From positions 6,112-70,111 of the forward strand of contig JANPBY010000101.1 in assembly GCA_031430645.1 (NCBI GenBank): DNA of 64,000 nucleotides. Direction: 5' to 3'. Numbering within the stretch: the stretch's first letter is position 1; every line of letters starts with the position of its first letter. The stretch comes from Actinomycetes bacterium (GTDB lineage Bacteria; Actinomycetota; Actinomycetes; DATJPE01). The notes under the pieces were generated by a model. It ran no database searches. It was not told the origin of the DNA and worked only from the letters and a program-made list of their open reading frames with translations. Position numbers and translations under genes: made by a program. This document shows positions 1-64,000 of the stretch, piece by piece.

Positions 1-322
1 CGGGGTCGTGGATGGGCAAGCCCAGCATGGTCGCGAAGTCATTTCCCGTTCCTGCGGGTACGGCGCCCAACGGAGTCGAAGTCCCGGCTACACACTGAAG
101 GGCGAGGTGAATCATCCCGTCGCCCCCCACTGCGACGAGCGCGTCCACTCCCCGGGCCACGGCCTCGCGGCCAAGCCGAAGCGCACCCTCCGCATCGGGC
201 CCAACGAGGCGCTCGACCGTGACCCCTCCGGCAGTCAGCCGCTCGGCGGCGATCCGGCCCTCCGCCTCGCCCCGGCCCTTGCCCGCGGTCGGGTTGACCA
301 GAAGGGCAACGGTTCGGGTCAC
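1..322 (-). CDS. Diacylglycerol kinase catalytic-domain family lipid kinase (YegS/DagK-like), N-terminal part. The gene continues beyond the window start.
   Basis: Reverse-strand translation from GTG at 320-322 gives VTRTVALLVNPTAGKGRG...AVGGDGMIHLALQ...LGAVPAGTGNDFA. This contains the GGDG and GTGND motifs typical of DAGK_cat lipid kinases. It is absent from the ORF track because no stop falls inside the window. Confidence 0.55.
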   Translation of the reverse strand, partial: MTRTVALLVNPTAGKGRGEAEGRIAAERLTAGGVTVERLVGPDAEGALRLGREAVARGVDALVAVGGDGMIHLALQCVAGTSTPLGAVPAGTGNDFATMLGLPIHDP

Positions 323-350
323 GGCCGAGACGCTACCGGCAGCGCAGACC

Positions 351-1238
351 TCAGTCCGCGGACTCGCTCAGGTCGCTTGGGGTGGTGTCGAGGTCGCTTG
401 GGGTGGCATCCAGCGTCGAGGTCTCGTCGTCGTCCCACTCGTCGTAGACCGGGCGTCCCCTGCCGCGGCGCCGATCGTTGAGGGAGGCAAGCCCCATCGC
501 GATGAAGATCAGGCCCATGATGGGCACAGCCAGCAGGCTGAGGTTGAGCACATCGCCCGTCGGGGTGGCGATGGCGGCGAAGATCCAGGTGCCCAAGACC
601 ACCTCGCGCCACCGGCCCCACAACGTGGCGCCGGACACAACCCCCGCGGCGTTCAACATGATGAGAAACACGGGCAGCAGGAAGCCGATCCCGAAGAACA
701 GGCACATCCGGAGCACGAAGGTCAGATAGTCGTCCAATGGAACCAGGTTGTCGGTCTGATCGGGGGTGAACCCGAGCAGGACCCCCAGACCCTTGGGCAA
801 GGCCCAGTAGGCGAAGGCGATACCCAGGCAGAACAGCGGGACCGCAGCCGCGATGAAGCCGAAGGCCCAGCGCCGTTCGTGACGATGCATGCCGGGGGTG
901 ACGAAGCGCCACAGCTGATACAGCCAGACCGGCGAGGACAGGACGAGGCCGACATAGGCCGCGAGCTTGAGCTGAAGGCTGAACGCGCTTCCCACGCCGC
1001 CGATAACACTGATGCCGACGTTCTGCCCTTGGGCCTGCAACTCAGCGACGGCGACGTCTGCCGGGTGCCTGAGGAAGGCGAAGATCGGCTCGTAGAAGAC
1101 CCAGCCGATGATGCTCGCGAGGGCAACCGCCACAGCCGAGATGACCATCCGGCGCCGAAGCTCGCGCAAGTGCTCGGTCAGCGTCATTCGGCCCTCGGTG
1201 GGCCGAGGGGTCCGGCGCCGCCTCAGCAGCATGACCAC
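351..1238 (-). CDS. tatC: Twin-arginine translocase subunit TatC
   Basis: 295-aa multi-pass membrane protein with a TatC-like N-terminus (MTLTEHLRELRRR) and about six hydrophobic segments. It sits directly downstream of tatA, as in the M. tuberculosis Rv2094c-Rv2093c arrangement. The true start may be the internal Met at about 1187. Confidence 0.85.
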   Translation of the reverse strand: MVMLLRRRRTPRPTEGRMTLTEHLRELRRRMVISAVAVALASIIGWVFYEPIFAFLRHPADVAVAELQAQGQNVGISVIGGVGSAFSLQLKLAAYVGLVLSSPVWLYQLWRFVTPGMHRHERRWAFGFIAAAVPLFCLGIAFAYWALPKGLGVLLGFTPDQTDNLVPLDDYLTFVLRMCLFFGIGFLLPVFLIMLNAAGVVSGATLWGRWREVVLGTWIFAAIATPTGDVLNLSLLAVPIMGLIFIAMGLASLNDRRRGRGRPVYDEWDDDETSTLDATPSDLDTTPSDLSESAD

Positions 1239-1276
1239 GGCCTAGGCGATTTGGTGTCGGGTGGGCGCGCGCCGCG

Positions 1277-1570
1277 TCAGCGGTCGACGGGAGCGCCGGG
1301 ATCGACCGGCGGTGCCGCCGCCGGAGACGCCTCGGGAGCCCCAACGGGCGGGGACGTGTCCACGGGGGTGATCGCGGGGGGCGTCACTTGTTGCACTGTG
1401 GTCGTGGGGGGAGCGGCTTCGTCGTCGTTGACCAGGCCCTTGGTCTCGGCCTTGAAGATGCGCAGGGAGCGCCCGAGTCCACGGGCAGCGTCCGGGAGTC
1501 GCTTGGCGCCGAACAGCAGCACGACGACTAGCAGGATCAAGACGATCTCGATCGGCTTCAGGTTAGGCAT
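1277..1570 (-). CDS. tatA: Twin-arginine translocase TatA/E family subunit
   Basis: [42 protein letters not shown] is the canonical TatA transmembrane helix plus amphipathic helix. A GAGAGG Shine-Dalgarno lies about 7 nt upstream of ATG 1570. The C-terminal tail is Pro/Ala-rich. Confidence 0.85.
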
Positions 1571-1640
1571 GAGCAACCTCTCGTCTGCGGACGCCCTCAG
1601 CGTACCTCGTGGCCTCCGGTCAGCCGAGGAGCGCGCTCGA

Positions 1641-1976
1641 TCAGCGCGCGTGCAGGAGGGGTTGTACGGCGGGGACCACGGTGTCGTGGCCGTGCAGCCA
1701 CAGCGCGAAGTCGAGGAGGTCGTCGTAGCTCAACGCGGGACCCTCGTGCTCCTCCAGCGCCTCAGCGGGAATGTGCCACTGCTGGGCGCGCACTCCCCCG
1801 GAGACGAGCAGCGCGACGATCTCCTCATCGGCGGGCTTCTTGACCTCATCGGCGCAGGCAGGGCAGTCGAAGGCGTACGTCGACCAGTCCGTGCGCGTGC
1901 AAACGACCAGCCGGAGATCGGCAGGCTTGAGGTCGACGTCCCCACACGTGGGGCACGAGGCCTTGATCGTGGTCAT
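1641..1976 (-). CDS. Small conserved hypothetical protein with two CxxC pairs (zinc-ribbon-like)
   Basis: 111-aa ORF between pafC and tatA with motifs CPTCGD and CPAC. Third-position GC bias supports coding. It is co-oriented with and closely spaced to the paf and tat genes. Confidence 0.5.
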
Positions 1977-2137
1977 GACAGGTCCTCCCCTGAGGACCGG
2001 CGATGAACGATGAACAAGCGGCTGAGCCGAACGAATGAAGAGCGATGATTGAGCGGTTGGTCCTCACACAGGGCTTCGGCATCGGTGACGCCGACCTTGA
2101 CTCCTGGCGGCCACGATCACGACTGCGACCCGAGCGG

Positions 2138-3091
2138 TCAGGCGTATGCGCTTAGCGCCTCGGCGGCAGTCAGCCGCACCTCCGCCGCCAGAGACTCGGG
2201 TGCGACCACCGTCGCCCCGCCCGCCAGCCGGAGGACGAGTCGGCGCGCCCAGGCCAACTCCGGTGTTCGAAGGGTGACTCGCAGGCCGCCGTCCGCGTTC
2301 TCCACGGCCGCCTCGACAGGGTGATAGTCGATAACCCAACGCGCGTGTGGTGCCAGGTCTAGGACCACGAGAAGGTCAGTGGGGGTGCCGTGCCAGTTCC
2401 CCCCTGCCTGAGCGACGTCGGAGAGCGCGGCCTCCAGAGGCGGGGCCGAGGGTTCCTCAAGAACCTCAACGGAGACGATGCGGTCAAGCCTGAAGGTGCG
2501 CACTGCCTCGGTTGAGTGGCACCAGCCCTGGAGGTAGCCCGCGGTGGCGACGGTCACCAAGCGCATCGGGTCGACGGCGCGCTCAGACACTTCGTCGCGG
2601 GTCGGTGTCCAGTAGGAAAGTTGCAGCCGGCGCCCACGGGCCAATGCATCCTGCACGGCACCGACGACCGCGTCGTCGGCGACTGGCCAATCGGTCCCGG
2701 CTCCGGTGACCGTGGATGCTGACACCCCAATGGCCTCCTCGACCTTGGCCAGGGCGTGGTCCACCACCTCCCGATCTGCCAGCCCGGGGACAGCAGCGAG
2801 GGACCGGAGACCGACGAGCAGGGTGACAGCCTCGTCGACCCGCAACTGCATCGGGCGATCGACACTTTGCGCGTCGATGACCGTGATCTCGTCGTCCCAG
2901 AAATCGATGTCCAGGCTCGCGAGGGTGTCGCGTCCGACCTCGGCGCACGCCGCAAGCTCGAGGTCCGCCTCGAGCTGCGCACCGGAGATCGCGAAGGTGC
3001 GAGCAGCCTCTGCCTTGGTGACGCCTGGGTGGGCGACCAGCCAAGGGATGAGAGTGAGCAACCGCGTGAGTTGGTCCGAAGCACCGGCCAT
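2138..3091 (-). CDS. pafC: Proteasome accessory factor PafC (HTH plus WYL-domain transcription regulator)
   Basis: 317-aa protein in the position of PafC (Rv2095c). Its ATG overlaps the pafB TGA by one nucleotide (TGATG), and the domain layout is WYL-type. Confidence 0.75.
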   Translation of the reverse strand: MAGASDQLTRLLTLIPWLVAHPGVTKAEAARTFAISGAQLEADLELAACAEVGRDTLASLDIDFWDDEITVIDAQSVDRPMQLRVDEAVTLLVGLRSLAAVPGLADREVVDHALAKVEEAIGVSASTVTGAGTDWPVADDAVVGAVQDALARGRRLQLSYWTPTRDEVSERAVDPMRLVTVATAGYLQGWCHSTEAVRTFRLDRIVSVEVLEEPSAPPLEAALSDVAQAGGNWHGTPTDLLVVLDLAPHARWVIDYHPVEAAVENADGGLRVTLRTPELAWARRLVLRLAGGATVVAPESLAAEVRLTAAEALSAYA

Positions 3092-4038
3092 CAGGTGTTC
3101 CCCGCCAGGGTCGTCAGAGCCGCGACGACGAGTTCGCGCGTCCTGCTGGGCTCCTCCACGACAACGTCGACCCCGTAGGCCAGCACCTCACGGGCGAACG
3201 CTTCGTCGTCGCGCGTCGTCAGAGTGAGTCGGTCCCAGCCCTGGCCCAGGGACACCACCCCAGTAGCCCGCCGACGCAGGTTGTGCCCAGTTCCCTCCCG
3301 AACCCGGACCTGAGCCGGATGGGCTTCCCGGCCAGCCGATGGGTCAGCGACCAAGGTGGAGATGTCGGCATCCTGAGGAATGTCGAAGGCGGCCGCGGGA
3401 CCGTTCGTCTGGACGGACCCGGCGATCCGGTCGAGCCGGAAGGCTCGCGGTGCCTCCCGATCAAGATCGTGGCCGACGACATACCAGCGCCCGCGTCGGC
3501 TGACGACTCCCCACGGCTGGAGGCGCCGAGACTTAGAAGTGGTGGCACCGCTCGGTCTGTGGTCGAACGTGATCCCCTGCCGCCGGGCGATGGCCTGGGC
3601 AATCGGACCGAATGCCTGCTCCCCACCTGCCAACCTTGGCTCCACGAGGGACAGCGCTCCGGGGTCGACGTCTACGCCAGCGGCCTCGAGCTTGCGCAGC
3701 GCTCGGTCTGCAGCTGCCGCCCCTTCGGCGTGCCAGACTCGCCGGGCCAGGCCGAGCAGTGCCGCCTCCGCACTCGTGAAGGTCACTGGCGGAAGGGCAT
3801 GTGCGGACAGGTCGACGCGATAGCCCTCCTCGTCCCCACCGCTGACCGTCTCCAGGGGAACGCCGAGATCGCGAAGCTCAGCCTTGTCGCGCTCGAAGGT
3901 CTTTTCGAACGCTTCGTCGCTGACGGCTGTGGAATAGTCCTCGATGGCGTCGCGCAACTGCCGTTTGGTCACCGGTCGTTGTGCCTGGGAAAGACAAAGC
4001 AGTACCTCGAGGAGGCGCTCGGTCTTGTTGGCAGTCAC
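3091..4038 (-). CDS. pafB: Proteasome accessory factor PafB (HTH plus WYL-domain regulator)
   Basis: A GTG start at 4036-4038 is preceded by AGGAGG. The N-terminal HTH reads TANKTERLLEVLLCLSQAQRPVTKRQLRDAIEDYS. The longer 393-aa ORF-track version carries a non-coding-looking extension. Confidence 0.75.
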   Translation of the reverse strand: MTANKTERLLEVLLCLSQAQRPVTKRQLRDAIEDYSTAVSDEAFEKTFERDKAELRDLGVPLETVSGGDEEGYRVDLSAHALPPVTFTSAEAALLGLARRVWHAEGAAAADRALRKLEAAGVDVDPGALSLVEPRLAGGEQAFGPIAQAIARRQGITFDHRPSGATTSKSRRLQPWGVVSRRGRWYVVGHDLDREAPRAFRLDRIAGSVQTNGPAAAFDIPQDADISTLVADPSAGREAHPAQVRVREGTGHNLRRRATGVVSLGQGWDRLTLTTRDDEAFAREVLAYGVDVVVEEPSRTRELVVAALTTLAGNT

Positions 4039-4073
4039 ACAACCTCCTGGTGCCGTGCGTCGTTCAGGGGGAT

Positions 4074-4445
4074 TCAGTGGGCGTCGAGCAAGTCGATCAC
4101 GAAGACCAGGGTCTGACCGCCCAGCCGGTGGCCACTGCTTGCTGGGCCATACGCCAACTCGGGAGGAACGACGAGTTGACGGCGTCCGCCGACGCGCATT
4201 CCGGGAATACCGTCCTGCCAGCCCTGGATCAGGCCCTTGAGCGGGAACTCGATGGGCTCGCCGCGGTCCCACGAGGCGTCGAACTGCTCACCGGTCACGA
4301 AGTCGACTCCGACGTAGTGGACGAGGACCCGACCACCGGGAACCGCCTCAGCTCCCGTCCCCACGACCACATCAGCAATCGACAACTCCGTCGGCGGCTC
4401 GCCGCCCGGGAACTCGATGTCAGGCTTCTCGCTCAGGTCGGTCAT
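4074..4445 (-). CDS. FKBP-type peptidyl-prolyl cis-trans isomerase (single domain, cytoplasmic)
   Basis: 123-aa protein with FKBP signature segments (VHYVGVDFVTGEQFDASWDRGEPIEFPLKGLIQGWQDGIPGMRVGGRRQLVVPPELAYG). Confidence 0.85.
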   Translation of the reverse strand: MTDLSEKPDIEFPGGEPPTELSIADVVVGTGAEAVPGGRVLVHYVGVDFVTGEQFDASWDRGEPIEFPLKGLIQGWQDGIPGMRVGGRRQLVVPPELAYGPASSGHRLGGQTLVFVIDLLDAH

Positions 4446-4457
4446 CGTGGACTCTCT

Positions 4458-5447
4458 TCAGCTTGTGGGTGGGATCGCGTCGATGATGTCGACAACGACG
4501 GCTGTGCTGTCGATCGCCGGATCGCCGGCGGGTTCGGCCGGCACCAGCAGAAGCACTTGGCTACCGACCGGGATCCCGACCAACTTGTCGAATGGAGTTG
4601 CAGAACCCTCGACACCCACCGCGACGCCTAGGGGCTGCCCTGTAGACCAAGTGGATCCGAGTGCATTGTTGTTCCAGGTCACGGCTTCGTACTGAACCAC
4701 GACGAAGGATCCTTCGACGATCTGCGGCCCGTCCCCGCGGGCCAGGACCACCGTCGTCACCTCTGTGGGAGGAGCACTGCCCGCGGGCACAGTCAAGGTC
4801 GGCCGAGTCCCCGGGAAGCCGCTGACCGTCGGCAACCCCGTGAGGTTGGGGTTGCTGGGCGTTGATCCGGAATCCGACGTTGCTCCGGCGGAATAGGCAC
4901 GGAGAATGTCCACCACGAAGACGAGGGTGTCGTCGCCGCTGATCTTCGCGTCGGGCTGTCCGGCCTCGCCGTAGCCGAGCGACGGCGGGATCGCCATCAC
5001 GACGCGACTGCCCACGGTCTGCCCGACCAGCGCCGCGTCCCATCCGGGAATGACTTTCCCGACCCCGATGGCGAAGGACGTCGGTGTCGGGCGACCGAAA
5101 GAGGAGTCGAAGACGTTCCCGTCATCCCAGGTCTCCCCGAGGTAGTTGACGATCAAGAGGTCACCGACCTTGACCACGGGACCCGAGCCGGTGACCAGGG
5201 TCTTGGTCACGAGCGCATCGGCAGGGTCTTCCTCTGGAATGGTGATCTTGGGGGTCTCCCCAAATCCACCCTCCACATCAGGGATCGGCCCGGCCGCGGT
5301 CACGATGGGGGCCGGGGCGGACGCAGACGGGGAGGCAGCTGATCCGGCGGAGGAGCCGCCACACGCACTCATCAACGTCGCCAAGGCGACCGCTGTCAGT
5401 GAAAGAGCGAGGTGGTGCGGGGTACGGCGGCGCACGGGTGAACTCAT
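4458..5447 (-). CDS. FKBP-type peptidyl-prolyl isomerase lipoprotein with tandem FKBP domains
   Basis: N-terminal signal plus lipobox (LMSACGG), then two FKBP domains (…VNYLGETWDDGNVFDSSF… and …VQYEAVTWNNNALGSTWS…). Confidence 0.8.
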   Translation of the reverse strand: MSSPVRRRTPHHLALSLTAVALATLMSACGGSSAGSAASPSASAPAPIVTAAGPIPDVEGGFGETPKITIPEEDPADALVTKTLVTGSGPVVKVGDLLIVNYLGETWDDGNVFDSSFGRPTPTSFAIGVGKVIPGWDAALVGQTVGSRVVMAIPPSLGYGEAGQPDAKISGDDTLVFVVDILRAYSAGATSDSGSTPSNPNLTGLPTVSGFPGTRPTLTVPAGSAPPTEVTTVVLARGDGPQIVEGSFVVVQYEAVTWNNNALGSTWSTGQPLGVAVGVEGSATPFDKLVGIPVGSQVLLLVPAEPAGDPAIDSTAVVVDIIDAIPPTS

Positions 5448-5495
5448 CTCGATCGGGGGAGATCAAACCCTAACCCGGGAGGACAGGTGTCCCTC

Positions 5496-6857
5496 TCACA
5501 TGGAGGCGATGAGGCGTTCCACCCGCTCGTCGACCGATCGAAATGGGTCCTTGCACAGCACAGTGCGCTGGGCTTGGTCATTGAGCTTGAGATGGACCCA
5601 GTCGACGGTGAAGTCCCGACGGTTCTCCTGAGCCTTCTTGATGAATTCGCCGCGGAGCTTGGCCCTGGTCGTCTGCGGAGGAACGGACTTGGCTTGAAAC
5701 ACGTCGAGATCTCGGGTTACCCGTTCCACCTGACCCTTGCGTTCGAGCAAGGTGTACAGCCCCCGACGCCGATCGATGTCGTGATACGCGAGGTCGAGCT
5801 GGGCGATCCTCGGGGACTCGAGGGGCAGGTCGTGCTTGACCATGTAGCGTTCGAGGAGCCGCTTCTTGATGACCCAGTCGATCTCACGTTCGATGGGGCC
5901 GAAATTCTGGCTCTCGACCGCGGTCAGGGTGCGCTCCCAGAGGTCCAGCACCTGCTTGGTGACACCCTCGTCGATGCCTCTGCGGGCGGCGAAGTCGCAG
6001 GCCCGGGTGAGGTATTCGGTCTGGATGTCCAACGCTGACACCTCGCGACCGTTGATTAATCGGACGGTGCGACGTCCGGTCGTGTCGTGGGAGATCTCCC
6101 GAATCGCCCGAATCGGGTTCTCCAGGGTGAGGTCCCTCATGACGACGCCGGACTCGATCAGTTGCAGGACCAGGTCAGCCGAGCCGACCTTGAGCAGCGT
6201 CGTGGTCTCAGCCATGTTCGAGTCGCCGACGATGACATGAAGGCGTCGGTATTTCTCGGCGTCAGCGTGTGGCTCGTCACGGGTGTTGATGATGGGGCGC
6301 GAGCGCGTCGTGGCGGACGAGACCCCCTCCCAGATGTGCTCGGCGCGCTGACTCACGCAAAAGACCGCGCCCCGCGGGGTCTGCAACACCTTCCCGGCCC
6401 CGCAGATCATCTGCCGACTGACCAGGAACGGGATCAAGATGTCAGACAGGCGCCCGAAATCCCCGGAGCGCCCCACGAGGTAGTTCTCGTGACACCCGTA
6501 TGAGTTCCCAGCCGAGTCTGTGTTGTTCTTGAACAAGTAGACGTCGCCGGGGATGCCCTCCTCGTGGAGACGACGTTCCGCATCGACGAGCAGGCCTTCG
6601 AGGATGCGTTCGCCGGCCTTGTCGTGGGTGACGAGATCGATGAGCGAGTCGCATTCTGGGGTCGCGTACTCAGGGTGGCTCCCGACGTCAAGGTAAAGAC
6701 GAGCGCCGTTGCGGAGGAAGACGTTGGACGATCGACCCCACGAGACCACGCGCCGAAACAAGTAGCGCGCGACCTCATCCGGTGAGAGCCGGCGTTGGCC
6801 CTTGAACGTGCACGTGACGCCGTACTCGTTCTCCAACCCGAAGATCCGACGCTCCAT
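5496..6857 (-). CDS. pafA: Pup--protein ligase PafA
   Basis: [16 protein letters not shown] start plus the carboxylate-amine ligase core shared with Dop ([45 protein letters not shown]). Position matches Rv2097c. Confidence 0.9.
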
Positions 6858-6876
6858 GACCACCTACCTCCGCGGA

Positions 6877-7572
6877 TCAGCCAGCAAGCAAGGCGGCGAG
6901 GCGCGAGTTGGCGATGCGTCTGAACTTTCGGGGCGCGTCTCGGGTCCGATCCAGGACGGCGACTTCGAGTTGAGCCGGCTCGAGGGTGCGGGTTTCGGCG
7001 GCGCCGTGTTCGCCGAGGAGGCGTACGGCGGTGCGCAACGCCTCGCCAAGCTCCATCCCGTCTGAATAGGCGACCTCGAGCGCGTCGGAGATCGCCTCGG
7101 ACTGGCCACCCATGGCGACGTAGCCGTGCTCGTCGCCGACCGAACCGTCGAACGTCAGTCGGTAGAGCTGATCATCCTCGACCGACTCGCCCACCTCCGC
7201 GACCACGATCTCGACCTCATAGGGCTTGTTGTTCTCTGTAAAGATTGTGCCCAGGGTTTGGGCGTAGGCGTTGGCGAGTCCGCGGCCGGAGACATCCCGC
7301 CGGTCGTAGGAATAGCCGCGCACATCGGCCAGCCGCACCCCGGCGACCCGAAGGTTCTCAAACTCGTTGTACTTGCCCACGGCAGCGAAAGCGATGCGAT
7401 CGTAGATTTCACTGACCTTGTGAAGTGCACGGGAGGGGTTCTCCGCAACGAAAAGAATGCCATCGGCGTATTGCACGACGACGACACTTCGACCCCGGGC
7501 GATTCCCTTGCGGGCGTAGTCGGCCTTGTCCTTGATGACCTGCTCAGGCGAGACATAGAACGGCATCGACAT
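6877..7572 (-). CDS. prcA: 20S proteasome alpha subunit
   Basis: [75 protein letters not shown] is near-colinear with mycobacterial PrcA. Confidence 0.92.
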
Positions 7573-7600
7573 GGTGATCCCTCCTCTCAGTAAGGTCCGG

Positions 7601-8443
7601 TCACGTCAGGGGCGCGAGTGGGCCATCAGGACGGGTGTTCCTGGCGTCGACGACTGCCCGAACGATGGTCGACACAGCGGCGTCGGTGTAGCGGGTGTAG
7701 CCGTCGGCGGTGACGACGGCCACAACCGGGAAGATCCCTCGGGTGAGATCCGGACCTCCAGTCGCGGAATCGTCGTCGGCGGCGTCATAGAGGGCCTGCA
7801 CGCACGCCCCCACGACCTCGTCGGCTGTGAGGTCGTCGCGATACAGCTTCTTCAACGAGCCTCGGGCAAACATCGACCCGGAACCGACCGCATGGAACGC
7901 CAGCTCCTCGTAGCGACCACCTGTCACATCGAAGGAGATGATGCGGCCCCTATCGCTCTCCTGGTCGTATCCCGCAAACATGGGCACGACGGCGAGGCCC
8001 TGCATGGCCATCGCAAGATTCCCTCTGATCATGGCCGCCAATCGGTTGGCCTTGCCGTCGAGGGAGAGCGTGGTGCCCTCAATCTTCTCGTAGTGTTCGA
8101 GTTCGACCTGGAACAGGCGTACGACCTCGATCGCCAAGCCAGCTGTTCCCGCAATGCCGATGCAGGAGAACTCATCCGCCGGGAAGACCTTCTCGATGTC
8201 ACGCTGGGCGATGACGTTGCCCATGGTGGCGCGCCGGTCGCCCGCCATGACGACACCACCGGGGAAGGTAGCCGCCACGATGGTTGTGCCATGGGGCGCG
8301 TCGAAGGAACGGCCCTCAGGCAACACGTGAGAGCCGGGAAGAAGACTGGGTGCGAATCCCGACAGAAAATCGGTGAACGAAGACGTCCCGACGCTCATGA
8401 AGGCGGCCGGGAGCCGCCCTCCGGCTGAGAAGCTGGTGGTCAT
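7601..8443 (-). CDS. prcB: 20S proteasome beta subunit with propeptide
   Basis: Propeptide followed by the HG|TTIVA Thr-1 processing site, then Ntn-hydrolase core. The start ATG overlaps the pup stop (ATGA). Confidence 0.92.
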
Positions 8444-8694
8444 TGCCCGCCCTTCTGGACAAACCCACGGACGAACTCCTCGGAGTTGGTCTCGAGCACT
8501 TCGTCGATCTCGTCCAGGATCGCGTCGATGTCGTCGTCGAGGACGGCCTTTCGTTCAGCGACTTCGGCTGCGGTGGCGTCCTGGACTGCAGCCTCATCGC
8601 CGGTCTCAGCCGCTGTCTCATCGCGGCGGCCGACCTTTTCTTGGCCGCCACCGGTGTCTTTGGTCGCCATCGCCGCCTCCTGCTCCTGCGCCAT
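8440..8694 (-). CDS. pup: Prokaryotic ubiquitin-like protein Pup
   Basis: C-terminal ...[11 protein letters not shown] with the acidic helix [15 protein letters not shown] is diagnostic for Pup. An alternative start at the second ATG (about 8670) has an AGGAGG Shine-Dalgarno 6 nt upstream. Confidence 0.9.
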
Positions 8695-8888
8695 CCTGCG
8701 CCGCTGGGCGCACGCACCTTGACCCTACCTATCGGCAGCCTGGGGAGTTCTCTCGCCACGCGTGCACCCTTGAGTTAGGCGTCCATGCTGCCGATAGCCA
8801 CCCGGTGAGCCCGTCCGAGCCCCGCCACGCCCGTAACCGGCGTGCTGCTGGGTCCACCACGGCGCAGCGCCGCTCGCGCGGGTGGCGA

Positions 8889-9353
8889 GTGGTCAACGGG
8901 GGGACGGCACTGGCCGCAGCTGGTGCGCTAACGGCGACGGCCTGGGGAACGGCTGCCCTGGCCGCAACGTCTGCCGCTGAAGCCGGTTCGCAGCCACCAG
9001 CCCCGTCCGCCAAGGAGCCACTTCCCACGGCCACTGCACTAGGGCCGACGCTGACTCCCCCCGCTACGCCTCCGACGGCTGCATCGAGCCCAGGGGCCTC
9101 GCCCAGGGGAAGCGCACCCGCACAGGGAAAGCCCGCATCCTCGCCAGCGTCCAGCACCTCGACGAAGCCGAAACCCGCTGCCAAGAAGTCGCCGGCATCA
9201 AGCAAGGCGACCACAAGGCCATCCTCGTCACCCAAGGCCAGTGCCTCACCGAAACCCAAGCCATCCTCTCCCAAGCCGTCACCGCCACCCTCCTCCAGTC
9301 AGCCTCCCGAGCCGACACCGGAGCCGAGCCCAACGCGCAGCTCAGGGTCGTGA
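8889..9353 (+). CDS. Possible secreted Pro/Ser/Thr/Ala/Lys-rich low-complexity protein. Coding frame is uncertain (see findings).
   Basis: A GTG at 8889 opens a signal-peptide-like MVNGGTALAAAGALTATAWGTAALAATSAAEA, followed by a long PSTAK-rich tract. Its TGA overlaps the apbE GTG (GTGA). However, the alternative frame (the apbE frame) has at least as strong third-position GC in this interval. Confidence 0.25.
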   Translation: MVNGGTALAAAGALTATAWGTAALAATSAAEAGSQPPAPSAKEPLPTATALGPTLTPPATPPTAASSPGASPRGSAPAQGKPASSPASSTSTKPKPAAKKSPASSKATTRPSSSPKASASPKPKPSSPKPSPPPSSSQPPEPTPEPSPTRSSGS

Positions 9354-10339
9354 CCAAGTCCAGGACCACAGCCGACCACGTGGCCGAGTGGCCGATGTGG
9401 TCGACAACGGTGCGGGTCGTCACACGCGATCCGGGCATGCTCAGGGTCGCCAGCCAAGCCGTCGAGTCCGAGCTCGTGGGCATGGACCGTGCCGCCAGCC
9501 GCTTTCGCGTCGACAGCGAGGTGTGCCGGCTGGCGGCCTCGGGAGGTCGTCCGACGCGAGTCTCTCCCCTGCTGGCAGCGACGTTGCGGGCCGCGTTGCG
9601 AGTTGCCTCAGCGACCGGCGGTGCTGTCGACCCGACTGTCGGAAACGCCTTGGTAGCCGCTGGCTACGACGCCGACTTCTCCGTGATCTCGGCGCGAGCG
9701 CCATCGTCGTACGACCCTCGACCAGCACTAGGCCCTCAACCAGCTCTGGACCCTCAACCAGCTCTGTCACTCCCGATCGAGCTTCAGGTGGCCACCACGT
9801 GGAGGGACATCCACCTGGTGGGCGACGTGGTCACGTTGCCGGACGGTCTGCTGCTGGACCTTGGCGCCACCGGCAAGGCACTCGCGGTCGACCGGGCTGC
9901 CGTACGCGCGTCGATCGCTGCTCAAGGTCCGGTCCTCGTCGCGGTTGGAGGTGACCTTCGCGCCGCAGGGACGTCACGAAGCGAGCCATGGCTCGTCGAA
10001 GTCGCCGAACGCCCAGAGGACGAGGGAGTGGCCTGGGTGCGTGTATCGGACGGCGGGGTGGCCACGTCGACCACTTTGACGCGTCGATGGCGGGCTGGAG
10101 CGGGCTGGGCGCATCACGTATTCAACCCCCGAACCGGTCGGCCGGCTGAGGTTCATTGGAGGACTGCGACTGTCGCTGCGGCGACCTGTGTCGACGCCAA
10201 CGCCGCCAGCACCGCCAGCATCGTCAAGGGACTCGGGGCTGAGGCCTGGCTGCGCTCCGGCCGTCTACCCTCCCGGCTGGTAGACCGCGACGGCGCCGTA
10301 CTGGTCGTTGCGGGTTGGCCGGAGCAGGTGGCGGCGTGA
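9350..10339 (+). CDS. apbE: FAD:protein FMN transferase (ApbE family)
   Basis: 329-aa protein with ApbE-like conserved blocks (…MWSTTVRVV…, …DLGATGKALAVDRAA…, …ATSTTLTRRW…HHVFNPRTGRPA…). The GTG start overlaps the upstream stop. Confidence 0.8.
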   Translation: MTKSRTTADHVAEWPMWSTTVRVVTRDPGMLRVASQAVESELVGMDRAASRFRVDSEVCRLAASGGRPTRVSPLLAATLRAALRVASATGGAVDPTVGNALVAAGYDADFSVISARAPSSYDPRPALGPQPALDPQPALSLPIELQVATTWRDIHLVGDVVTLPDGLLLDLGATGKALAVDRAAVRASIAAQGPVLVAVGGDLRAAGTSRSEPWLVEVAERPEDEGVAWVRVSDGGVATSTTLTRRWRAGAGWAHHVFNPRTGRPAEVHWRTATVAAATCVDANAASTASIVKGLGAEAWLRSGRLPSRLVDRDGAVLVVAGWPEQVAA

Positions 10340-10947
10340 CGCTCCTGCAAGACCCGGCCCTCCTCTGGTACGTCAATCGCGCAGCTGGGCTCGTGCTGCT
10401 CGTGCTCCTGACAACGGCGACCGTGCTCGGAGTGGGCGCGGTCGACCGACGCACGAGGTCCCGCGTGGGACCGGCGGGCGTTCGTCGAACCCGCCCGGTC
10501 GGCCGCTTTCCGGGCTTTGTGCTCCCCGAGCTGCACCGCCGGGTGGCACTGGTTGCCGTAGCTCTGACTTTCCTGCATATCATTCCTGCTGTTCTGGACG
10601 ACTACGTCCCGATCGACTGGCTCGACGTCGTCGTTCCCTTCGCTTCGGACTACCGTCCGTTGTGGCTCGGCTTGGGGACGCTGACCTTCGATGTCTTGGC
10701 GGTTGTCGTGGTCACCGCACTGGTGAGGACGCGGATCGGCCCGGTCTCCTGGAAGGTCATCCACAAATCCGTCTACGTGACCTGGCCGTTGGCGGTCCTT
10801 CACAGCGTGAACACCGGGACCGACACAGGTGGAGTCTGGGGTTGGTTGGTCCTTGGTTGCGTCCTCGCGGTCGTCGCCGCTTGCTTCGCGCGACTGCGGA
10901 GCATGGCGGCCAGTGACCGTGCAGCCCGACGCCCCGTGCTCCGCTGA
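10315..10947 (+). CDS. Ferric-reductase-like transmembrane domain protein (MsrQ/YedZ-like heme-binding membrane component)
   Basis: 210-aa protein with about six TM helices and conserved His in helices (…ALTFLHIIPAVLD…, …WKVIHKSVYVTWPLAVLHSV…). It immediately follows apbE, with possible GTG at 10336 overlapping the apbE TGA. Confidence 0.6.
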   Translation: MAGAGGGVTLLQDPALLWYVNRAAGLVLLVLLTTATVLGVGAVDRRTRSRVGPAGVRRTRPVGRFPGFVLPELHRRVALVAVALTFLHIIPAVLDDYVPIDWLDVVVPFASDYRPLWLGLGTLTFDVLAVVVVTALVRTRIGPVSWKVIHKSVYVTWPLAVLHSVNTGTDTGGVWGWLVLGCVLAVVAACFARLRSMAASDRAARRPVLR

Positions 10948-10954
10948 CCTGTCT

Positions 10955-12451
10955 CTAGTTGGTGGCGGCGAGCGCAACCAACAAGTCAGCTGCCGTTGGA
11001 CTGCGATCGAGCAGGCTCTCAACGTGCGCGCGGGTGCCGCGCAACGGCTCCATCGTGGGTACCCGTTGCAGGGACTCCTGACCGGGAACGTCAAAAATCA
11101 CCGAGTCCCAGGATGCCGCCGCAATGTGCTCGGGATAGCGACGCAGGCACTCCCCACGGAAGTAGGCGCGGGTGTCCTCGGGAGGATCCGTGACCGCCGA
11201 CTGCACCTCGGCGTCGCTCAGCAACCGGTCCATCCGGCCAGCCGCCACGAGTCGGTGATAGAGCCCCTTCTCGGGCCGGACGTCGCTGTATTGCAGATCG
11301 ATGGCATGGAGTTTGGAGGCGTCCCACCCGAGCCCGTCGCGCTCGCGGTAGCCCTGAAGCAGCGACAGCTTGGCCACCCAGTCGAGCTCGCGGGAGCAGC
11401 GCTGGGGGTCATCTGCGAGTCGGTCCACCATCGACTCCCACCGAGAAAGAATGTCCATCGTCTGGGCATCGGCGTCGACTCCATACCGATCCGCAACGAA
11501 CTTGCGGGCCTGCTCGGCATACTCGCCTTGCAGTTGAACAGCGGTGAGCCGCCGGCCAGAGGCCAGGGTGATCTGATGGCGCAGCGTCGGGTCATGGGAG
11601 ACGGCATGCACCTCCGAAACGGGATGCGCGACCGTCAAGCTGTCGCCGAGGAAGCCCGCCTCGATCATCGACAAGACCAAGGACGTGGTCCCCATCTTCA
11701 GATAGGTCGCGACCTCGCTGAGGTTGGCATCTCCAATGATGACGTGCAGCCGCCGGTACTTCGTGGGGTCGGCATGCGGCTCATCGCGGGTGTTGATGAT
11801 CGGCCGCTTCAGGGTGGTCTCGAGCCCGACCTCGACTTCGAAGTAGTCAGCCCGTTGGCTGAGCTGAAACCCGTCGTCCTGCCCTTCCTGGCCCAGCCCG
11901 ACGCGTCCGCTGCCGGCGATCACCTGTCGGCTCACGAAGAACGGCGTGAGCTGCGTGACGATGTCGCTGAACGGCGTGGCCCGGCTCATCAGGTAGTTCT
12001 CGTGGGTGCCGTAGGACGCACCCTTGTTGTCGGTGTTGTTCTTGTAGAGAGTGATCAGCGGATCACCGACTGCAGCCAACGCCCTGCGCGCGGCCTCCGC
12101 CATCACGAGGAGCCCAGCCGCGTCGTAGCGAACGGCATCGCGGGGGTTGGTGACTTCGGGAGATGAGTATTCGGGGTGCGCGTGGTCGACGTACAGCCGC
12201 GCACCGTTGGTCAAGATCACATTGGCGAGGCCGAGGTCTTCGTCGGTGAGCTGACTGTCATCCGCGAGGTCGCGTGCCAGGTCGAACCCGCGCGCATCCC
12301 GCAGTGGGCTCTCCTCGTCGAAGTCCCAGCGGGGCCTGCGGCCGCGTAGGGCGACACCCGCGTAGGCGTTGACGATCTGACTCGAGGCAAGCATCGCGTT
12401 GGCTCCGGGTTGTCCGACGACGGAGATGCCGTACTCGGTCTCGATGCCCAT
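10955..12451 (-). CDS. dop: Pup deamidase/depupylase Dop
   Basis: [12 protein letters not shown]… start region plus the Dop/PafA ligase-fold core ([44 protein letters not shown]). The exact start lies between 12451 and 12469. Confidence 0.9.
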
Positions 12452-12509
12452 CACGCGGAGAACGCTCACCCTTTGAGGGTACGTCGCCCGTCGGTGGGAC
12501 GCCGGGACG

Positions 12510-13073
12510 TCAGCCGGCAGCGATCGCGGAGTTGACGAAGGCCGTCGTCTGCTTGGCATTGCGTCCGATGCACAGAGCCAGGACTTCGCCGTCGAACCAC
12601 GCCTCGAAGGTCGAGCCTCCCGCCGATGCTTGGTGGACCATGATCCCGGACTCGGTACGCGTAGTCACTTCTGCCCCCGCGGTCACAACGGTCAGCAGCG
12701 CTGGTCCCAACGCATCCGCCTGCTCAGAGTTGGGGTCCACGTCTGGGTTCACGCCGAAGAGCACCAGGCCGCCAACCTCGCCACCGCCAGGATTGTCGTT
12801 GCCCTTGGTCACCGTGTAGACCGAAAGTCCGGTGTAGATGCCCTGCGAACTGGTCACGGCACCCTCAAACGCGGACTTGGCAGCAGCCGGGGCGGCGACG
12901 AGTGTGTAGCCAGGCACGTCTGGGGCCGGCGGGCCTGGTGCGACAGGGCTCGGGGTGACACCGGAGTCACTAGGGGTCGACGGACTCGGAGCGCCGACGG
13001 TGTTCGAGCTCGTTGGCTTCGGGGAGCTCGTCGACGGAGATGGTCCGGCACAGGACAGCAGCACTCCCGTCAC
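12510..13073 (-). CDS. Hypothetical exported or lipoprotein-like protein
   Basis: 187-aa ORF between dop and arc. The upstream in-frame sequence reads …[20 protein letters not shown] (signal plus lipobox-like) but has no canonical start upstream of the GTG at 13073. The start is unresolved. Confidence 0.4.
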
Positions 13074-13114
13074 CGCGATCAGAACGACCGCGGAGCGCAG
13101 CCGTGGACCCTGAC

Positions 13115-14818
13115 TCAGAGGTACTGGCCTGTGTTGGCCACCGTGTCGATGGAACGGCCGGCCTCAGTGCCCTGCTTGCCCTGGATCAAGGTGCGGATGA
13201 ACACGATTCGCTCACCCTTCTTGCCCGAGATCCGCGCCCAGTCATCGGGGTTGGTGGTGTTGGGAAGGTCCTCGTTCTCCTTGAATTCATCGACGCAGGC
13301 CGCCAGCAGGTGCTGCACCCGGATGCCGCGCTGGTTGTGGTCGAGGAGATCCTTGATGGCCATCTTCTTCGCGCGACTGACGATGTTCTCGATCATCGCG
13401 CCGGAGTTGAAGTCCTTGAAGTACAGAACCTCCTTGTCGCCACCGGCATAGGTGACTTCCAGGAAGCGGTTTTCCTCCAGCTCGGTGTACATGCGCTCGA
13501 CGGCCATCTGGATCATCGCTGCAGTGGTGGCAGTCGGCGAGCCACCGTGCTCGGCGAGGTCATCGGCGTGCAACGGGAGCTCAGGGACGAGGTACTTGGT
13601 GAAGATGTCGCGTGCACCCTCGGCGTCGGGGCGCTCGATCTTGATCTTCACGTCGAGACGACCGGGCCGCAGGATCGCCGGGTCGATCATGTCCTCGCGG
13701 TTGGAAGCACCGATGACGATGACGTTTTCGAGCCCCTCGACCCCGTCGATCTCGCTGAGCAACTGCGGCACGATGGTGTTCTCGACGTCGCTGGAGACTC
13801 CGGTTCCACGCGTGCGGAACAACGAGTCCATCTCGTCGAAGAACACGATGACCGGGACGCCCTCGGAGGCCTTCTCCCTGGCTCGCTGAAACACCAGCCG
13901 GATGTGTCGCTCGGTCTCGCCGACGTACTTGTTGAGGAGCTCGGGGCCTTTGATGTTGAGGAAGTAGGAACGACCTTCCGGCTTGCCGGTGACCTCGGCG
14001 ACCTTCTTGGCGAGGGAGTTGGCGACCGCCTTGGCGATCAGCGTCTTCCCACACCCCGGGGGGCCGTACAGCAGGATGCCCTTCGGTGGCTTGAGCTGGT
14101 GCTCGAGGAAGAGATCCGCATGGAGATAGGGCAGTTCGACGGCGTCCCTGATCGTCTCGATCTGGGCAGCAAGACCGCCGATGGACGCATAGTCGATGTC
14201 CGGGACCTCTTCGAGGACCAGCTCTTCCACTTCGGACTTCGGGATGCGCTCATAGACGTGTTGGGAGCGTGGCTCGAGCAGTAGGGAGTCGCCGGCGCGC
14301 AGAGGTTGGTCCAGGAGTGAGCCGGCGAGGGTCACCACCCGCTCGTCGTCTGTGTGACCCAGGACGAGGGCCCGCATGCCGTCCTCAAGGATTTCCTTGA
14401 GCATGACGACTTCTCCGACGGTTTCGAACTCCAGCGCGCGGATCACGACCATGGCCTCGTTGAGCATGACTTCCTGGCCTCGTCGAAGTTCTTCAGCGTC
14501 CACCTCGGGGCTCACGGACACCCGGAGCTTGCGACCACCGGTGAAGATGTCCGATGTCCCGTCACCGTGGTCCTCGAGGAACACTCCGAATCCCGACGGC
14601 GGTTGAGCGAGCCGATCGACTTCTTCCTTGAGCATGACGATCTGGTCGCGTGCCTCGCGCAGCGTCGCCGTCAGTCGCTGGTTTTGAGCCCCTGCTGCGG
14701 ACAACTCAGATTGGATCGCAGTGAGTCGCTCCTCCAGCGCGCGCGACACGCTCTCCGACGTCGCGGCCTCAGGCCTGTCGTCCTCGGTACCCGGCACGGT
14801 GCTCACCTCCCGGTTCAC
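13115..14818 (-). CDS. arc: Proteasome-associated AAA ATPase ARC/Mpa
   Basis: N-terminal coiled coil, OB region, AAA+ module ([20 protein letters not shown], Walker [10 protein letters not shown]) and the C-terminal …TGQYL proteasome-docking motif. Confidence 0.92.
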
Positions 14819-14881
14819 CCATATGGGCTACCCCTCAGCGGATGCCGTCGGTTTCGACCTTATAGGCGTCCGGCTTGAGCG

Positions 14882-15847
14882 CTACTCGACGACGCGTTCT
14901 GCGGACCTTGTGTCGTCCGAGGCGCCGAGCTCCTCGAAGGGCGCCGGGTGGTCACCCTCCGACGCCGAGCCTTTGGCTGGTCGGCGGCGGCGCAGGGGTG
15001 GGACGACTCCCTCAGCCAGTCTGCGGCTGGTGACGAGAAACCCGGTGTGACCGATCATCCGGTGGTCCGGGCGTACGGCCAGGCCCTCAACGTGCCAGGT
15101 GCGCACCATCGACTCCCAGGAAGCAGGCTCGGTGAAGGCGCCATGGGCGCGCAAGGTTTCCACCGTGCGTGACAGCTGGGTGACGGTGGCGACATAGGCG
15201 CACACCACCCCACCGGGGACAAGCGCACGGGCCACGGCATCGGCGCACTCCCATGGGGCGAGCATGTCGAGGATGACTCGGTCCGCGCAGCCGGCTTCGG
15301 TGGCGGGAACGTTGTCCTGGAGGTCACCGACCCGCAGCTCCCAAGCCGGGTGTGGGCCGCCAAAGAACTGTTCGACATTCCGGCGCGCGATGACCGCGAA
15401 GTCCTCGCGCCGCTCGAAGGAACGCACGCGACCGGAGTCCCCTACGGCTCGCAGCAGGGAACACGTCAGCGCTCCGGAGCCGACGCCGGCCTCGATGACC
15501 TGAGCGCCGGGAAAGACATCAGCCATGGCCACGATCTGGCCAGCGTCCTTGGGATAGACGACCGCCGCGCCGCGGGGCATGGACAGCACGTAGTCAGCGA
15601 GCAGCGGCCGCAGCGCTAGGTACGACGTGCCGCCGGTGCTCGTCACCACCACGCCCTCAGGCCCACCAATGAGCTCATCGTGGGCCACTGCCCCCTGGTG
15701 GGTGTGGAACTCCTTTCCTGAGGTCAGGGTGATCGTGTGGAGCCGTCCTTTGGGATCGGTGAGCTGGACCCGGTCGCCTTCCCGGAGCGGTCCACGTCGA
15801 TGTTCAGCGCCTGTCGTCACGGGGGCTGAGGTTAGACGCCTCGTCAC
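14882..15847 (-). CDS. trmI: tRNA (adenine(58)-N1)-methyltransferase TrmI
   Basis: 321-aa SAM-dependent methyltransferase (VIEAGVGSGALT motif) in the position of Rv2118c upstream of arc. Confidence 0.75.
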   Translation of the reverse strand: MTRRLTSAPVTTGAEHRRGPLREGDRVQLTDPKGRLHTITLTSGKEFHTHQGAVAHDELIGGPEGVVVTSTGGTSYLALRPLLADYVLSMPRGAAVVYPKDAGQIVAMADVFPGAQVIEAGVGSGALTCSLLRAVGDSGRVRSFERREDFAVIARRNVEQFFGGPHPAWELRVGDLQDNVPATEAGCADRVILDMLAPWECADAVARALVPGGVVCAYVATVTQLSRTVETLRAHGAFTEPASWESMVRTWHVEGLAVRPDHRMIGHTGFLVTSRRLAEGVVPPLRRRRPAKGSASEGDHPAPFEELGASDDTRSAERVVE

Positions 15848-16983
15848 GTCCCCGCGAATGCCTGGTCCACATCACTGGTCGCGAGGACTCCGAAAACCCG
15901 CCCCTGCGGATCGACGACGAGGTACTCAGCCGCGGGCAGATCACGCATAGCTTCGAGCAAACCGGGTCCGTCGAGCTCGACCTGGAGATACAGCCCGGGC
16001 TCCAACCGCCGTGAGACTGTGCCGACCGCCACCCATGGCCGCCGCTCGACCGGCGTTGCAGTTACTGCGGTCTCATTGACCAAGGCGAGCGGTTGATCAT
16101 CTCGATCGACAACGACGAGCGCGGTGGCGCCCGCCTCGGTCATCCGGCGCAGGGCCTCAGCCAGCGGTGTGTCAGCCAATACTGGGAGCGCGCGGCGAGT
16201 CAGCGCCCGCACCGAGAGCGAATGCAGCCGGGTCTGGACCCGTTCGGCTCGCAGGGCCTGGCCGGCTCCGCTCCAGACGAAGGCACCTATCAGTGCTGTC
16301 CAGATAATGAAGACCAGATCAGGCTCCTGACCCCGGCTGAGCGCGATGCCGAGCGGTACCAGGACCAAGCACACCGCCAATACCCGTCCGATCCAGGCGG
16401 CAACGGTGGTGCCCATGCTGGGGTCCCCGGACACCTTCCACACAGCAGCGCGCATCAGTTGGCCGCCGTCCAGCGGCAAGCCAGGCAATAGATTGAAGAC
16501 GCCGACCAGCAGGTTGGCCGCTCCCAGCTGAACGGCCAACAGGTGCAGCACGGTCCCAGGAGAAAGAATCTGGGCCAGCGCAAGGCCAAGAGCACCAAGG
16601 ACCAGCGACAACAAGGGGCCGACCCCGGCGATGACGAACTGCCGCCCCGGCGTGACGTCGGAGCGGCTCGTCTCGGTGACTCCCCCCAACATCTGCAGCG
16701 TGATCCTGTGGACCGGCAGGTCGTACGCCCGCGCCGCCATCGCGTGTCCCAGCTCATGGACCAACACGCTGGCGTACAACAAGACCGCGAAACTCGCGGC
16801 GACGACCCACGACCAAGCGCCCAGGCCGGGCACCCAACGCTCGACGACCGGTTGGAAGATCACGGTGACTAGGACGGCCACAAGGAACCAGGTCGGCGCG
16901 ACGAAGATCGGCACCCCGCCAACCCGACCCAAGAGCAGTTCATTGCCACGCCGTGGCTCTTCGGTCGGCTGCTGATCGCTCAC
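15844..16983 (-). CDS. Site-2 protease (M50 family) zinc metalloprotease with C-terminal CBS domains
   Basis: Membrane protein with HELGHAMAARAY (HExxH) inside a TM region and a second LDG-type motif region, followed by a CBS pair. Confidence 0.75.
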   Translation of the reverse strand: MSDQQPTEEPRRGNELLLGRVGGVPIFVAPTWFLVAVLVTVIFQPVVERWVPGLGAWSWVVAASFAVLLYASVLVHELGHAMAARAYDLPVHRITLQMLGGVTETSRSDVTPGRQFVIAGVGPLLSLVLGALGLALAQILSPGTVLHLLAVQLGAANLLVGVFNLLPGLPLDGGQLMRAAVWKVSGDPSMGTTVAAWIGRVLAVCLVLVPLGIALSRGQEPDLVFIIWTALIGAFVWSGAGQALRAERVQTRLHSLSVRALTRRALPVLADTPLAEALRRMTEAGATALVVVDRDDQPLALVNETAVTATPVERRPWVAVGTVSRRLEPGLYLQVELDGPGLLEAMRDLPAAEYLVVDPQGRVFGVLATSDVDQAFAGT

Positions 16984-17045
16984 TCCATGATGCTAGGCGC
17001 TCGCTGCGGGCGACTCTGTCGGTCCCAGGCGCTAGCGTCCGCGCC

Positions 17046-17948
17046 ATGACCGCCGTCGACCTTCCCACTCCCGCAGCCGTGTCGGGTCCCTCCTTGTCAC
17101 CGTCACGGGCGAGCGACTTTCAGACCTGCCCCTTGCTCTACCGGTTCCGGGTCATCGACCGACTCCCCGAGGAGCCCAGCGAGGCAGCGACGCGCGGGAC
17201 CGTCGTCCATTCGGTGCTCGAACGGCTCTTCGACCTGCCCGCGGATCAACGCACCTTGGCGAAGGCGGCCGAGCTCGTCGCTCCCGAATGGGAGGCTCTG
17301 CTCGAATCCGAGCCCGAGCTGTCAGCGCTTGTGGCCGACGACGAACCATCTGACGCCTTACCCTCCTTCCTCGCGGACTCGGTTCCCCTTCTTGAGCGGT
17401 ACTTCGCCCTTGAGGACCCCACACGGCTCGAACCCGCCGAGCGTGAGTTGCACGTGACGACGCTTCTCGAATCGGGCTTGACCCTGCGCGGCTACGTCGA
17501 TCGCCTGGACGTGACGCCGAGCGGTGAGATGCGGGTCGTCGACTACAAGACCGGGCGCGCGCCCACGCCCGGCTTCGAAGCCCGGGCGATGTTCCAGATG
17601 CGGTTCTATGCCCTCGTTCTGTGGAAGCTCCGCGGACGGGTGCCCAAGGTGCTCCAGCTGCTCTACCTGGGCAGCGGCGAAGTTCTGCGCTACGAACCCG
17701 ACCGGGCCGACCTGATCGCTACCGAGCGCAAGGTCGAGGCACTGTGGCAGGCGATCAGCCGTGCCACCGAAGCCGGCGACTGGCGGCCGAGCCCGTCCAA
17801 GCTCTGCGACTGGTGCTCCTACAAGGACAGCCTGTGCCCCGCCTGGGGTGGCACTCCTCCCCCGCTGCCGACCCAACCGTCCACGCAGTCGACCAATGAG
17901 GACCTCGAGGCGCCGTCCCCTCGAGGTTTCGGCGACGCCCCGGCCTGA
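17046..17948 (+). CDS. PD-(D/E)XK / RecB-family nuclease
   Basis: MTAVDLPTPAAVSGPSLSPSRASDFQTCPLLYRFRVID… with the later core …GYVDRLDV…VVDYKTG…. Position corresponds to the Rv2119-like conserved gene. Confidence 0.6.
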   Translation: MTAVDLPTPAAVSGPSLSPSRASDFQTCPLLYRFRVIDRLPEEPSEAATRGTVVHSVLERLFDLPADQRTLAKAAELVAPEWEALLESEPELSALVADDEPSDALPSFLADSVPLLERYFALEDPTRLEPAERELHVTTLLESGLTLRGYVDRLDVTPSGEMRVVDYKTGRAPTPGFEARAMFQMRFYALVLWKLRGRVPKVLQLLYLGSGEVLRYEPDRADLIATERKVEALWQAISRATEAGDWRPSPSKLCDWCSYKDSLCPAWGGTPPPLPTQPSTQSTNEDLEAPSPRGFGDAPA

Positions 17949-18087
17949 CCGAGCGGCCGCGGACCGGCGAGGGCGTCCCGGAGGAGCATGGTCAGGGTCC
18001 GACCAGGGTTGAACCGGGGTTCATGTGGCGATCTACGGATGATTCCGCCTCTAGGCTGGAAACAAGCCCGATCAACGAGGAGAACCC

Positions 18088-18840
<753 letters not shown>

Positions 18841-18846
18841 CCAGTC

Positions 18847-21384
18847 ATGGGCAAGGCCTCCCTGCGCAACCTGCTGGCCCACAAGGGCCGACTCGCGCTC
18901 TCGCTGCTCGCTGTTGTGCTGTCCGCCGGCTTCGTTGCCGGCACGCTCATTTTCACCGACACGCTCCAGAGTTCGTTCGAGGATCTGTTCGCCGGCACCT
19001 CCAGCGATGTCGTGGTGTCACCTGCCGAGACCGACGCCCCTGGCTCGAACGGCCAAGACGGGTCCACGGTTGCCACGCCCACGGTTCCTGCGGCCACCTT
19101 GGAGACCGTCCGCAGCACCGAAGGCATCGCAGCCGCGTCGGGCGACGTGTTCGTCGATGGCGCCACGATCATCGGCTCCGACGGCGAGGCACTCCTCGGC
19201 AACGGCCCAACCTTTGGGGCCAACTGGGAGCCTGACGAGCGCTTGTCCGCGCTGACCATGGTCGAGGGTGCAGCACCGGTCGGCCCGGGCCAGATGGCCA
19301 TCGACAAGAAAGCGGCCGAGGACGGAGTCCTGGGGATCGGCGACCGGACCTCGGTCGTGACGCCGACCGGTGTGAAAGACGTCACCGTGGTTGGGATCTT
19401 CACCTTCGGAGTCAATGGAAGCCTCAACGGCGCGACGATCGCTGCCTTCGAAACCCCGGTGGCCCAGGAGTTCCTTCTTGACGGTTCGCCCGTCTTCACC
19501 TCGATCTCAGCGGCCGCAGCTTCCGGCGTGACGCAGGAGCAGGCGGCCGCCAACGTCGAGGCGGCCGTCGGGCCGGACTTCAAGGTGCAGACCGGCACCG
19601 AGGCGGAGGATGAGGCGGCCGCAGACATCAAGAGCTCACTAGCCTTTTTCAACTACTTCCTGCTCGCGTTCGCCTTCGTCTCGGTGCTCGTGGGTCTGTT
19701 CCTCATCTTCAATACCTTTGCCATGATCGTGGCCCAGCGCACGCGTGAGCTCGCACTGTTCAGGGCACTCGGCGCCTCGAGGGCCCAGGTTCGCCGAAGT
19801 GTCCTGCTCGAGGCCCTGGTCGTCGGCCTCGTGGGAGCCTTGATCGGTATTCTCGCTGGGCTTGCTCTAGCCGCGGCTCTCCGCTCGCTGTTTGGATTCA
19901 TCGGGCTTGAGTTCTCGGGAACTCTCGTCGTCCAGCCGCGCACGGTGATTGTGGCCCTGGTGGTCGGACTCGGCGCAACCCTGGTGGCAAGTTGGCTCCC
20001 CGCTCGTCGTGCTGCCCGGGTGGCCCCTGTGGCTGCGTTGCGCGACGACATGGTCGTAACGACGAAGGGGCTCCGCCGGCGTGGCATCGGCGGGGTTGTC
20101 GCCGCACTTATCTCAGCCCTGACGCTCGCGGCTGGCTTGACCGCCGAGAAGGTCGGCACTGGCATCAGCCTGGTTGGACTGTCCTTCGTCCTAGCGGTCG
20201 TCGCGCTCATCGTGCTCGCCCCGCTCATCGCAGGTCCCGTGGTGAGAGTTCTCGGATCACCCTTCCGGGGAACTTTCGGGCGGATTGCGGTGGCCAACAC
20301 TCTTCGAAACAGGCGCCGGACCGCGCTCACCGCAGCGGCGCTCATGATCGGGCTCGCCCTGGTGGGTGCGTTCAGCACGCTAGCGATCTCCTTCGGTGAC
20401 TCTGTTGATGCAGCCGTTGACAGCACCGTCGAGGCCGACTTCATCGTCACCAACGCGAACTTCCTGCCAATGCCGACAGAAGTGGGCGACAACCTGTCCG
20501 CAGTCGAAGACATGGCAACGGTGTCGCGCATCCGCTTCGCCCCGGTGGCCTCGTTCGGCCAAAACGGCAACCTCACAGGAGTCGATGCAGCCACGATCAA
20601 CGACGTCACCACCCTTTCGATGACAGCCGGGAGCGCTGACCTGACGACCCCGGGGAGCCTGCTCATCGACACGACCATCGCTACGAATCAGGGCGTGGGG
20701 GTTGGCGACACGGTGGAGCTCACCTTTGCGTCGGGTGAAACGAAGCCCTTCGTCGTCACCGGGGTCTACAGCCCTGAGGGCTTCTTCAGCGGTTTGATCA
20801 TCAGCAACGACGACCTCAACGCTGTGGGCACACCGCCCTTGGACACGGTGATCTACGCCAAGGTGTCTGACGGGGTCGACGCTGCGAGCGTTCGACCTGC
20901 GGTGGATGCCTCCGTGGCCAACAACCCCACGGTCCAGGTCCAGGACCTCACTGAGTTCAAGGACACCTTCCGCGAGCAGATCAACGGATTGCTCTACGGC
21001 ATCTACCTGCTGTTGGCGCTCGCGTTGCTTATCGCCGTGCTGGGCATCGTCAACACGTTGGCTCTCAGCGTCGTCGAGCGGACCCGTGAGATCGGCCTGC
21101 TGCGCGCTATCGGGACCTCGCGACGTCAGCTCCGCCGAATGATCCGGATCGAGTCGCTCGTCACCAGCGTTTTCGGCGCGATCGTGGGTTTGCTCCTAGG
21201 CGTGTTCTTCGGGCAGATGCTGGTCCGCACACTCGCCGACCTTGGGCTCGGGGTCGTCTCGACCCCCTGGTTGAACCTGGTCGTGTTCCTGGTGATCGCC
21301 GCAATTGTGGGGGTTCTGGCCGCGGCTTGGCCGGCCTGGCGGGCCAGCCGGATGGACGTCCTGCAGGCCATCGCCACCGAGTAG
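18847..21384 (+). CDS. ABC transporter permease with duplicated FtsX/MacB-type domains
   Basis: 845-aa protein with two 4-TM FtsX-like blocks separated by large extracytoplasmic domains. It directly follows the ATPase. Confidence 0.85.
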   Translation: MGKASLRNLLAHKGRLALSLLAVVLSAGFVAGTLIFTDTLQSSFEDLFAGTSSDVVVSPAETDAPGSNGQDGSTVATPTVPAATLETVRSTEGIAAASGDVFVDGATIIGSDGEALLGNGPTFGANWEPDERLSALTMVEGAAPVGPGQMAIDKKAAEDGVLGIGDRTSVVTPTGVKDVTVVGIFTFGVNGSLNGATIAAFETPVAQEFLLDGSPVFTSISAAAASGVTQEQAAANVEAAVGPDFKVQTGTEAEDEAAADIKSSLAFFNYFLLAFAFVSVLVGLFLIFNTFAMIVAQRTRELALFRALGASRAQVRRSVLLEALVVGLVGALIGILAGLALAAALRSLFGFIGLEFSGTLVVQPRTVIVALVVGLGATLVASWLPARRAARVAPVAALRDDMVVTTKGLRRRGIGGVVAALISALTLAAGLTAEKVGTGISLVGLSFVLAVVALIVLAPLIAGPVVRVLGSPFRGTFGRIAVANTLRNRRRTALTAAALMIGLALVGAFSTLAISFGDSVDAAVDSTVEADFIVTNANFLPMPTEVGDNLSAVEDMATVSRIRFAPVASFGQNGNLTGVDAATINDVTTLSMTAGSADLTTPGSLLIDTTIATNQGVGVGDTVELTFASGETKPFVVTGVYSPEGFFSGLIISNDDLNAVGTPPLDTVIYAKVSDGVDAASVRPAVDASVANNPTVQVQDLTEFKDTFREQINGLLYGIYLLLALALLIAVLGIVNTLALSVVERTREIGLLRAIGTSRRQLRRMIRIESLVTSVFGAIVGLLLGVFFGQMLVRTLADLGLGVVSTPWLNLVVFLVIAAIVGVLAAAWPAWRASRMDVLQAIATE

Positions 21385-21406
21385 CAGGTAGCCGGGTCGG
21401 CGCGGT

Positions 21407-22075
21407 TCAGTGCTGGCCGGAAGCAACGAGCAGGTCGTCCAGGCGTACGGCCGAAAGGTCAGCCAGCGACTCAACGACGACGCGACCGGGTCCCTCGGCT
21501 ATGGGCACGGCGAAAGGCACCGCGACGACCAGACATCCAGCAGCCTCGCCCGCCGCCACCCCGGTGGGGCTGTCCTCGAGGACCACGCACGAGCTGGGGT
21601 CGACATCGAGGCGGCGGAGGGCTTCCAGGTAGGGGTCGGGGAACGGCTTGGTCCGCTCCACCTCGTCGCCGGCGATGGTGAAGACGAACCGGTCACCTCC
21701 GACAGAGTCGAGCACGGCGTCGACAAGCACGCGTGGCGAGGAACTCACTAGCGCACAGGGGATGCCGGACGTGACCAGGTCCTCCAATAGCTCGTCGGCT
21801 CCGGGCCGGTGATCGGCCCCCGCCTCGAGCAGATCGGCCATCGTGTCGACGAGCAACTGTTGGACTCGCTCCGGATCTCCCTGCCCCCCAGCTCGGTCGA
21901 CCATGTAGCGGGCGACCCGATCGAGGGGACCACCGACCATGGCCTCAGCATCTGAGTCGGCCCACGCGGCGCCCAGTTCGGCCATGACCAGTCGCTCGGC
22001 GGCGAACCACGCGTGTTCGGTGTCGACGAAGAGCCCATCCATGTCGAACAGGACCGCCTGCAGCTGCCCGATCAC
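21407..22075 (-). CDS. HAD-superfamily hydrolase (beta-phosphoglucomutase/phosphatase-like)
   Basis: Motif I VLFDMDGLFVDTE, motif II VSSS and motif IV region. Confidence 0.75.
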   Translation of the reverse strand: MIGQLQAVLFDMDGLFVDTEHAWFAAERLVMAELGAAWADSDAEAMVGGPLDRVARYMVDRAGGQGDPERVQQLLVDTMADLLEAGADHRPGADELLEDLVTSGIPCALVSSSPRVLVDAVLDSVGGDRFVFTIAGDEVERTKPFPDPYLEALRRLDVDPSSCVVLEDSPTGVAAGEAAGCLVVAVPFAVPIAEGPGRVVVESLADLSAVRLDDLLVASGQH

Positions 22076-22093
22076 CTCGCGCCCCTCGTGCGG

Positions 22094-25000
22094 CTATCGG
22101 GCATTGAAGTACTTGGCCTCAGGGTGATGAACGACCAGCGCAGACGTGGACTGCTCGGGATGCAGCTGGAACTCCTCGGAGAGCTCGACACCGATTCGAT
22201 CCGGCCGAAGCAGCTCCATGACCTGGACTTGATCCTCGAGGTCGGGACAAGCCGGATAGCCGAAGGAGTACCGCGAACCCCGATAGGCCTGCCGGAGGAC
22301 CTCATCCAGGTCGCGGGAATCCTCGCCCGCGAAGCCCAGCTCGGAGCGCACCCGTGCGTGCCAATACTCCGCGAGAGCCTCGGTGAGTTGGACTGAGAGC
22401 CCGTGCAGCTCAAGGTAGTCACGGTAGGCGTCGGCGGCGAAAAGTTCGTTGGCCACCTGGCTCACCCGGTTCCCCATGGTGACCACGTGGAAGCCAACGA
22501 CATCGACCTCGCCGGACTCCCGGCTGCGGAAGAAGTCCGACAGGCACAAGTGTCTATCCCGGCGCTGCCTCGGGAACGTGAATCGACAGCGTTCGGTGAC
22601 CCCGTCGTCTTGCAGAACAACGAGGTCATCCCCCTCGCTCCAACAGGGGAAGTATCCATAGACCACGGCAGCCTCGAGCATGCTCTCGGTCTTGACCCGG
22701 TCGAGCCACGAACGAAGCCGAGGGCGGCCCTCGGTCTCGACGAGCTCCTCGTAAGTCGCTCCGCCTTCGCCGCGTCCGGGCTTGAGGCCCCACTGACCCA
22801 AGAAAAGAGCCCGCTCATCGAGCCAGGGCGCATAGTCGCCGATCGCCAGGCCCTTGACGATCCGGTCACCCCAGAACGGCGGTGTGGGAACGGTGTTGTC
22901 GGCGGCTACATCCGAGCGTGCCGGCATGTCCTCAGGCGCGGTCTCGATCGGGCGAGCGACTGCTGCCACCCGGCGCTGTCGTAGCGGCGGCAGCGGTACG
23001 CCTCCTGTGCCGCGCCGGTGCGCGACAAGAGCATCCATCAGGCGCAACCCCTCGAAGGCGTCCCTGGCGTAGCGGACTTCACCGGCATAGACCTCGGCAA
23101 GGTCCTGCTCGACATAGCTCCGGGTGAGGGCCGCGCCCCCAAGCAGCACAGGCCAGCGGGCAGCGATCCCGCGCTGGTTGAGCTCCTCGAGGTTCTCCTT
23201 CATGATCACGGTCGACTTCACCAGCAACCCGGACATGCCGATCACGTCGGCATCGTGTTCCTGCGCCGCCTCGAGGATGGCGCTGATCGGCTGCTTGATG
23301 CCGAGGTTGACGACGGTAAACCCGTTGTTGCTCAGAATGATGTCGACCAGATTCTTGCCGATGTCGTGCACGTCACCCTTGACGGTGGCGAGCACGATCG
23401 TGCCTTTGCCAGCGGCGTCGACCCGCTCCATGTGGGGCTCGAGATAGGCCACCGATGTCTTCATGACCTCAGCGCTCTGCAGGACGAACGGCAGCTGCAT
23501 CTGCCCCGATCCGAAGAGCTCACCAACCGTCTTCATGCCGTCGAGCAGGGTGTCGTTGACGATCTCCAACGCCGGCCTAGTGAGCAGCGCCTCATCGAGG
23601 TCTGCTTCGAGTCCGTTGCGCTCGCCGTCGACGATCCGCCGTTCGAGTCGCTCGAACAAGGGTAGACCGGCGAACTCCTCGGCCCGGCTCTTGGCGGAGG
23701 CCTGCGCCTCGGCGCCCTCGAACAGCTCCAAGAAGCGCTGAAGCGGGTCATATCCCTCACGCCGTCGGTCATAGACCAGGTCGAGGGCCACCTGACGCTG
23801 CTCATCAGGGATTCGCGCCGTCGGCAGAATCTTGGAAGCGTGCACGATCGCAGAGTCGAGCCCGGCCTTGACGGCCTCTGCGAGGAACACCGAGTTCAAC
23901 ACCTGCCGAGCGGCCGGGTTGAGACCGAAGGAGATATTGGACAGGCCCAGCGTGGTCTGCACGTCGGGGTGCCGGCGCTTGAGCTCGCTGATGGCTTCAA
24001 GGGTCTCCAACCCGTCTCGGCGGGTCTCCTCCTGGCCGGTGGCGATCGGGAAAGTCAAGCAGTCGATGAGGATGTCTTGGATGCGCATCCCCCAGACGTC
24101 AGTCAGGTCGGCGATGAGCCGCTCCGCGATGCGCACCTTCCACTCGGCCGTACGTGCCTGGCCGTCCTCGTCGATCGTCAGTGCCACGACCGCCGCACCA
24201 TGCTCGATGACCAACGGCATGATCCGGGCGAACCGAGAGGTCGGACCGTCACCGTCCTCGTAGTTGACGCTGTTGATGAGGGCCCGGCCGCCGAGCAGTT
24301 CGAGTCCGGCTTCGAGCACTGCTGGCTCGGTCGAGTCAAGGACAAGAGGTAGCGTGCTCGCGGTCGCCAGGCGACCCACGACCTCACGCATGTCAGCAAC
24401 CCCGTCTCGACCGACGTAGTCGATGCAGACATCGAGCAGGTGCGCGCCGTCTCGAGTCTGGTCGCGAGCGATCTCGACGCAGGAGTCCCACCGCTCCTCG
24501 AGCATCGCGTCCCGGAAGGCCCGCGAGCCATTGGCGTTGGTGCGCTCACCGATGGAGAGATAAGAGGTGTCCTGCCGGAACGGCACCGTGACGTAGAGAG
24601 AGGCAGCCCCGTGCTCCGTCGTCGGCTTCCGAAGCGGTACGTCTCGGCCGCCTACGCGCTCGACGACCTGACGGAGGTGTTCTGGCGTTGTCCCGCAGCA
24701 GCCACCGACCAGCGCAAGGCCATACTCACGCGTGAAGACGTCGTGGGCGTCAGCGAGCTCTTCTGGAGTCAGGGGGTAGTGCGCACCGTGGGCGCCAAGG
24801 ACGGGCAGGCCCGCGTTGGGCATACAGGAGAGGCCCGCCCGGGCATGCCGCGAGAGGTGTCGCAGGTGCTCGCTCATCTCGGCCGGCCCGGTCGCGCAGT
24901 TGAGGCCGATGAAGTCGATTCCCAGTGGTTCCAGGGCTGTCAGCGCCGCTCCGATCTCTGAGCCGAGCAGCATCGTCCCGGTGGTCTCAACGGTGACGTT

Positions 25001-25579
25001 CACTAGCAAGGGGAGGTCGGCGCCGCGGCCCCGCATGGCCCGCCGTGATCCGATGAGTGCGGCCTTGGCCTGCAGCAGGTCTTGTGCGGTCTCCACGAGT
25101 ATGGCGTCCACTCCCCCGTCAACCATGGCCTCGACCTGCACCTGGTAGGCGTCGCGAAGAGTGGCGAAGGGTGCGTGGCCGAGCGTGGGCAACTTGGTGC
25201 CCGGCCCCACGGAGCCGAGCACCCAGCGGGGCCGATCCGGAGTCGAGTAACCGTCAGCCACCTCCCGCGCCAGTCGTGCGCCCGCCTCGGCGAGTTCACG
25301 GATCCTGTCGGATGCGTCGTACTCGCCGAGGTTGGCGAGATTGGCTCCGAACGTGTTGGTCTCGACACAGTCGACACCAACCGCGAAGTAGGCGTCGTGC
25401 ACCGCTCGGACGACGTCGGGACGGGTGACATTCAGCACCTCGTTGCAGCCGTCGAGGCCCTGGAAGTCCTCCAAGGTCGGGTCCTGGGCCTGCAGCATCG
25501 TGCCCATCGCCCCGTCAGCGACGACCACTCGTTCACTCAGGGCAGTGCGCAGTGCCTTGGCTCGCTCAAGGGGGTCCAT
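22094..25579 (-). CDS. metH: Cobalamin-dependent methionine synthase
   Basis: 1161-aa protein with Hcy-binding, pterin-binding, B12-binding cap (DVHDIGKNLV) and AdoMet-activation domains. Confidence 0.93.
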   Translation of the reverse strand: MDPLERAKALRTALSERVVVADGAMGTMLQAQDPTLEDFQGLDGCNEVLNVTRPDVVRAVHDAYFAVGVDCVETNTFGANLANLGEYDASDRIRELAEAGARLAREVADGYSTPDRPRWVLGSVGPGTKLPTLGHAPFATLRDAYQVQVEAMVDGGVDAILVETAQDLLQAKAALIGSRRAMRGRGADLPLLVNVTVETTGTMLLGSEIGAALTALEPLGIDFIGLNCATGPAEMSEHLRHLSRHARAGLSCMPNAGLPVLGAHGAHYPLTPEELADAHDVFTREYGLALVGGCCGTTPEHLRQVVERVGGRDVPLRKPTTEHGAASLYVTVPFRQDTSYLSIGERTNANGSRAFRDAMLEERWDSCVEIARDQTRDGAHLLDVCIDYVGRDGVADMREVVGRLATASTLPLVLDSTEPAVLEAGLELLGGRALINSVNYEDGDGPTSRFARIMPLVIEHGAAVVALTIDEDGQARTAEWKVRIAERLIADLTDVWGMRIQDILIDCLTFPIATGQEETRRDGLETLEAISELKRRHPDVQTTLGLSNISFGLNPAARQVLNSVFLAEAVKAGLDSAIVHASKILPTARIPDEQRQVALDLVYDRRREGYDPLQRFLELFEGAEAQASAKSRAEEFAGLPLFERLERRIVDGERNGLEADLDEALLTRPALEIVNDTLLDGMKTVGELFGSGQMQLPFVLQSAEVMKTSVAYLEPHMERVDAAGKGTIVLATVKGDVHDIGKNLVDIILSNNGFTVVNLGIKQPISAILEAAQEHDADVIGMSGLLVKSTVIMKENLEELNQRGIAARWPVLLGGAALTRSYVEQDLAEVYAGEVRYARDAFEGLRLMDALVAHRRGTGGVPLPPLRQRRVAAVARPIETAPEDMPARSDVAADNTVPTPPFWGDRIVKGLAIGDYAPWLDERALFLGQWGLKPGRGEGGATYEELVETEGRPRLRSWLDRVKTESMLEAAVVYGYFPCWSEGDDLVVLQDDGVTERCRFTFPRQRRDRHLCLSDFFRSRESGEVDVVGFHVVTMGNRVSQVANELFAADAYRDYLELHGLSVQLTEALAEYWHARVRSELGFAGEDSRDLDEVLRQAYRGSRYSFGYPACPDLEDQVQVMELLRPDRIGVELSEEFQLHPEQSTSALVVHHPEAKYFNAR

Positions 25580-25634
25580 ATTCAGACAAGCCTAACTGCG
25601 CCGCGCGTCGAGGGCTTGGTCGTAGGCTGGCAGC

Positions 25635-25658
25635 GTTGAAGTTGAAGTTGAAGTTGAG
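25635..25658. repeat. Hexanucleotide tandem repeat (GTTGAA)3 plus GTTGAG in the metH/PAC2 divergent intergenic region
   Basis: Read directly from the sequence: cagcGTTGAAGTTGAAGTTGAAGTTGAGgcg. Confidence 0.8.
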
Positions 25659-25685
25659 GCGGATCGAGCAGGAAGCAGGTGTCGT

Positions 25686-26549
25686 GTGATCGAGCTCGAC
25701 GGTGTGCCAGAACTCGTCGATCCGTTGCTCATCGCGGCCTTCGAGGGCTGGAACGACGCAGGCGACGCAGCCACCCAGGCGGTCGAGCACCTCGAGGAAA
25801 CCTGGGCTGCCGACCAGATCGGCGAGCTCGACCCCGAGGACTTTTACGACTTCCAGGTGAACCGGCCTTATGTCTCTCTCGACGAGGCGGGGATGCGGGA
25901 GATCGCTTGGCCGCAGACCCGGATCTCGGTGGCGCGAGTCCCCGGATTCCGCCGTGACATCGTGCTCGTCCGGGGTGTCGAGCCGAGCATGCGCTGGCGC
26001 ACGTTTTGCAGTGAACTGCTCGGCGTCGCTGTCGAGTTGGGCGTGGAGAAGGTCGTGACCCTGGGTGCCCTGCTGGCAGACACCCCGCACACCCGGCCGG
26101 TGCCAGTGACCGGTACGGCAACCGATCCGGGTGTCGCCTTGTCGCTCGGGTTGGAGCAGTCCCGCTATGAAGGCCCTACGGGAATCGTCGGGGTGCTCCA
26201 GGAAGCCTGCTTCCGCATCGGCATCCCAGCGATCTCGGTGTGGGCCGCGGTCCCGCACTACGTCGCGCAGCCGCCCTGCCCCAAAGCTGCTCTGGCGCTG
26301 TTGCGGCGAGTTGAGGATCTCCTCGACATCCCGATTCCACTGGGGGAACTGCCAGAGGAAGCGCGCGCATGGGAGCGCGGCGTCGATGAACTGTCGTCGG
26401 AGGACGACGAGATCGCTGAGTACGTCCGATCCTTGGAGGAGTCCCGCGACACCGCCGAACTGCCGGAGGCCAGCGGCGACGCGATCGCCCTAGAGTTCGA
26501 GCGCTACCTGCGCCGGCGAGGCGACGACTCGGATCCCCGCGCCCGCTAG
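25686..26549 (+). CDS. PAC2 (proteasome assembly chaperone 2-like) family protein
   Basis: 287-aa acidic C-terminal protein with the PAC2 N-terminal block ([16 protein letters not shown]). Position matches Rv2125 next to metH. Confidence 0.7.
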
Positions 26550-27772
26550 GTCGCGACGCCCAAGAGAGCATCCACAGCGCGACTGATCAGACCAGGCCCG
26601 CCGAGGTCTGACCCGCCGCGCACCCGTTGTTCCTCGCACCATCGATCGACAGCCGCGAGTGCGAGCGGCGTTTGAAGGTCGTCAGCGAGCGCTCTCCGCA
26701 TGACCGCGAGGGTGTCCTCGCCGGATGGGCCAGTCGGCGCCGAGACCGCTGAGCGCCATCGACTGAGCCGGGCTTGCGCATCCACAAGTACTTGGTCGGT
26801 CCACTCCCAGTCACTTCGGTAGTGATGGGCCAGCAGGGCCAGCCGGATGGCCATCGGATCCACCCCGGAAGCGCGCAAGTGTGAGACAAAGACCAGGTTT
26901 CCCTTGGACTTCGACATCTTCTCGCCATCCAAGCCAACCATGCCGGAGTGCACATAGGTACGTGCGTACGGCCACTCCCCCGTGACGACTTGTGCGTGCG
27001 ACGCCCCCATCTCGTGGTGGGGGAAGGCGAGGTCTTTGCCCCCGCCTTGGAGGTCGAATCCCATGCCTAGGTGGTCCAGCGCGATCGCTGAACATTCGAC
27101 GTGCCAGCCGGGCCGGCCAGGCCCCAAAGGTGAGTCCCAGGAGGGTTCCCCCGGTCGAGCCGCCAACCACAGGAGGCAGTCCAGCGCGTCCTTCTTGCCG
27201 GTCCGCTCAGGATCTCCCCCTCGTTCGGCGAACAGTGCCAGCATTTCCTGACGATCAATTCCCGCAACTGATCCGAAATGCGGATCGCTACCCACGGCGA
27301 AGTACCAATCCATGTCGACCTGATAGGCCGCGCCCTGGTCACGCAACCGTTCGACCAGGGCCACGACCGAGGGGATCGCTTCAACGGCTCCGACGTACGC
27401 CTTCGGTGGGAGCACCCGCAGAGCGGTCATGTCGTCGTGGAAGCGACGGATCTCGCGGTCGGCAAGGGCCACCCAGTCCTCACCTGTGGCCTTGGCCCGC
27501 TCAAGCAGCGGGTCGTCGACGTCCGTGACGTTCTGGATGTAGTCCACTCGGTGGCCCGCGTCGAGCCAGGCGCGGTGCACCAGGTCGAACGCGACGTAAG
27601 TGTTGGCGTGTCCGCTGTGGGTCGCGTCATAGGGCGTGATGCCGCAGACATACATGCGCGCCGTGTCCCCGGCGGCAACCGGAACGATCGCGTTTGCGGA
27701 GGTGTCATGCAGGCGTAGTGGGTGCCCCTGTCCCGGCAGGTCAGGACAAGAAGGAGCGGGCCAGGGCTGCAT
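26546..27772 (-). CDS. mshC: Cysteine:1D-myo-inosityl 2-amino-2-deoxy-alpha-D-glucopyranoside ligase (mycothiol ligase)
   Basis: [14 protein letters not shown]…[25 protein letters not shown]…KMSKSKGN is the CysRS-like HIGH/KMSKS class I fold with the MshC-type N-terminus. Position matches Rv2130c. Confidence 0.88.
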
Positions 27773-27804
27773 GTCCGCGAGCCTATCCGGCGGACTCTCG
27801 CTCC

Positions 27805-28575
27805 TCAGAACGGTGGCCAGGGCACCGGTGGCCAGTCACCGCGGGGCATCGGAAAGGTGCCAGCGCGCAGGAGCCGGCGCACCCTGAGCCGGGTGCGCGC
27901 GACCTCTCGTGTGGTCACCAAATCGCCCAGCGCGGCGGCGAGCGGGCCGTTGAGCGTGCGGCCGAGCTGCTCGTCGAGACGTTCGAGTACCTCGAGGTGC
28001 TCAAGGGGAAGGGGTTCACCGCGCCACTGCCACAGGAGGGTGCGGAGCTTGTCCTCGTCCGAGAAGGTCACGCCGTGGTCGATTCCCTGCACCCGACCAT
28101 CCCCACGCGGCAACAGATGCCCGCCCTTGCGATCGGCGTTGTTGATCACTGCATCGAGGACGACCATGCGCGCAAGGTCTGGGTGGTCGCTCCGAGCGAG
28201 CACCGACAGGTCAACAGACTCATCGACCTGGACCCACAACTGGCACATCCCTGGCCCGAACGGGCCTTCGCGCAAGACAGTCGGCGGAACGAGGTCCCAG
28301 CCGGACGCTTGCGAAACGACGTAGGTCGCTACCTCGCGCCCGGCGAGTGAACCATCGGGGAAGTCCCAGAGCGGCCGCTCCCCCGCCACCGGCTTGTGCA
28401 CGCAGGTGGCGGATAGCCCATCGAGGGATACCTCGCAGTAGAGCGTCGCGTTGCTCGCGTCAACGAGTCGCCCGATGACCTCAAGCTCACCCTCGCGCAG
28501 CAGCCGCTCGGCATCCTCGCGAGTCAACTGGATGGCGCTGCCCTCAGAAGAGGGGTCCTCAGCCGGCTCGGTCAC
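27805..28575 (-). CDS. SCO1664-family conserved actinobacterial protein (Rv2133c-like)
   Basis: 256-aa protein, first of the conserved trio upstream of Rv2134c/Rv2135c homologues. Identification is by synteny and sequence character. Confidence 0.55.
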
Positions 28576-28602
28576 GGGACCAGTCTGCCCCGGGCAGCGC
28601 GT

Positions 28603-29160
28603 TCAGGCCCGACGGCGGTAGCCGTTCTGACGTGGACAGATGTGACCCTCGGGCTCGAGCGGGAGCGAGCAGAACGGGCACGGGGGACGTCCGGCAGATA
28701 CAACGGCCAACGCACGCTTGGCGAAGGCGCGCGCCGCAGAGCCTGTGAGCGAGACCCTCAACAGGTCAGGACCATCCTCGTCGTCGTCGAGGTCCACGTC
28801 TTCCTCGCCGGTGACCGCCCCAGCTTCGATGACCACCCGCTCGACGTCCGCGTCCCAGGACAGGGACATGGCGCCGACCCGGAAGTCCTCGGTGACCGGG
28901 TTCTCCAAGGGTCCGAGGTCATCCAGTTCGAGGGGTGACAAGGCCGGCACCGGTGCCGAGCCGCCGCTCCGGCGGAGCACCTCGTCCAGCAGCTCCTCCA
29001 CGCGCTCGGCAAGCACGAGCACCTGCTGCTTCTCCAGTGCCACCGATGTGGTCTGAATGCCCGACCGTGCCTGGAGGTAGAAGGTCCGTTGGCCGGGCTC
29101 GCCCACCGTCCCGACAACGAAGCGTTCGGGCGGGTCGTAGGAGAACACCTGTCGTGACAC
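28603..29160 (-). CDS. DUF3090-like conserved protein (Rv2134c-like) with C-terminal CPFCSLPLEPEGHICP zinc-binding motif
   Basis: The GTG start at 29158-29160 gives VSRQVFSYDPPERFVVGTVGEPGQRTFYLQ…. The longer ORF-track form has an atypical N-terminal extension. Confidence 0.55.
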   Translation of the reverse strand: MSRQVFSYDPPERFVVGTVGEPGQRTFYLQARSGIQTTSVALEKQQVLVLAERVEELLDEVLRRSGGSAPVPALSPLELDDLGPLENPVTEDFRVGAMSLSWDADVERVVIEAGAVTGEEDVDLDDDEDGPDLLRVSLTGSAARAFAKRALAVVSAGRPPCPFCSLPLEPEGHICPRQNGYRRRA

Positions 29161-29242
29161 ACGCCAGAGCCTACGAGACTGATTCGATCCATGGACGCCG
29201 TCACCCCCGCCCTTGGTGGCCACGCTGGCGGCGCCGTCGCGG

Positions 29243-29947
29243 TCAGGACGCGTCGCCGGCGCCGCCTCCGACGGCTGCGTCGCTGGAAGCCTTGGCTCGG
29301 CGCCCGCGCCGCTTTGGGACAGGGCGCAGACTGTCAACCGAGCCGCCCGTGTCGTTCAGTCGGACGACGAAGGGGCGCAGTTCTGTGTAGCGGATGACAG
29401 TCAATGAACACGGGTCGATCTGGATGCGCTGGAACTGGTCGAGGTGCAGGCCAAGGGCGTCGGCCACTATGGCCTTGATCACGTCCCCGTGGGAGACCGC
29501 AGCCCATGTCGCGTGGTCCCCGAACTCGGCACTCCATCCGCGAATGGCGTCCACGGCGCGGGTCTGCATGGCCCGCATCGACTCGCCACCTGGGAAGGTC
29601 ACGGAGCTTGGATGTGCTTGTACGGCCTTCCACAGCGGTTCCTTGGTCAGCGCCTTGAGCTCACGCCCGGTCCAGTCGCCGTAGTGGCACTCCCCCAGCT
29701 GGGGGTCCACGTGCCTTGGGGTCCTACTCAGATCCCGTTCGTTGAGGAGCGCTTCAGCAGTCTCCTGGCACCGCTCGAGTGGGCTGGTCACGACGGCATC
29801 CAATGAGACACTGGCCAGTCGGACGGCAAGAGCCTGAGCCTGCTCCCGACCCTTGTCGTCGAGGGCCACACCTGGCGTCCACCCGGCGAGGGTGCCGGTG
29901 GCATTGGCAGCCGTCCGTCCATGGCGCACCAGCAGGACCAAAGACAT
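29243..29947 (-). CDS. Histidine phosphatase superfamily protein (MSMEG_4193/Rv2135c-like putative phosphomutase)
   Basis: The LVRHGRT N-terminal RHG motif and a later catalytic His (SHGDV). Confidence 0.7.
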   Translation of the reverse strand: MSLVLLVRHGRTAANATGTLAGWTPGVALDDKGREQAQALAVRLASVSLDAVVTSPLERCQETAEALLNERDLSRTPRHVDPQLGECHYGDWTGRELKALTKEPLWKAVQAHPSSVTFPGGESMRAMQTRAVDAIRGWSAEFGDHATWAAVSHGDVIKAIVADALGLHLDQFQRIQIDPCSLTVIRYTELRPFVVRLNDTGGSVDSLRPVPKRRGRRAKASSDAAVGGGAGDAS

Positions 29948-30017
29948 GCGGCGACCCTAACGCCGCCACGCATGTACCTGCCTACTGCGTAGCTTCGCGG
30001 TACGACAGACTGTTGTC

Positions 30018-30992
30018 GTGATCGTCGATTGCGCGCTTTATCGGGGCGGCCAACGGGTTGAGGAAACGCGAAATCTCGTGCGACTGGCGGCGCTCGCCCG
30101 CGCCGACCCCGATGCCTTCGTCTGGCTAGGCATGCACGACCCCACCGAGACCGACCTCGTCGGAGCAGCTCGGGTGTTCGGCCTGCATCAGCTCGCGGTC
30201 GAGGATGCCGTCGTCGCCCATCAGCGGCCCAAGCTCGAGGTCTACGACGACCACCTGTTCGCTGTGCTTCGTACCCTCTCCTACGACGAGTCGACCTCCC
30301 AGGTCGAGACCGGTGAGATCGCAGTCTTCCTAGGAGAGGACTTCGTCCTGACGGTGCGTCACGGAGCCGGCCAAGAACTCGCCTCGGTACGACGCCGACT
30401 CGAGGAACGCCGCGAGGTGCTGGCGCACGGCCCGGCCGCAGTGCTGTACGCCGTCGCCGATGCTGTGGTCGACACCTACCTGGAGGTGGCAGCGCTGCTC
30501 CAACTCGACGTCGATGAGGTCGAGACGAGCGTCTTCGGCGATGACGTCGTCGACGACTCCTCCAGGATCTACAACCTCAAACGTGAAGTCCTTGAGTTCC
30601 GACGTGCCGTCCTCCCGCTCCTGGCCGTGATCAGTCGCCTCCACGACGACTCCGTTGAGCACGTCCAGGCCTCCGCGCGTCCGTTCTTTCGTGACGTCGG
30701 GGATCACGTGCTCCGGGTAGCAGAGCAGCTCGAGTCGATGGATCTGCTGCTGTCGAGCATCTTGCAGGCACACGTCGCGCAGGTCGGCCTGCGACAGAAC
30801 GAGGACATGCGCAAGATCACGGCCTGGGCCGCCATCTTTGCCGTCCAAACGCTCATCGCGGGCATCTATGGCATGAACTTTCGTTACATGCCCGAGCTCG
30901 AGTGGCGCTACGGCTATCCGGCGGTGCTGCTGTTCATGCTGGCTACGGCCTTCGGCCTCTATCGGACGTTCCGTAAGGCTGGCTGGCTGTAG
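30018..30992 (+). CDS. corA: Magnesium/cobalt transporter CorA
   Basis: C-terminal two TM helices with the YGMNFRYMPE (GMN) signature. Confidence 0.88.
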   Translation: MIVDCALYRGGQRVEETRNLVRLAALARADPDAFVWLGMHDPTETDLVGAARVFGLHQLAVEDAVVAHQRPKLEVYDDHLFAVLRTLSYDESTSQVETGEIAVFLGEDFVLTVRHGAGQELASVRRRLEERREVLAHGPAAVLYAVADAVVDTYLEVAALLQLDVDEVETSVFGDDVVDDSSRIYNLKREVLEFRRAVLPLLAVISRLHDDSVEHVQASARPFFRDVGDHVLRVAEQLESMDLLLSSILQAHVAQVGLRQNEDMRKITAWAAIFAVQTLIAGIYGMNFRYMPELEWRYGYPAVLLFMLATAFGLYRTFRKAGWL

Positions 30993-31007
30993 GCATCCGG
31001 GGGCTGG

Positions 31008-31838
31008 TCATGATGTTGCCGCCCAGGTCCCGGTGGCGAGCAAGATCAGGGTGAGGATGCCGAGTGCCACGCGGTAGATCACGAACGGCATAAACGAGTG
31101 GTTCGACACGTAGCGCAGCAACCAGGCGATCACTGCGTAGCCCACCACGAAGGCGATGGCCGTGGCCAGAATCGTCTGTGGCCAGGCGACCGATTCGCCA
31201 GCGGCGCCGATCTTCCTTGCTTCATAGATTCCGGACAACAGAACCGCAGGCACCGAGAGCAAGAAGGAAAAGCGGGTCGCCGCCTCACGGGTGTACCCAA
31301 GGAAGAGACCCGCAGAAATCGAAGCCCCAGACCGCGAGACACCAGGCACGAGGGCGCAAGACTGGGCCAAGCCGAAGAGAACCCCGTCTCGCAAGGTCAG
31401 ATCCGACATCGTTCGAACGCGCGCCCCCGAGCGGTCAGCCACAGCCAGCACCAGGCCGACGACGATCATCATGACCCCGACCAGCCGCAGGTCACGGGCC
31501 ACGGTTTCGATCTGGGTCGAGAAGGCGAGCCCGAGCACGATGATCGGCAGGGTCCCGATGATGACGTACCACCCTTCTCGCGCAGAGATGTCGCCACGAA
31601 GTTCGGGGCGGAACAGCGATCGGCCCCAAACGCTGACGATCCGCACGATGTCGTCCCGGAAGTACAAGACGACCGCAGCGACAGTGCCCAGCTGGGTCAC
31701 GGCAGTGAAGGCCGCTCCGGGGTCCTCCCAGCCGAATGCCTCGCTCACGATCAGCAGGTGACCGCTCGAAGAGATGGGCAGGAACTCGGTCAGACCCTGG
31801 ATGACACCCAGGACCACCGCCTCGAGCCAACCGATCAC
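31008..31838 (-). CDS. uppP: Undecaprenyl-diphosphate phosphatase
   Basis: MIGWLEAVVLGVIQGLTEFLPISSSGHL… is the canonical BacA/UppP N-terminus with an 8-TM profile. Confidence 0.9.
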   Translation of the reverse strand: MIGWLEAVVLGVIQGLTEFLPISSSGHLLIVSEAFGWEDPGAAFTAVTQLGTVAAVVLYFRDDIVRIVSVWGRSLFRPELRGDISAREGWYVIIGTLPIIVLGLAFSTQIETVARDLRLVGVMMIVVGLVLAVADRSGARVRTMSDLTLRDGVLFGLAQSCALVPGVSRSGASISAGLFLGYTREAATRFSFLLSVPAVLLSGIYEARKIGAAGESVAWPQTILATAIAFVVGYAVIAWLLRYVSNHSFMPFVIYRVALGILTLILLATGTWAATS

Positions 31839-32902
31839 GTGGCTACCCCGGAGAGCTCGAGAGCACCTACCAGCGTCCGCAGCGTGGCGATGCGTTCGTC
31901 GAGAGACCCGGAGTAGGTGGCAACGGTGAGAGTGGTCACGCCCGCCTCTGCATAGGCCACGAGCCGGTCACTGACTCGCTCCGGCGGTCCGATGAGCGAG
32001 GTCTGGTCGATCAGCTCCTGGGGGACGGCTCCGGCTGCGCCCGCGTAGTCCTTCGCGAGGTAGCGGTCCTGGATCTCGATGGCAGCCGCCTCGTACCCCA
32101 TCCGGACCGCCAACGCGTTGTAGAAGTTCTGCTGACGGCTTCCCATTCCGCCGATGTACAGCGCGGCGTAGGCCCGAATCGGGCCGGCGCAGGCTTCGAG
32201 GTCGTCCCCGAGGACGACCGGCACGGTGGGCACGACATCGAACCCGTCCATCGACAGCCCAGCCCTCTCCCTACCGGTACGGATATGAACCAGGGACTCC
32301 TCGGCGTGCTCGGGAGCGTAGAAGATGGCCAGCCATCCGTCCGCGATCTCACCTGCTAGCTCGAGGTTCTTAGGACCAACGGCAGCGAGGTAGATCGGTA
32401 GATGGTCACGCACCGGGTGCACGGTCAGCCGAAGGGCCTTGCCCGGCCCGTCCGGCAACGGCAGCGTCCAATGCTCGCCCTCGAAGCGCACGGTCTCGCG
32501 AGCCAAGGCCTGGCCGACGATCGCTACGTACTCCCGGGTGCGGCCGAGCGGCTTGTCAAAGCGCACCCCGTGCCAGCCCTCGGACACTTGGGGGCCGGAG
32601 ACCCCCAGCCCGAGACGGAAGCGTCCCCCGGACAGAGTGTCGAGGGTGGCGGCTGTCATCGCGGTCATTGCTGGTGTGCGCGCAGGGATCTGGAAGATCG
32701 CGGACCCGATGTCGATGCGTTCGGTGTGGGCTGCGATCCATGACAGAACCGTCGCGGCGTCGGAGCCGTACGCCTCGGCAGCCCACACGACTGAGTACCC
32801 CAGCCGGTCAGCCTCCTGAGCCAGGACGAGATTGTCAGCGTCGTTGCCGGCGCCCCAGTAGCCGAGGTTGAGACCGAGCTTCACTGCACTCTCCTGACGC
32901 AT
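31835..32902 (-). CDS. LLM-class F420-dependent oxidoreductase (luciferase-like monooxygenase family)
   Basis: 355-aa TIM-barrel LLM sequence character (KLGLNLGYWG… and …GGRFRLGLGVSG…). Its 4-nt overlap with uppP suggests an operon. Confidence 0.75.
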   Translation of the reverse strand: MRQESAVKLGLNLGYWGAGNDADNLVLAQEADRLGYSVVWAAEAYGSDAATVLSWIAAHTERIDIGSAIFQIPARTPAMTAMTAATLDTLSGGRFRLGLGVSGPQVSEGWHGVRFDKPLGRTREYVAIVGQALARETVRFEGEHWTLPLPDGPGKALRLTVHPVRDHLPIYLAAVGPKNLELAGEIADGWLAIFYAPEHAEESLVHIRTGRERAGLSMDGFDVVPTVPVVLGDDLEACAGPIRAYAALYIGGMGSRQQNFYNALAVRMGYEAAAIEIQDRYLAKDYAGAAGAVPQELIDQTSLIGPPERVSDRLVAYAEAGVTTLTVATYSGSLDERIATLRTLVGALELSGVAT

Positions 32903-32952
32903 CGCCGTGTGGCGGCGAGATTAGCGTCCGCCACCTGGATAGCCTCGAGCGC

Positions 32953-33936
32953 ATGGACCAAAGAGCCCTTGGACGTACGGGCTTGCGCGTGTCGCGGCTC
33001 GGCCTGGGAACCATGACTTGGGGTCGTGACTCCGACGAGCACGAGGCTAGGGAGCAACTCACGCTGTTCGTCGAGGCCGGCGGCACGCTCGTGGACACAG
33101 CTGCGGCCTACGGCGCAGGTGTCAGCGAGGAAGTCCTGGGAACGCTGCTCGGCTCCGTCGTGCCCCGTTCTGAGCTGATCGTTGCCACGAAGGCCGGCAT
33201 CGCACGCTCGGGCGACGGTACTCGTTCGGTGGACACCTCTCGTCGCGCCCTCCTCGATGCCCTGGACGCCTCCTTGGCCCGGCTCGGCGTCGACCACGTC
33301 GACCTGTGGCAGGTTCACACGTGGAGCGCGGACACCCCGATCGAGGAAACCCTCGCAGCACTGGACACTGCGGTCGCCAGCGGGAGAACTCGCTACGTAG
33401 GAATCTCCAACTACTCCGGCTGGCAGACCGCTCAGGCGGTCACCTGGCAACAGGCGTGGCCGGGACGGGCGCTGATAGCCAGCACCCAGGTGGAGTACTC
33501 CCTTCTTCAGCGCGGTGTCGAGCGCGAGGTGCTCCCCGCTTGCCAGGCGCTCGGGCTCGGCCTGCTCCCGTGGTCCCCACTCGGGCGGGGCGTCCTGTCT
33601 GGGAAGTACCGCAACGGGATCCCCGCCGACAGTCGGGCGGCGTCCCCGCACTTCGCCTCGTTCGTGGAGCCCTTCCTCACGGGTTCCTCGCAGGCAATCG
33701 TCACCGCCGTGGCGACGGCCGCTGACGGACTGGGCCTGTCGCCGCTCGAGGTGGCCCTGGCGTGGGTACGTGATCGACCAGGTGTGACCTCGCCGATCGT
33801 GGGAGCACGTACCGCAGCCCAACTCAAGGGAATCCTTCCGGTCGAGGACCTCGAGTTGCCCGACGAGATCAGGGACGCCCTGGATGAAGTCTCAGCTCCG
33901 CCGTCGGGCTACCCCGACGACACGCGCCGCACCTGA
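32953..33936 (+). CDS. Aldo/keto reductase
   Basis: MDQRALGRTGLRVSRLGLGTMTWG…, the IDTAAAYG block and later AKR motifs. Confidence 0.8.
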   Translation: MDQRALGRTGLRVSRLGLGTMTWGRDSDEHEAREQLTLFVEAGGTLVDTAAAYGAGVSEEVLGTLLGSVVPRSELIVATKAGIARSGDGTRSVDTSRRALLDALDASLARLGVDHVDLWQVHTWSADTPIEETLAALDTAVASGRTRYVGISNYSGWQTAQAVTWQQAWPGRALIASTQVEYSLLQRGVEREVLPACQALGLGLLPWSPLGRGVLSGKYRNGIPADSRAASPHFASFVEPFLTGSSQAIVTAVATAADGLGLSPLEVALAWVRDRPGVTSPIVGARTAAQLKGILPVEDLELPDEIRDALDEVSAPPSGYPDDTRRT

Positions 33937-33971
33937 TGGGCGGGCGCACCGTCGAATGCAGATAATGGTCC

Positions 33972-34187
33972 ATGCGGCGGATCGCGACGGAGTACGAGTT
34001 CATCGAGTTGAGCTTTCCCCGTGGAACAACGCGTGAGGAATCGCGGCGTGCGCTGACCGAACGCGCCGAATACGGTTCGTGGGAGTTGGCCAGGCTGCGC
34101 TTGTACGCTGATGGCTCGCGTCGCGTATGGCTGAAACGGCTGATCATCAGACAGGGCCAGCGGGGCTGGATAGCAGCCAACGCATGA
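33972..34187 (+). CDS. Small conserved hypothetical protein
   Basis: 71-aa basic ORF (MRRIATEYEFIELSFPRGTTREESRRALTERAEYGSWELARLRLYADGSRRVWLKR). Coding-like composition. Confidence 0.4.
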   Translation: MRRIATEYEFIELSFPRGTTREESRRALTERAEYGSWELARLRLYADGSRRVWLKRLIIRQGQRGWIAANA

Positions 34188-34234
34188 TGGAGAAGCCGAT
34201 CCGCGAGCCGGAGCCGATCAGTTCGGAGGATCCG

Positions 34235-35488
34235 ATGATTCGCCCATTGCCGGCGGATGCGATCCTCCTGCACATTGGCATCCACAAGACCGGCACAACG
34301 GCCCTGCAGGGAGCCGCGAGTGCCTCCCGAGAGCCGCTGTCCACGTGCGGCACCACCTACCCGGGTAGGAGGAAGGATCACCACGCCGAGGCTATGGCCC
34401 TTGTCGACACGAAGGTGGGCTGGGAGACCGTCAGCACCCCTCGAAGAAACGCACAGATCTGGCGGAAGTTCGCTGACACGGTGTCCCAAACCGGCGGGCG
34501 GGTCCTGATCAGCAGCGAGTTCTTCTGTCAAGCGAACGACAAGCAGGCCCAGCGGGCCGTGGGGTCACTCGGTGCGGACAGGGTCCACGTTGTCCTCGGG
34601 CTACGACCCCTGGCCAAACTGCTGCCGTCCTCATGGCAGCAATACCTCAAGAACGGGCGAACGGGCAGCTACGAGAGTTGGCTCAAGCACGTCCTCGCTG
34701 ACCCGCCCGGCATGAAGCAGACGCCTTCCTTCTGGCTGCGAAACGATATCCCCGCTGTCCTTGATCGCTGGGCGGAGTTGATCGGACCCGACAGAATCAC
34801 TGCGGTCATGGTCGACCCAAATCACCGCGATCGGATGTCCGACACGGTTTGTACGCTGCTCGATCTGCCACCTCGCCTGCTCAGTGCGCAAACCCAAGGG
34901 ATCCGAAGCAACCGCGCCATGACCGGGGCAGAGGCCGAACTGATCCGCCAGGTGAACGTCGTGGCCAGACGGGAACTGAGCTCCCCGGACTACATCGCCC
35001 TCGTGCGAAACGGTGCGGCTCGGAGGATGGTCGAGGGCCGGACCCCCGGTCCGCTCGAGCGCGAACTCGGTCTTCCCGCGTGGACCGCGCCTCGATTGGC
35101 GGAGATAGGGGCAACGCACCTGTCGGCGCTGCGGTCGAGCGGAGTCCACATCGTCGGGGATCCCTCGATTCTGGCCGCCCCAGCCGACACCTCGGAACCG
35201 TCCCTCGCCACTGAGCTGCCGATCGATGCCGCAGTTCAGGCCCTGCTCGGCACCTTGCTCAAGGTGTCCACTGCAAAAGGAAATCGTACCGACGAACGAC
35301 TAGTCAGGGCCGTCAAATCGCGGAAGCTGGCCGAAGTCGCCTTGGTGCGTGCGAGGGCGAAGCTTCGCCTGGGCACCCGCGGGAGCCGCCGCAGAGCTGG
35401 GCGACCGCGGAAACTAGGTGGCACGACCGATACCACCTCAGGCCAGGTCGAAGAAGCGGTCGAGGACGCGCACTCCGAACTGGAGTGA
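34235..35488 (+). CDS. Sulfotransferase-family protein (PAPS-binding P-loop-like motif) with highly basic C-terminal tail
   Basis: The ATG at 34235 has a GGAGGA Shine-Dalgarno. The N-terminal LLHIGIHKTGTTALQ resembles the 5'-phosphosulfate-binding loop of sulfotransferases. The C-terminal 70 aa are Arg/Lys-rich. Confidence 0.5.
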   Translation: MIRPLPADAILLHIGIHKTGTTALQGAASASREPLSTCGTTYPGRRKDHHAEAMALVDTKVGWETVSTPRRNAQIWRKFADTVSQTGGRVLISSEFFCQANDKQAQRAVGSLGADRVHVVLGLRPLAKLLPSSWQQYLKNGRTGSYESWLKHVLADPPGMKQTPSFWLRNDIPAVLDRWAELIGPDRITAVMVDPNHRDRMSDTVCTLLDLPPRLLSAQTQGIRSNRAMTGAEAELIRQVNVVARRELSSPDYIALVRNGAARRMVEGRTPGPLERELGLPAWTAPRLAEIGATHLSALRSSGVHIVGDPSILAAPADTSEPSLATELPIDAAVQALLGTLLKVSTAKGNRTDERLVRAVKSRKLAEVALVRARAKLRLGTRGSRRRAGRPRKLGGTTDTTSGQVEEAVEDAHSELE

Positions 35489-36742
35489 GTCCACCGGCAC
35501 GCGCTCATCAACGCCGTGAAACATGCCAGCGAAGTCCAGGTCGGGAGGCAGCTGAAGGGGAGCAAACCCGAAGCAGCGGATCCCGAGCCTGGAGAACGCC
35601 TTGGCGTCCGTACCGCCAGAGAGTGTGTAGGGCACGGCCCGCGCCGCGGGGTCCTCAGCTTGTAGGGAGGCACACATCGCATCGACCAAAGCGCCGTCGA
35701 AGTCGGTTTCGAGAGCGATGTCGTGGATCACGAACTCGCGAGTGATGTCTGGGCCGAGCACTTCGTCGACTTGGGCAAAGAACTCGTCCTCAAAGCCCGG
35801 CAGGAACCGCCCGTCAACGAAGGCGTGAGCTTCACCCGGGATGACGTTGTGCTTGTAGCCTGCCTCCAGCATCGTTGGATTGACGGTGTTGCGAAGCGTC
35901 GCACCGATAATCGTCGAAAGCGCGCCGAGGCGCGCCACGGTCGCTTCCATGTCATCGGCGTCTAGCTCAATTCCGAGGGCGTCAGAAACCTCACCGAGAA
36001 ATGTTCGCACCGTCTTGGTGACCCGGATGGGGAACTGATGGCGTCCCAGTCGCGCGACCGCTTCACAGAGGTCGGTGACAGCGTTGTCGTGGTTGATCAT
36101 CGAGCCGTGACCGGCACGGCCAGTCGCTGTGAGCTTCATCCAGGCGATGCCCTTCTCGGCGGTTTCGACGAGATAGAGGCGAAGATCGTCCGACACAGTC
36201 AAGGAGAACCCTCCGACCTCGCCGATGGCCTCCGTACAGCCTTCGAAGACGTCTGGGTGATGGTCAACCAACCAGTGACCACCGAAGCGCCCGCCCGCCT
36301 CCTCGTCAGCCAGAAAGGCAAGCACAAGGTCGCGGTTCGGGGGCCGGCCTGCCCGAGATCGCTCACGAATGACGGCCAGAATCATTGCGTCCATGTCCTT
36401 CATGTCGACGGCGCCACGGCCCCAGACGCAGCCGTCGGCGACCTCCCCAGAGAATGGATCCACCTTCCACTGATCGGCAATCGCTGGAACGACGTCGAGG
36501 TGGCCATGCACAAGGAGCGCGTCTCTGTCTGGGTCGGTCCCCGCAATCCTGGCTATCACACTCGCTCGTCCGGGCGCGGACTCATAGAGCGTGCCCTGAA
36601 TGCCTACCTCGGCCAGGCTCGCCATGACGTACTCGGCCGCCGCTCGCTCCCCAGGCCCGGATCCGTCGCCGCGGTTGACGCTAGGAATCCTGATCAGGTC
36701 GCGGCAGATCTCGACGACCTCGTCCTCGGGTGTGGTGGTCAT
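35438..36742 (-). CDS. M20/M25/M40 family metallopeptidase (dipeptidase/ArgE/DapE-like)
   Basis: 434-aa protein with the metal-binding blocks (LLVHGHLDVVP…, WGRGAVDMKD…, …ADEEAGG…). Confidence 0.8.
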   Translation of the reverse strand: MTTTPEDEVVEICRDLIRIPSVNRGDGSGPGERAAAEYVMASLAEVGIQGTLYESAPGRASVIARIAGTDPDRDALLVHGHLDVVPAIADQWKVDPFSGEVADGCVWGRGAVDMKDMDAMILAVIRERSRAGRPPNRDLVLAFLADEEAGGRFGGHWLVDHHPDVFEGCTEAIGEVGGFSLTVSDDLRLYLVETAEKGIAWMKLTATGRAGHGSMINHDNAVTDLCEAVARLGRHQFPIRVTKTVRTFLGEVSDALGIELDADDMEATVARLGALSTIIGATLRNTVNPTMLEAGYKHNVIPGEAHAFVDGRFLPGFEDEFFAQVDEVLGPDITREFVIHDIALETDFDGALVDAMCASLQAEDPAARAVPYTLSGGTDAKAFSRLGIRCFGFAPLQLPPDLDFAGMFHGVDERVPVDSLQFGVRVLDRFFDLA

Positions 36743-36808
36743 AGCCCCATCTTGCCCGTGGCCAGTCGCTGGGGCACCCTTCCCGATGGGTATAGTTGGC
36801 GGGCACTC

Positions 36809-36894
36809 GTCCGGGTGGCGGAATTGGCAGACGCGCTAGCTTGAGGTGCTAGTGCCCTTTACCGGGCATGGGGGTTCAAGTCCCCCCTCGGACA
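36809..36894 (+). tRNA. tRNA-Leu (anticodon GAG)
   Basis: Manual fold: 7-bp acceptor stem GTCCGGG/CTCGGAC with one G-U pair; D arm GCG…CGC; anticodon stem CTAGC/GCTAG with loop TTGAGGT giving anticodon GAG; long variable arm typical of class II Leu; T arm GGGGG-TTCAAGT-CCCCC; discriminator A. CCA is not encoded. Confidence 0.85.
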
Positions 36895-37534
36895 CACGTT
36901 CCACGGACAGAGCCGCAGGCACGAGCCTGCGGCTCTGGTCATTCCCGGGTCCACGCAGCCTTGGACGGTCGGCGACTTCAGCCCAGCCGAACGCCGGAAG
37001 TCTTGGGCCACTCGACGGGTGTCCCCGCGGATTCCCGCGTCGTAGATTCGCACGGTGAGCCCTACCTTGGCTGAAGCGGCCGCCCGATGATTGCTGTTTT
37101 GTGGTTGAGCGCGCTCTTGGCCGCTGTCGCCGGCGCCGTCGAGATCAGCGGGGGTCGACCGATTCTCGGCGCAACGCTGATCGGCCTGGCCCTCCTCATC
37201 GGCCCCTGTGGGAGGCTCGTCCTCCGTGAGACATCCCGCCCGATTTTGAACGCCGTCCATGACTCCGCGACTCGAAAGCCGAGCCTTCGTGGGCGCTGAC
37301 GACGACCGCGGCTGCCCCGGCCACACCTGGCGGCTTACGGGAGGTGCCCGCGGCGCCAACGGAGCGCACGCTCAATACGAGTGCGAGTTATGCCACAGAG
37401 CGCTCTGGGTCTCCCCCGGCGATCTCCATCCCGCCGACATGGGAGGGTTCCCGCCCGTTGCCTGAGTGAAGGGACGAGGCCGCGCGTCTCCTGGTGTCAG
37501 ACTCTCGACACGAGGAACGACGAGAGGGCAGTCC

Positions 37535-39010
37535 ATGCTTGAGGCAGCAGGAGTCGGCAACCGACTGAGCAAGGCCGACTACAAGGCGATCGTGCCGCAA
37601 CTGCGGCTCGAACTCGTGGATGCCCAGTACGCACTCAAGAGTGCGGACTTTCCCGTCGTCGTCATTATTGCCGGCGACGACCGGGTCGCTGCCAACGAGA
37701 CCGTGAACAGGCTCAACGAGTGGCTCGATACCCGTTTGATCAGAACCCACGTGATGGCCGAACTGAACGAGGCGGAGCGCGACCGTCCGCGATTCTGGCG
37801 TTTGTGGCAGGCGATGCCGCCCAACGGGGGCATCGCTATCTGGGCAGGCGGGCTGTTCCGTCAGGTCACCGCCTATCTCAGGGGCGAGATTGACGGCGTC
37901 CAGCTCGAGACCTGGACCTCGCACCTGGAGAGCCTCCAGGATGACCTCGTCGCAGACGGTGCGCTCGTCGTCAAGTTCTTCCTCCACACACCGGCGGATG
38001 CTCAGCGCGTACGTCTGAAGCGGGCGCAGAGTGACCCGGCTCTGGGGTGGCGGGTCGACCAGCGGGATTGGGCGGCGCTCGACTCGCTCTCCAAAGCCAG
38101 ACCTGTCGTCGAGAGACTCCTCCGGCGGTTGTCGTTCCCTGGCTCTCCCTGGACCGTTGTTGAGGCCACCAACAGCAGGTACCGGGACGTAACCGTGGCT
38201 CGCACGCTGCTGAGTGCACTCACTTCACGGCTGGCCCAAGCTCCGTCACCCGCCATGCCTTCGATGCTCTCCGCCCCAGACGCCAATCAGGTCAGCGTTC
38301 TCGCCACAGTGGATCTGAGCGCAAGAGTCGAGAAGGAGCTTTATCGGAAGCGCCTGAACAAACTCCAGTCCAGACTTCATCGGCTGTCGCTCGAGGCGCG
38401 TGAGCGGGGGCTTTCCACAGTGCTGGCCTTCGAGGGTTGGGATGCCGCGGGCAAGGGTGGGGTCATCCGCCGAGTCACGCAATCGCTGGAGTCGGGCGAC
38501 TTCAGGGTGATCTCCACTGCAGCCCCGAGCGCCGAGGAACGTCGGTACCACTACTTGTGGAGGTTCTGGCGGGACCTGCCAGCGGCCGGCACCGTCGTCA
38601 TCTATGACCGCACCTGGTACGGCCGGGTACTCGTGGAGCGGGTCGAGGGATTCGCAACCGAGGCAGAGTGGCAGCGGGCGTATGACGAGATCAACGACTT
38701 CGAGGCGCAGATGGTTGAGCGCGGGTACCTCGTGCAGAAGTTTTGGTTGCACATCTCCCCCGACGAGCAGCTGGCGCGCTTCCAGGCCCGCGAGAACACG
38801 CCATACAAACAACACAAAATCACCGAGGAGGACTACCGCAACCGTGGCCGCTGGGCGGACTACGAGCGGGCCGTCGACCACATGGTGCTCCGCACCTCTA
38901 CGGAAGAAGCGCCCTGGTATCTCGTCTCCTCGAATGACAAGTTGCACGCCCGCATCGAGGTCCTCGAGAAAGTGACCGCCGGCCTGAAACTGGCCTTGCG
39001 CCGACTGTGA
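37535..39010 (+). CDS. Two-domain polyphosphate kinase 2 family protein (polyphosphate:AMP/nucleotide phosphotransferase type)
   Basis: About 490 aa with two PPK2 modules. The second has Walker A-like FEGWDAAGKGG and the conserved VIYDRTWYGRVLVERVEGF block. The ATG at 37535 has a GAGGG Shine-Dalgarno. Confidence 0.8.
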   Translation: MLEAAGVGNRLSKADYKAIVPQLRLELVDAQYALKSADFPVVVIIAGDDRVAANETVNRLNEWLDTRLIRTHVMAELNEAERDRPRFWRLWQAMPPNGGIAIWAGGLFRQVTAYLRGEIDGVQLETWTSHLESLQDDLVADGALVVKFFLHTPADAQRVRLKRAQSDPALGWRVDQRDWAALDSLSKARPVVERLLRRLSFPGSPWTVVEATNSRYRDVTVARTLLSALTSRLAQAPSPAMPSMLSAPDANQVSVLATVDLSARVEKELYRKRLNKLQSRLHRLSLEARERGLSTVLAFEGWDAAGKGGVIRRVTQSLESGDFRVISTAAPSAEERRYHYLWRFWRDLPAAGTVVIYDRTWYGRVLVERVEGFATEAEWQRAYDEINDFEAQMVERGYLVQKFWLHISPDEQLARFQARENTPYKQHKITEEDYRNRGRWADYERAVDHMVLRTSTEEAPWYLVSSNDKLHARIEVLEKVTAGLKLALRRL

Positions 39011-39116
39011 GTTCGCGCAAAAAGATTCTGGGCCGACGTCACCCATTTGCCACATCCCCGATTGCCCGACAGCCCACCCTCGCGCCATCCTGAGGACACA
39101 AGGGGTGGGGGAAGTC

Positions 39117-40331
39117 ATGCAGGAGGGGATCTCGACGGCGCCCGGACGCCGTCCCCAGGTGGCGCTCGCGATGAGCGCAGCCTTGGCGTTGGTCCTGTTC
39201 ATGTCCCTGCTGCTCTCGACCCAGCCCCTGCCTCGTGCCCTTCCCTGGTGGGCCGCGCTGCCGACCATCGCCGTCCTGTATGCGATCGCCAACCGGACGC
39301 AGTATCTGCGACCAACAGGGAGCGTCAGCACGCTGTCGTACTCCCCGACGACGCCCTTCCTGCTCGCCGGAGCAATTCTGCTTCCGCCCCTGCCGCTTCT
39401 CGCGCTGGCCGTCGTCACTACCTCACCGCACAGCCCGCGCCGTTTGAACATTCTCAGCCTCCGCCTAGGTACGATGAGCGCGGCCTCGCTCGCTTATTGG
39501 CTCGTCAACGGCACAGCCGTTCAAGAGGTGTCCAGCGCCAACGCCAACCAGCAGTCACTGGCGCTGATCGCGTCGATGGTGGCCTACGAGCTGGCTCAGC
39601 TGGTCATCCTCAACGGTTCGATCTGGATGACTGAGGGCATCTCCTTGGCGCGTCAGGCCGCAACCTGGGGTCGGGAGTACGTCGCTGGCGAGGCGTGGGA
39701 ATTGTCGGCCGGGGCTGTCGCCGCCACGTTGGCCCTCACCGCGCCAGTGCTACTCCTCCCCGCAGCAGGTCTCCTGGTTCTCATCGTCGGCCAGGCGCAG
39801 TACGCACAGGCGATCCACGATCGGGACCGCGATGCAAAGACGGGCTTGCTCAACATGCGCGCCTTCACCAGGCTTGCCGATCGGGAGCTTTCAAGTGCTC
39901 GCCGGCACGGGCACCCGCTGTCCTTCTTGATGATCGATGTCGACCACCTTCGGGCCATCAACACCGAGCACGGACACCTGGGCGGAGATGCAGCGATCGC
40001 GACCGTTGCGGCCGTGCTCACCCAGCATCTGCGCGACGAGGATCTTGCTGCTCGATTCGGCGGTGAAGAGTTCGCTGTAGCACTCCCCCACACAGATCTA
40101 GCGCAAGCCGCCGAGGCCGCCGAGCGGATCCGAGGCGCCATCGAGGAATCTCGGCAAAAAGTCTCCACCGGCACCTTGCGAGTGACGGTCTCTGTCGGGG
40201 TCAGCCGATTCTCCGCGGGTGACAGCCTTGACCATCTGCTGGTCTCCGCCGATCGCGCGCTCTATGAGGCCAAGGATGACGGCCGAAACCTCGTTCGCTT
40301 GGCCGCCCGTGCGGGAGTTCTCGACACCTGA
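39117..40331 (+). CDS. Membrane-anchored diguanylate cyclase (GGDEF domain)
   Basis: N-terminal multi-TM region, then a GGDEF domain with active-site RFGGEEFAV and the preceding DVDHLRAINTEHGHLGGD. Confidence 0.85.
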   Translation: MQEGISTAPGRRPQVALAMSAALALVLFMSLLLSTQPLPRALPWWAALPTIAVLYAIANRTQYLRPTGSVSTLSYSPTTPFLLAGAILLPPLPLLALAVVTTSPHSPRRLNILSLRLGTMSAASLAYWLVNGTAVQEVSSANANQQSLALIASMVAYELAQLVILNGSIWMTEGISLARQAATWGREYVAGEAWELSAGAVAATLALTAPVLLLPAAGLLVLIVGQAQYAQAIHDRDRDAKTGLLNMRAFTRLADRELSSARRHGHPLSFLMIDVDHLRAINTEHGHLGGDAAIATVAAVLTQHLRDEDLAARFGGEEFAVALPHTDLAQAAEAAERIRGAIEESRQKVSTGTLRVTVSVGVSRFSAGDSLDHLLVSADRALYEAKDDGRNLVRLAARAGVLDT

Positions 40332-40360
40332 CCTCGATGGTTGAGGGCCAAAGCGTGGGT

Positions 40361-40783
40361 TCAGTCGTCGATGACGTGGACGGCAGCCTCTTCCGCAGAC
40401 GCCCCGGCACCGTCGATCCCGACGTCATAGGCCAGGAGCTCGGAGTCGATGTCCTCATGGGACCCCTCGTCGGGCGCAACGAGTCGACCGGCACGTGAAC
40501 CACCGACTTCGCCGCCAACCTGCTCGCCGATGTAACTGGCTGGGCTCAGTTCGTCGAATCCCACGTCAGGGACCTCTTGGGCCAGGCGCTGGTCCAGCGA
40601 CTCCCCCTGGCGTTCCTCGGCGAGGGTCGTTCCGAAGCCCTCTCCGGGCGACCAACCGTCTGGAGTGACGTACCCCTCGTCAAGAACGTCGGCGATCCCT
40701 CGGTCGATCAAGGAGTCCGCGGACTCAAGGACTCCGTCATCCTCAAGATCATCACGACCCGGCTCATACACGCCCTCGGTCAT
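40361..40783 (-). CDS. Highly acidic hypothetical protein
   Basis: 140-aa Asp/Glu-rich ORF. Coding-like third-position GC. Confidence 0.4.
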   Translation of the reverse strand: MTEGVYEPGRDDLEDDGVLESADSLIDRGIADVLDEGYVTPDGWSPGEGFGTTLAEERQGESLDQRLAQEVPDVGFDELSPASYIGEQVGGEVGGSRAGRLVAPDEGSHEDIDSELLAYDVGIDGAGASAEEAAVHVIDD

Positions 40784-40946
40784 TGCCGTGCACCCTTCAC
40801 TCGGTTGTCTGGATCACACCTCGATCATGCCGCGCGGAGCAAACCCTGCGAAGGGCCGTTGGTCCTGACCAGCGGATCCGGCACACCGGCAAGGGGCTCG
40901 ACCCATGCCAGCGCCTGCCGACATCAGGCTGACGATGTGAGACCTT

Positions 40947-41537
40947 GTGCTGATGACAAAGACCACGTCGCCGCGCACCCTGATGCCGGACCAAAGAAGG
41001 ACCGTCTTCGCCTGTCTGCGGGTGCTGGTTGCGTTGGCGCTCGTTCTCGGGGTCTACGCCGCGCTCCCCTCGTCTCCCAACAACGAAATCACCAACTGGG
41101 TCACGATCTTCCTGGGCCTCGGGATCTTCGTCGCCGTCCTCACGTGGCAGATCCGTGAGGTGGCGAAGTCGAGCCATCCGATCATTCGTGCGGTGGAGGC
41201 CCTCGGCATCACCATCTCGCTGTTCCTCATTCTCTTCTCAACCCAGTACGTCGCTGAGTCGGCCGCCAGCAGCGAGGCCTTCTCCGAGCCGTTGGACAAA
41301 TTCTCAGGCCTCTACTACACGGTGACGGTCTTCTCCACCGTCGGCTTCGGTGACATCACCCCAGTCAGTCATGTTTCTCGAGGTTTGACCATGGTCCAGA
41401 TGCTCGGCAACCTGATCATCTTGGGGGTGGGGATCCGCGTGCTCACGAGCGTCGCGCAAGAGAGTCTCCAACGGAAGCGGGCGACCAAGACCTCAGAGAT
41501 CTCGACGGAGGTAACTGGGACGCTAGGGTCCGACTAG
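40947..41537 (+). CDS. Two-TM potassium channel family protein (KcsA-like pore domain)
   Basis: Pore helix plus selectivity filter …[17 protein letters not shown]…, flanked by two TM helices. Confidence 0.8.
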
Positions 41538-41568
41538 GCGCACGTCCCAAGCGGCTAGGAGTCCTGTC

Positions 41569-42603
41569 ATGACGACCGACCACCCCATGCAACTCGGCAT
41601 GATTGGCCTCGGCCGGATGGGGGCCAACCTCAGTCGCCGCCTGATGCGCGATGGCCACGAGGTCGTGGTCTATGACCTGAACCTCGACGCCGTCCAGATG
41701 CTGCAGGACGAAGGCGCTACGGGTGCTACAACCCTCGAAGACTTCGTTGATGCCCTTCGGCCGCCCCGCGCAGCATGGATCATGGTGCCAGCCGGCGAGA
41801 TCACCGAGTCCACTGTGGTTGCTGTCTCGGCCCTGATGTCCGGGGGCGACATGCTCATCGACGGTGGCAACAGCTACTACCGCGATGACATCCGTCGTGC
41901 CGCCTTCCTCCGCGAACGCGGACTTCACTACGTCGACGTCGGGACCAGCGGCGGCGTCTTCGGGCTCGAGCGTGGGTTCTGCCTGATGATTGGCGCCGAG
42001 GATGCGGTGTTCAGCCATCTTGAGCCACTCTTCGCCACCCTCGCGCCTGGCGTGCGGACAGCCGAGCGAACACCAGGCCGCGACGGCGAACCGACCATGG
42101 ACGAGCAGGGCTACCTACATTGCGGGCCTAACGGGGCCGGCCACTTCGTGAAGATGGTTCACAACGGGATCGAGTACGGCATCATGGCCGCCTTTGCCGA
42201 AGGCTTCAACGTCTTGAAGAACGCGAACGCCGGCACCGTCGACCGGGACAAGGACGCCGAAACGGCGCCCCTGGACCACCCCGAGTTCTACCAATACGAC
42301 ATAGACATCCCGGCCGTTGCCGAGGTTTGGCGTCGCGGCAGCGTCGTCGGTTCCTGGCTGCTCGATCTGACGGCCGCAGCGCTTCACGAGTCTCCCGAGT
42401 TGTCCGAATTCAGCGGGCGGGTGTCAGACTCGGGCGAGGGGCGATGGACGGCGATCGCCGCGATCGACGAGGGCGTACCCACACCAGTGCTGACCACGGC
42501 GTTGTACTCGCGGTTCGCGTCGCGCAACCTCGACGACTACGCCAACAAGATTCTCTCGGCGATGCGCAAGCAGTTTGGTGGTCACCACGAGAAGAAGGAG
42601 TGA
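41569..42603 (+). CDS. gnd: 6-phosphogluconate dehydrogenase (decarboxylating), short NAD-preferring Gnd-like form
   Basis: N-terminal Rossmann [15 protein letters not shown]…, the 6PGDH core blocks and a length of 344 aa. Confidence 0.8.
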
Positions 42604-42607
42604 CTGA

Positions 42608-44242
42608 GTGACGCAGGAGTCATTGCGTGACCGTCCCGCATGGAGGGCGCTCGAGAGGCACCATGCAGCGCTCGAAACAGTTCACCTGCGAGAGCTCTTC
42701 GCGACGGACCCCGATCGCGCCCAACGGTTCAGCCTCGAGGCAGTCGGTCTCTTCGCAGACTTCTCCAAGCACCGAATCACGGGTGAGACTGTCGATCTAC
42801 TGGCGGCGCTCGCCAAGGAGTCTGGACTCCAGGCCCACACTGAGGCGATGTTTCGCGGAGACGCGATCAACACAACGGAGAAGCGCGCCGTGCTACACAT
42901 CGCTCTGCGCGCACCGCGAGACGCTTCCATAGAGGTGGACGGGGTCGATGTCGTCCCCCAGGTCCATGCCGTCCTCGACCAGATGAGCGACTTCTCCGAA
43001 CAGGTTCGCTCGGGGAGGTGGACTGGACACTCGGGTCGACGGATACGCACGGTCGTGAACATCGGTATCGGCGGATCGGACCTAGGCCCGGTCATGGCCT
43101 ATGAAGCACTGCGCTTCTACAGCGACCGGGAGCTCGCCTTTCGCTTTGTCTCCAACGTGGATGGAACGGACTTCGTCGAGGCGACCCGTGACCTCGACCC
43201 TGGAGAGACCTTGTTTATCGTCTGCTCCAAGACCTTTACCACTGTCGAGACCATGACCAATGCGGGCTCGGCGCGGGCCTGGCTTCTTGCCGGACTCGGA
43301 GGTGACGAAGCGGCCGTTGCCAAGCACTTCGTTGCGGTCTCGACCAATGCACGAGCTGTGGAGGCCTTCGGGATCGACACCGAGAACATGTTCGGCTTTT
43401 GGGACTGGGTCGGTGGCCGCTACTCGATGACCTCAGCTGTCGGCCTGTCGACCATGCTCGCAGTCGGCCCCGAGGGTTTCCGACAGATGCTTGACGGTTT
43501 CCACGCGATGGACGAGCACTTCAGGACGGAACCATTCCTTTCCAACCTACCTGTGATCATGGGGTTGCTGACCCTTTGGTACGCGGACTTCTTCGGTGCA
43601 GAAACGGTCGCCGTCCTCCCCTACGACCAGTACCTCAAACGATTCCCGGCCTATCTCCAACAACTCACTATGGAATCGAACGGCAAGCAGGTCGCACGAG
43701 ACGGAACGCGTCTCGACATCAAGACAGGTCCGGTGTTTTGGGGTGAGCCGGGAACCAATGGCCAGCACTCCTTCTATCAGCTGATCCATCAGGGCACCCG
43801 GCTGATCCCGTGCGACTTCATCGCGTTCATCCAGCCCCTGAACGACCTCCCACCGCACCACGACTTGCTCGCCGCGAACGTCTTCGCTCAAGCCGAGGCT
43901 CTGGCCTTCGGCAAGACCACCGAGGAGGTTCGGGGTGACGGTACCCAAGAGGACCTTGTCCCCCACCGGGTCTTTGAAGGCAACCGTCCCTCCACGACGC
44001 TGTTGGCGGAGCGACTCACGCCCTACTCCCTCGGAACCCTCGTCGCTCTGTATGAGCACAGCGTCTTTACCCAGGGGGTCATCTGGGGAATCGACTCCTT
44101 TGACCAGTGGGGTGTAGAGCTCGGAAAAGTACTCGCGAACCGAATCATCGAGGAACTCGGCGCGGACAGCGACTCAGATCCCGTCCACGACAGCTCAACC
44201 AACGCACTCATCCGCCGCTACCGTGCCGGTCGCACCCCGTAG
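42608..44242 (+). CDS. pgi: Glucose-6-phosphate isomerase
   Basis: 544-aa protein with PGI signature blocks (…[11 protein letters not shown]…, …SNGK…[18 protein letters not shown]…). Confidence 0.9.
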
Positions 44243-44253
44243 TGAACTCGACG

Positions 44254-44288
44254 CTGAGGGGTCCTCGGGAAAGCCGAGGACCCCTCAG
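44254..44288. terminator. Perfect 15-bp inverted repeat with 5-nt loop (bidirectional terminator-like hairpin) between convergent pgi and the downstream minus-strand gene
   Basis: CTGAGGGGTCCTCGG-gaaag-CCGAGGACCCCTCAG, read directly from the sequence. There is no strong U-tract. Confidence 0.5.
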
Positions 44289-44315
44289 TCTCCACGCCCA
44301 GGGGATAGTGACGGT

Positions 44316-45397
44316 CTATGGCCTGATCGTCACGATTGAACCTGCTCCCAGGCCATCACCGGCGAAGACATCCACGGCGGCATAGATTCGGCCGTTGGCG
44401 TAGTCGATGGACGTCGGGCTGTTCACCGAGACGAATGGCTTGGGCCAGCCATCCTTGATCGTCGAAATCTGGTTGGCGAACAGTTCGGCCACATAGACCC
44501 TGCCACCCGGAGTCACTGCGACGTTGGTCGCGCTGACAAACCCACGGCCGATGACCTGAGTTGCGCCGCTGTGCGGGTTGATCTTCAGCACTCTGCCCTG
44601 CGGGCCGAGGCTCCCGTCCTCGGGGCCACCGGGCAGGCTGCTGACGTACAGCATGCCGCCGGGTCCGACTTCTACGTCGGTAGGCACTGGTTCGAAGCGG
44701 TAGCGCGTGCCAACAGTGCAGGCCGGGAGCCCGAGGGCGGCAGCAGCATCCGCGGTGATCTTGACCGACACCGAGGGGAGAACACTGACCACGGAGACCT
44801 TGCCTGCACGGCTCACGTGCAAGATCGCATTGCCAGCGGCCTCGGCGACGTACCACCCGCCGTCAGGGGCGTTCGCGACGGCGTAAGGGTGTGAGTCAAT
44901 GCCGCCCTTGTAGGAGGGCGGGCCGATTTCGTCCACAAGAGGTGCCAGTTCGGCCTTGCACGCATCGGACAAGCCCTTGAAGCCGTACGTTACGTGCGCG
45001 TCAGGGTTGTGCTTCTTCTCGAAGGCGTAGAGGTTGGCGATGTTGCGAACGGTGCCGTTCGAGAACCGTTGCTTGAGCCCACTCGCAGGGTGTTCCTCGT
45101 CCCCTCCGGTCCAGGTGAAGGCCACGTTGTAACCGCGGGAGGCCACGCCCGCAATCTCGCCTGGAAGTGCGAAGAGATCCTTGGTCGACCCGTCGGGCCT
45201 CACCTTGGTGAGGACGCCCGCGAAGGCCTGGCCCACGTAGATTTGGCCGTCGGAGCCCACATCGATCTGCAACGGCCCCACGAGCCCACTGACGATTGGC
45301 TCTGACGGAGCGGGAGCGGCCCAGGCGGTTGATGGAGCGCTGACGACAACCGCCAGTGCGAGAGAACTGAGAATGACTGCCTTGCTAGCTAGTTTCA
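44316..45397 (-). CDS. Secreted beta-propeller protein (ScyD/ScyE-like, NHL-like repeats)
   Basis: The GTG at 45397 has a GGGGG Shine-Dalgarno and a signal peptide KLASKAVILSSLALAVVVSAPSTAWA. Repeated …YVA/YVG… strands are typical of propellers. Confidence 0.5.
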
Positions 45398-45499
45398 CGA
45401 CGAACCCCCATGATTCGAACGAGTACGGATGCCCCGCATGCTCGCACGCACCGGGTGACACGGCCTGACTCAGAAGGACTAGTCATCTAGGGTGACGTC

Positions 45500-46180
45500 G
45501 TGCCGGGACGCGCGCTCGAGGACCTCGTCGACCCGGGGTGGGCTTCGGCACTCGCGCCCGTTCGCGCCGAGATCTCGGCCTTGGGCGACTTCCTTCGCGC
45601 CGAGTCCACGTCAGGGCCGGGATACCTCCCGGCCGGGGCGGACGTGCTGAGAGCCTTCGGTGATCCCTTCGTCGACGTCCGCGTACTCGTCGTCGGACAG
45701 GATCCCTACCCGACGCCCGGACATCCCATGGGACTGTCGTTCTCGGTCGCACCCGAGGTTCGTCCCCTCCCCCGCAGCCTGCAGAACATCTTCCGCGAAC
45801 TGGTGAGCGATCTCGGCGTCCCCCTCCCACGAACAGGTGATCTCACGGATTGGGCCGGCCAGGGGGTGCTTCTCCTCAACCGGGTCCTGACCGTGAGTCC
45901 AGGAAAGCCAGGGAGCCACCGAGGCCGCGGTTGGGAGGCCGTCACAGACGGCGCCATCCAAGCCCTGGTCGCTCGGCAGCAGCCTCTCGTCGCTGTGCTC
46001 TGGGGGCGAGAGGCGCAAGGCACCCGCGGCGTCCTCAGCGACACACCTCTGGTGGAGAGCGTCCATCCGAGCCCGCTGTCGGCGCATCGTGGATTCTTCG
46101 GATCGCGACCGTTCAGTCGGGTCAACGAACTGCTGGTCGCCGCTGGCGGAGCGGCGGTGGATTGGGAACTTCCTGCCTGA
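45500..46180 (+). CDS. ung: Uracil-DNA glycosylase (family 1)
   Basis: [13 protein letters not shown] water-activating loop and C-terminal [19 protein letters not shown] block matching the Ung HPSPLS motif. Confidence 0.9.
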
Positions 46181-46201
46181 TCCGACGGGCCCGGCCCCGG
46201 C

Positions 46202-47404
46202 TCAGGCGTCGGTGTAGGCGACGATCCCGAGGCACATCTCATCAGTGGACCCTTCCCCCCAGACCACGTAGCGCGGAGGCAGCTTCTGCAGTTCGGGAAT
46301 GAGCTGTCGCAGCCCGACATCGTGGGTGCAGGTGACCCTCAGGCGATCGCCGGGGCGGACGGTGACCGGCTCCGACATTTTCCGCGCCTTTTGATCGTCG
46401 AAGTCGTAGACGGGCACATCGAGCAGATTCCGGGTGCTGCCGTCGGCGCGCTCGAGATCGACCTGGATTGACTGACCGAGCAGGTGCATGTGTCCGGCAA
46501 CCGCTTCTACCTGAATCCGCCGATCCAGCGTGCGGGCGCAGGTTTGGGTAGCCGCAGCCTTGGGCGCGCTAGGCGACCCGTCGCACAGAATCTGCAGCCC
46601 GGCCACCGTGCGCCCGGAGGGCGCACCGAACCGGCTCATCACGTCAAGAACTGCCGCTTCCCGGTCGCAGAGGGGGCCCGATTCACCGGCACCGCACGGA
46701 AGCTCGACCGGTGCGGGTAGCAACAGTGTCCTTCGCGGCTCTAGGTCGGCGTCGGAGGGTGCCACCCGAAGCCGCACGATCGTCTCGTCCGGCCCGGAGC
46801 CGTTCAAGAGGTTGTAGTGCATCTGGAGCACGACGAGGCTCCCGCGAGCAAGCTCCATGCCCGTGCCCTCTCGGAACCTCTGCTCCCCACCAGTCGTCGC
46901 GAACCCTGCGACCCATGGGGCGGCATTGAGACCTTCAACCACTCCGCCCGGGTCTGGTAGTCCAGGCCCGCCAAAACAGGACCAACCCAGCCGTTGGTCA
47001 CTCATATCCCTCGTCCGGGCGGCGGCCACCTGTGCCGGGTCAACGCGGTAAAGGATCGCGTGGTGTACGAGGTCGGGGTTCCCAGCCTCGAGTACGACGC
47101 CGGACAGGAACGCGTCGTCGGCCAAGGCAGGGTCGAGCAGGATGCAGCGGTAGTCATCGGTGCCGCCGGCCTCGGCCTGCGGGGTGTAGGCCCCACCCGG
47201 CAGTTCGAGATCGATCCATCGCTCACCCGGCTCCAGAGCTGCTGGCTGGACAGGCGGATCGCTCCCGGGCCTCTGCATTCCCGCGCTATGCCCCGCCGAA
47301 GCGGCGGTCTCTGGGCTCGATGAGTGGTCCGGGGAACCACACGCCACAAGCAGGACCAAGCCGAATCCGACCATCGTGCAGCGGAGGTACTTTCCCCGTT
47401 TCAT
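46202..47404 (-). CDS. Lipoprotein with PHM/DBH-like copper type II ascorbate-dependent monooxygenase fold
   Basis: Signal plus lipobox LLVACGS. Candidate CuH ligands are HH (…DLVHHAILY…) plus a downstream H (…LQMHYN…). Candidate CuM ligands are HxH (…AGHMHLLG…) plus Met (…TDEMCLG…), in the same order as peptidylglycine alpha-hydroxylating monooxygenase. Confidence 0.5.
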   Translation of the reverse strand: MKRGKYLRCTMVGFGLVLLVACGSPDHSSSPETAASAGHSAGMQRPGSDPPVQPAALEPGERWIDLELPGGAYTPQAEAGGTDDYRCILLDPALADDAFLSGVVLEAGNPDLVHHAILYRVDPAQVAAARTRDMSDQRLGWSCFGGPGLPDPGGVVEGLNAAPWVAGFATTGGEQRFREGTGMELARGSLVVLQMHYNLLNGSGPDETIVRLRVAPSDADLEPRRTLLLPAPVELPCGAGESGPLCDREAAVLDVMSRFGAPSGRTVAGLQILCDGSPSAPKAAATQTCARTLDRRIQVEAVAGHMHLLGQSIQVDLERADGSTRNLLDVPVYDFDDQKARKMSEPVTVRPGDRLRVTCTHDVGLRQLIPELQKLPPRYVVWGEGSTDEMCLGIVAYTDA

Positions 47405-47407
47405 GGC

Positions 47408-47815
47408 CTATTCAGCGGGGTCTAGGGTGCTGTCGCCGGCCAGCAACGCAGCGGACAAGTGCAGGCGGAGGGGGTCGAGACGGAGCACTCCCGGCCCGTC
47501 GGCGAGGTGAGTAGGCATCTCAGCCATCAGAAGCGCGAAGGGCGCCGACTCGCGGTGAGCGGTGTACGCCGCATCGTCGGTGAACCACTCGTGAAGCCAC
47601 ACCACACTGTCGTCATCTGGGTCCAGTGACATGAGAAAGGACTCGGTGCCTGGCTCCTCATCGAGACGGTCGACATACCGGTTGAGGGTGTCCAGAAGTG
47701 CAGGACGTGCCCCTTGCTGGGCATGGAGGCGTACGACAAGACCGACTCGTCCTGGTAGCAGAGCCGTCACGTCAGAGGGCGGAGCAGGGGTCACCTCCCC
47801 ATCATGACCTGTCAC
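47408..47815 (-). CDS. Antibiotic-biosynthesis-monooxygenase (ABM)-like small protein
   Basis: About 100-aa core (…LVVRLHAQQGARPALLDTLNRYVD…WLHEWFTDDAAYTAHRESAPF…) typical of the ABM ferredoxin-like fold. Confidence 0.5.
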   Translation of the reverse strand: MTGHDGEVTPAPPSDVTALLPGRVGLVVRLHAQQGARPALLDTLNRYVDRLDEEPGTESFLMSLDPDDDSVVWLHEWFTDDAAYTAHRESAPFALLMAEMPTHLADGPGVLRLDPLRLHLSAALLAGDSTLDPAE

Positions 47816-48618
47816 GGTTGTTCGCGCGCCCGGGCCACGGCCCAGAACGCAAGTGCGGCGGAGGTGGCCACGTTCAAGGAGTCCACACCATGGGACATCC
47901 GAATGGACACGGTGGCGTCTGCAAGGTCGGTGGCACTGCGCGACAGACCACGACCCTCGGACCCCAACAGCAGCGCCACCCGGTCCCGTGGACCGACATC
48001 CAAGTCCGACAGATCACAGGTCGCCCCGTGAGGTGTCAACGCGAGCACCCGGAATCCGAGCGAGCGAAGACCTACGAGCCCCCCGGGCCAGGAGGGACAT
48101 CGGGCGTACGGCACGGCAAAGACCGCACCCATCGACGTCCGGATTGCCCTTCGGTAGAGAGGATCGGCACACTGCGGATCTAAGACGATCCCATCGACGC
48201 CCAGGGCTGTGACAGACCGGAAGATCGCACCGACGTTCGTGTGGTCAACGACTGCCTCGAGGACGGCGAGCGTCAGCGCCCCAGAGGCCACCATCTCAAC
48301 GGTCGGAAGCTCCCGCCGGCTGAAGGATGCCAGGACCCCCCGATGCACGTCATAGCCCGTGGCGAGCCGCAGGTCCATAGGGTCACCGACGTGGACCAGG
48401 CCTCCGGCTGAGACCACGTCGGCGGCGACGCGGACGACGTCATGTCGATCTCGCTTGTCCGGCGTGACAACCAGAGTCCGCACTGTGTATCCGGCCGAGA
48501 GTGCGCGGCGCACAGCCTGAACGCCCTCGGCGATGAAGATCCCGTGCACCGGCTCGGTACGACGTCGAAGGGCGACATCGGTGAGCCCCATGAAGTCGGC
48601 GAGTGGGTCGGTGGTCAC
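47812..48618 (-). CDS. SpoU/TrmH-family RNA 2'-O-methyltransferase
   Basis: SPOUT motifs (…LVLDPQCADPLYRRAIRTSMGAVF…, …LLLGSEGRGLS…, …IRMSHGVDSLNVATSAAL…). Confidence 0.8.
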   Translation of the reverse strand: MTTDPLADFMGLTDVALRRRTEPVHGIFIAEGVQAVRRALSAGYTVRTLVVTPDKRDRHDVVRVAADVVSAGGLVHVGDPMDLRLATGYDVHRGVLASFSRRELPTVEMVASGALTLAVLEAVVDHTNVGAIFRSVTALGVDGIVLDPQCADPLYRRAIRTSMGAVFAVPYARCPSWPGGLVGLRSLGFRVLALTPHGATCDLSDLDVGPRDRVALLLGSEGRGLSRSATDLADATVSIRMSHGVDSLNVATSAALAFWAVARAREQP

Positions 48619-48741
48619 GGGCAGTCAGGCTATTGCCTGCCCGTGCCATTGCCTGATCAGGCACCCCAGCTCCGACTGACTCTCAACACACGGTGCCTGC
48701 GCTCAGGTCAAGCGGCATCGTCACCTGGCCGATGACCTGGT

Positions 48742-49863
48742 ATGACTCCAGGTCGGATGTGGCTGCGCGCTGCCCTCGTTGGTGGCCTCGCGCTCGTCGG
48801 CCCGCTCGGGACCATCCCGACACCCGCGGCAGCAGAGAATGCCTCCGATGCTCGAGCCGCGGCAGCGGCAGCAGCCGAAGCCATCGATCGCCTTCAGCCG
48901 CGAGTGGACGCGGCCGTCACTGCCTACGAACGGGCGTTGGAGGGCTTGGCTTCTGATGTGACAGCCGGGATCACCGCCAACCAGTTCGCTGACGAGGCCA
49001 CCCGTGCCCACGATCGAGCAACCCGGGTGGCCCATCAACGCCTGCGCGCGCTCTACATGGCTGGCGGCCAGACCGGGCTGCTCGCCAGTGTCTTGGACGC
49101 GCAATCCCCCAGTGACCTCGCACGAAGGATCGGCAATGTCGGTCGGGTCGTGGACTCCGACCGAAACACCACAAGCGAGGCCAGGCTGGACGCCCATGCG
49201 GCAGCCGGTGTCGCTCGAGCTCGCGGGAACAGCGCCGATTCGGCCACGGCCACGGTCGGGGATGTGGAATCAAGGTTGCGGGACCTCACTGAGGTCCTTG
49301 AAGAGGCCCAGTCTGTCTTGGATGCGCTGAACGTCAGGGCACGCTCGCTGGAGGACGCCGAACGGGCGGCTGCAGCTTTGACGGCAGCGCGGGCGGCTGC
49401 GGACTCTGCTCGTTGGAACACCGCCGGGACCGCCCAGGCCCGTGGGATCCCGGTGACCTTCCTCGCTCTGTACCGGTCGGCCTCAGCCACTTGCCCGGGA
49501 CTGCCGTGGCCTGTCCTCGCCGCGATCGGGCAGGTCGAGAGCGGGCATGGCAGCAACCCCAACGACAGTTATGCGGGCGCTCAAGGGCCTATGCAATTCC
49601 TGCCGAGCACCTTCCGGGCGTACGGCGTGGATGGCGACGGCGATGGGCAGGCAGACATCCGAAATCCAGCCGACGCGATCTTTTCAGCGGCTAACTACCT
49701 TTGCGCCAACGGCGCTGGCAAGAGCGACACAAGACTTCTTGGGGCGATTTGGCGCTACAACCACGCTGATTGGTATGTGGCGATGGTGCTGCGCATTGCC
49801 GGACAGATCGCCGCCCGCTTCGGTGAGCCGCCAGTCGCTGACTACGCCCCGCGTTCGACCTGA
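48742..49863 (+). CDS. Secreted protein with N-terminal coiled-coil region and C-terminal lytic transglycosylase (SLT-like) domain
   Basis: Signal peptide, Ala-rich helical region, then …LAAIGQVESGHG…GPMQFLPSTF…ANYL… matching the family-1 transglycosylase catalytic Glu context. Confidence 0.7.
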   Translation: MTPGRMWLRAALVGGLALVGPLGTIPTPAAAENASDARAAAAAAAEAIDRLQPRVDAAVTAYERALEGLASDVTAGITANQFADEATRAHDRATRVAHQRLRALYMAGGQTGLLASVLDAQSPSDLARRIGNVGRVVDSDRNTTSEARLDAHAAAGVARARGNSADSATATVGDVESRLRDLTEVLEEAQSVLDALNVRARSLEDAERAAAALTAARAAADSARWNTAGTAQARGIPVTFLALYRSASATCPGLPWPVLAAIGQVESGHGSNPNDSYAGAQGPMQFLPSTFRAYGVDGDGDGQADIRNPADAIFSAANYLCANGAGKSDTRLLGAIWRYNHADWYVAMVLRIAGQIAARFGEPPVADYAPRST

Positions 49864-50789
49864 GGCGCAGCTGTCGCCTCGTCGCCGTCCGGAGCGGCGA
49901 CTCTGGACGAGCCGGCCATACCCGCAAAAGCGCTTCCGACTGCGCCCATCGCTTGAGACAACTCGGCCGGAAGGACCCAGATCTTGCTGGCTTGTCCCTT
50001 GGCGATCTCCGGGAGCGTCTGGATGTATTGGTAGGCGAGGAGCTTAGGGTCGGGATCACCCTCATGAATGGCGGTGAAGACCGTGTTGATCGCTGAGGCC
50101 TCGCCCTGAGCCCGGATCACCGCAGCCTGCGCGTCTCCTTCGGCAATGAGGATGGCCGACTGTCGCGAGCCCTCCGCGGTCAGGATCTGGCTCTGCTTGA
50201 AACCTTCAGCGGTGAGGATCGTCGCGCGCTTCTCGCGTTCCGCGCGCATCTGCTTCTCCATCGACTCCTGAACCGAGGGAGGCGGGTCAATAGCCTTGAT
50301 CTCTACCCGATTGACGCGGACTCCCCACTTGCCCGTTGCCTCATCCAGGACGCCACGCAAGGCCGCGTTGATGGTGTCGCGCGAGGTCAGCGCCTCCTCG
50401 AGGTCCATACCTCCGACGACGTTACGAAGCGTGGTCACGGTCAATTGCTCGATGGCTTGGATGTAGTTTGCGATTTCGTAGGTCACGGCCTTCGGGTCCG
50501 TCACCTGGAAGTAGATGACCGAGTCGATGCTCACCACGAGGTTGTCCTCGGTGATGACCGGCTGCGGGGGAAAACTGACGACTTGCTCGCGCATATCGAT
50601 CAGAGGTTTGAGGTTGTCGATGAAAGGAACCAGAATCGACAGGCCCGGGTTCAGAGTCCGGTGATACCGACCGAGCCGCTCCACGATGCCGGCCCGCGCC
50701 TGCGGGACGATCCGAATGGTCCGCGCAAGAGTGAGAAGGACGAGCAGAAGGACGAGGACCGCGACGAACACGGACACATACACCGTCAC
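49842..50789 (-). CDS. SPFH/band-7 (stomatin/prohibitin-like) membrane protein
   Basis: N-terminal TM, SPFH core (IVPQARAGIVERLGRYHRTLNPGLSILVPFID…) and a coiled-coil tail. Confidence 0.85.
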   Translation of the reverse strand: MTVYVSVFVAVLVLLLVLLTLARTIRIVPQARAGIVERLGRYHRTLNPGLSILVPFIDNLKPLIDMREQVVSFPPQPVITEDNLVVSIDSVIYFQVTDPKAVTYEIANYIQAIEQLTVTTLRNVVGGMDLEEALTSRDTINAALRGVLDEATGKWGVRVNRVEIKAIDPPPSVQESMEKQMRAEREKRATILTAEGFKQSQILTAEGSRQSAILIAEGDAQAAVIRAQGEASAINTVFTAIHEGDPDPKLLAYQYIQTLPEIAKGQASKIWVLPAELSQAMGAVGSAFAGMAGSSRVAAPDGDEATAAPQVERGA

Positions 50790-51220
50790 TTGGACTCCGA
50801 AAGGTTGACGACGGCTGTTGCGCCTTCGATGCGCACGACGTCGACGGTGTCCCCGGGCTCAAATGAGCGGTCGGGGTCGAACGAACGAGCAGACCAGACC
50901 TCACCTGCGAGACGCACCCTGCCGTCCCGGGAATCGATCCGCTCGAGGACCAAACCTGTTGAGCCGATGAGGGCAGCAGCCCCGGTCATAATCTCCCGTG
51001 CCGGGTGGAGATGGCGCAAAGCGATCGGTCGTACTGCGAAAATGAGCAGGAGGGCGACGAGGCCGCCAACGAGGGCTTGTACCACCACGGGAGCCCCGAG
51101 CGCCGACGCGAGCGCGGCTGCCAACGATCCGATGGCAATCATGATGAAGATCAAGTCCAGCGACACCATCTCGATCGCAAAGAAGACGAGGGCCGCCACC
51201 ACCCACCAGATCCAGTCCAC
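50786..51220 (-). CDS. NfeD-family membrane protein (stomatin operon partner)
   Basis: Three TM helices plus a C-terminal OB-like beta domain (…GRVRLAGEVWSARS…GDTVDVVRIEGATAVV). It has a 4-nt overlap with the SPFH gene. Confidence 0.75.
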   Translation of the reverse strand: MDWIWWVVAALVFFAIEMVSLDLIFIMIAIGSLAAALASALGAPVVVQALVGGLVALLLIFAVRPIALRHLHPAREIMTGAAALIGSTGLVLERIDSRDGRVRLAGEVWSARSFDPDRSFEPGDTVDVVRIEGATAVVNLSESK

Positions 51221-51285
51221 GACTTGATCTTAGGCACGAGCGGACGATTTGAAACGTGCTTCCGGAACACCGCTCTCTTTGTTCT

Positions 51286-52071
51286 TCACCTCGCCCGCGC
51301 CCACCAACGGCCGTCACGACGATTCAACCGAAGGCGGAGACCGAACGTGACGGAAAGCGCCATCTCCGTGAGCACTCCAGCAGCCGGCCCGGCGGCGACC
51401 ACTCGACCATCACGCATAAGCAGTGCATGCGTGAAGCCGGGCGGAATCTCCTCGACGTGATGCGTCACCAACACCATCGCGGGTGCTAGCGGATCGCTGG
51501 CGAGTCGATCCAGGCGGCCGACAAGATCCTCACGTCCACCGAGGTCCAGCCCCGCCGCGGGTTCGTCGAGCAGAAGCAGCTCTGGGTCAGCCATCAGTGC
51601 ACGGGCGATCTGCACGCGTTTGCGCTCGCCCTCCGAAAGGGTGCCGAACGCTCGGCTGATCAGATGGCTCACTCCCACCTGATGCAGCAGTCGTTGGCCA
51701 CGTTGGGTGTCGGTCTCGTCGTACGCCTCCCGCCATCTCCCGGTGATGGCCCAGGCTCCCGTGAGGACGATGTCGAGCACCCGCTCCTCGGCTGGAAGTC
51801 GGTCGGCCAACGCCGCTGAGGCAAGTCCGATCCTCGGGCGCAGCTCGAACACATCGACGAGGCCGAGGCGTTCGCCGAGAACGTCGACCGACCCTTTGCT
51901 CGGGAAGGTGTTCGTGGCGGCAACCCCGAGGAGGGTCGTCTTGCCTGCGCCGTTGGGCCCGAGCACAACCCAGCGCTCGCCCTCGCGGACCGTCCAACTC
52001 ACGTTGTCGAGCAAGGTCGAGGAGCCCCGAACGACACTGACGCCACTCAGACGCAGCACTTCATCGCTCAC
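51286..52071 (-). CDS. ABC transporter ATP-binding protein (single NBD, no adjacent permease)
   Basis: The GTG start at 52069-52071 gives VSDEVLRLSGVSV…GPNGAGKTTLLG…LSEGERKRVQIARAL…LLLDEPAAGLD. The 380-aa ORF-track version has a low-complexity upstream extension. Confidence 0.8.
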   Translation of the reverse strand: MSDEVLRLSGVSVVRGSSTLLDNVSWTVREGERWVVLGPNGAGKTTLLGVAATNTFPSKGSVDVLGERLGLVDVFELRPRIGLASAALADRLPAEERVLDIVLTGAWAITGRWREAYDETDTQRGQRLLHQVGVSHLISRAFGTLSEGERKRVQIARALMADPELLLLDEPAAGLDLGGREDLVGRLDRLASDPLAPAMVLVTHHVEEIPPGFTHALLMRDGRVVAAGPAAGVLTEMALSVTFGLRLRLNRRDGRWWARAR

Positions 52072-52111
52072 GCGGCCCAACCTATCCGGCGGCCGGTCGT
52101 AGGCTGAGGCG

Positions 52112-52921
52112 ATGCCTGTCGGAGACCTTCCCCCTACTCGTGCTGGGCGCCTGGTGGCTTGGGGAAATGCACTGGTTGGCGGCTGGACGAGCTTGGACGA
52201 GGCCGCCGAAAGGGTCGTTGGCGGTGACACGGCACATCGCGTCGACGGACTCCCGAGCGGGGACGACGTCAGCCTTACGGTCGCCATGGGGCGATTGATA
52301 GTCGCAGGAGCCGTCGGGTTCCGCCTTGCTCTGCCCGTGCCGGGGGACGTCAGCGGTCTGCCAGGGCCGCTTGACTTCAACGTCGAGGCGCTTGCAGCAG
52401 GTGAAGCAGTCCTCTTCGACGGGCTCACGGGGGGTCTTGTGCCAACCGTGACCAGGCATCACAGCGACCAAGCACGGCATCGGTCAGCTGTCGAGCTGGT
52501 GCGCTGGCGGTGGCTTGGCGCCCAACCGACTCCGCCGCGAGGACTCAGCCTGGCTGACGCTGACCGGGCGCTCGCAACAGCAGTCCGGGAGGCCACGGTC
52601 GCCCTTGCCGACCTGGATGTCGGAGGCATGGACCCTGCGACCGCGGCCACCCTGTCCGGACTGCGAGTGCGCGCGCGGCTAGGCGATGAGTTGGCGCCGG
52701 GCTACTCCGACCGGGCCCGAGAAGTCCTCCGACGTGCCCACTGGCTGATCGCTGTGGTCACCTTGGCTGGGAAGGGCACCGGCGCCGCGGTGTCCGCTGC
52801 CGAAATCGGCGCTCGCCGGGAACGGCTCGCTGCCGTCGGCCGGACGGCTCGGCTGGCCATCGTCGCCGCCCACAACTCCCCAAACGAAGGCGCCCCGAGC
52901 CGCGGTCCACTCCCCCGGTAG
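52112..52921 (+). CDS. Hypothetical protein
   Basis: 269-aa ORF with coding-like third-position GC and no recognisable motif. Confidence 0.4.
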   Translation: MPVGDLPPTRAGRLVAWGNALVGGWTSLDEAAERVVGGDTAHRVDGLPSGDDVSLTVAMGRLIVAGAVGFRLALPVPGDVSGLPGPLDFNVEALAAGEAVLFDGLTGGLVPTVTRHHSDQARHRSAVELVRWRWLGAQPTPPRGLSLADADRALATAVREATVALADLDVGGMDPATAATLSGLRVRARLGDELAPGYSDRAREVLRRAHWLIAVVTLAGKGTGAAVSAAEIGARRERLAAVGRTARLAIVAAHNSPNEGAPSRGPLPR

Positions 52922-52933
52922 GTTGCGGGGGTC

Positions 52934-54169
52934 ATGAATCAGCCTCCGACGACCACCCTGCTCACACTTACTGGCCCAGACCGAACCGGCGTGACCACGC
53001 GACTGTTTGCAGCATTGGCGCGAATGGACGCGGCTGTTCTCGACGTCGAGCAGGTGGTCATCCGGGGTCAGCTTGTCCTCGGCGTGCTGCTCGGTAGCGG
53101 GGCGGGAGACCATGTTCGTCGCCTCGCTCAACCGGTGGCCGATGAGCTGGGGATGCGCCTGGAGGTCTCCGAGGGGGACGGCGAGGGTGACGCCGAACTC
53201 GATGCACTTCGACCCCACCGATCTCACGTCGTCGTATTGGGGCATCCCCTCCGGCCCGAGGATGTGGCCGGCGTCACCGGTCGCATCGCGGCACTGGGCG
53301 CCAACATCGACCGAATCGTGCGGCTCGCGCCCTATCCGGTCACCGCCATCGAACTGGAGGTGTCGGGGGCCGACCCCGATGAACTGCGCTCCGGTCTGGC
53401 TGCCGAGGCGGCGAAACTGGCGATAGACATTGCTGTTGAGCGCAGCGGACTGCACCGGCGCGCCAAGCGACTGGTCGTCATGGATGTGGACTCCACCCTG
53501 ATCCAGGGTGAAGTCATCGAGCTCTTGGCCGCGGAGGCGGGCTGCCTCGCGGAAGTCAGCCTCATCACGTCCGCCGCCATGCGCGGAGACCTGGATTTCG
53601 GATCGGCGCTCCGGGCCCGCGTGTCGCTCCTCGCCGGGTTGCCCGATTCCGCCCTGGACCGGGTCCGTGCAGGCGTGGTCCTCGCCCCAGGAGCGCGCAC
53701 GCTGGTACGCACCCTCAAACGGCTTGGGTACCAGTTCGCCATCGTCAGCGGCGGTTTCACCCAGGTCACGGATGATCTGGTGGCTGACCTCGAGATCGAC
53801 TACTCCGCGGCCAACACTCTGGAGATCGTTGACGGCTTGCTCACTGGTGGGTTGGTCGGCGACATCGTCGACCGACAGGGGAAAGCCGACGCACTGGTGC
53901 GCTTCGCCCGGCTCGCCGGAGTCCCCATCACCCAGACTGTGGCCATCGGTGACGGCGCAAACGACCTCGACATGCTCGCACTGGCGGGTCTTGGCGTGGC
54001 TTTCAACGCCAAACCGGTCGTCCAGGAGGCAGCTGACGCGTCAGTGAACTTCCCCTATCTCGACGCAATTCTCTATCTGTTGGGGATCACTCGGGACGAA
54101 GTCGAGGCGGCTGATGCGGAGGCTGGACTGGAAACACGTGCACCCCGCGTGCGCGCGACTGCTCCATGA
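52934..54169 (+). CDS. serB: Phosphoserine phosphatase SerB with N-terminal tandem ACT domains
   Basis: ACT-like N-terminus (LLTLTGPDRTGVTTRLFAALA…) and HAD core (VVMDVDSTLIQGEVIE…, …GDGANDLDML…). The architecture resembles mycobacterial SerB2. Confidence 0.88.
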   Translation: MNQPPTTTLLTLTGPDRTGVTTRLFAALARMDAAVLDVEQVVIRGQLVLGVLLGSGAGDHVRRLAQPVADELGMRLEVSEGDGEGDAELDALRPHRSHVVVLGHPLRPEDVAGVTGRIAALGANIDRIVRLAPYPVTAIELEVSGADPDELRSGLAAEAAKLAIDIAVERSGLHRRAKRLVVMDVDSTLIQGEVIELLAAEAGCLAEVSLITSAAMRGDLDFGSALRARVSLLAGLPDSALDRVRAGVVLAPGARTLVRTLKRLGYQFAIVSGGFTQVTDDLVADLEIDYSAANTLEIVDGLLTGGLVGDIVDRQGKADALVRFARLAGVPITQTVAIGDGANDLDMLALAGLGVAFNAKPVVQEAADASVNFPYLDAILYLLGITRDEVEAADAEAGLETRAPRVRATAP

Positions 54170-54174
54170 GAATC

Positions 54175-54714
54175 TCAGCCGCGCGGAACGACAAAGTCAT
54201 CGAGGCTAGCTCCGTGTGGTCCGAGACCTGACCAGGGCCCCGCCACACTGAGAACTGCAAGACCCGACGTCGGGAACTTGGCTGCGGCCAAGGCGGCGCC
54301 GGACTCCGAACGAGGGCCGGCGAGTTCGACCACCAGATCCTGGACCCCTGGGTTGTGGCCCACCAGGAGGACGGTCCCGACATCATCAGGGACTGCGCGA
54401 AGCACCTCGATCAGGGTCCCGACATCGGCGTCGTACACGCGGCCCGAGGACCGTACTTCGGTCGCATTCCCACCGGCTGCCCGCAGGGCGGGCTCCACGG
54501 TCTCCCACGTCTCCTGGGTCCGACGTGCATCTGAGTGAACGACGAGGTCGAGCCGGCCGATGTGCTCCCCCAACCACCGACCCGCAGCCGGCGCGTCCCG
54601 GAGCCCGCGCTTGGCGAGCGGCCGATCCTTGTCGGGCACCCCGGCCGGCCAGTCCGACTTAGCGTGTCGCAAGACGATCAGCCGTCGCTCAGGAGGTTGG
54701 TGGGCAGGAGTCAC
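54175..54714 (-). CDS. Histidine phosphatase family protein (SixA-like)
   Basis: The GTG at 54712-54714 gives VTPAHQPPERRLIVLRHAKSDW… with a later …VGHNPG… block. The 516-aa ORF-track version extends antisense across cphB and is not credible. Confidence 0.65.
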   Translation of the reverse strand: MTPAHQPPERRLIVLRHAKSDWPAGVPDKDRPLAKRGLRDAPAAGRWLGEHIGRLDLVVHSDARRTQETWETVEPALRAAGGNATEVRSSGRVYDADVGTLIEVLRAVPDDVGTVLLVGHNPGVQDLVVELAGPRSESGAALAAAKFPTSGLAVLSVAGPWSGLGPHGASLDDFVVPRG

Positions 54715-54811
54715 GGGTTCATCATGCCGCGCGCAACGGGCCGGGTGTGGCCCGGCCCGAGGAATGGCCCGTGTCTCACCCTCATGGTCGCCGCCGGATA
54801 CGCTGCGCCGA

Positions 54812-55734
54812 TGCCCTCGAGCTCGCTCAGCCTGGTGCCAGCGGGAACTCTCGTCGTCATCGGTGGAGCAGAGGACAAGATCGGCCGCTCGAGAGTCCTG
54901 GCTCGCTTCGTCGAACTCGCCGGCGGGCCCCAGGCCCGAATCGCTGTCTGCGCGACCGCGAGTTCCCTCGGCCCGGAGGTAGCCAGGCTGTACGACACGG
55001 TGTTCCAAGGGCTCGGCGCGGCTGAAGTGGTATCGGTGTCGCCGAGAACCCGCGAGGAAGCTGACGATCCTGGCCTGGCTGCGGTTCTTGGGCAGGTCTC
55101 TGCCGTCTTCTTCAGCGGTGGAAACCAGATGAAGCTGTCCCAGACCATCACAGGCACGGCCTTCGGTGATGCGATCCGGGCGCTGCACCTGGACGGTCGT
55201 ACCGTTGCTGGGACCTCGGCCGGGGCCAGCGTCATGAGCGAGCACATGATTGCCTTCGGCGCTGCCGGCGCGACTCCAAAGAACCGCATCGCCCAACTGG
55301 CTCGTGGTCTCGGCCTGCTCTCCGAGGTCGTCGTCGACCAGCACTTCGATCAGCGCAACCGCCATGGCCGGCTCTTGACCCTCGTGGCGCAATCGCCATC
55401 CCTGCTCGGACTCGGCGTTGACGAGGACACCGCAGCGGTCGTGTCGGGGGGGCGTGTACTCGAGGTGATCGGGCGAGGATCGGTCTTCTTGGTCGACGGC
55501 GGCCGGGCGATCACCAGCGCGGCGAGTGCCAGCCGCAGCCAGCCTTTGTTGGTGTCCGGCGCCATCTTGCACGTGCTCCCGGCTGGTAGCCGCTTCGACC
55601 TTGTGGACCGCCGACTCATGGACGTGGTAGCAGGGACCCACCCCGGCGAGGCCGTAGACCTGGTAGCCACGGCCGCTGACGTACGGCGCGTCGCCGCACG
55701 CCGCGCCAAGCGCAAGACCGATCAAGCGACCTGA
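54812..55734 (+). CDS. cphB: Cyanophycinase (peptidase S51)
   Basis: MPSSSLSLVPAGTLVVIGGAEDK…, the GTSAGASVM nucleophile motif and VVDQHFDQRNRHGRLL are colinear with cyanobacterial CphB (MPLSS…IIGGAEDK…GTSAGAAVM…VVDQHFHNRNRMARLL). Confidence 0.9.
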
Positions 55735-55757
55735 TCGGCTCAGTCCATCGCGAGCAA

Positions 55758-58511
55758 TTGGAGAGAGAGCACCCTGTGACCGAGCGGACTTCCGGCCAAG
55801 CGCAACCCGATCTCCAGATCACCGAGACCCGGGTGTACCGCGGGCCGAACATCTGGTCCTATGACGAGTCGATCCATCTGGTGGTCGATCTGGGCTCCCT
55901 CGAGAACTATCCGACGGACCGCCTCCCGGGTTTTGTGGACGGCCTTCTCGAAACTCTCCCGGGGATTGCCGACCACTCCTGCTCGCGGGGCCGTCGGGGG
56001 GGCTTTCTCGAGCGGCTGCGCGAAGGTACCTGGCTCGGTCACGTCGCCGAGCATGCGGCCCTTCAGCTCCAGCACGAGGCTGGTTTTGACATTCGGAGGG
56101 GTAAGACCCGAGGGGTCCCCGGGCAGCCGGGCCGCTACAACGTGGTCTATGGCTACACCGATGAGCGCGTCGGACTCGCAGCCGGCAGGCTAGCCGTACG
56201 GCTGGTCAATCACCTGGTTCAACCGGATCCGGACTTTGCCTTCGACCACGAGCTCGAGCACTTCTTGCTGGGCGCCGAGCGCACCGCGTTCGGCCCGTCG
56301 ACGCAAGCGATCATCGACGAGGCCGTGGCCCGGGACATCCCATGGCTTCGTGTCAACGAGTACTCCCTCGTCCAACTCGGGCAAGGCGTCCACGCCCAAA
56401 GAATTCGGGCCACGATGACCTCCCGTACCTCGGCCTTGGCCGTCGACATTGCTGGGGACAAAGACCTGACGACCCGACTCTTGGCTGCGGCCGGGCTGCC
56501 GGTGCCGAAGTCCGAGTCTGTCCGTTCAGCTGACCGCGCGGTTGAAGCCGCTCGCCGGATCGGCTACCCGGTGGTGTGCAAACCGCTGGATGGCAATCAC
56601 GGCCGCGGAGTCTGCCTAGACCTGCAGGACGAGGAGGCCGTCCGGGCAGCATTCCCCATCGCCGAGGACCAGTCACGCCGCGGTTGGGTCATCGTCGAGA
56701 GCTTCGTGACTGGCCGCGACTATCGGGTGCTGGTCGTTGGTGGACGCATGGTGGCTCTCGCGGAGCGGGTGCCGGCCCACGTGATTGGCGATGGCACGCG
56801 GACCGTCCGGCAGCTCGTCGACGACACCAATGCAGATCCTCGACGTGGCGTGGGCCACGAAAAAGTCCTCACCCGAATCACGATCGACGACAAAGCCATC
56901 GCGCTCGTACGGGAGCAGGGCCTCGAGATGGAGAGCGTCGTCCCTGAGTCGACCATGGTCAAGCTCACTCTGACGGGCAACATGTCGACAGGCGGAATCT
57001 CGATCGACCGGACCTTTGAGGCGCACCCGGACAACATCGAGATCGCTGAGGAGGCCGCTCGGGTCGTGGGACTCGATGTTGCGGGTATCGACTTCATCTC
57101 CCCCGATATTGCAGAGCCAGTCCGCGAGACCGGGGGCGCGATCTGCGAGGTCAATGCCGCACCCGGCTTTCGTATGCACACCCACCCGACGATCGGTGAG
57201 CCGCAGTACGTCGCCAAGCCGGTCGTCGACCTGTTGTTCCCGCCGGGGTCGCCAAGCCGTATCCCCATCGTCGCCGTCACCGGAACTAACGGGAAGACGA
57301 CTACTTCGCGGATGATCGCTCACATCTTCAAGGGGTTGGGCCGCAAGGTCGGCATGACCTCTACCGACGGGGTCGTCATCGACGAACGACTCGTCATCCG
57401 GGCGGACGCTTCCGGCCCGAAATCGGCAAGAATGGTGCTGCAGAATCCGCGCGTCGACTTCGCGGTCTTCGAAGTAGCCCGAGGGGGAATCCTTCGGGAG
57501 GGCTTGGGCTACCAGCGCAACGACATTGCCGTCGTTCTCAACGTCGCGGCCGACCACCTCGGAATGCGCGGGATCGATACCCTTGAGCAGCTCGCCGAGG
57601 TCAAGTCTGTCGTGGTCGAGGCGGTTCCCCGCGACGGGTTCGCCGTGCTCAACGCGGATGACCCTCTGGTCCGCGCGATGAGACGGAAGGCACCCTCGGG
57701 GCGAGTCGTCTGGTTCTCGATGGCCGAGCCTGGATCCGAGACGATGGAACTCATCGACGACTACTGCCGTCGCGGAGGACGGGCTGTGGTCCTGGAGCGC
57801 GGCGACCTGGGCGAGCGGATCGTCATTCGGCACGGTCGACGATCCATGCCCCTGGCATGGACACACCTCCTGCCCGCCACCTTCGGCGGCAAAGCCCGCT
57901 TCAACGTCGCCAACGCCATGGCGGCGGCGGGGGCAGCCTTTGCAGCCGGCGCGCCGCTTCACGATATCCGGCAAGGGCTGCGCACCTTTACGACGTCGTA
58001 CTACCTCTCCCCGGGGAGACTCAACGAACTCGATGTGAACGGCGTCACGGTGTTCATCGACTACTGCCACAACGCTCACGGAATGCGCGCGCTAGGGGAC
58101 TTCGTCGACCGGTTGGCCGAAGATCGCGATGCCGGACCGGACCTGGAACGACACCGGTGCATCGGGGTTATCGCCACCGCCGGTGACCGCCGTGATGACG
58201 ACATGCGCGAGCTCGGCGGAGTCGCGGCACAGCACTTCGACGCGATCATTGTTCGCGAGGATGCAGCACTTCGCGGGCGCGAACGAGGCGAGACCTCAGA
58301 TCGCGTCGACGAAGGCGTGCGCGCTGCCATGTCCGAGGGCGCCCGCTGCCGGTCGACTGAGATCGTCATCGATGAGCTCGACTCCGTTCGGCATGCACTG
58401 ACGCTGGCCAATCCGGGCGACATCCTGGTGATCTGCGTCGACAAGCACGGAGCCGTTCTCGAAGAACTCGAGCGGCGATCTCACATCGCTCAGCCCGGAG
58501 CACACGGCTGA
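55758..58511 (+). CDS. cphA: Cyanophycin synthetase (full-length N + ATP-grasp G + Mur-ligase M domains)
   Basis: RGPNIWSY…HSCSRGRRGGFLERLREGTWLGHVAEH (N domain); VVCKPLDGNHGRGV…VNAAPGFRMH (ATP-grasp); IVAVTGTNGKTTTSRM…DYCHNAHG (Mur ligase). These are colinear with Synechocystis CphA. Confidence 0.92.
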   Translation: MEREHPVTERTSGQAQPDLQITETRVYRGPNIWSYDESIHLVVDLGSLENYPTDRLPGFVDGLLETLPGIADHSCSRGRRGGFLERLREGTWLGHVAEHAALQLQHEAGFDIRRGKTRGVPGQPGRYNVVYGYTDERVGLAAGRLAVRLVNHLVQPDPDFAFDHELEHFLLGAERTAFGPSTQAIIDEAVARDIPWLRVNEYSLVQLGQGVHAQRIRATMTSRTSALAVDIAGDKDLTTRLLAAAGLPVPKSESVRSADRAVEAARRIGYPVVCKPLDGNHGRGVCLDLQDEEAVRAAFPIAEDQSRRGWVIVESFVTGRDYRVLVVGGRMVALAERVPAHVIGDGTRTVRQLVDDTNADPRRGVGHEKVLTRITIDDKAIALVREQGLEMESVVPESTMVKLTLTGNMSTGGISIDRTFEAHPDNIEIAEEAARVVGLDVAGIDFISPDIAEPVRETGGAICEVNAAPGFRMHTHPTIGEPQYVAKPVVDLLFPPGSPSRIPIVAVTGTNGKTTTSRMIAHIFKGLGRKVGMTSTDGVVIDERLVIRADASGPKSARMVLQNPRVDFAVFEVARGGILREGLGYQRNDIAVVLNVAADHLGMRGIDTLEQLAEVKSVVVEAVPRDGFAVLNADDPLVRAMRRKAPSGRVVWFSMAEPGSETMELIDDYCRRGGRAVVLERGDLGERIVIRHGRRSMPLAWTHLLPATFGGKARFNVANAMAAAGAAFAAGAPLHDIRQGLRTFTTSYYLSPGRLNELDVNGVTVFIDYCHNAHGMRALGDFVDRLAEDRDAGPDLERHRCIGVIATAGDRRDDDMRELGGVAAQHFDAIIVREDAALRGRERGETSDRVDEGVRAAMSEGARCRSTEIVIDELDSVRHALTLANPGDILVICVDKHGAVLEELERRSHIAQPGAHG

Positions 58512-58512
58512 G

Positions 58513-60213
58513 TTATTCGGTTCCACGAGCTGTCCGGACCTCGCTCACACGCCGCTTCAGGGCAAGGGGCAGCAGGGATGCTGCCTGCCGAGCGGCGAGC
58601 CAAGCGAGGGCTTCGGTGCGTTCGCCGTGACACATGAAAGCGATGACGTCTCCTGGCGCCGACCGCTCAACGAGTGCGATCAGGGCCACGACCTCTCCAT
58701 CGGAGGTAGGGAAATCGCTGTGCCCCACTGACTTCGCCCCCTCGTCGAAGAGCGCCTGGACTTCGCCAAGGGTGCGTCCACGGAGGTACATCGGGGAGCG
58801 AACAGAGATGACGTCGTCAGCCTGTTGAGCGGCCAACGCTCCGAGTTGAACCAGATCCTCGTCGCGCCGGTCGCCGGCGCCGGAGAGCGCCAGCCGAACG
58901 TTGGACCCAGGCAAGCGCAGCCCGTCCGCGACACCAAGCAGCGCCTCGAGCCCCTCCGGGTTGTGCGCGAAATCCAGGACGACCAAGACCGAGTCCAGCT
59001 CGAAGACGTTCATCCGGCCCGGGTTGTGCGCAACGTCGGGCACGAAGCTCGCGAGACCTGCCGTGATCGCTGGTCGTGGCAGATTCAGGGCCAACGCCGC
59101 TGCAACGGCGGCCAAAGCATTGGCGATGTTGTGGGGCGACAGGCCGGCGAGGGTGACCGGGATGTCCGCGATGGACATCAGATGGTCAGGGTCAGCCGTG
59201 CGATCTCCCAGGACCACCAGATCACCGTCGAGTACGGTCACGGCCCGGCCCCCCTCGTTGAGGGTCTGGCGAATGGCCGGACTGTCGGGTGAGAGGGCGA
59301 AGACCCAGGTTCGGGCGCGGATTCCTGACCGCATGGCGAAGACCCGTGGGTCTTCACCATTGAGAACCACCCACCCCTGCGGTCGGGTCACCCTGGTGAC
59401 CACCGCCTTGACCTCAGCGAGCTGGTCGACGGTGTCGATTCCTTGGAGACCCAGATGGTCGGCCGAAACATTCGTCACGATGGCAACGTCGTTGGCAGCC
59501 ACTCCCATCCCCCTCAAGAGCAGCCCTCCCCGCGCGGTCTCGAGCACGGCAACATCGACGGGCTGGGCCAAGACCAGACGGGCACCGCCCGGACCCGACC
59601 AGTCCCCTGCTTCGATAAGTTGACCGTCGACGTAGACCCCATCGGTGCTCGTCCATCCCGTCGAGCGACCCGCCGTCATGCACAGGTGCGCGAGGATCCT
59701 CGTGGTCGTCGTCTTCCCATTGGTGCCCGTGATGGACACCACAGGAATCCTTGGTTGCGGCAAGTCCGGAGGGAGACCTGGTTCAGCGGCGAGCACGTTG
59801 TGTCCTGCCTCGGCGATGAGCTCATCCATCGGCCGCTCCGCCAGGTCATCAAGCACACCGACCACGGCATGAGCCAAGGCTTCTGCCCGGCCGCGGCGAC
59901 GCCAGGGATAGGCAAGAATGAGTTGGTCGATGTCCCTGCCGGGGCGGGCCCGGACAGCCAGCCGATTCGTTCCCGACGCAGCGGCCACCTGGCGGGTGAT
60001 GTGGACGAGCAGGCGAAGAGCGAAACGTTGACGCTGACCCGAATGTGGCTCGCCGGGCCGCGACCCGGACAGCCCGGCCGAACGGGCAATCCCAAGAACG
60101 GTCTCCTCGGCAAGTCCCACAAGGACCGTGGCGTCGAGGGTCAGTTTGACTGCCGGCCGGGAGACATACAGATTCGGGCCGTCGAGGACTCTCAGCTCGA
60201 CTAGCGCAGTCAT
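58513..60213 (-). CDS. Truncated cyanophycin-synthetase-like protein (CphA N domain fused directly to Mur-ligase M domain; ATP-grasp G domain absent)
   Basis: The ATG at 60211-60213 gives MTALVELRVLDGPNLYVSRPAVKLTLD… (CphA N-domain-like), followed after about 160 aa by IPVVSITGTNGKTTTTRILAHL…TDGVYV…LETARGG…DHLG…DFAHNPEG. No ATP-grasp motifs lie between them. Confidence 0.8.
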   Translation of the reverse strand: MTALVELRVLDGPNLYVSRPAVKLTLDATVLVGLAEETVLGIARSAGLSGSRPGEPHSGQRQRFALRLLVHITRQVAAASGTNRLAVRARPGRDIDQLILAYPWRRRGRAEALAHAVVGVLDDLAERPMDELIAEAGHNVLAAEPGLPPDLPQPRIPVVSITGTNGKTTTTRILAHLCMTAGRSTGWTSTDGVYVDGQLIEAGDWSGPGGARLVLAQPVDVAVLETARGGLLLRGMGVAANDVAIVTNVSADHLGLQGIDTVDQLAEVKAVVTRVTRPQGWVVLNGEDPRVFAMRSGIRARTWVFALSPDSPAIRQTLNEGGRAVTVLDGDLVVLGDRTADPDHLMSIADIPVTLAGLSPHNIANALAAVAAALALNLPRPAITAGLASFVPDVAHNPGRMNVFELDSVLVVLDFAHNPEGLEALLGVADGLRLPGSNVRLALSGAGDRRDEDLVQLGALAAQQADDVISVRSPMYLRGRTLGEVQALFDEGAKSVGHSDFPTSDGEVVALIALVERSAPGDVIAFMCHGERTEALAWLAARQAASLLPLALKRRVSEVRTARGTE

Positions 60214-60244
60214 GGGCCGGAGCCTAACTGTGCCCAGGGCGCCG

Positions 60245-61012
60245 TCAGGCACCCATGGCGTGCACCCCTCCGTCAACGTGGACGATCTCGCCGGTCGTCT
60301 TCGGGAACCAGTCGGACAGCAAGGCCACACATCCCTGAGCAGCGGGAGTGGGGTCGTCGAGGTCCCAGCCAATCGGGGCGCGAGACGCCCACACTGCTTC
60401 GAAGTCGCTGAATCCGGGAATCGAGCGGGCTGCCATGGTCTTGATCGGTCCCGCCGCCACCAAGTTCACCCGGATACCCTGGTCCCCGAGGTCACGAGCG
60501 AGATAGCGCGACGTCGACTCGAAGGCGGCCTTGGCGACACCCATCCAGTCGTACTTCGGCCAAGCAACGGTCGCATCAAAGGTCAGCCCGACGACCGAAC
60601 TGCCTGAGGACATCATGGGCAGGCAGGCCATGGTGAGGGCCTTGAGCGAGAACGCGGACACGTGAACCGCGGTGGCGACATCGGGCCAGGTGGTCTTCAA
60701 GAAGTTGCCGCCGAGCGCAGACTCCGGTGCGAAGCCGATCGAGTGCAGTACGCCGTCGATGCCGTCCATGTGCTCGCCCACGCGCCCCGGGAGGCCGGCG
60801 AGGTCTTCTTCGCTCGTGACATCGAGTTCGATCACCGGCGCAGGCGTAGGGAGTCGCCGGGCGATGCGTTGCACGAGCGACATCCGGCCATAGCCCGTCA
60901 GAACCACCTGTGCGCCCTGCTCCTGGGCCAGGCGTGCGACATGGAAAGCGATGGAAGCATCGGTCAGAACGCCTGTGACCAAGACGCGCTTGCCTTCGAG
61001 GATTCCGGCCAT
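60245..61012 (-). CDS. fabI: Enoyl-ACP reductase (NADH), FabI/InhA type
   Basis: MAGILEGKRVLVTGVLTDASIAFHVARLAQEQGAQVVLTG… and the later Y/K active-site region. It is arranged with fabG as in the mabA-inhA operon. Confidence 0.88.
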   Translation of the reverse strand: MAGILEGKRVLVTGVLTDASIAFHVARLAQEQGAQVVLTGYGRMSLVQRIARRLPTPAPVIELDVTSEEDLAGLPGRVGEHMDGIDGVLHSIGFAPESALGGNFLKTTWPDVATAVHVSAFSLKALTMACLPMMSSGSSVVGLTFDATVAWPKYDWMGVAKAAFESTSRYLARDLGDQGIRVNLVAAGPIKTMAARSIPGFSDFEAVWASRAPIGWDLDDPTPAAQGCVALLSDWFPKTTGEIVHVDGGVHAMGA

Positions 61013-61015
61013 CTG

Positions 61016-61720
61016 CTAGTGCCCCATTCCTAGGCCGCCGTCTACGGGAACGACAGCACCGCTGACATAACCAGCCTCGTCCGACGCGAGGAAGGCCACG
61101 ACGGCCGCCACCTCCGCCGGCGATGCATATCGACCGAGCGGAACCTGAGCGAGGATCACCGAGCGTTGGGCGTCGCTCAAAGCCGCCGTCATGTCTGTAT
61201 CGACGAAGCCTGGAGCCACCACATTGGCCGTGATGCTTCGGCTCCCAAGCTCGCGGGTCAACGAGCGAGCGAAACCCACGAGGCCCGCCTTGGACGCGGC
61301 GTAGTTCGCCTGCCCAGCCGAGCCCAGGAGGCCGACCACCGAAGAAACAAAGATCAACCGACCCCAGCGAGCCCGAAGCATGGTTTTGCTCGCTCGACGC
61401 GTCACCCTGAATGCTCCGGTCAGGTTGGTGTCGAGGATCGCCGCGAAGTCGTCCTCGGACATCCGCAAGAGCAAGGTGTCGCGAGTGATGCCGGCATTGG
61501 CGACCAGGATCTCGACCGGCCCAACTTCGGCTTCGATGCGGTCGAAGGCTGCATCGACCGACGCCTGGTCGGTCACATCGCAGGCCACGGCGGTGAGCCC
61601 GTGCGGGGCGTCTCCCGACCGAGAGGTCACCACCACCGTGTGACCATCCTCCGTCAGCCTGAGCGCGATCGCCAGACCGATGCCTCGGTTGCCTCCGGTG
61701 ACCAGCGCTACGCGACCCAC
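61016..61720 (-). CDS. fabG: 3-oxoacyl-ACP reductase FabG (MabA-like)
   Basis: The GTG at 61718-61720 has a GGAGG Shine-Dalgarno. ALVTGGNRGIGLAIA…, NAG…, YAASKAG and the C-terminal PVDGGLGMGH nearly match mycobacterial MabA. The 432-aa ORF-track version carries a non-coding extension. Confidence 0.85.
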   Translation of the reverse strand: MGRVALVTGGNRGIGLAIALRLTEDGHTVVVTSRSGDAPHGLTAVACDVTDQASVDAAFDRIEAEVGPVEILVANAGITRDTLLLRMSEDDFAAILDTNLTGAFRVTRRASKTMLRARWGRLIFVSSVVGLLGSAGQANYAASKAGLVGFARSLTRELGSRSITANVVAPGFVDTDMTAALSDAQRSVILAQVPLGRYASPAEVAAVVAFLASDEAGYVSGAVVPVDGGLGMGH

Positions 61721-61807
61721 CTGACCTCCAGTGCTCGAGGACGCGTTCGACCTTCGGACGCGCCGAGTCGACGCTAGCGCGTCCGCCGCCCCCGTTAGGG
61801 TCCAGGG

Positions 61808-62794
61808 GTGCGCGCCATCCAGATCCACCGCTTCGGCGGCCCCGAAGTACTCGAGCTCGTCGAGCTTCCAGATCCGATTCCCGAACCGGGTTCCCTGCTG
61901 CTCGAGGTGACGACAGCGGGAGTCAACTTTGCCGACACTCACCAGATCGAGAACTCCTATCTCGCGGCCCAGACATTGCCTTTGGTGCCGGGAGCGGAGG
62001 TCGTGGGGCGTACGGCTGACGGCCGACGAGTGGTTGCCCTGGTGTCCGGCGGGGGCTACGCCGAGAAGGCTGTTGTTCATCCGGCTCTGTGCTTCGACGT
62101 CCCTGACACGGTCACGGACGGAGCGGCACTGGCCGTAGTCCTCCAGGGCACGACTGCGTGGCACCTCCTGCGCACGAGCGCCCATCTGATGGCCGGGGAG
62201 ACCGTGGTCGTCCACGCCGGAGCCGGCGGTGTAGGCACCCTCGCCGTTCAGCTTGCGAAGGCGTGGGGCGCCGGCCGGGTCATCGCCACGGCCTCGACGC
62301 AGGAGAAACGCCAACTAACCCTCGACCTCGGCGCCGACGTGGCCGTGTCGCCGGACGCTGAGGGTCTGGCCGCCCGCTTGCGCGAGGCAAACGAGGGCGC
62401 ACCTGTCGACGTTGTCCTGGAGATGACCGGCGGAGCGGTCTTCGACGAGAGCCTTCGGGCACTTGCGCCCTTTGGGCGACTGGTGACCTACGGCATGGCC
62501 TCGAGGCAGCCTGCGAAGCCTGTCACCAGCGGTGAACTGATGGCGAAGTCACGAGCGGTGATCGGTTTCTGGCTGGCGCACTGTTTCACTCGACCGGCCC
62601 TGCTGCACACCGCCATGGACGACCTCCTGGCTCGGTTGGCCGCCGGGGAACTTCGCGCCGTCATCGGCGGGGTCTGCCCCCTAGCAGAGGTCCGGCGCGC
62701 CCATGAGGACCTGCTCGCCCGCAGGACCACCGGGAAGCTCCTCCTCAACCCAACATCCGGCTCCACCAGCGTCGACTTTCCGGGAGCAGTATGA
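61808..62794 (+). CDS. NADPH:quinone oxidoreductase / zinc-binding alcohol dehydrogenase (MDR) family
   Basis: MRAIQIHRFGGPEVLELVELPDP… and the Rossmann block VVVHAGAGGVGTLAVQLAKAWGA. Confidence 0.8.
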   Translation: MRAIQIHRFGGPEVLELVELPDPIPEPGSLLLEVTTAGVNFADTHQIENSYLAAQTLPLVPGAEVVGRTADGRRVVALVSGGGYAEKAVVHPALCFDVPDTVTDGAALAVVLQGTTAWHLLRTSAHLMAGETVVVHAGAGGVGTLAVQLAKAWGAGRVIATASTQEKRQLTLDLGADVAVSPDAEGLAARLREANEGAPVDVVLEMTGGAVFDESLRALAPFGRLVTYGMASRQPAKPVTSGELMAKSRAVIGFWLAHCFTRPALLHTAMDDLLARLAAGELRAVIGGVCPLAEVRRAHEDLLARRTTGKLLLNPTSGSTSVDFPGAV

Positions 62795-64000
62795 CGACCG
62801 AACACGCCGTCGACGAGGACTTCCTCGCACTACCCCTGGACGCCCTAGGTGCCGCAGCTCTCGACCGCGCGCGCAGACTTGGCGTCGAACACGCGGACGT
62901 GCGCGTGCAGCGCCTTCGGAGCGAGTTGGTACGCCTGCGGGACGGGCATCTCGAGGGAGCTAACGACGCCGAGGATCTCGGGATAGGGGTGCGTGTGGTC
63001 CACGACGGGGCCTGGGGTTTTGCCTCGACCATGGACCTCACCCCCGAGGGGGCTGCGCGCGCCGCGCAGGACGCGGTGGCGCTGGCTCAGGTCAGTCGAC
63101 CACTGTCGACCGAGCGGGTCGAGTTGGCTCCCGAGCCCAGCCACACCGGGGGCCATGTGTCCTCCTACGCGATCGACCCGTTTGCCATCCACGATGCGGA
63201 GAAGATCGAGCTTCTGGCCGAGTGGAGCAGGCGGTTGCTCGACGATGACTGCGTCGACCATGTGGACGGCCGGTTCTACGCGATCAAGGAGAACACCTTC
63301 CTCGCCGACCTCGGCGGCACCCACACCACGCAACAGCGGGTGCGCGTGTCTGCCGAGCTGACGGCGGTGGCCATCGACCCTGCATCCGGCGCCTTCGAGA
63401 CCATGACCACTTTGGCGCCACCAGTTGGGCGCGGCTGGGAGTACCTCAGGGGGGACGGCTGGGACTGGGACTCCGAGCTAGCCGAACTGCCCGAGCTCTT
63501 GCGCGAAAAACTCCTGGCGCCGTCGGTGGAAGCCGGCGTGTACGACTTGGTCATCGACCCATCCAACCTGTGGCTCACGATCCACGAGTCCGTGGGGCAC
63601 GCTACCGAACTCGACCGGGTGCTCGGCTACGAGGCGAACTACGCCGGCACATCGTTCGCGACGTACGAGCAACTCGGCAGTTTGCAGTACGGCTCCAGCC
63701 TGATGAACGTGACCGGCGATCGAGTGGTCGAGCATGGCCTGTCGACGGTGGGGTGGGACGACGAAGGTGTGGCAGCACAGCAGTTCGACCTCGTAAAGGA
63801 CGGTGTGCTCGTCGGCTACCAGCTGGACCGGTCTATGGCGGCGCTCAAGGGGTACCCGCGGTCCAACGGCTGCTCCTACGCCGACTCGGCGAGTCACGTT
63901 CAGGTCCAACGGATGCCGAACGTCTCGCTGCAGCCTGCGCCGGACGGCCCGACGACCGAGGCGCTCATTGCCGGTGTCGAGCGCGGCCTGTTCGTGGTCG
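62791..64000 (+). CDS. tldD: TldD/PmbA-family metallopeptidase, 5' portion. The gene continues beyond the window end.
   Basis: The ATG at 62791 (GGGAG Shine-Dalgarno) overlaps the upstream stop (ATGA). The translation …DGAWGFASTMDL…LVIDPSNLWLTIHESVGHATELDR… contains the HExxxH-like TldD motif. It is absent from the ORF track because there is no stop in the window. Confidence 0.75.
   Translation, partial: MTTEHAVDEDFLALPLDALGAAALDRARRLGVEHADVRVQRLRSELVRLRDGHLEGANDAEDLGIGVRVVHDGAWGFASTMDLTPEGAARAAQDAVALAQVSRPLSTERVELAPEPSHTGGHVSSYAIDPFAIHDAEKIELLAEWSRRLLDDDCVDHVDGRFYAIKENTFLADLGGTHTTQQRVRVSAELTAVAIDPASGAFETMTTLAPPVGRGWEYLRGDGWDWDSELAELPELLREKLLAPSVEAGVYDLVIDPSNLWLTIHESVGHATELDRVLGYEANYAGTSFATYEQLGSLQYGSSLMNVTGDRVVEHGLSTVGWDDEGVAAQQFDLVKDGVLVGYQLDRSMAALKGYPRSNGCSYADSASHVQVQRMPNVSLQPAPDGPTTEALIAGVERGLFVV

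Follow-up and report, generated by a model that had tools for sequence, protein, structure and literature searches.

Introduction

In Actinobacteria, flavinylated proteins are known to be partnered by MsrQ-like cytochromes (Meheust et al. 2021, eLife, PMC8238504). In the clusters described in that survey, apbE lies beside the gene of a PF01794 di-haem membrane cytochrome, which is presumed to transfer electrons across the membrane to the flavinylated partner, and 31 clusters were noted to include a NuoF-like NAD(P)H-side protein. Components for which neither a signal peptide nor a lipobox was predicted were excluded from it. In flavinylation surveys, many apbE genes could not be paired with a substrate and stayed "orphans", and one of these surveys discarded signal-less ApbEs.

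Flavinylation of C-terminal tails has also been described. The natural unstructured C-terminal extension of FMN_red (PF03358) proteins is flavinylated (Huang et al. 2024, mSystems, PMC11334425); there, apbE is adjacent, the tail belongs to a folded Firmicutes flavoprotein, and the flavin folds back into the protein's own site. In the synthetic Flavin-tag (Tong et al.; PMC9400968, PMC12052999), a short unstructured C-terminal peptide, D-G-L-S-G-A-T from NqrC, is sufficient, and a signal-less ApbE acts on it in the cytoplasm. Such 7-residue tags are flavinylated by ApbE, Ser is accepted, and cytosolic ApbEs exist (PMC12052999; PMC9400968); the exchange of Asp for Ala in the motif has only a minor effect (PMC12052999). 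The ApbE of Klebsiella pneumoniae carries no signal peptide and works in the cytoplasm on soluble fumarate reductase, which has a canonical internal motif (PMC12052999). Finally, another known flavinylation cluster encodes a small exported protein whose sole conserved feature is a redox-relevant motif, a cysteine pair, at its extreme C terminus.

Here we describe a locus from a window (the whole stretch of actinobacterial DNA analysed, 64,000 nucleotides) that shares features with each of these systems. As in the MsrQ-like clusters, apbE is found beside a PF01794 cytochrome gene, and the wider family of the locus also has the NuoF-like protein. Unlike those clusters, it includes no FMN_bind gene as flavinylated partner, its ApbE has neither signal peptide nor lipobox, and the candidate substrate is a small disordered protein that has no domain and carries the motif in its last residues; in the window's clade the unit is placed between pup and dop and has neither the NuoF-like nor the ferredoxin gene. 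The candidate site would lie on a disordered C-terminal tail beside apbE, as in FMN_red proteins, but we detected no folded domain, and a membrane cytochrome, as a protein of its own, would be the partner. The tail is comparable to the Flavin-tag, although it reads P-T-R-S-S-G-S here and P-[H/Q]-T-T-T-G-A-S in Streptomyces, without the Asp. The ApbE shares the missing signal peptide with the Klebsiella enzyme, whereas its neighbours are an export-type small protein and a membrane cytochrome. In comparison with the small exported protein, a hydroxyl FMN acceptor is proposed here instead of the cysteine pair; the sequences are unrelated and the taxa differ.

Results

A three-gene operon between pup and dop

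A preliminary description of this DNA had reported a plus-strand apbE/cytochrome unit inserted between pup and dop, which is correct; the placement is kept in eight related loci. Its identification of the module as apbE followed by a ferric-reductase/MsrQ-like haem protein gene, overlapping by GTGA, is likewise borne out by the PF02424 and PF01794 matches. We found that the unit begins further upstream: 8805-10947 is one translationally coupled three-gene operon, encoding a small protein, a signal-less ApbE and an MsrQ-like cytochrome b, on the plus strand between minus-strand pup and dop (Table 1).

No Shine-Dalgarno sequence was found upstream of the GTG at 8805, so the mRNA of the small ORF is possibly leaderless. 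A consensus scan of 8600-11100 for promoters and terminators gave no match, and the start at 8805 therefore rests on conservation. The sole Rfam match in the window was a tRNA at 36809-36894.

The placement between pup and dop is found in one clade only, and nothing here links the unit functionally to pupylation. The genes for a NuoF-like protein and ferredoxin lie downstream in most other Actinobacteria and are absent from the locus in the window's clade.

Table 1. Coordinates of the operon, its parts and its flanks in the window
Feature	Positions	Strand	Evidence or remark
pup (flank)	8440-8694	-	Pfam Pup, E 3e-25
Intergenic region, divergent pup/small ORF	8695-8804	.	Conserved boxes and inverted repeat 8729-8743 / 8783-8797
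Small low-complexity protein gene, 182 aa	8805-9353 (including stop)	+	Start and frame conservation, substitution pattern
Arg-rich N-region, residues 1-28, eight Arg, RR at 12-13 and 22-23	8805-8888	+	Translation
Weakly hydrophobic Ala/Gly/Thr-rich segment V29-A54, ending ALA-A	8889-8966	+	Kyte-Doolittle 1.29-1.35
Pro/Ser/Thr/Ala/Lys-rich variable linker, ~120 aa	8967-9329	+	Composition; apbE frame also open here
C-terminal heptapeptide P-T-R-S-S-G-S, proposed ApbE recognition and flavinylation site (Ser182)	9330-9350	+	Tail conservation
apbE, FAD:protein FMN transferase, 329 aa, no signal peptide	9350-10339	+	PF02424, 149 bits; GTG start overlaps small-ORF TGA
MsrQ-like / ferric-reductase-domain cytochrome b, 203 aa	10336-10947	+	PF01794, 28.5 bits against a cut-off of 28 (marginal); GTG start overlaps apbE TGA
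dop (flank)	10955-12559	-	Pup_ligase, E 7e-190; convergent with cytochrome gene, stops 7 nt apart

The low-complexity frame upstream of apbE is coding

Two frames are open in this region. The low-complexity frame is stop-free from far upstream to the TGA at 9351-9353, which overlaps the apbE GTG at 9350. As had been noted before, the apbE frame is itself open, for 123 codons back to 8981, with a high GC3 and without any ATG, GTG or TTG. Scoring of codon usage and periodicity in the three frames, which the preliminary description had suggested, picks the wrong one. GC at codon positions 1/2/3 is 0.67/0.56/0.84 in the apbE frame and 0.57/0.84/0.68 in the low-complexity frame, and the codon-usage scores per codon are +0.41 and -0.48, respectively. 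The codons at 8982-9350 (n=123, the last seven residues included) specify 34 Pro, 29 Ser, 19 Ala, 12 Thr and 11 Lys, with C at the second position in 86 of the 123. The apbE frame reaches its GC3 of 0.84 because its third position is the second-position C of these Pro/Ser/Thr/Ala NCN codons in the real frame, and codon usage and GC3 were therefore discarded as discriminators. When the codons of the low-complexity ORF were shuffled, 6.6% of the shuffles kept the apbE frame stop-free; the same offset frame is open in 14.4% of 123-codon windows within confident genes of this window. Chance thus suffices to account for the open apbE frame (6.6-14%).

The small-ORF frame is intact in six orthologous loci (L001, L003, L005, L006, L007 and L078), and in these and the window the start, the hydrophobic segment and the C-terminal end share one frame despite differing linker lengths. 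Substitutions among six orthologues are distributed over its codon positions 1/2/3 as 18/8/41, 51/88/222 and 38/26/145 in three blocks. The third-position excess also holds in the last of them, which takes in the final 14 codons, and synonymous changes outnumber non-synonymous ones in the conserved blocks. A GTG or ATG is present at the equivalent of 8805 in 7/7 aligned orthologues as well as in L078. Cultured genomes have small ORFs with ATG starts and GGAGG-type ribosome-binding sites, and the public annotations of six genomes list the ORF as "hypothetical protein" with the same predicted starts. The low-complexity ORF overlapping apbE, as previously proposed, is therefore real, but its start is not. 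The GTG at 8889 is replaced by CTG, GCG or GTC in relatives, and GTG 8805 takes its place. Based on these findings, we are highly confident that the low-complexity frame is coding and that the open, high-"GC3" apbE frame upstream of 9350 is a non-coding by-product of NCN codons.

We also considered a programmed frameshift joining the small ORF to ApbE, and rejected it: a slippery site is absent, the sequence at the junction varies, and in several loci apbE begins 0-23 nt past the stop. The L002/L004 copy was examined as an in-frame signal-to-ApbE fusion and dismissed, as two frameshifts are needed to read through it. Indel errors are plausible in this copy, the source of which is a metagenome-assembled genome of the MFD series. 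In the gene table of the P0003 contig, a plus-strand ORF of 189 aa or more lies upstream of apbE and overlaps it by 4 nt. Exact look-ups in the public protein collection, made with the window's small ORF in five candidate forms and with a minus-strand shadow ORF, gave no match.

A signal-less ApbE and a five-helix cytochrome

By profile and motifs, the apbE product is a member of the FAD:protein FMN transferase family. The PF02424 match (cut-off 25.6) spans profile positions 3-255 of 266, and solved ApbE structures in the PDB were matched at E 3e-17 to 9e-7. Residues D94-P95-T96, G200-G201-D202, T239-S240, H255-H256...P260 and D282...S287-T288 are invariant in eight orthologues, and these motifs (DPT, GGD, TS, HHxxxP and D-A-x-x-[S]T) align with 1vrm and 3pnd. 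Hydropathy analysis found no hydrophobic segment in the 329 residues, hence no signal peptide or lipobox, and about 25 inspected homologues likewise begin directly at the catalytic domain. The enzyme thus resembles the minority of cytosolic ApbEs. The module had been described as extracytosolic, which does not fit an ApbE that, like all its close relatives, lacks a signal peptide. In most loci the ApbE start lies 3 nt before the end of the upstream stop, and the N-termini of ApbE orthologues, the comparison of which had also been suggested, begin at an ATG or GTG overlapping that stop.

The order of apbE and the PF01794 gene is conserved in about 48 loci. NCBIfam gave weak, sub-threshold cytochrome matches to MsrQ and MamZ. 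His67/His81 (spacing 14) and His143/His156 (spacing 13) are each kept in at least 95% of 50 orthologues, providing the two pairs of putatively haem-ligating His on two transmembrane helices. The family assignment made earlier stands, but the six transmembrane helices do not: hydropathy indicates five, namely four strong segments and the His143-His156 helix, with one helix preceding the first His-bearing one. The loop 38-67 has a net charge of +7.

Two other ApbE targets were considered and rejected. The cytochrome itself has no invariant Ser/Thr in a motif-like context among its 50 orthologues, and the gene of the NuoF-like protein is absent from the window's clade.

An unnamed family of small proteins across Actinomycetota

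Of the 48 actinobacterial loci that could be assessed, from Actinomycetes, Acidimicrobiia and Thermoleophilia, 45 have an intact small ORF ahead of the signal-less ApbE and the MsrQ-like cytochrome; the ORF is found in 0/8 ApbE loci without the cytochrome. Pfam assigned no family, and no FMN_bind, to the small ORF (both frames) or to six orthologues, and Pfam/NCBIfam searches with the small ORF and the same number of orthologues returned only sub-threshold matches of the anti-sigma/Asr type ("helix plus low-complexity"). The small ORF is a member of an unnamed family.

The Arg-rich N-region and the hydrophobic segment are kept across three classes of Actinomycetota even though the sequences cannot be aligned. 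An RR lies at most 20 residues upstream of the hydrophobic segment in 38/44 members, and 43/44 have at least three Arg/Lys there. The linker ranges from 31 to 143 aa among the 44 members and is unalignable across the family. In the window's protein, V29-A54 is the sole hydrophobic segment by hydropathy, and GWRxVNxGT...TAWGTAALA is kept in close orthologues. By inspection, the two RR pairs (12-13 and 22-23), the Ala/Gly/Thr-rich h-region (Kyte-Doolittle ~1.3) and ALA-A at 52-54 resemble the parts of a possible Tat signal peptide, with the strict S/T-R-R-x-F-L-K consensus unmatched. The segment looks like a signal peptide or a membrane anchor.

The C-terminal tail resembles the core of the ApbE motif

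All 44 non-redundant family members end in Ser, and the disrupted L004 copy ends in Thr. Counting back from this residue, position -1 is Gly in 37, Ala in 4 and Asp in 3 (Gly in the window), position -2 is Gly in 24 (Ser in the window), and position -3 is Ser in 35 and Thr in 9 (Ser in the window). The [S/T]GAS end found in 119/120 Streptomyces-type homologues is the core ApbE flavinylation motif. The Gly at -2 and Ala at -1 of the complete motif, D-x-x-[S/T]-G-A-[S/T], occur together only in the Streptomyces/Kitasatospora branch and are absent from the window, and the Asp at -6 is found in 0/44 members, where Pro, His, Ala, Val or Gln stands instead. In Ser/Gly-rich tails, composition alone yields some likeness to SG-type motifs.

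The penultimate Gly is encoded by all four codons (GGG, GGC, GGA and GGT), including GGC or GGT, which provide no ribosome-binding site, in 13 of the 30 loci with Gly there, and the terminal Ser by TCG, TCA or TCC. At loci where apbE begins 0-23 nt further downstream, the Ser is retained and encoded by TCC. Since the codons vary, the conservation is at the amino-acid level, and we reject a Shine-Dalgarno or overlap constraint as the explanation of the conserved "GS-stop".

An FMN-binding domain or S/T-G-A-T motif had been anticipated inside one of the two frame products; we found no FMN_bind, and the motif-like element consists of the last residues only. FMN_bind genes were likewise absent within 5 kb on either side of every locus and from the 64-kb window. 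Regular-expression searches of the same regions for ORFs with D-x-x-[ST]-G-A-[ST] or [ST]GATx[ST]S gave only chance matches (e.g., DDYGTGAS of an EAL-domain protein).

Discussion

Judging from sequence comparison, the small protein is probably a partner, of a kind not described before, that carries flavin for a membrane cytochrome and occurs across Actinobacteria. In our model, it would be the substrate of the adjacent ApbE, which, with FAD as donor, would attach FMN to the terminal Ser through its hydroxyl with the tail still cytoplasmic. The RR-containing, weakly hydrophobic N-terminal segment would then carry the flavinylated chain across the membrane or anchor it; Tat-type export would suit a substrate already holding its cofactor. 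Given that ApbE is signal-less and that the positive-inside rule would put the tail outside, flavinylation must precede export, an order that we assume. Owing to the long flexible linker, the C-terminal FMN would be able to accept electrons at the outer haem of the MsrQ-like cytochrome before handing them on to an extracytoplasmic acceptor. In most other Actinobacteria, the downstream-encoded NuoF-like protein and ferredoxin would feed the cytochrome from NAD(P)H.

Several points count against this mechanism: the window tail S-S-G-S departs from [S/T]-G-A-[S/T] at both middle positions, the canonical Asp at -6 is missing in 44/44, the RR regions differ from the strict Tat consensus, Ser/Gly-rich composition could account for part of the likeness to SG-type motifs, and ApbE and the tail are expected on opposite sides of the membrane. 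We give an even chance to the proposal that the small protein is an ApbE substrate, exported or anchored, that takes electrons from the cytochrome. The statement as a whole, of a three-gene operon with the small protein as flavin-carrying ApbE substrate, mechanism included, seems to us somewhat favoured. Only tentatively, at a little under an even chance, do we propose a phylum-wide class of domain-less disordered ApbE substrates in Actinomycetota with FMN esterified to the C-terminal Ser, a "flavin on a string" that would be loaded in the cytoplasm by a signal-less ApbE, exported, and supplied with electrons by the five-helix MsrQ-like cytochrome b for extracytoplasmic acceptors.

Alternatively, the small protein may be real and conserved but act as an unflavinylated accessory subunit, its C-terminal motif being a docking peptide and the true ApbE substrate being encoded elsewhere. 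It could be a membrane or secretion adaptor for ApbE (Tat "hitch-hiking"), in line with the tight stop-start overlap of the two genes and with an export-type segment present in this neighbouring ORF only, ApbE and its relatives having no signal peptide; or it could supply the sixth helix of a cytochrome that has five. A tail without the canonical Asp and, in most lineages, without the canonical Ala would also agree with a docking role. Docking, however, leaves unexplained why the terminal residue always bears a hydroxyl (Thr even in the disrupted copy) and why the Streptomyces-type members, with one exception, end in exact [S/T]GAS; moreover, none of the ~48 loci offers another candidate substrate, and none of the homologues inspected has the small ORF naturally fused to ApbE. 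We consider this explanation fairly unlikely.

The remaining alternatives deny the peptide a function. The upstream ORF could be a coupling or leader device for apbE, or untranslated, with its conserved ends acting as DNA-level signals (promoter, ribosome-binding site or start-stop overlap, for example). Its last codons do overlap the apbE start, its stop is always TGA, its linker is hypervariable, and the somewhat enriched GGG/GGA for the penultimate Gly could add ribosome-binding-site character. Against this stand the Gly codons GGC and GGT, the TCC-encoded Ser at loci with a more distant apbE start, the N-terminus kept in three classes beyond alignability, the synonymous excess and the ORFs' own ribosome-binding sites and ATG starts, all of which make such a device very improbable. 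Less credible still, indeed barely so, is that 8981-9349 encodes an N-terminal extension of ApbE, through a non-canonical start, a frameshift or a sequencing indel, and that the low-complexity frame is the artefact. Frame statistics favour it, and in related contigs ApbE was extended in this way by gene callers, to 440 (P0002), 492 (P0004) and 423 aa (P0011). Yet the extensions of these three and the window are unrelated save where the other frame is conserved, the stretch holds no start codon, its openness is expected by chance at the above rates, and substitutions land on its would-be first codon position. Furthermore, in four of six orthologues (L003, L005, L006 and L007) a stop ends the apbE frame 2-13 codons ahead of the apbE start, and orthologous ApbEs start at the overlap. 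The preliminary description had weighed three readings of the region; the orthologues reject both the extension from a non-canonical start and the frameshift or indel, and bear out its third option, a real low-complexity ORF that tolerates the overlap. Nor do they have an ordinary intergenic region here, as they retain the upstream ORF. As far as sequence comparison goes, the extension is already refuted.

If the substrate model is true, the small protein would be the first natural substrate made of a tail motif only, flavinylation would take place before export, and actinobacterial redox biology would gain an extracytoplasmic electron carrier of a new type. Conserved, ending in [S/T]GAS or [S/T]xGS and encoded beside a signal-less ApbE, the small protein is a directly testable candidate substrate, and such pairs are present in many Streptomyces and other Actinobacteria. 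The locus is also a clean illustration that frame statistics and gene callers are misled by Pro/Ser/Thr/Ala-rich genes when the genome is of high GC: in the public protein collection, the window's ApbE is 15 codons short, and its relatives carry spurious extensions of 110-180 aa.

Organization of the locus

The minus strand of the window carries an actinobacterial Pup-proteasome cluster, and a plus-strand unit is set between pup and dop (Table). The layout pup-[X-apbE-cytochrome]-dop, with X the small low-complexity ORF, is as the preliminary description had it, including the GTGA overlap between apbE and the cytochrome gene and that between the small-ORF stop TGA (9351-9353) and the apbE start GTG at 9350. 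We found the same order in eight loci of related uncultured Actinomycetota, recovered via their ApbE homologues and including L078 (L001-L078 being orthologous ApbE loci from other actinobacterial genomes), and this placement is restricted to one clade.

Table. Features of the window at and around the plus-strand unit
Feature	Position	Strand	Remarks
pafA	5496-6863	minus	Pup-proteasome cluster
prcA	6877-7572	minus	Pup-proteasome cluster
prcB	7601-8443	minus	Pup-proteasome cluster
pup	8440-8694	minus	Pup-proteasome cluster; flanks the plus-strand unit
Inverted repeat	8729-8743 / 8783-8797		15-nt arms, 93% complementary, 39 nt apart
Small ORF	8805-9353	plus	low-complexity gene
apbE	9350-10339	plus	PF02424 match, 149 bits
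Ferric-reductase-domain / MsrQ-like cytochrome gene	10336-10947	plus	PF01794, 28.5 bits, barely above the cut-off of 28
dop	10955-12559	minus	Pup-proteasome cluster; flanks the plus-strand unit
Lipoprotein-like ORF	12510-13073	minus	Pro/Ser/Thr-rich start; between dop and arc
arc	13115-14818	minus	Pup-proteasome cluster
tRNA gene	36809-36894		sole Rfam match within the 64-kb window

The stops of the cytochrome gene (10945-10947) and of dop (10955-10957, minus strand) converge with 7 nt between them, and no terminator-like hairpin was found at this point; therefore, the two transcripts probably overlap. The first 50 nt of the 534-aa dop ORF also fall within the lipoprotein-like ORF, which is present in L001 and L002/L004 (about 42% identity) and absent from L003 and L005-L007. 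Since the Pup_ligase domain starts only at residue 35 of this dop ORF, the true dop start may lie further downstream.

The low-complexity frame is under selection

The preliminary description had noted that the apbE frame is open upstream of the gene with a high third-position GC, and had accordingly left the choice between an N-terminal extension of ApbE, a frameshift or indel, and a real low-complexity ORF. Both observations were correct. The frame is stop-free for 123 codons back to 8981, without any ATG, GTG or TTG, and GC at positions 1/2/3 of this stretch is 0.67/0.56/0.84 as against 0.57/0.84/0.68 in the low-complexity frame. Codon-usage log-odds, trained on the neighbouring genes, were +0.41 and -0.48 per codon, respectively. 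The frame scoring proposed as a check favoured the apbE frame.

In the pup/dop clade, the small ORF has a conserved start region ([V/M]SPxxPRHAR), a conserved hydrophobic segment (GWRxVNxGT...TAWGTAALA) and a conserved end (...PEPxPT[R/K]S[S/A]GS-stop), while the linker between these elements varies in length and is not alignable. One uninterrupted frame spans all three elements in L001, L003 (= L014), L005, L006, L007 and L078. Differences summed over all pairs of six orthologues, by low-complexity-frame codon position 1/2/3, amounted to 18/8/41 for the start block, 51/88/222 for the hydrophobic block and 38/26/145 for the 14 codons at the end. Such an excess at third positions indicates that selection acts on the low-complexity frame; the same sites are first positions in the apbE frame.

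Furthermore, a stop closes the apbE frame 13 codons ahead of the gene's start in L003, L005 and L006, and 2 codons ahead of it in L007, and the "extensions" called in three ApbE proteins of a public collection (P0002, P0004 and P0011) resemble neither one another nor the window's apbE-frame translation. Together with the substitution pattern, these findings led us to reject both an ApbE extension and a frameshift. A sequencing indel within 8800-9400 is likewise unlikely, judging from the orthologues. Of the three readings considered at the outset, only the real low-complexity ORF stood; orthologues carry a conserved upstream ORF rather than a plain intergenic region.

The coding appearance of the apbE frame has a simple origin. 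In 86 of the 123 low-complexity-frame codons between 8982 and 9350 the second base is C, and in a further 17 it is G; the encoded stretch is dominated by Pro (34), Ser (29), Ala (19) and Thr (12). Because the second base of these real codons is read as the third in the apbE frame, the "84% GC3" of the latter mirrors amino-acid composition. A stop arises in the apbE frame only when a codon ending in T precedes one that begins with A or G, and T is the last base of just 12 of the 123 codons; the frame stayed stop-free in 6.6% of 20,000 codon shuffles of the small ORF, and the same offset frame is open in 14.4% of 123-codon stretches from confident genes of the window. The open apbE frame upstream of 9350 is therefore unremarkable.

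Start codons and upstream signals

The small ORF had been proposed to begin at GTG 8889, which we do not retain: five relatives have CTG, CTG, CTG, GCG and GTC at this position, whereas six of seven aligned loci have GTG, and the seventh ATG, at the codon equivalent to 8805, with GTG again in L078. Since this start is conserved and the block that follows it carries a coding-type substitution pattern, the predicted small protein is 182 aa long, Arg-rich N-region included.

No ribosome-binding site precedes 8805, and a scan of the region gave no consensus promoter. Because a conserved box stops just short of the start codon, by a few bases, and a ribosome-binding site is missing, the window-type mRNA may be leaderless at 8805. 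The starts of pup and the small ORF diverge on either side of the inverted repeat in the intergenic region (8695-8804); the right arm of the repeat ends 8 nt before GTG 8805. Across seven orthologous loci, the cores of the repeat (ATCGGCA / TGCCGAT) and the boxes CTCGCCACGC and CTTGAGTT show little or no variation. The repeat may serve as an operator or be made up of paired promoter elements.

The only apbE start conserved across loci is the ATG or GTG overlapping the upstream stop (about 30 of 39 loci); in the remainder, apbE starts 0-23 nt downstream of that stop. In the public collection, the window's ApbE is present solely as a 314-aa version beginning at ATG 9395, which is 15 codons short of the conserved start and loses the conserved AEW residues. 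The extensions of 110-180 aa in the three related contigs (P0002, P0004, P0011) are spurious, the low-complexity gene having been read in the wrong frame.

ApbE, the cytochrome and their neighbours

The window ApbE keeps the family's conserved motifs and has no hydrophobic segment, and neither a signal peptide nor a fusion to the small ORF was seen in any of about 25 ApbE homologues inspected. In the MsrQ-like protein we counted five hydrophobic helices instead of the usual six, which had also been the number first assigned. Each of its four haem-ligating His is retained by at least 95% of 50 orthologues, and its strongly positive first loop (net charge +7) points to an external N-terminus. 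On the predicted outer face, the fourth His is followed by a conserved H-x-x-N-x-G-[S/T]-D loop.

A search for the FMN-binding domain, also suggested in the preliminary description, returned neither FMN_bind nor an ORF with the canonical D-x-x-[ST]-G-A-[ST] near any locus or within the 64-kb window. Outside the window's clade, the cytochrome gene is followed by those for a NuoF-like protein (PF01512 + PF10589) and a Fer4_15 ferredoxin in 42-46 loci, and a two-component system (OmpR-type response regulator and histidine kinase) lies upstream of the unit in 28 loci (drawn from L008-L059, e.g. L054 6235-7593 and 7560-7787, L037 2373-3137, L046 2912-4312). In the window's clade all these genes are missing at the locus, and the whole 64-kb window has no NuoF-like or ferredoxin match.

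A widespread family of small proteins

The order small ORF-apbE-MsrQ-like cytochrome recurs in Streptomyces, Kitasatospora, Umezawaea, Nocardioides, Cryobacterium, Herbiconiux, Nostocoides, a Mycobacterium MAG, Acidimicrobiia and Solirubrobacterales/Thermoleophilia. Among 48 assessable loci in which apbE precedes the cytochrome gene, 45 carry an intact small ORF, which is absent from all eight ApbE loci without a cytochrome. Of the three disrupted copies, that of L004 (= L002; 4380-4977) is split over three frames, needs two frameshifts and ends in SSGT (Thr), that of L015 (about 4500-4950) needs one, and L011 (about 4900-5000) has a 23-codon remnant still ending in GGS. In L001, prcB, the cytochrome gene, dop and arc are likewise split. 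These disruptions resemble indel errors of assembly in MFD-series metagenome-assembled genomes, with pseudogenes as a conceivable alternative.

The 44 non-redundant small proteins lack alignable sequence and share an architecture: at least three Arg/Lys in the 20 residues before the hydrophobic segment (43/44, with RR in 38), a single Ala/Gly/Thr/Val-rich hydrophobic segment, and a linker 31-143 residues long, of which Pro/Ser/Thr/Ala/Gly make up 57-100%. The last residue is Ser in all 44, preceded at -1 by Gly (37), Ala (4) or Asp (3), at -2 mostly by Gly (24) or Ser (9), at -3 by Ser (35) or Thr (9) and at -5 by Thr/Ala in 34. The tail of the window protein reads ...EPSPTRSSGS, and that of a Streptomyces-type member ...QQQPHTTTGAS. 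In cultured genomes these ORFs have ATG starts behind GGAGG-type sites, and in six cases NCBI lists a "hypothetical protein" with the start predicted here. Nocardioides sp. Root240, Kitasatospora sp. NBC_01560 and Streptomyces canus are among the carriers in culture.

A profile search with the Streptomyces/Kitasatospora members gave 144 clusters, whose named members are all "hypothetical protein" in NCBI, a few bearing an unrelated UniRef cluster name, and which contain no Pfam domain. Among the 120 matches listed, 119 end in [S/T]GAS (consensus P-[H/Q]-T-T-T-G-A-S), the sole exception coming from a 777-nt contig. No family member searched matched a Pfam or NCBIfam model. By architecture and gene order, the predicted small protein belongs to a wide, unnamed family.

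The linker contains 13-27 Lys/Arg in the pup/dop clade (window 8967-9329; L001, L003, L005-L007, L078) and 0-4, in a few cases up to 13, in most other lineages, where it is often acidic. Pupylation targets Lys.

The overlap with apbE does not account for the conserved tail. ATGA or GTGA fixes only the third base of the last codon and does not force Ser, and no ribosome-binding site lies within GGC-TCG. The penultimate Gly codons vary (GGG 13, GGC 11, GGA 4, GGT 2), as do those of the terminal Ser (TCG 18, TCA 12, TCC 5), TCC occurring exactly in the loci whose apbE start spares the last Ser base (L013, L021, L031, L041, L056). We thus rejected the view of the end as a by-product of the apbE start; the codon comparison indicates a constraint at the amino-acid level.

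A predicted substrate of ApbE

The unit comprises three coupled genes, and both the architecture of the small protein and its terminal motif are conserved. We predict that the tail is the ApbE substrate, because no other conserved element that ends in Ser/Thr and resembles [S/T]GA[S/T] is linked to ApbE, and because in the Streptomyces branch the tail is the exact core motif. Published work on ApbE is consistent with flavinylation of an unstructured C-terminus, on Ser and in the cytoplasm: a 7-residue unstructured peptide suffices, C-terminal tags work, Ser is accepted, loss of Asp is tolerated and cytoplasmic action is possible (PMC12052999, PMC9400968), and a natural disordered C-terminal extension gets flavinylated (PMC11334425). 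Changing the motif Gly to Ala or Ala to Val halves flavinylation (PMC12052999, PMC9400968, PMC11334425). The gene pairing also argues for this assignment, since MsrQ-like cytochromes are known membrane partners of actinobacterial flavinylated proteins (PMC8238504).

Cytoplasmic ApbE would load FMN on the tail before export, an order suggested by the location of ApbE and by the positive-inside rule, according to which the tail is outside. The N-terminal segments, weakly hydrophobic, with RR and often ending in AxA, would be compatible with Tat, which exports proteins already carrying their cofactor. UniProt lists FMN as cofactor of E. coli MsrQ; as a lead, the tethered FMN might occupy the FMN site of the MsrQ-like cytochrome, if such a site exists.

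Alternatively, the small protein could be an unmodified accessory subunit or an export adaptor for ApbE. We regard this as a serious but rather unlikely possibility: it would account for an ApbE without signal peptide, but leaves unexplained the invariant terminal hydroxyl residue and the near-universal [S/T]GAS of the Streptomyces-type homologues. That the upstream ORF is a non-functional leader seems very improbable in view of the third-position excess, the shared protein architecture and a tail kept despite codon variation. An ApbE extension or frameshift deserves hardly any credence, being contradicted not only by the closed frames and substitutions but also by the family-wide occurrence of the small ORF and the conservation of its tail as amino acids.

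The unit would operate in the manner of the MsrQ-like flavinylation clusters described by Meheust et al., from which it differs by lacking an FMN_bind partner and an ApbE signal peptide (PMC8238504). That survey dropped signal-less components, and its authors take orphan apbE genes to imply substrates yet to be identified (PMC8238504). Our full-text literature searches found no paper describing the small-protein family. The nearest natural tail-borne flavinylation site is that of FMN_red, a folded flavoprotein, and the nearest functional analogue of the small-protein tail is the synthetic Flavin-tag.

Follow-up and report, generated by a model that had tools for sequence, protein, structure and literature searches.

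A probable PAPS-dependent sulfotransferase from a large actinobacterial family commonly encoded near teichoic-acid-type glycopolymer genes

The sulfotransferase fold comprises three elements: a 5'-phosphosulfate-binding (PSB) loop, built as a strand-loop-helix with a conserved Lys and Gly; a 3'-phosphate-binding (PB) site, built as a strand-turn-helix with the pattern RxxxDxxxS and its Ser on the helix; and a catalytic base, which is either His or Glu and is Glu in NST1 and HS3ST1 (PMC11625862). The PSB loop of mycobacterial Stf0 carries Arg instead of Lys, and bacterial polysaccharide sulfotransferases escape the curated sulfotransferase models, as a recent review points out (PMC11625862). 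Sulfated polysaccharides have been described as uncommon in bacteria outside the cyanobacteria and as unverified in actinomycetes (PMC13390465), and our literature search found nothing on sulfated teichoic acids in Actinobacteria. The described enzymes that most invite comparison with the protein reported here are the N-sulfotransferase domain of NDST1 (1nst) and the 3-O-sulfotransferases (3bd9, 7sce), with which it shares the PSB-loop Lys, the PB-helix Ser and, as a candidate, Glu rather than His as base (PMC11625862); the mycobacterial enzymes Stf0, Stf1 and Stf9 are far more distant from its family than is this heparan-sulfate type. NDST1 and the 3-O-sulfotransferases act on carbohydrate polymers in the eukaryotic Golgi, and are only 12–14% identical to our protein with no match at the sequence level; unlike them, it has an extra C-terminal helical domain of about 120 residues followed by a basic tail.

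The gene lies in a 64-kb window (the whole stretch of 64,000 nucleotides analysed) from an Actinomycetes bacterium with a genome of 65% GC, and we consider it likely that it encodes a PAPS-dependent sulfotransferase, cytoplasmic and probably membrane-associated, that belongs to a large actinobacterial family outside the curated models. A sequence-only reading of this region had listed two forward-strand open reading frames, 33972..34187 (71 aa) and 34127..35488 (453 aa, the longest frame), and both sets of coordinates are correct. The database-called start of the larger gene (public gene call P0001; 434 aa) is an ATG at 34184 that overlaps the stop codon of the upstream gene as ATGA and has no Shine-Dalgarno sequence. 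We favor the ATG at 34235 because GGAGG, read directly at 34225..34229, lies 5 nt ahead of it and because conservation among the aligned homologues sets in at this point, with MIRPLP; this is probably the true start, giving a gene at 34235..35488 (+ strand) and a protein of 417 aa, from whose first residue all core residues are numbered below. GC content at the three codon positions (0.66, 0.53 and 0.76) is as expected of genuine coding sequence, and more than 200 homologues were found with E values as low as 1e-106. A scan of 32800-36900 for promoters and terminators yielded nothing informative.

The sequence-only reading had pointed to a PAPS-loop-like motif near the N-terminus, LLHIGIHKTGTTALQ. 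Among 361 unique family sequences its H, G, K, G, T and Q show little or no variation, which argues that it is not a chance motif and bears out the earlier observation. The predicted 5'-phosphosulfate-binding strand-loop-helix occupies core residues 10–25 (ILLHIGIHKTGTTALQ; 34262..34309, + strand), with a modeled strand at residues 10–15, the loop HKTGTT, and a helix at residues 21–30. In the family alignment K18 and G20 are each conserved in 357 of 358 sequences and T21 in 351 of 358, and the segment is likewise conserved in a joint alignment with Pfam-positive relatives; by analogy with solved sulfotransferases, Lys18 would be the catalytic Lys of the PSB loop. The predicted 3'-phosphate-binding strand-turn-helix spans core residues 117–139 (VHVVLGLRPLAKLLPSSWQQYLK; 34583..34651, + strand; modeled strand 117–123 and helix 126–139), and includes R124, present in all 361 sequences, and S132, present in 359. 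These two residues are 8 positions apart (R124-x7-S132) in a stretch reading RPLAKLLPS, which keeps the RxxxDxxxS spacing of PF00685 with the central Asp replaced by Lys. A further core strand, RVLISS (modeled at residues 89–94), is followed directly by Glu95 (34499..34519, + strand), which is conserved in 360 of 361 sequences and aligns with the E of LSAEVF in a Sulfotransfer_1-positive protein from Cereibacter described below; its position in the secondary structure makes it a candidate counterpart of the catalytic Glu of NDST1 or 3-OST. Counterparts of all three fold elements can thus be located, the base as a candidate only. The sulfotransferase reading comes through the check proposed earlier, for a 3'-phosphate motif together with a catalytic Lys or His: the motif is present, and the putative base is an invariant Glu instead of Lys or His. 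A family-invariant SNR(S/A) motif with Asn226 and Arg227 (34907..34918, + strand) could possibly provide a third cofactor contact; N226 is found in 358 and R227 in 353 of 360 sequences, and the next position is Ser in 334 of 360 and Ala in the window copy.

An AlphaFold model computed on the homologue alignment (pLDDT 85.7, pTM 0.81) has an alpha/beta fold with a central parallel sheet that can be superposed on solved sulfotransferases, followed by a family-specific C-terminal alpha-helical domain at core residues of about 230–350 (34922..35284, + strand). The top Foldseek match is the sulfotransferase 3rnl (E 1.3e-4), with other P-loop proteins intermixed lower down; 3rnl, from Alicyclobacillus acidocaldarius, has 247 residues, lacks the C-terminal domain, is 15% identical and is itself uncharacterised. 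The Sulfotransfer_1/_3 profile search suggested by the sequence-only reading does not recover the window protein directly: a Pfam scan gave no family at E<=1, with the gathering thresholds of Sulfotransfer_1, _3 and _4 not reached, and an NCBIfam scan gave no match. Among 37 relatives searched against Pfam there were three sub-threshold matches to Sulfotransfer_4 and one to Sulfotransfer_1, the best with E 0.012. Searches of PDB sequences with phmmer and with a profile of the 37 sequences returned chance matches only and no solved sulfotransferase, and short PSB and PB segment queries against the PDB also gave only chance matches.

A sequence link is provided by Rhodobacterales proteins recovered in a tblastn search against plasmids and named by PGAP as 'sulfotransferase domain-containing protein'. 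The Cereibacter sphaeroides protein WP_011836239.1, encoded on pA, is 32% identical over residues 10–154 (E 6e-9 by tblastn and 2e-16 by pairwise blastp) and scores 38.3 bits on PF00685 against a cut-off of 22; WP_190941326.1 of Paracoccus yeei scores 24.8 bits. Of the relatives recognised by a curated model these two are the nearest, and they keep all of the hallmark residues, with H13, G15, K18, T19, T21, Q25, S93, E95, R124 and S132 invariant in the joint alignment. Their neighbors, an epimerase and a GH99-like protein, are connected with sugars. They differ from the actinobacterial family in being proteobacterial, in C-terminal halves that cannot be aligned with it, and in lacking both the SNRS region and the basic tail. 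Because fold, motifs and this transitive link agree, we place the window protein in the sulfotransferase superfamily, and to that extent, at the level of fold and motif, the original sulfotransferase reading is supported.

The window protein belongs to a large family, for which a profile search found at least 2,069 clusters at 50% identity with E<=1e-30 and 6,829 at 1e-10; all named members are actinobacterial and are called 'hypothetical protein'. Our sample comprised 84 non-redundant loci with flanks of 8 kb on either side, for the most part a single locus for each GTDB species. Single-linkage clustering of six-frame ORFs joined antisense shadow ORFs to real genes, so neighboring ORFs were instead selected by score on their conservation across loci, and HMMs were built for the recurrent neighbors and used in searches. 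At least one kind of teichoic-acid-type glycopolymer gene is present near the family gene in 66 of the 84 loci. An ABC-2 permease gene is found in 36 loci (in 35 on the same strand and within 1 kb), an ABC ATPase gene in 57 (a median of 4 nt upstream, although this HMM also catches FtsE in a prfB-ftsEX clade), and a CDP-alcohol phosphatidyltransferase gene in 35, downstream and either adjacent or overlapping. TagF-like glycerophosphotransferase genes occur in 39 loci, GT2 in 29, GT4 and LCP ligase in 24 each, and TarI/TarJ-like genes in seven. In about 35 loci the genes run along one strand as ABC-2 permease, ABC ATPase, family gene and CDP-alcohol phosphatidyltransferase, accompanied by TagF-like, GT2, GT4 and LCP genes. 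On one complete chromosome (L015), the family gene comes after a divergent NTP transferase and TagF-like gene and then an ABC ATPase, and ahead of two CDP-alcohol transferases and a GT2; a permease is flagged there by the ABC-2 HMM, with the ORF that was tested not confirmed by Pfam. The family domain is fused to GT2 and TarS_linker in P0128 and follows GT4 in P0214 and P0265, and tandem paralogues are common, as are two-copy proteins of about 800 aa.

The clades of a neighbor-joining tree differ in their contexts, which include the exporter operon, prfB-X-ftsEX, RDD-X, crt-cysDNC, and a Streptomyces TarIJ/TagF arrangement, X being the family gene. In view of the divergent prfB-ftsEX, RDD, and carotenoid plus cysDNC contexts, it is unlikely that all members share a single acceptor. 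The last of these also bears on the cofactor. A search for APS kinase over all fetched loci gave one match, in L083, where it immediately precedes the family gene on a contig with the order crtI, crtB, cysD, cysNC (with GTP_EFTU and APS_kinase domains) and then, 3 nt further on, the family gene. Two metagenome loci (L088 and L089) retain cysNC directly upstream; in all three it is 3 nt from the family gene or overlaps it, and mutual identity is 70–74%. L089 keeps the full order of L083, preceded by crtE and followed by the two lycopene-cyclase halves in convergent orientation. In Mycobacterium tuberculosis sulfate is assimilated through APS reductase, so that APS kinase mainly serves sulfotransferases. 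As read from gene order, the cysD-cysNC operon of this one subclade is the best available indication of PAPS use by the family; no APS kinase was found in the 64-kb window itself.

The window copy is an ordinary family member and an orphan inside a housekeeping block. The gene order is MshC-like ligase, DUF3090, histidine phosphatase, CorA, BacA, luciferase-like oxidoreductase, aldo-keto reductase, DUF5703, the sulfotransferase-fold gene, M20 peptidase, tRNA-Leu, PPK2 and GGDEF. The small upstream gene is the DUF5703 gene (33972..34187, + strand, 71 aa; PF18963, E 1e-22), a family on which our literature search found no paper. Its product was correctly described as basic in the sequence-only reading (15 K/R against 9 D/E, pI 11.0). 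It is separated from the sulfotransferase-fold gene by 47 nt if that gene starts at 34235, or overlaps it by 4 nt if it starts at 34184, and the two are probably co-transcribed. A pairing of the two genes, as also proposed there, does not hold up: none of 83 other loci has DUF5703 within 8 kb of its family gene, and DUF5703 has a context of its own, AKR-DUF5703-M20, in other Actinobacteria that lack the family gene (L093 and L095), with an amino-acid permease occupying the junction behind DUF5703 in Vallicoccus (L094). The M20 peptidase gene (35438..36742, - strand; Pfam PF01546/PF07687; synteny in L093-L095) is the usual downstream neighbor of DUF5703 and is displaced here by the inserted gene. 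Because the same block occurs elsewhere without the gene and no other locus has the pair, we regard the window gene as a lineage-specific insertion and its proximity to DUF5703 as accidental. A toxin-antitoxin-like interpretation of the pair was also considered and was rejected for lack of a conserved context.

The C-terminus consists of two distinct parts. A basic segment at ORF residues 375–432 (35249..35422, + strand) has 19 K/R and 3 D/E and includes a predicted helix of low model confidence; it is followed by an acidic extension of 21 residues (35423..35485, + strand; 0 K/R, 7 D/E, pLDDT <50) that is specific to this copy and has no counterpart in any homologue. The extension falls mostly in the 51-nt overlap (35438-35488) with the convergent M20 peptidase gene. 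The last 70 residues had been described as strongly Arg/Lys-rich, which is accurate for the basic segment but not for the final 21. Across the family the basic segment is retained, with a median of 8 K/R against 2 D/E, and a test for an amphipathic helix was suggestive without being significant (median hydrophobic moment 0.55, median z of 0.9 relative to shuffled sequences). Of the two roles suggested for the tail in the sequence-only reading, nothing supports nucleic-acid binding, which we rejected because no conserved context fits such a role, whereas the cell-envelope context favors binding to a polyanionic polymer or to a membrane. We infer that the basic segment tethers the enzyme to the membrane or a polyanion, as expected with lipid-linked polymer substrates.

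Other interpretations of the gene were weighed against an active sulfotransferase. That the protein is instead a P-loop kinase or phosphotransferase that uses ATP we regard as improbable: in the loop, G-x-H-K-T-G-T-T, Lys precedes Gly in the PSB pattern rather than in the Walker A pattern GxxxxGK[ST], kinases are not the best structural matches, the R-x7-S motif for the 3'-phosphate is invariant, and PAPS-synthesis genes are operonic with the family gene in one clade. The family-wide conservation of the basic segment is also compatible with a non-catalytic sulfotransferase-like protein with a regulatory or structural role, whose tail binds nucleic acid or another polyanion; the near-absolute conservation of cofactor and catalytic positions in 361 sequences favors an active enzyme, and recurrent DNA- or RNA-related neighbors are absent, so that we give this idea very little credence. 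Equally little weight attaches to a functional two-gene module in which the DUF5703 protein is a partner or regulator of the larger one, since the shared strand and the short gap or ATGA overlap speak for co-transcription, but the pair is not repeated in the 83 other loci and DUF5703 is followed elsewhere by M20 or an amino-acid permease.

A more substantial question is the acceptor, which the sequence-only reading had left among glycolipids and secondary metabolites. This guess can be refined without being confirmed, as relatives are mostly found in teichoic-acid-type clusters. For the family, the acceptor is most likely a teichoic-acid-type cell-envelope glycopolymer, or its lipid-linked precursor, modified before export by the ABC transporter. 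It is conceivable, although we think it the less probable case, that the window protein is a true PAPS-dependent sulfotransferase acting on a small molecule or lipid such as a glycolipid, isoprenoid quinone or carotenoid. HMMs from related loci found no glycopolymer genes in the 64-kb window around this copy, only generic ABC ATPases and one short-chain dehydrogenase, and its nearest relative (L004) likewise lacks them, as do L010, L014 and L022, with which it groups more loosely. In addition, one subclade lies within a carotenoid cluster (crtE-crtI-crtB-cysD-cysNC-X) beside lycopene cyclase, and may represent an offshoot whose acceptor is a carotenoid or some other crt-cysDNC cluster product; glycolipids are the substrates of known actinobacterial enzymes such as Stf0 (PMC11625862). 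Against a small-molecule acceptor, the other near relatives (L008 and L009) adjoin TarI/TarJ-like and TagF-like genes and an adjacent paralogue, and most family contexts and the domain fusions indicate glycan assembly.

For a PAPS-dependent sulfotransferase, a mechanism can be proposed by analogy with solved enzymes. The HKTGTT loop, through Lys18 and Thr19/21/22, would hold the 5'-phosphosulfate of PAPS, and Arg124 and Ser132 would hold the 3'-phosphate. Glu95 would deprotonate the acceptor hydroxyl for in-line attack on the sulfur, with Lys18 stabilising the departing PAP. The acceptor site is presumably formed by the family-specific C-terminal helical domain, and the conserved basic segment presumably anchors the enzyme to an anionic membrane or anionic polymer. 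WbdD, a kinase-methyltransferase, is the chain terminator in ABC-transporter-dependent O-antigen pathways. The family resembles it both in gene position, with about 35 loci placing the gene right behind those for the exporter permease and ATPase, and in layout, with a catalytic domain, a helical region and then a basic C-terminal segment. Tentatively, the family could be an unrecognised sulfotransferase of actinobacterial teichoic-acid-type wall polymers in Nanopelagicales, Streptomyces and many others, with sulfate esters serving either as a widespread modification or as a WbdD-like terminal cap that gates export.

Because sulfated polysaccharides count as unusual among non-cyanobacterial bacteria and as unverified among actinomycetes (PMC13390465), a conserved sulfotransferase-fold gene in exporter operons of many Actinobacteria is a worthwhile and testable lead. 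The family has thousands of 'hypothetical' members that carry all of the cofactor-site hallmarks and lie in teichoic-acid-type exporter operons of abundant freshwater and soil Actinobacteria, and annotation could supply it with its own profile and name. If its members are active, actinobacterial cell walls would be expected to carry an anionic modification that has gone unrecognised, and this would matter for the adsorption of phages, the binding of cations and the access of antibiotics.

The sulfotransferase-like gene of the window lies at a point where gene content varies among actinobacteria. A conserved block runs in the order BacA, luciferase-like protein, AKR, DUF5703 and M20 peptidase, and the genes inserted at the DUF5703–M20 junction differ by lineage, being the sulfotransferase-like gene in the window and an amino-acid permease in Vallicoccus (L094, 4001–7219, in Vallicoccus; two further DUF5703 loci are L093, 4001–5569, and L095, 4001–5510). 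This junction is a possible hot spot for insertion. At its 3′ end the sulfotransferase-like gene runs 51 nt into the 3′ end of the convergent M20 peptidase gene (35438–35488). Most of an acidic 21-residue stretch that is present in no homologue is encoded within this overlap, which therefore looks like a by-product of the gene's insertion. Elsewhere in the window, a tRNA-Leu(GAG) gene (36809–36895) shortly precedes a gene for a 514-aa protein with two polyphosphate kinase 2 (PPK2) stretches (37466–39010), which is followed by one for a GGDEF protein (39105–40331).

Members of the wider family vary in architecture (P0121–P0124, P0128, P0214 and P0265 among them). Many contain two copies and reach about 800 aa, others are fused to GT2 and TarS_linker or to GT4 domains, and several of 500–750 aa have extra regions without a Pfam match. 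Tandem or convergent paralogues occur within single loci (L008, at 7653–10350, L009, L037, L053, L059, L061, L079 and L082), and L008 and L053 have as many as three; such multiplicity suggests several sulfation specificities per cluster.

Genomic contexts also vary. In the exporter operon of locus L015, the family member is followed downstream, at 9104–10912, by a gene encoding a CDP-alcohol phosphatidyltransferase domain together with DUF5941, a pairing that is unusual in a wall-polymer cluster, and then by a second CDP-alcohol transferase gene. One clade has prfB (release factor 2) on one side and, on the other, ftsE-ftsX-M23 peptidase-smpB, a cell-division and wall-hydrolysis operon (L052, the same as L007, at 6001–7266, with relatives in L047, L048, L050 and L063). 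Among Rhodobacterales plasmid relatives, that of Cereibacter pA neighbours an NAD-dependent epimerase and a second annotated sulfotransferase (L091, 4868–7044 and 12313–12474), and that of Paracoccus yeei adjoins a GH99-like protein (L092, 4992–8235); these are possibly plasmid-borne sulfated-glycan loci.

In three loci with 70–74% identity (L083, 283–6640; L088, 24–1753; L089, 682–8820), a family member lies with cysD and cysNC inside a carotenoid cluster containing crtE, crtI, crtB and convergent lycopene-cyclase halves. This enclosure raises the possibility that a carotenoid or some other lipid is sulfated in these aquatic Actinobacteria.

Follow-up and report, generated by a model that had tools for sequence, protein, structure and literature searches.

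Peptidylglycine alpha-hydroxylating monooxygenase (PHM) and dopamine beta-hydroxylase (DBH) represent the textbook case of non-coupled dicopper monooxygenases, in which two coppers about 11 Å apart carry out a hydroxylation with O2 and two electrons. They are treated in the literature as eukaryotic, ascorbate-dependent enzymes and make amidated hormones and noradrenaline in animals. PHM itself also catalyses sulfoxidation and dealkylation, and eukaryotic PAL, with which PHM is paired in PAM, is an NHL beta-propeller. Y79 and Q170 of PHM are second-sphere or electron-transfer residues, and N316 and Y318 bind the substrate carboxylate alongside R240. The ligands of the copper ions in PHM are H107, H108 and H172 for CuH, and H242, H244 and M314 for CuM (PMC6123673). 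Furthermore, Q272 is hydrogen-bonded to H242, and R240 forms a salt bridge to the carboxylate of the substrate (PMC12164859). In the full-text literature searched, outside of which most subscription-journal papers lie, no study of any bacterial PHM/DBH-like protein was found, which agrees with the statement of an earlier note on this DNA that the substrates of bacterial members are unknown.

The window analyzed here is a stretch of 64,000 nucleotides from a contig (JANPBY010000101.1) of an Actinomycetes bacterium. It contains the gene for a lipoprotein (Table 1) in which the earlier note had recognized four motifs with candidate copper ligands. These motifs are present in the order described: LVHHAILY (residues 112–119), LQMHYN (193–198), GHMHLLG (304–310) and DEMCLG (388–393). 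A second gene call from a Logan assembly (P0271) also comprises 400 amino acids and starts at the same ATG. The sole identical protein in the NCBI database (P0001) starts at Met43 and has 358 amino acids, so that the signal peptide and the lipobox are missing (residues 1–43, 47276..47404, minus strand). This start is probably wrong, because P0271 shows the full 400 amino acids and the lipobox is kept in the homologues.

Table 1. Features of the PHM/DBH-like locus (window coordinates) and residues of the lipoprotein with their PHM equivalents. Equivalences were counted along the printed alignments of the diverse-relative profile with PHM chains.
Feature	Position	Strand	Basis or PHM equivalent
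PHM/DBH-like lipoprotein gene	46202..47404	-	400 aa, stop codon included; listed ORF, PF03712 and fold match
Signal peptide with lipobox, residues 1–22	47339..47404	-	L-V-A-C, predicted lipidated Cys22
Disordered Ala/Ser/Pro-rich tether, ~residues 23–58	47231..47338	-	holds GHSAGM (H39, M43)
N-terminal (CuH) beta-sandwich domain, ~residues 59–232	46709..47230	-	profile alignment to PHM, conservation, secondary structure
Bacterial-family insert, ~residues 232–293	46526..46711	-	P-x-E-x-P-C...C-x-R, two helices, four invariant Cys
C-terminal (CuM) beta-sandwich domain, ~residues 294–400	46205..46525	-	Cu2_monoox_C match, alignment, conservation
Upstream ABM-domain gene	47408..47815	-	PF03992, E = 8e-12
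SpoU/TrmH-family methyltransferase gene	47812..48618	-	PF00588, E = 3.4e-32
Secreted ScyD/ScyE-family beta-propeller, two genes away	44316..45461	-	NF033206, 229 bits; weak NHL-repeat matches
Y85			PHM Y79
C87			PHM C81
H114, H115			PHM H107, H108 (CuH)
C143			PHM C126
Q194			PHM Q170
H196			PHM H172 (CuH)
C289			PHM C227
A303			PHM R240
H305, H307			PHM H242, H244 (CuM)
Q338			PHM Q272
C359			PHM C293
D388-E389-M390-C391			PHM D312-E313-M314-C315; M390 at the CuM ligand position
L392			PHM N316
I394			PHM Y318

Sequence searches assigned the lipoprotein to the PHM/DBH group with different strength for its two halves. The earlier note had proposed a comparison with two Pfam families, of which Cu2_monoox_C (PF03712) matched residues 287–397 with 38.1 bits (E = 1.4e-9; gathering cut-off 23 bits), while the family of the N-terminal domain, Cu2_monooxygen (PF01082), stayed with 14 bits (E = 0.06) under its gathering cut-off of 30 bits. 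Some relatives of the lipoprotein exceed the latter cut-off. The NCBIfam scan gave no match, and a single-sequence search of the PDB retrieved only DBH (E = 0.88); therefore, a profile of diverse relatives was needed. This profile, built from 70 relatives with 27–57% identity to the window protein, matched PHM chains at E = 1.5e-9 over both domains, and its N-terminal domain corresponded to approximately residues 73–194 of PHM (domain E = 2e-5). Automatic database labels for the lipoprotein already exist via its Pfam domain.

The AlphaFold2 model, calculated from 77 homologues (mean pLDDT 86.4, pTM 0.81), showed the two-domain beta-sandwich (double jelly-roll) fold of PHM and DBH, with disorder limited to the first ~44 residues. 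When the model was compared to the PDB with Foldseek, all of the 31 best matches were PHM or DBH (E = 5e-13 to 5e-10), and the next fold followed at 1.6e-5. An unrelated fold, which the earlier note had named as an outcome speaking against its proposal, was not predicted. None of the solved structures found in this search stems from a bacterial member of the PHM-like family. The highest TM-score (0.68, target-normalised) was obtained with chain A of PDB 6ALA, which is H108A PHM with citrate and was used as a 'closed' conformer (PMC12164859). The modelled inter-domain arrangement may thus be nearer to the closed state than to the 11-Å open state. Taking fold and ligands together, homology of the lipoprotein to PHM and DBH is virtually certain.

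The six candidate copper ligands H114, H115, H196, H305, H307 and M390 align with those of PHM, as had been claimed for the CuH/CuM arrangement. They are invariant in 121 close sequences and were found in 65–69 of the 70 diverse relatives (~93–99%), with 69 for the three histidines of CuH and 65–68 for the CuM residues; the conservation in homologues on which the earlier claim depended is therefore present. Beside the ligands, Y85, Q194 and Q338 are kept in 69, 69 and 67 of the 70 diverse relatives, respectively. Eight cysteines are invariant or nearly so in close and diverse homologues, and the alignment retains two disulfide positions of PHM (C87/C143 for C81-C126, and C359/C391 for C293-C315). 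The positions of R240, N316 and Y318 are occupied differently: across the 70 relatives they hold mainly A/L/F/G/T/M, L/F/I and T/I/V/L, and Arg does not rank among the six most frequent ones at the position of R240. Since the ligands and the second sphere are conserved and the R240/N316/Y318 set is not, the chemistry-bearing parts of PHM appear to be kept and the peptidyl-glycine site to be lost. As judged from these positions, a glycine-extended peptide does not serve as the substrate, since small or hydrophobic residues stand where PHM has the carboxylate-binding Arg and its two partners. For the same reason, a hydrophobic or envelope-associated molecule is a likelier substrate, although this suggestion, derived from three pocket positions, carries somewhat more doubt than confidence.

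Between the two domains lies an insert which is specific for the bacterial family. The spacing from the QxHY to the HxH motif amounts to 110–117 residues in the bacterial proteins vs 72 in PHM, which corresponds to ~40 extra residues. In the AlphaFold2 model, the insert forms helices at residues 248–259 and 261–273, and its invariant cysteines are C237, C246, C274 and C289. The motif P-x-E-x-P-C...C-x-R occurs in 115 of 120 proteins of the lipoprotein clade and in 115 of 119 proteins of the cytochrome c clade. The insert is likely cross-linked by disulfides, for which C237-C246 and C274-C289 are the expected pairs, and we infer that it contributes to the shape of the active-site cleft or to substrate binding.

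The N-terminus of the lipoprotein, MKRGKYLRCTMVGFGLVLLVAC followed by GS, has a basic n-region, then a hydrophobic core, and the L-V-A-C lipobox with its cysteine at position 22, and it matches the lipobox class [LVI][ASTVI][GAS]C. A lipobox of the type L-[VAI]-[AG]-C is present in nearly all full-length close homologues, while a few possess an N-terminal transmembrane helix instead; in the alignment column of Cys22, Cys was found in 81 of 87 sequences. The prediction that the protein is lipid-anchored and extracytoplasmic agrees with the conserved lipobox and the eight invariant cysteines, and a location at the outer face of the cytoplasmic membrane is supported by these sequence features. 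The tether that follows is largely disordered (pLDDT < 50 for residues 16–44 of the model) and variable, except for an H-x(1-2)-H motif (e.g. SAHPHSS or GHQHGG), which 39 of 77 homologues have in their linkers (P0002-P0120), with a constant spacing of ~10–14 residues to the folded core behind it. GHSAGM of the window protein takes the position of this motif (residues 36–43, ~47276..47300, minus strand). The motif may serve as an arm for copper capture or for the entry of electrons. It occupies the place that a cytochrome c takes in fused relatives.

Bacterial members of this fold had been regarded as rare, which turned out to be incorrect. At E <= 1e-3, the number of clusters in the bacterial family exceeds 4,738 at 90% identity and is 3,969 at 50% identity, the latter number decreasing to 1,804 at 1e-10. 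Two subfamily-specific peptide patterns retrieved relatives in 509 GTDB species genomes. Among the best 80 of these 509 genomes, nearly all are labelled Actinomycetota and a few are titled 'uncultured bacterium' only; the carriers belong to the Jatrophihabitantaceae, Mycobacteriales, Ca. Nanopelagicales, Nocardioidaceae and Sporichthyaceae and include the cultured Longivirga aurantiaca (CGMCC 4.7317) and Nocardioides jiangsuensis (WL0053). One contig (CALQEM020000081.1, L049) is labelled as a Bifidobacterium breve MAG, yet it carries a homologue with 55% identity and the SpoU synteny typical of soil and freshwater actinobacteria; this contig is probably mis-binned.

Many of the relatives are fused to a cytochrome. 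In 61 of 102 full-length diverse representatives (~60%), the core is preceded by one CxxCH motif and no more, and in this region Pfam detected Cytochrome_CBB3 and, in the longest forms, YceI too. The N-terminal part of the profile also matched the QcrC cytochrome c subunit of actinobacteria weakly (E = 0.0025). One clade consists of cytochrome c fusions of ~490 amino acids from Gaiellaceae and soil metagenomes, which are mostly annotated as 'mono/diheme cytochrome c family protein'. Additionally, three-part fusions of 700–880 amino acids (P0169, P0176, P0186 and P0196) combine a YceI-like domain, a mono-haem cytochrome c and the PHM-like core, a layout which loosely recalls the accessory domain at the N-terminus of DBH. 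Isoprenoid lipids are the ligands of known YceI proteins, and these fusions might hint at a lipid substrate.

The window protein itself has no cytochrome c domain. In the fused relatives, the cytochrome c is placed upstream of the CuH domain, where electrons must enter, which speaks for a redox-active family with a protein donor in place of ascorbate. To our knowledge, bacteria of the type of the host do not make ascorbate, and ascorbate is for biological reasons unlikely as the physiological reductant. Because ascorbate is not expected and ~60% of the diverse relatives are fused to a cytochrome c, a donor of the cytochrome type is the most likely one. The extrapolation from these relatives to a c-type cytochrome or another respiratory-chain-linked donor of the lipoprotein is nevertheless tentative, and we regard it as rather doubtful.

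Taken together, the lipoprotein is probably an active dicopper monooxygenase of the PHM/DBH type and not a peptidylglycine hydroxylase. As in PHM, it would bind two coppers, one at CuH (H114, H115 and H196) and one at CuM (H305, H307 and M390), activate O2 at CuM and hydroxylate a C-H bond of the bound substrate, with the second electron supplied via CuH. The substrate would probably be held in part by the ~40-residue family-specific insert, and the electron donor would have to reach the lipoprotein in trans, at the surface of the membrane.

The genes surrounding the lipoprotein gene are arranged in the order NfeD, Band7, SLT, SpoU, ABM, PHM-like gene, ung, ScyE-like gene and pgi. The stop codon of SpoU and the GTG start codon of ABM overlap by 4 nt (47812..47815), and the ABM stop codon is separated by 3 nt from the ATG of the lipoprotein gene (47405..47410), in front of which the junction sequence shows no clear Shine-Dalgarno sequence. 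Due to this short distance, the ABM and lipoprotein genes are probably co-transcribed, and the junctions suggest that all three genes are located on one transcript with translational coupling, despite their unrelated predicted functions and locations.

All ORFs within 5 kb on either side of the gene were clustered for 80 genome loci. SpoU, present upstream in 34–35 of the 80 loci, is the neighbour most often kept, which as far as can be judged reflects synteny and not function. The recurrent neighbours were SpoU (34), a TSUP/TauE-like membrane protein (23), a histidine phosphatase (18), an MFS transporter (17) and an epimerase (13); a conserved redox, copper or biosynthetic partner, such as a cytochrome, a copper chaperone or a reductase, was not found among these ORFs. 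Within the closest group, which is of the Jatrophihabitans type, the 24 loci had no neighbour in common. The adjacency of ung (NCBIfam NF003588, 363 bits) and the ABM gene was described correctly in the earlier note, but a role as functional partners was rejected, since ABM adjoins in 6 and ung in 5 of the 80 loci and neither product has a signal peptide. A DoxX/DoxD-Rieske fusion directly downstream of the gene in one genome (L001/L016) was discarded as a candidate electron donor, since no other locus has it. Stand-alone genes also encode the cytochrome c-fused forms; on two of three long contigs they are flanked by a GH15-ricin glycosidase on one side and an HtrA-type protease with a two-component system on the other, which does not hint at a substrate.

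Redox or copper genes (cop, cso or ric-type) were not detected among the 16 neighbouring window proteins scanned. The remaining window is ordinary chromosome with gnd, pgi, serB, PPK2, a GGDEF protein and cyanophycin synthetase. After the two-domain PPK2 polyphosphate kinase (37466..39010, plus strand; two matched stretches, 380 bits) comes the gene of a GGDEF diguanylate cyclase (39105..40331, plus strand). The cyanophycin synthetase (55758..58511, plus strand) possesses a Cyanophycin_syn N-domain, an ATP-grasp domain and Mur ligase domains, and a second Mur-ligase-like protein of 619 amino acids is encoded convergently to it (58513..60372, minus strand). An ORF of 453 amino acids (34127..35488, plus strand) had no Pfam match at E <= 1e-5 and may be a spurious high-GC ORF. 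The context of the PHM-like gene is housekeeping synteny without a clue to the substrate.

Three other explanations have to be considered. The protein might be a redox enzyme that uses the PHM scaffold for another chemistry, such as an oxidase or peroxide-forming reaction, sulfoxidation, dealkylation or the reduction of a small inorganic compound with electrons from cytochrome c. The copper sites together with the cytochrome c fusions, if taken as a sign of electron flow through the protein, the substrate pocket unlike that of PHM and the large conserved insert would all suit such an enzyme. However, the full His2Met set of CuM and its second sphere are features tied to O2 activation for hydrogen atom abstraction in PHM and DBH, and no sequence feature points to another reaction, so that we consider this explanation unlikely.

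It is still less likely that the protein is a non-catalytic copper-binding lipoprotein that would act at the membrane surface as a copper buffer, store or delivery protein and retain the PHM sites for the metal only. The positions of Y79, Q170 and Q272, which are not ligands, would hardly be kept in 67–69 of 70 diverse relatives in such a protein, and the fusion of the core to cytochrome c in most diverse relatives fits an electron-consuming enzyme and not a chaperone. Genes of the cop, cso or ric type are also missing nearby, although the two His/Met copper sites, the resemblance of the H-x(1-2)-H tether (39 of 77 homologues) to the metal-capturing arms of copper-trafficking proteins and the stand-alone gene with neighbours unrelated to a substrate would agree with copper handling. 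A true bacterial peptidylglycine alpha-hydroxylating monooxygenase acting on the C-terminal glycine of secreted peptides, with the ScyE-family propeller as PAL-like lyase, is very improbable despite the common fold and copper sites and the secreted propeller with weak NHL-repeat matches two genes off, because Ala, Leu and Ile stand at the R240, N316 and Y318 positions and Arg is missing from the six most frequent residues at the first of them in the family, the propeller shows no sequence similarity to PAL (PDB search, E <= 10) and is not supported as its analogue, its gene occurs in 5 of 80 loci like ung and pgi and is separated from the lipoprotein gene by the oppositely oriented ung, and no precursor-peptide gene is evident.

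The preferred explanation thus remains a dicopper monooxygenase. In its widest form, the lipoprotein and its fused relatives would constitute a large and ancient bacterial branch of the PHM/DBH enzymes, which obtains respiratory electrons from a c-type cytochrome at CuH, and not from ascorbate, and hydroxylates a hydrophobic substrate of the envelope or the environment held by a probably disulfide-stapled insert. This combined picture is conceivable, and we assign it slightly less than even confidence. If it is true, non-coupled dicopper monooxygenases would be known from prokaryotes for the first time, and the neuropeptide and catecholamine enzymes of animals could plausibly have evolved from them. 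In this case, the branch would bear on the origin of the peptide-amidating and catecholamine enzymes of animals. It would furthermore provide a genetically tractable system with a protein donor, in which to study how electrons cross the long distance between CuH and CuM, a matter of debate, and it would indicate a novel copper-dependent oxidative chemistry on the surface of actinobacterial cells, among them abundant lineages of freshwater and soil. The outcome of this sequence-based analysis is the correct and well-supported annotation of one uncharacterised member of the family, which has an insert and an anchor of its own and probably its own electron supply, and not a demonstrated new function.

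In comparison to PHM, the lipoprotein lacks the carboxylate-binding set of R240, N316 and Y318 and contains the ~40-residue insert with two helices and four cysteines. It is N-terminally lipid-anchored, whereas PHM is part of a PHM-PAL-transmembrane protein, and it has neither a fused nor a partner PAL, in a bacterial host which is not expected to supply ascorbate. DBH, tyramine beta-hydroxylase and MOXD1 (PDB 4ZEL) differ from it by a DOMON domain (Pfam) and a dimerisation domain, both of which are absent from the lipoprotein, while DBH has neither the family-specific insert nor the lipid anchor. PNGase F belongs to the same Pfam clan (PHM/PNGase F superfamily), but it is a hydrolase without the copper ligands, and its structural score is far below those of PHM and DBH. 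The cytochrome c- and YceI-fused proteins belong to the same bacterial family as the lipoprotein. They are uncharacterised, carry the annotation 'mono/diheme cytochrome c family protein' or else 'Cu2_monoox_C domain' and are likewise encoded by stand-alone genes. They share 27–41% identity with the lipoprotein across the whole core as well as the ligands, the P-x-E-x-P-C...C-x-R insert and the eight cysteines, but they carry a built-in mono-haem cytochrome c, sometimes together with YceI, before the CuH domain, where the window protein has its lipobox and a tether of ~35 residues.
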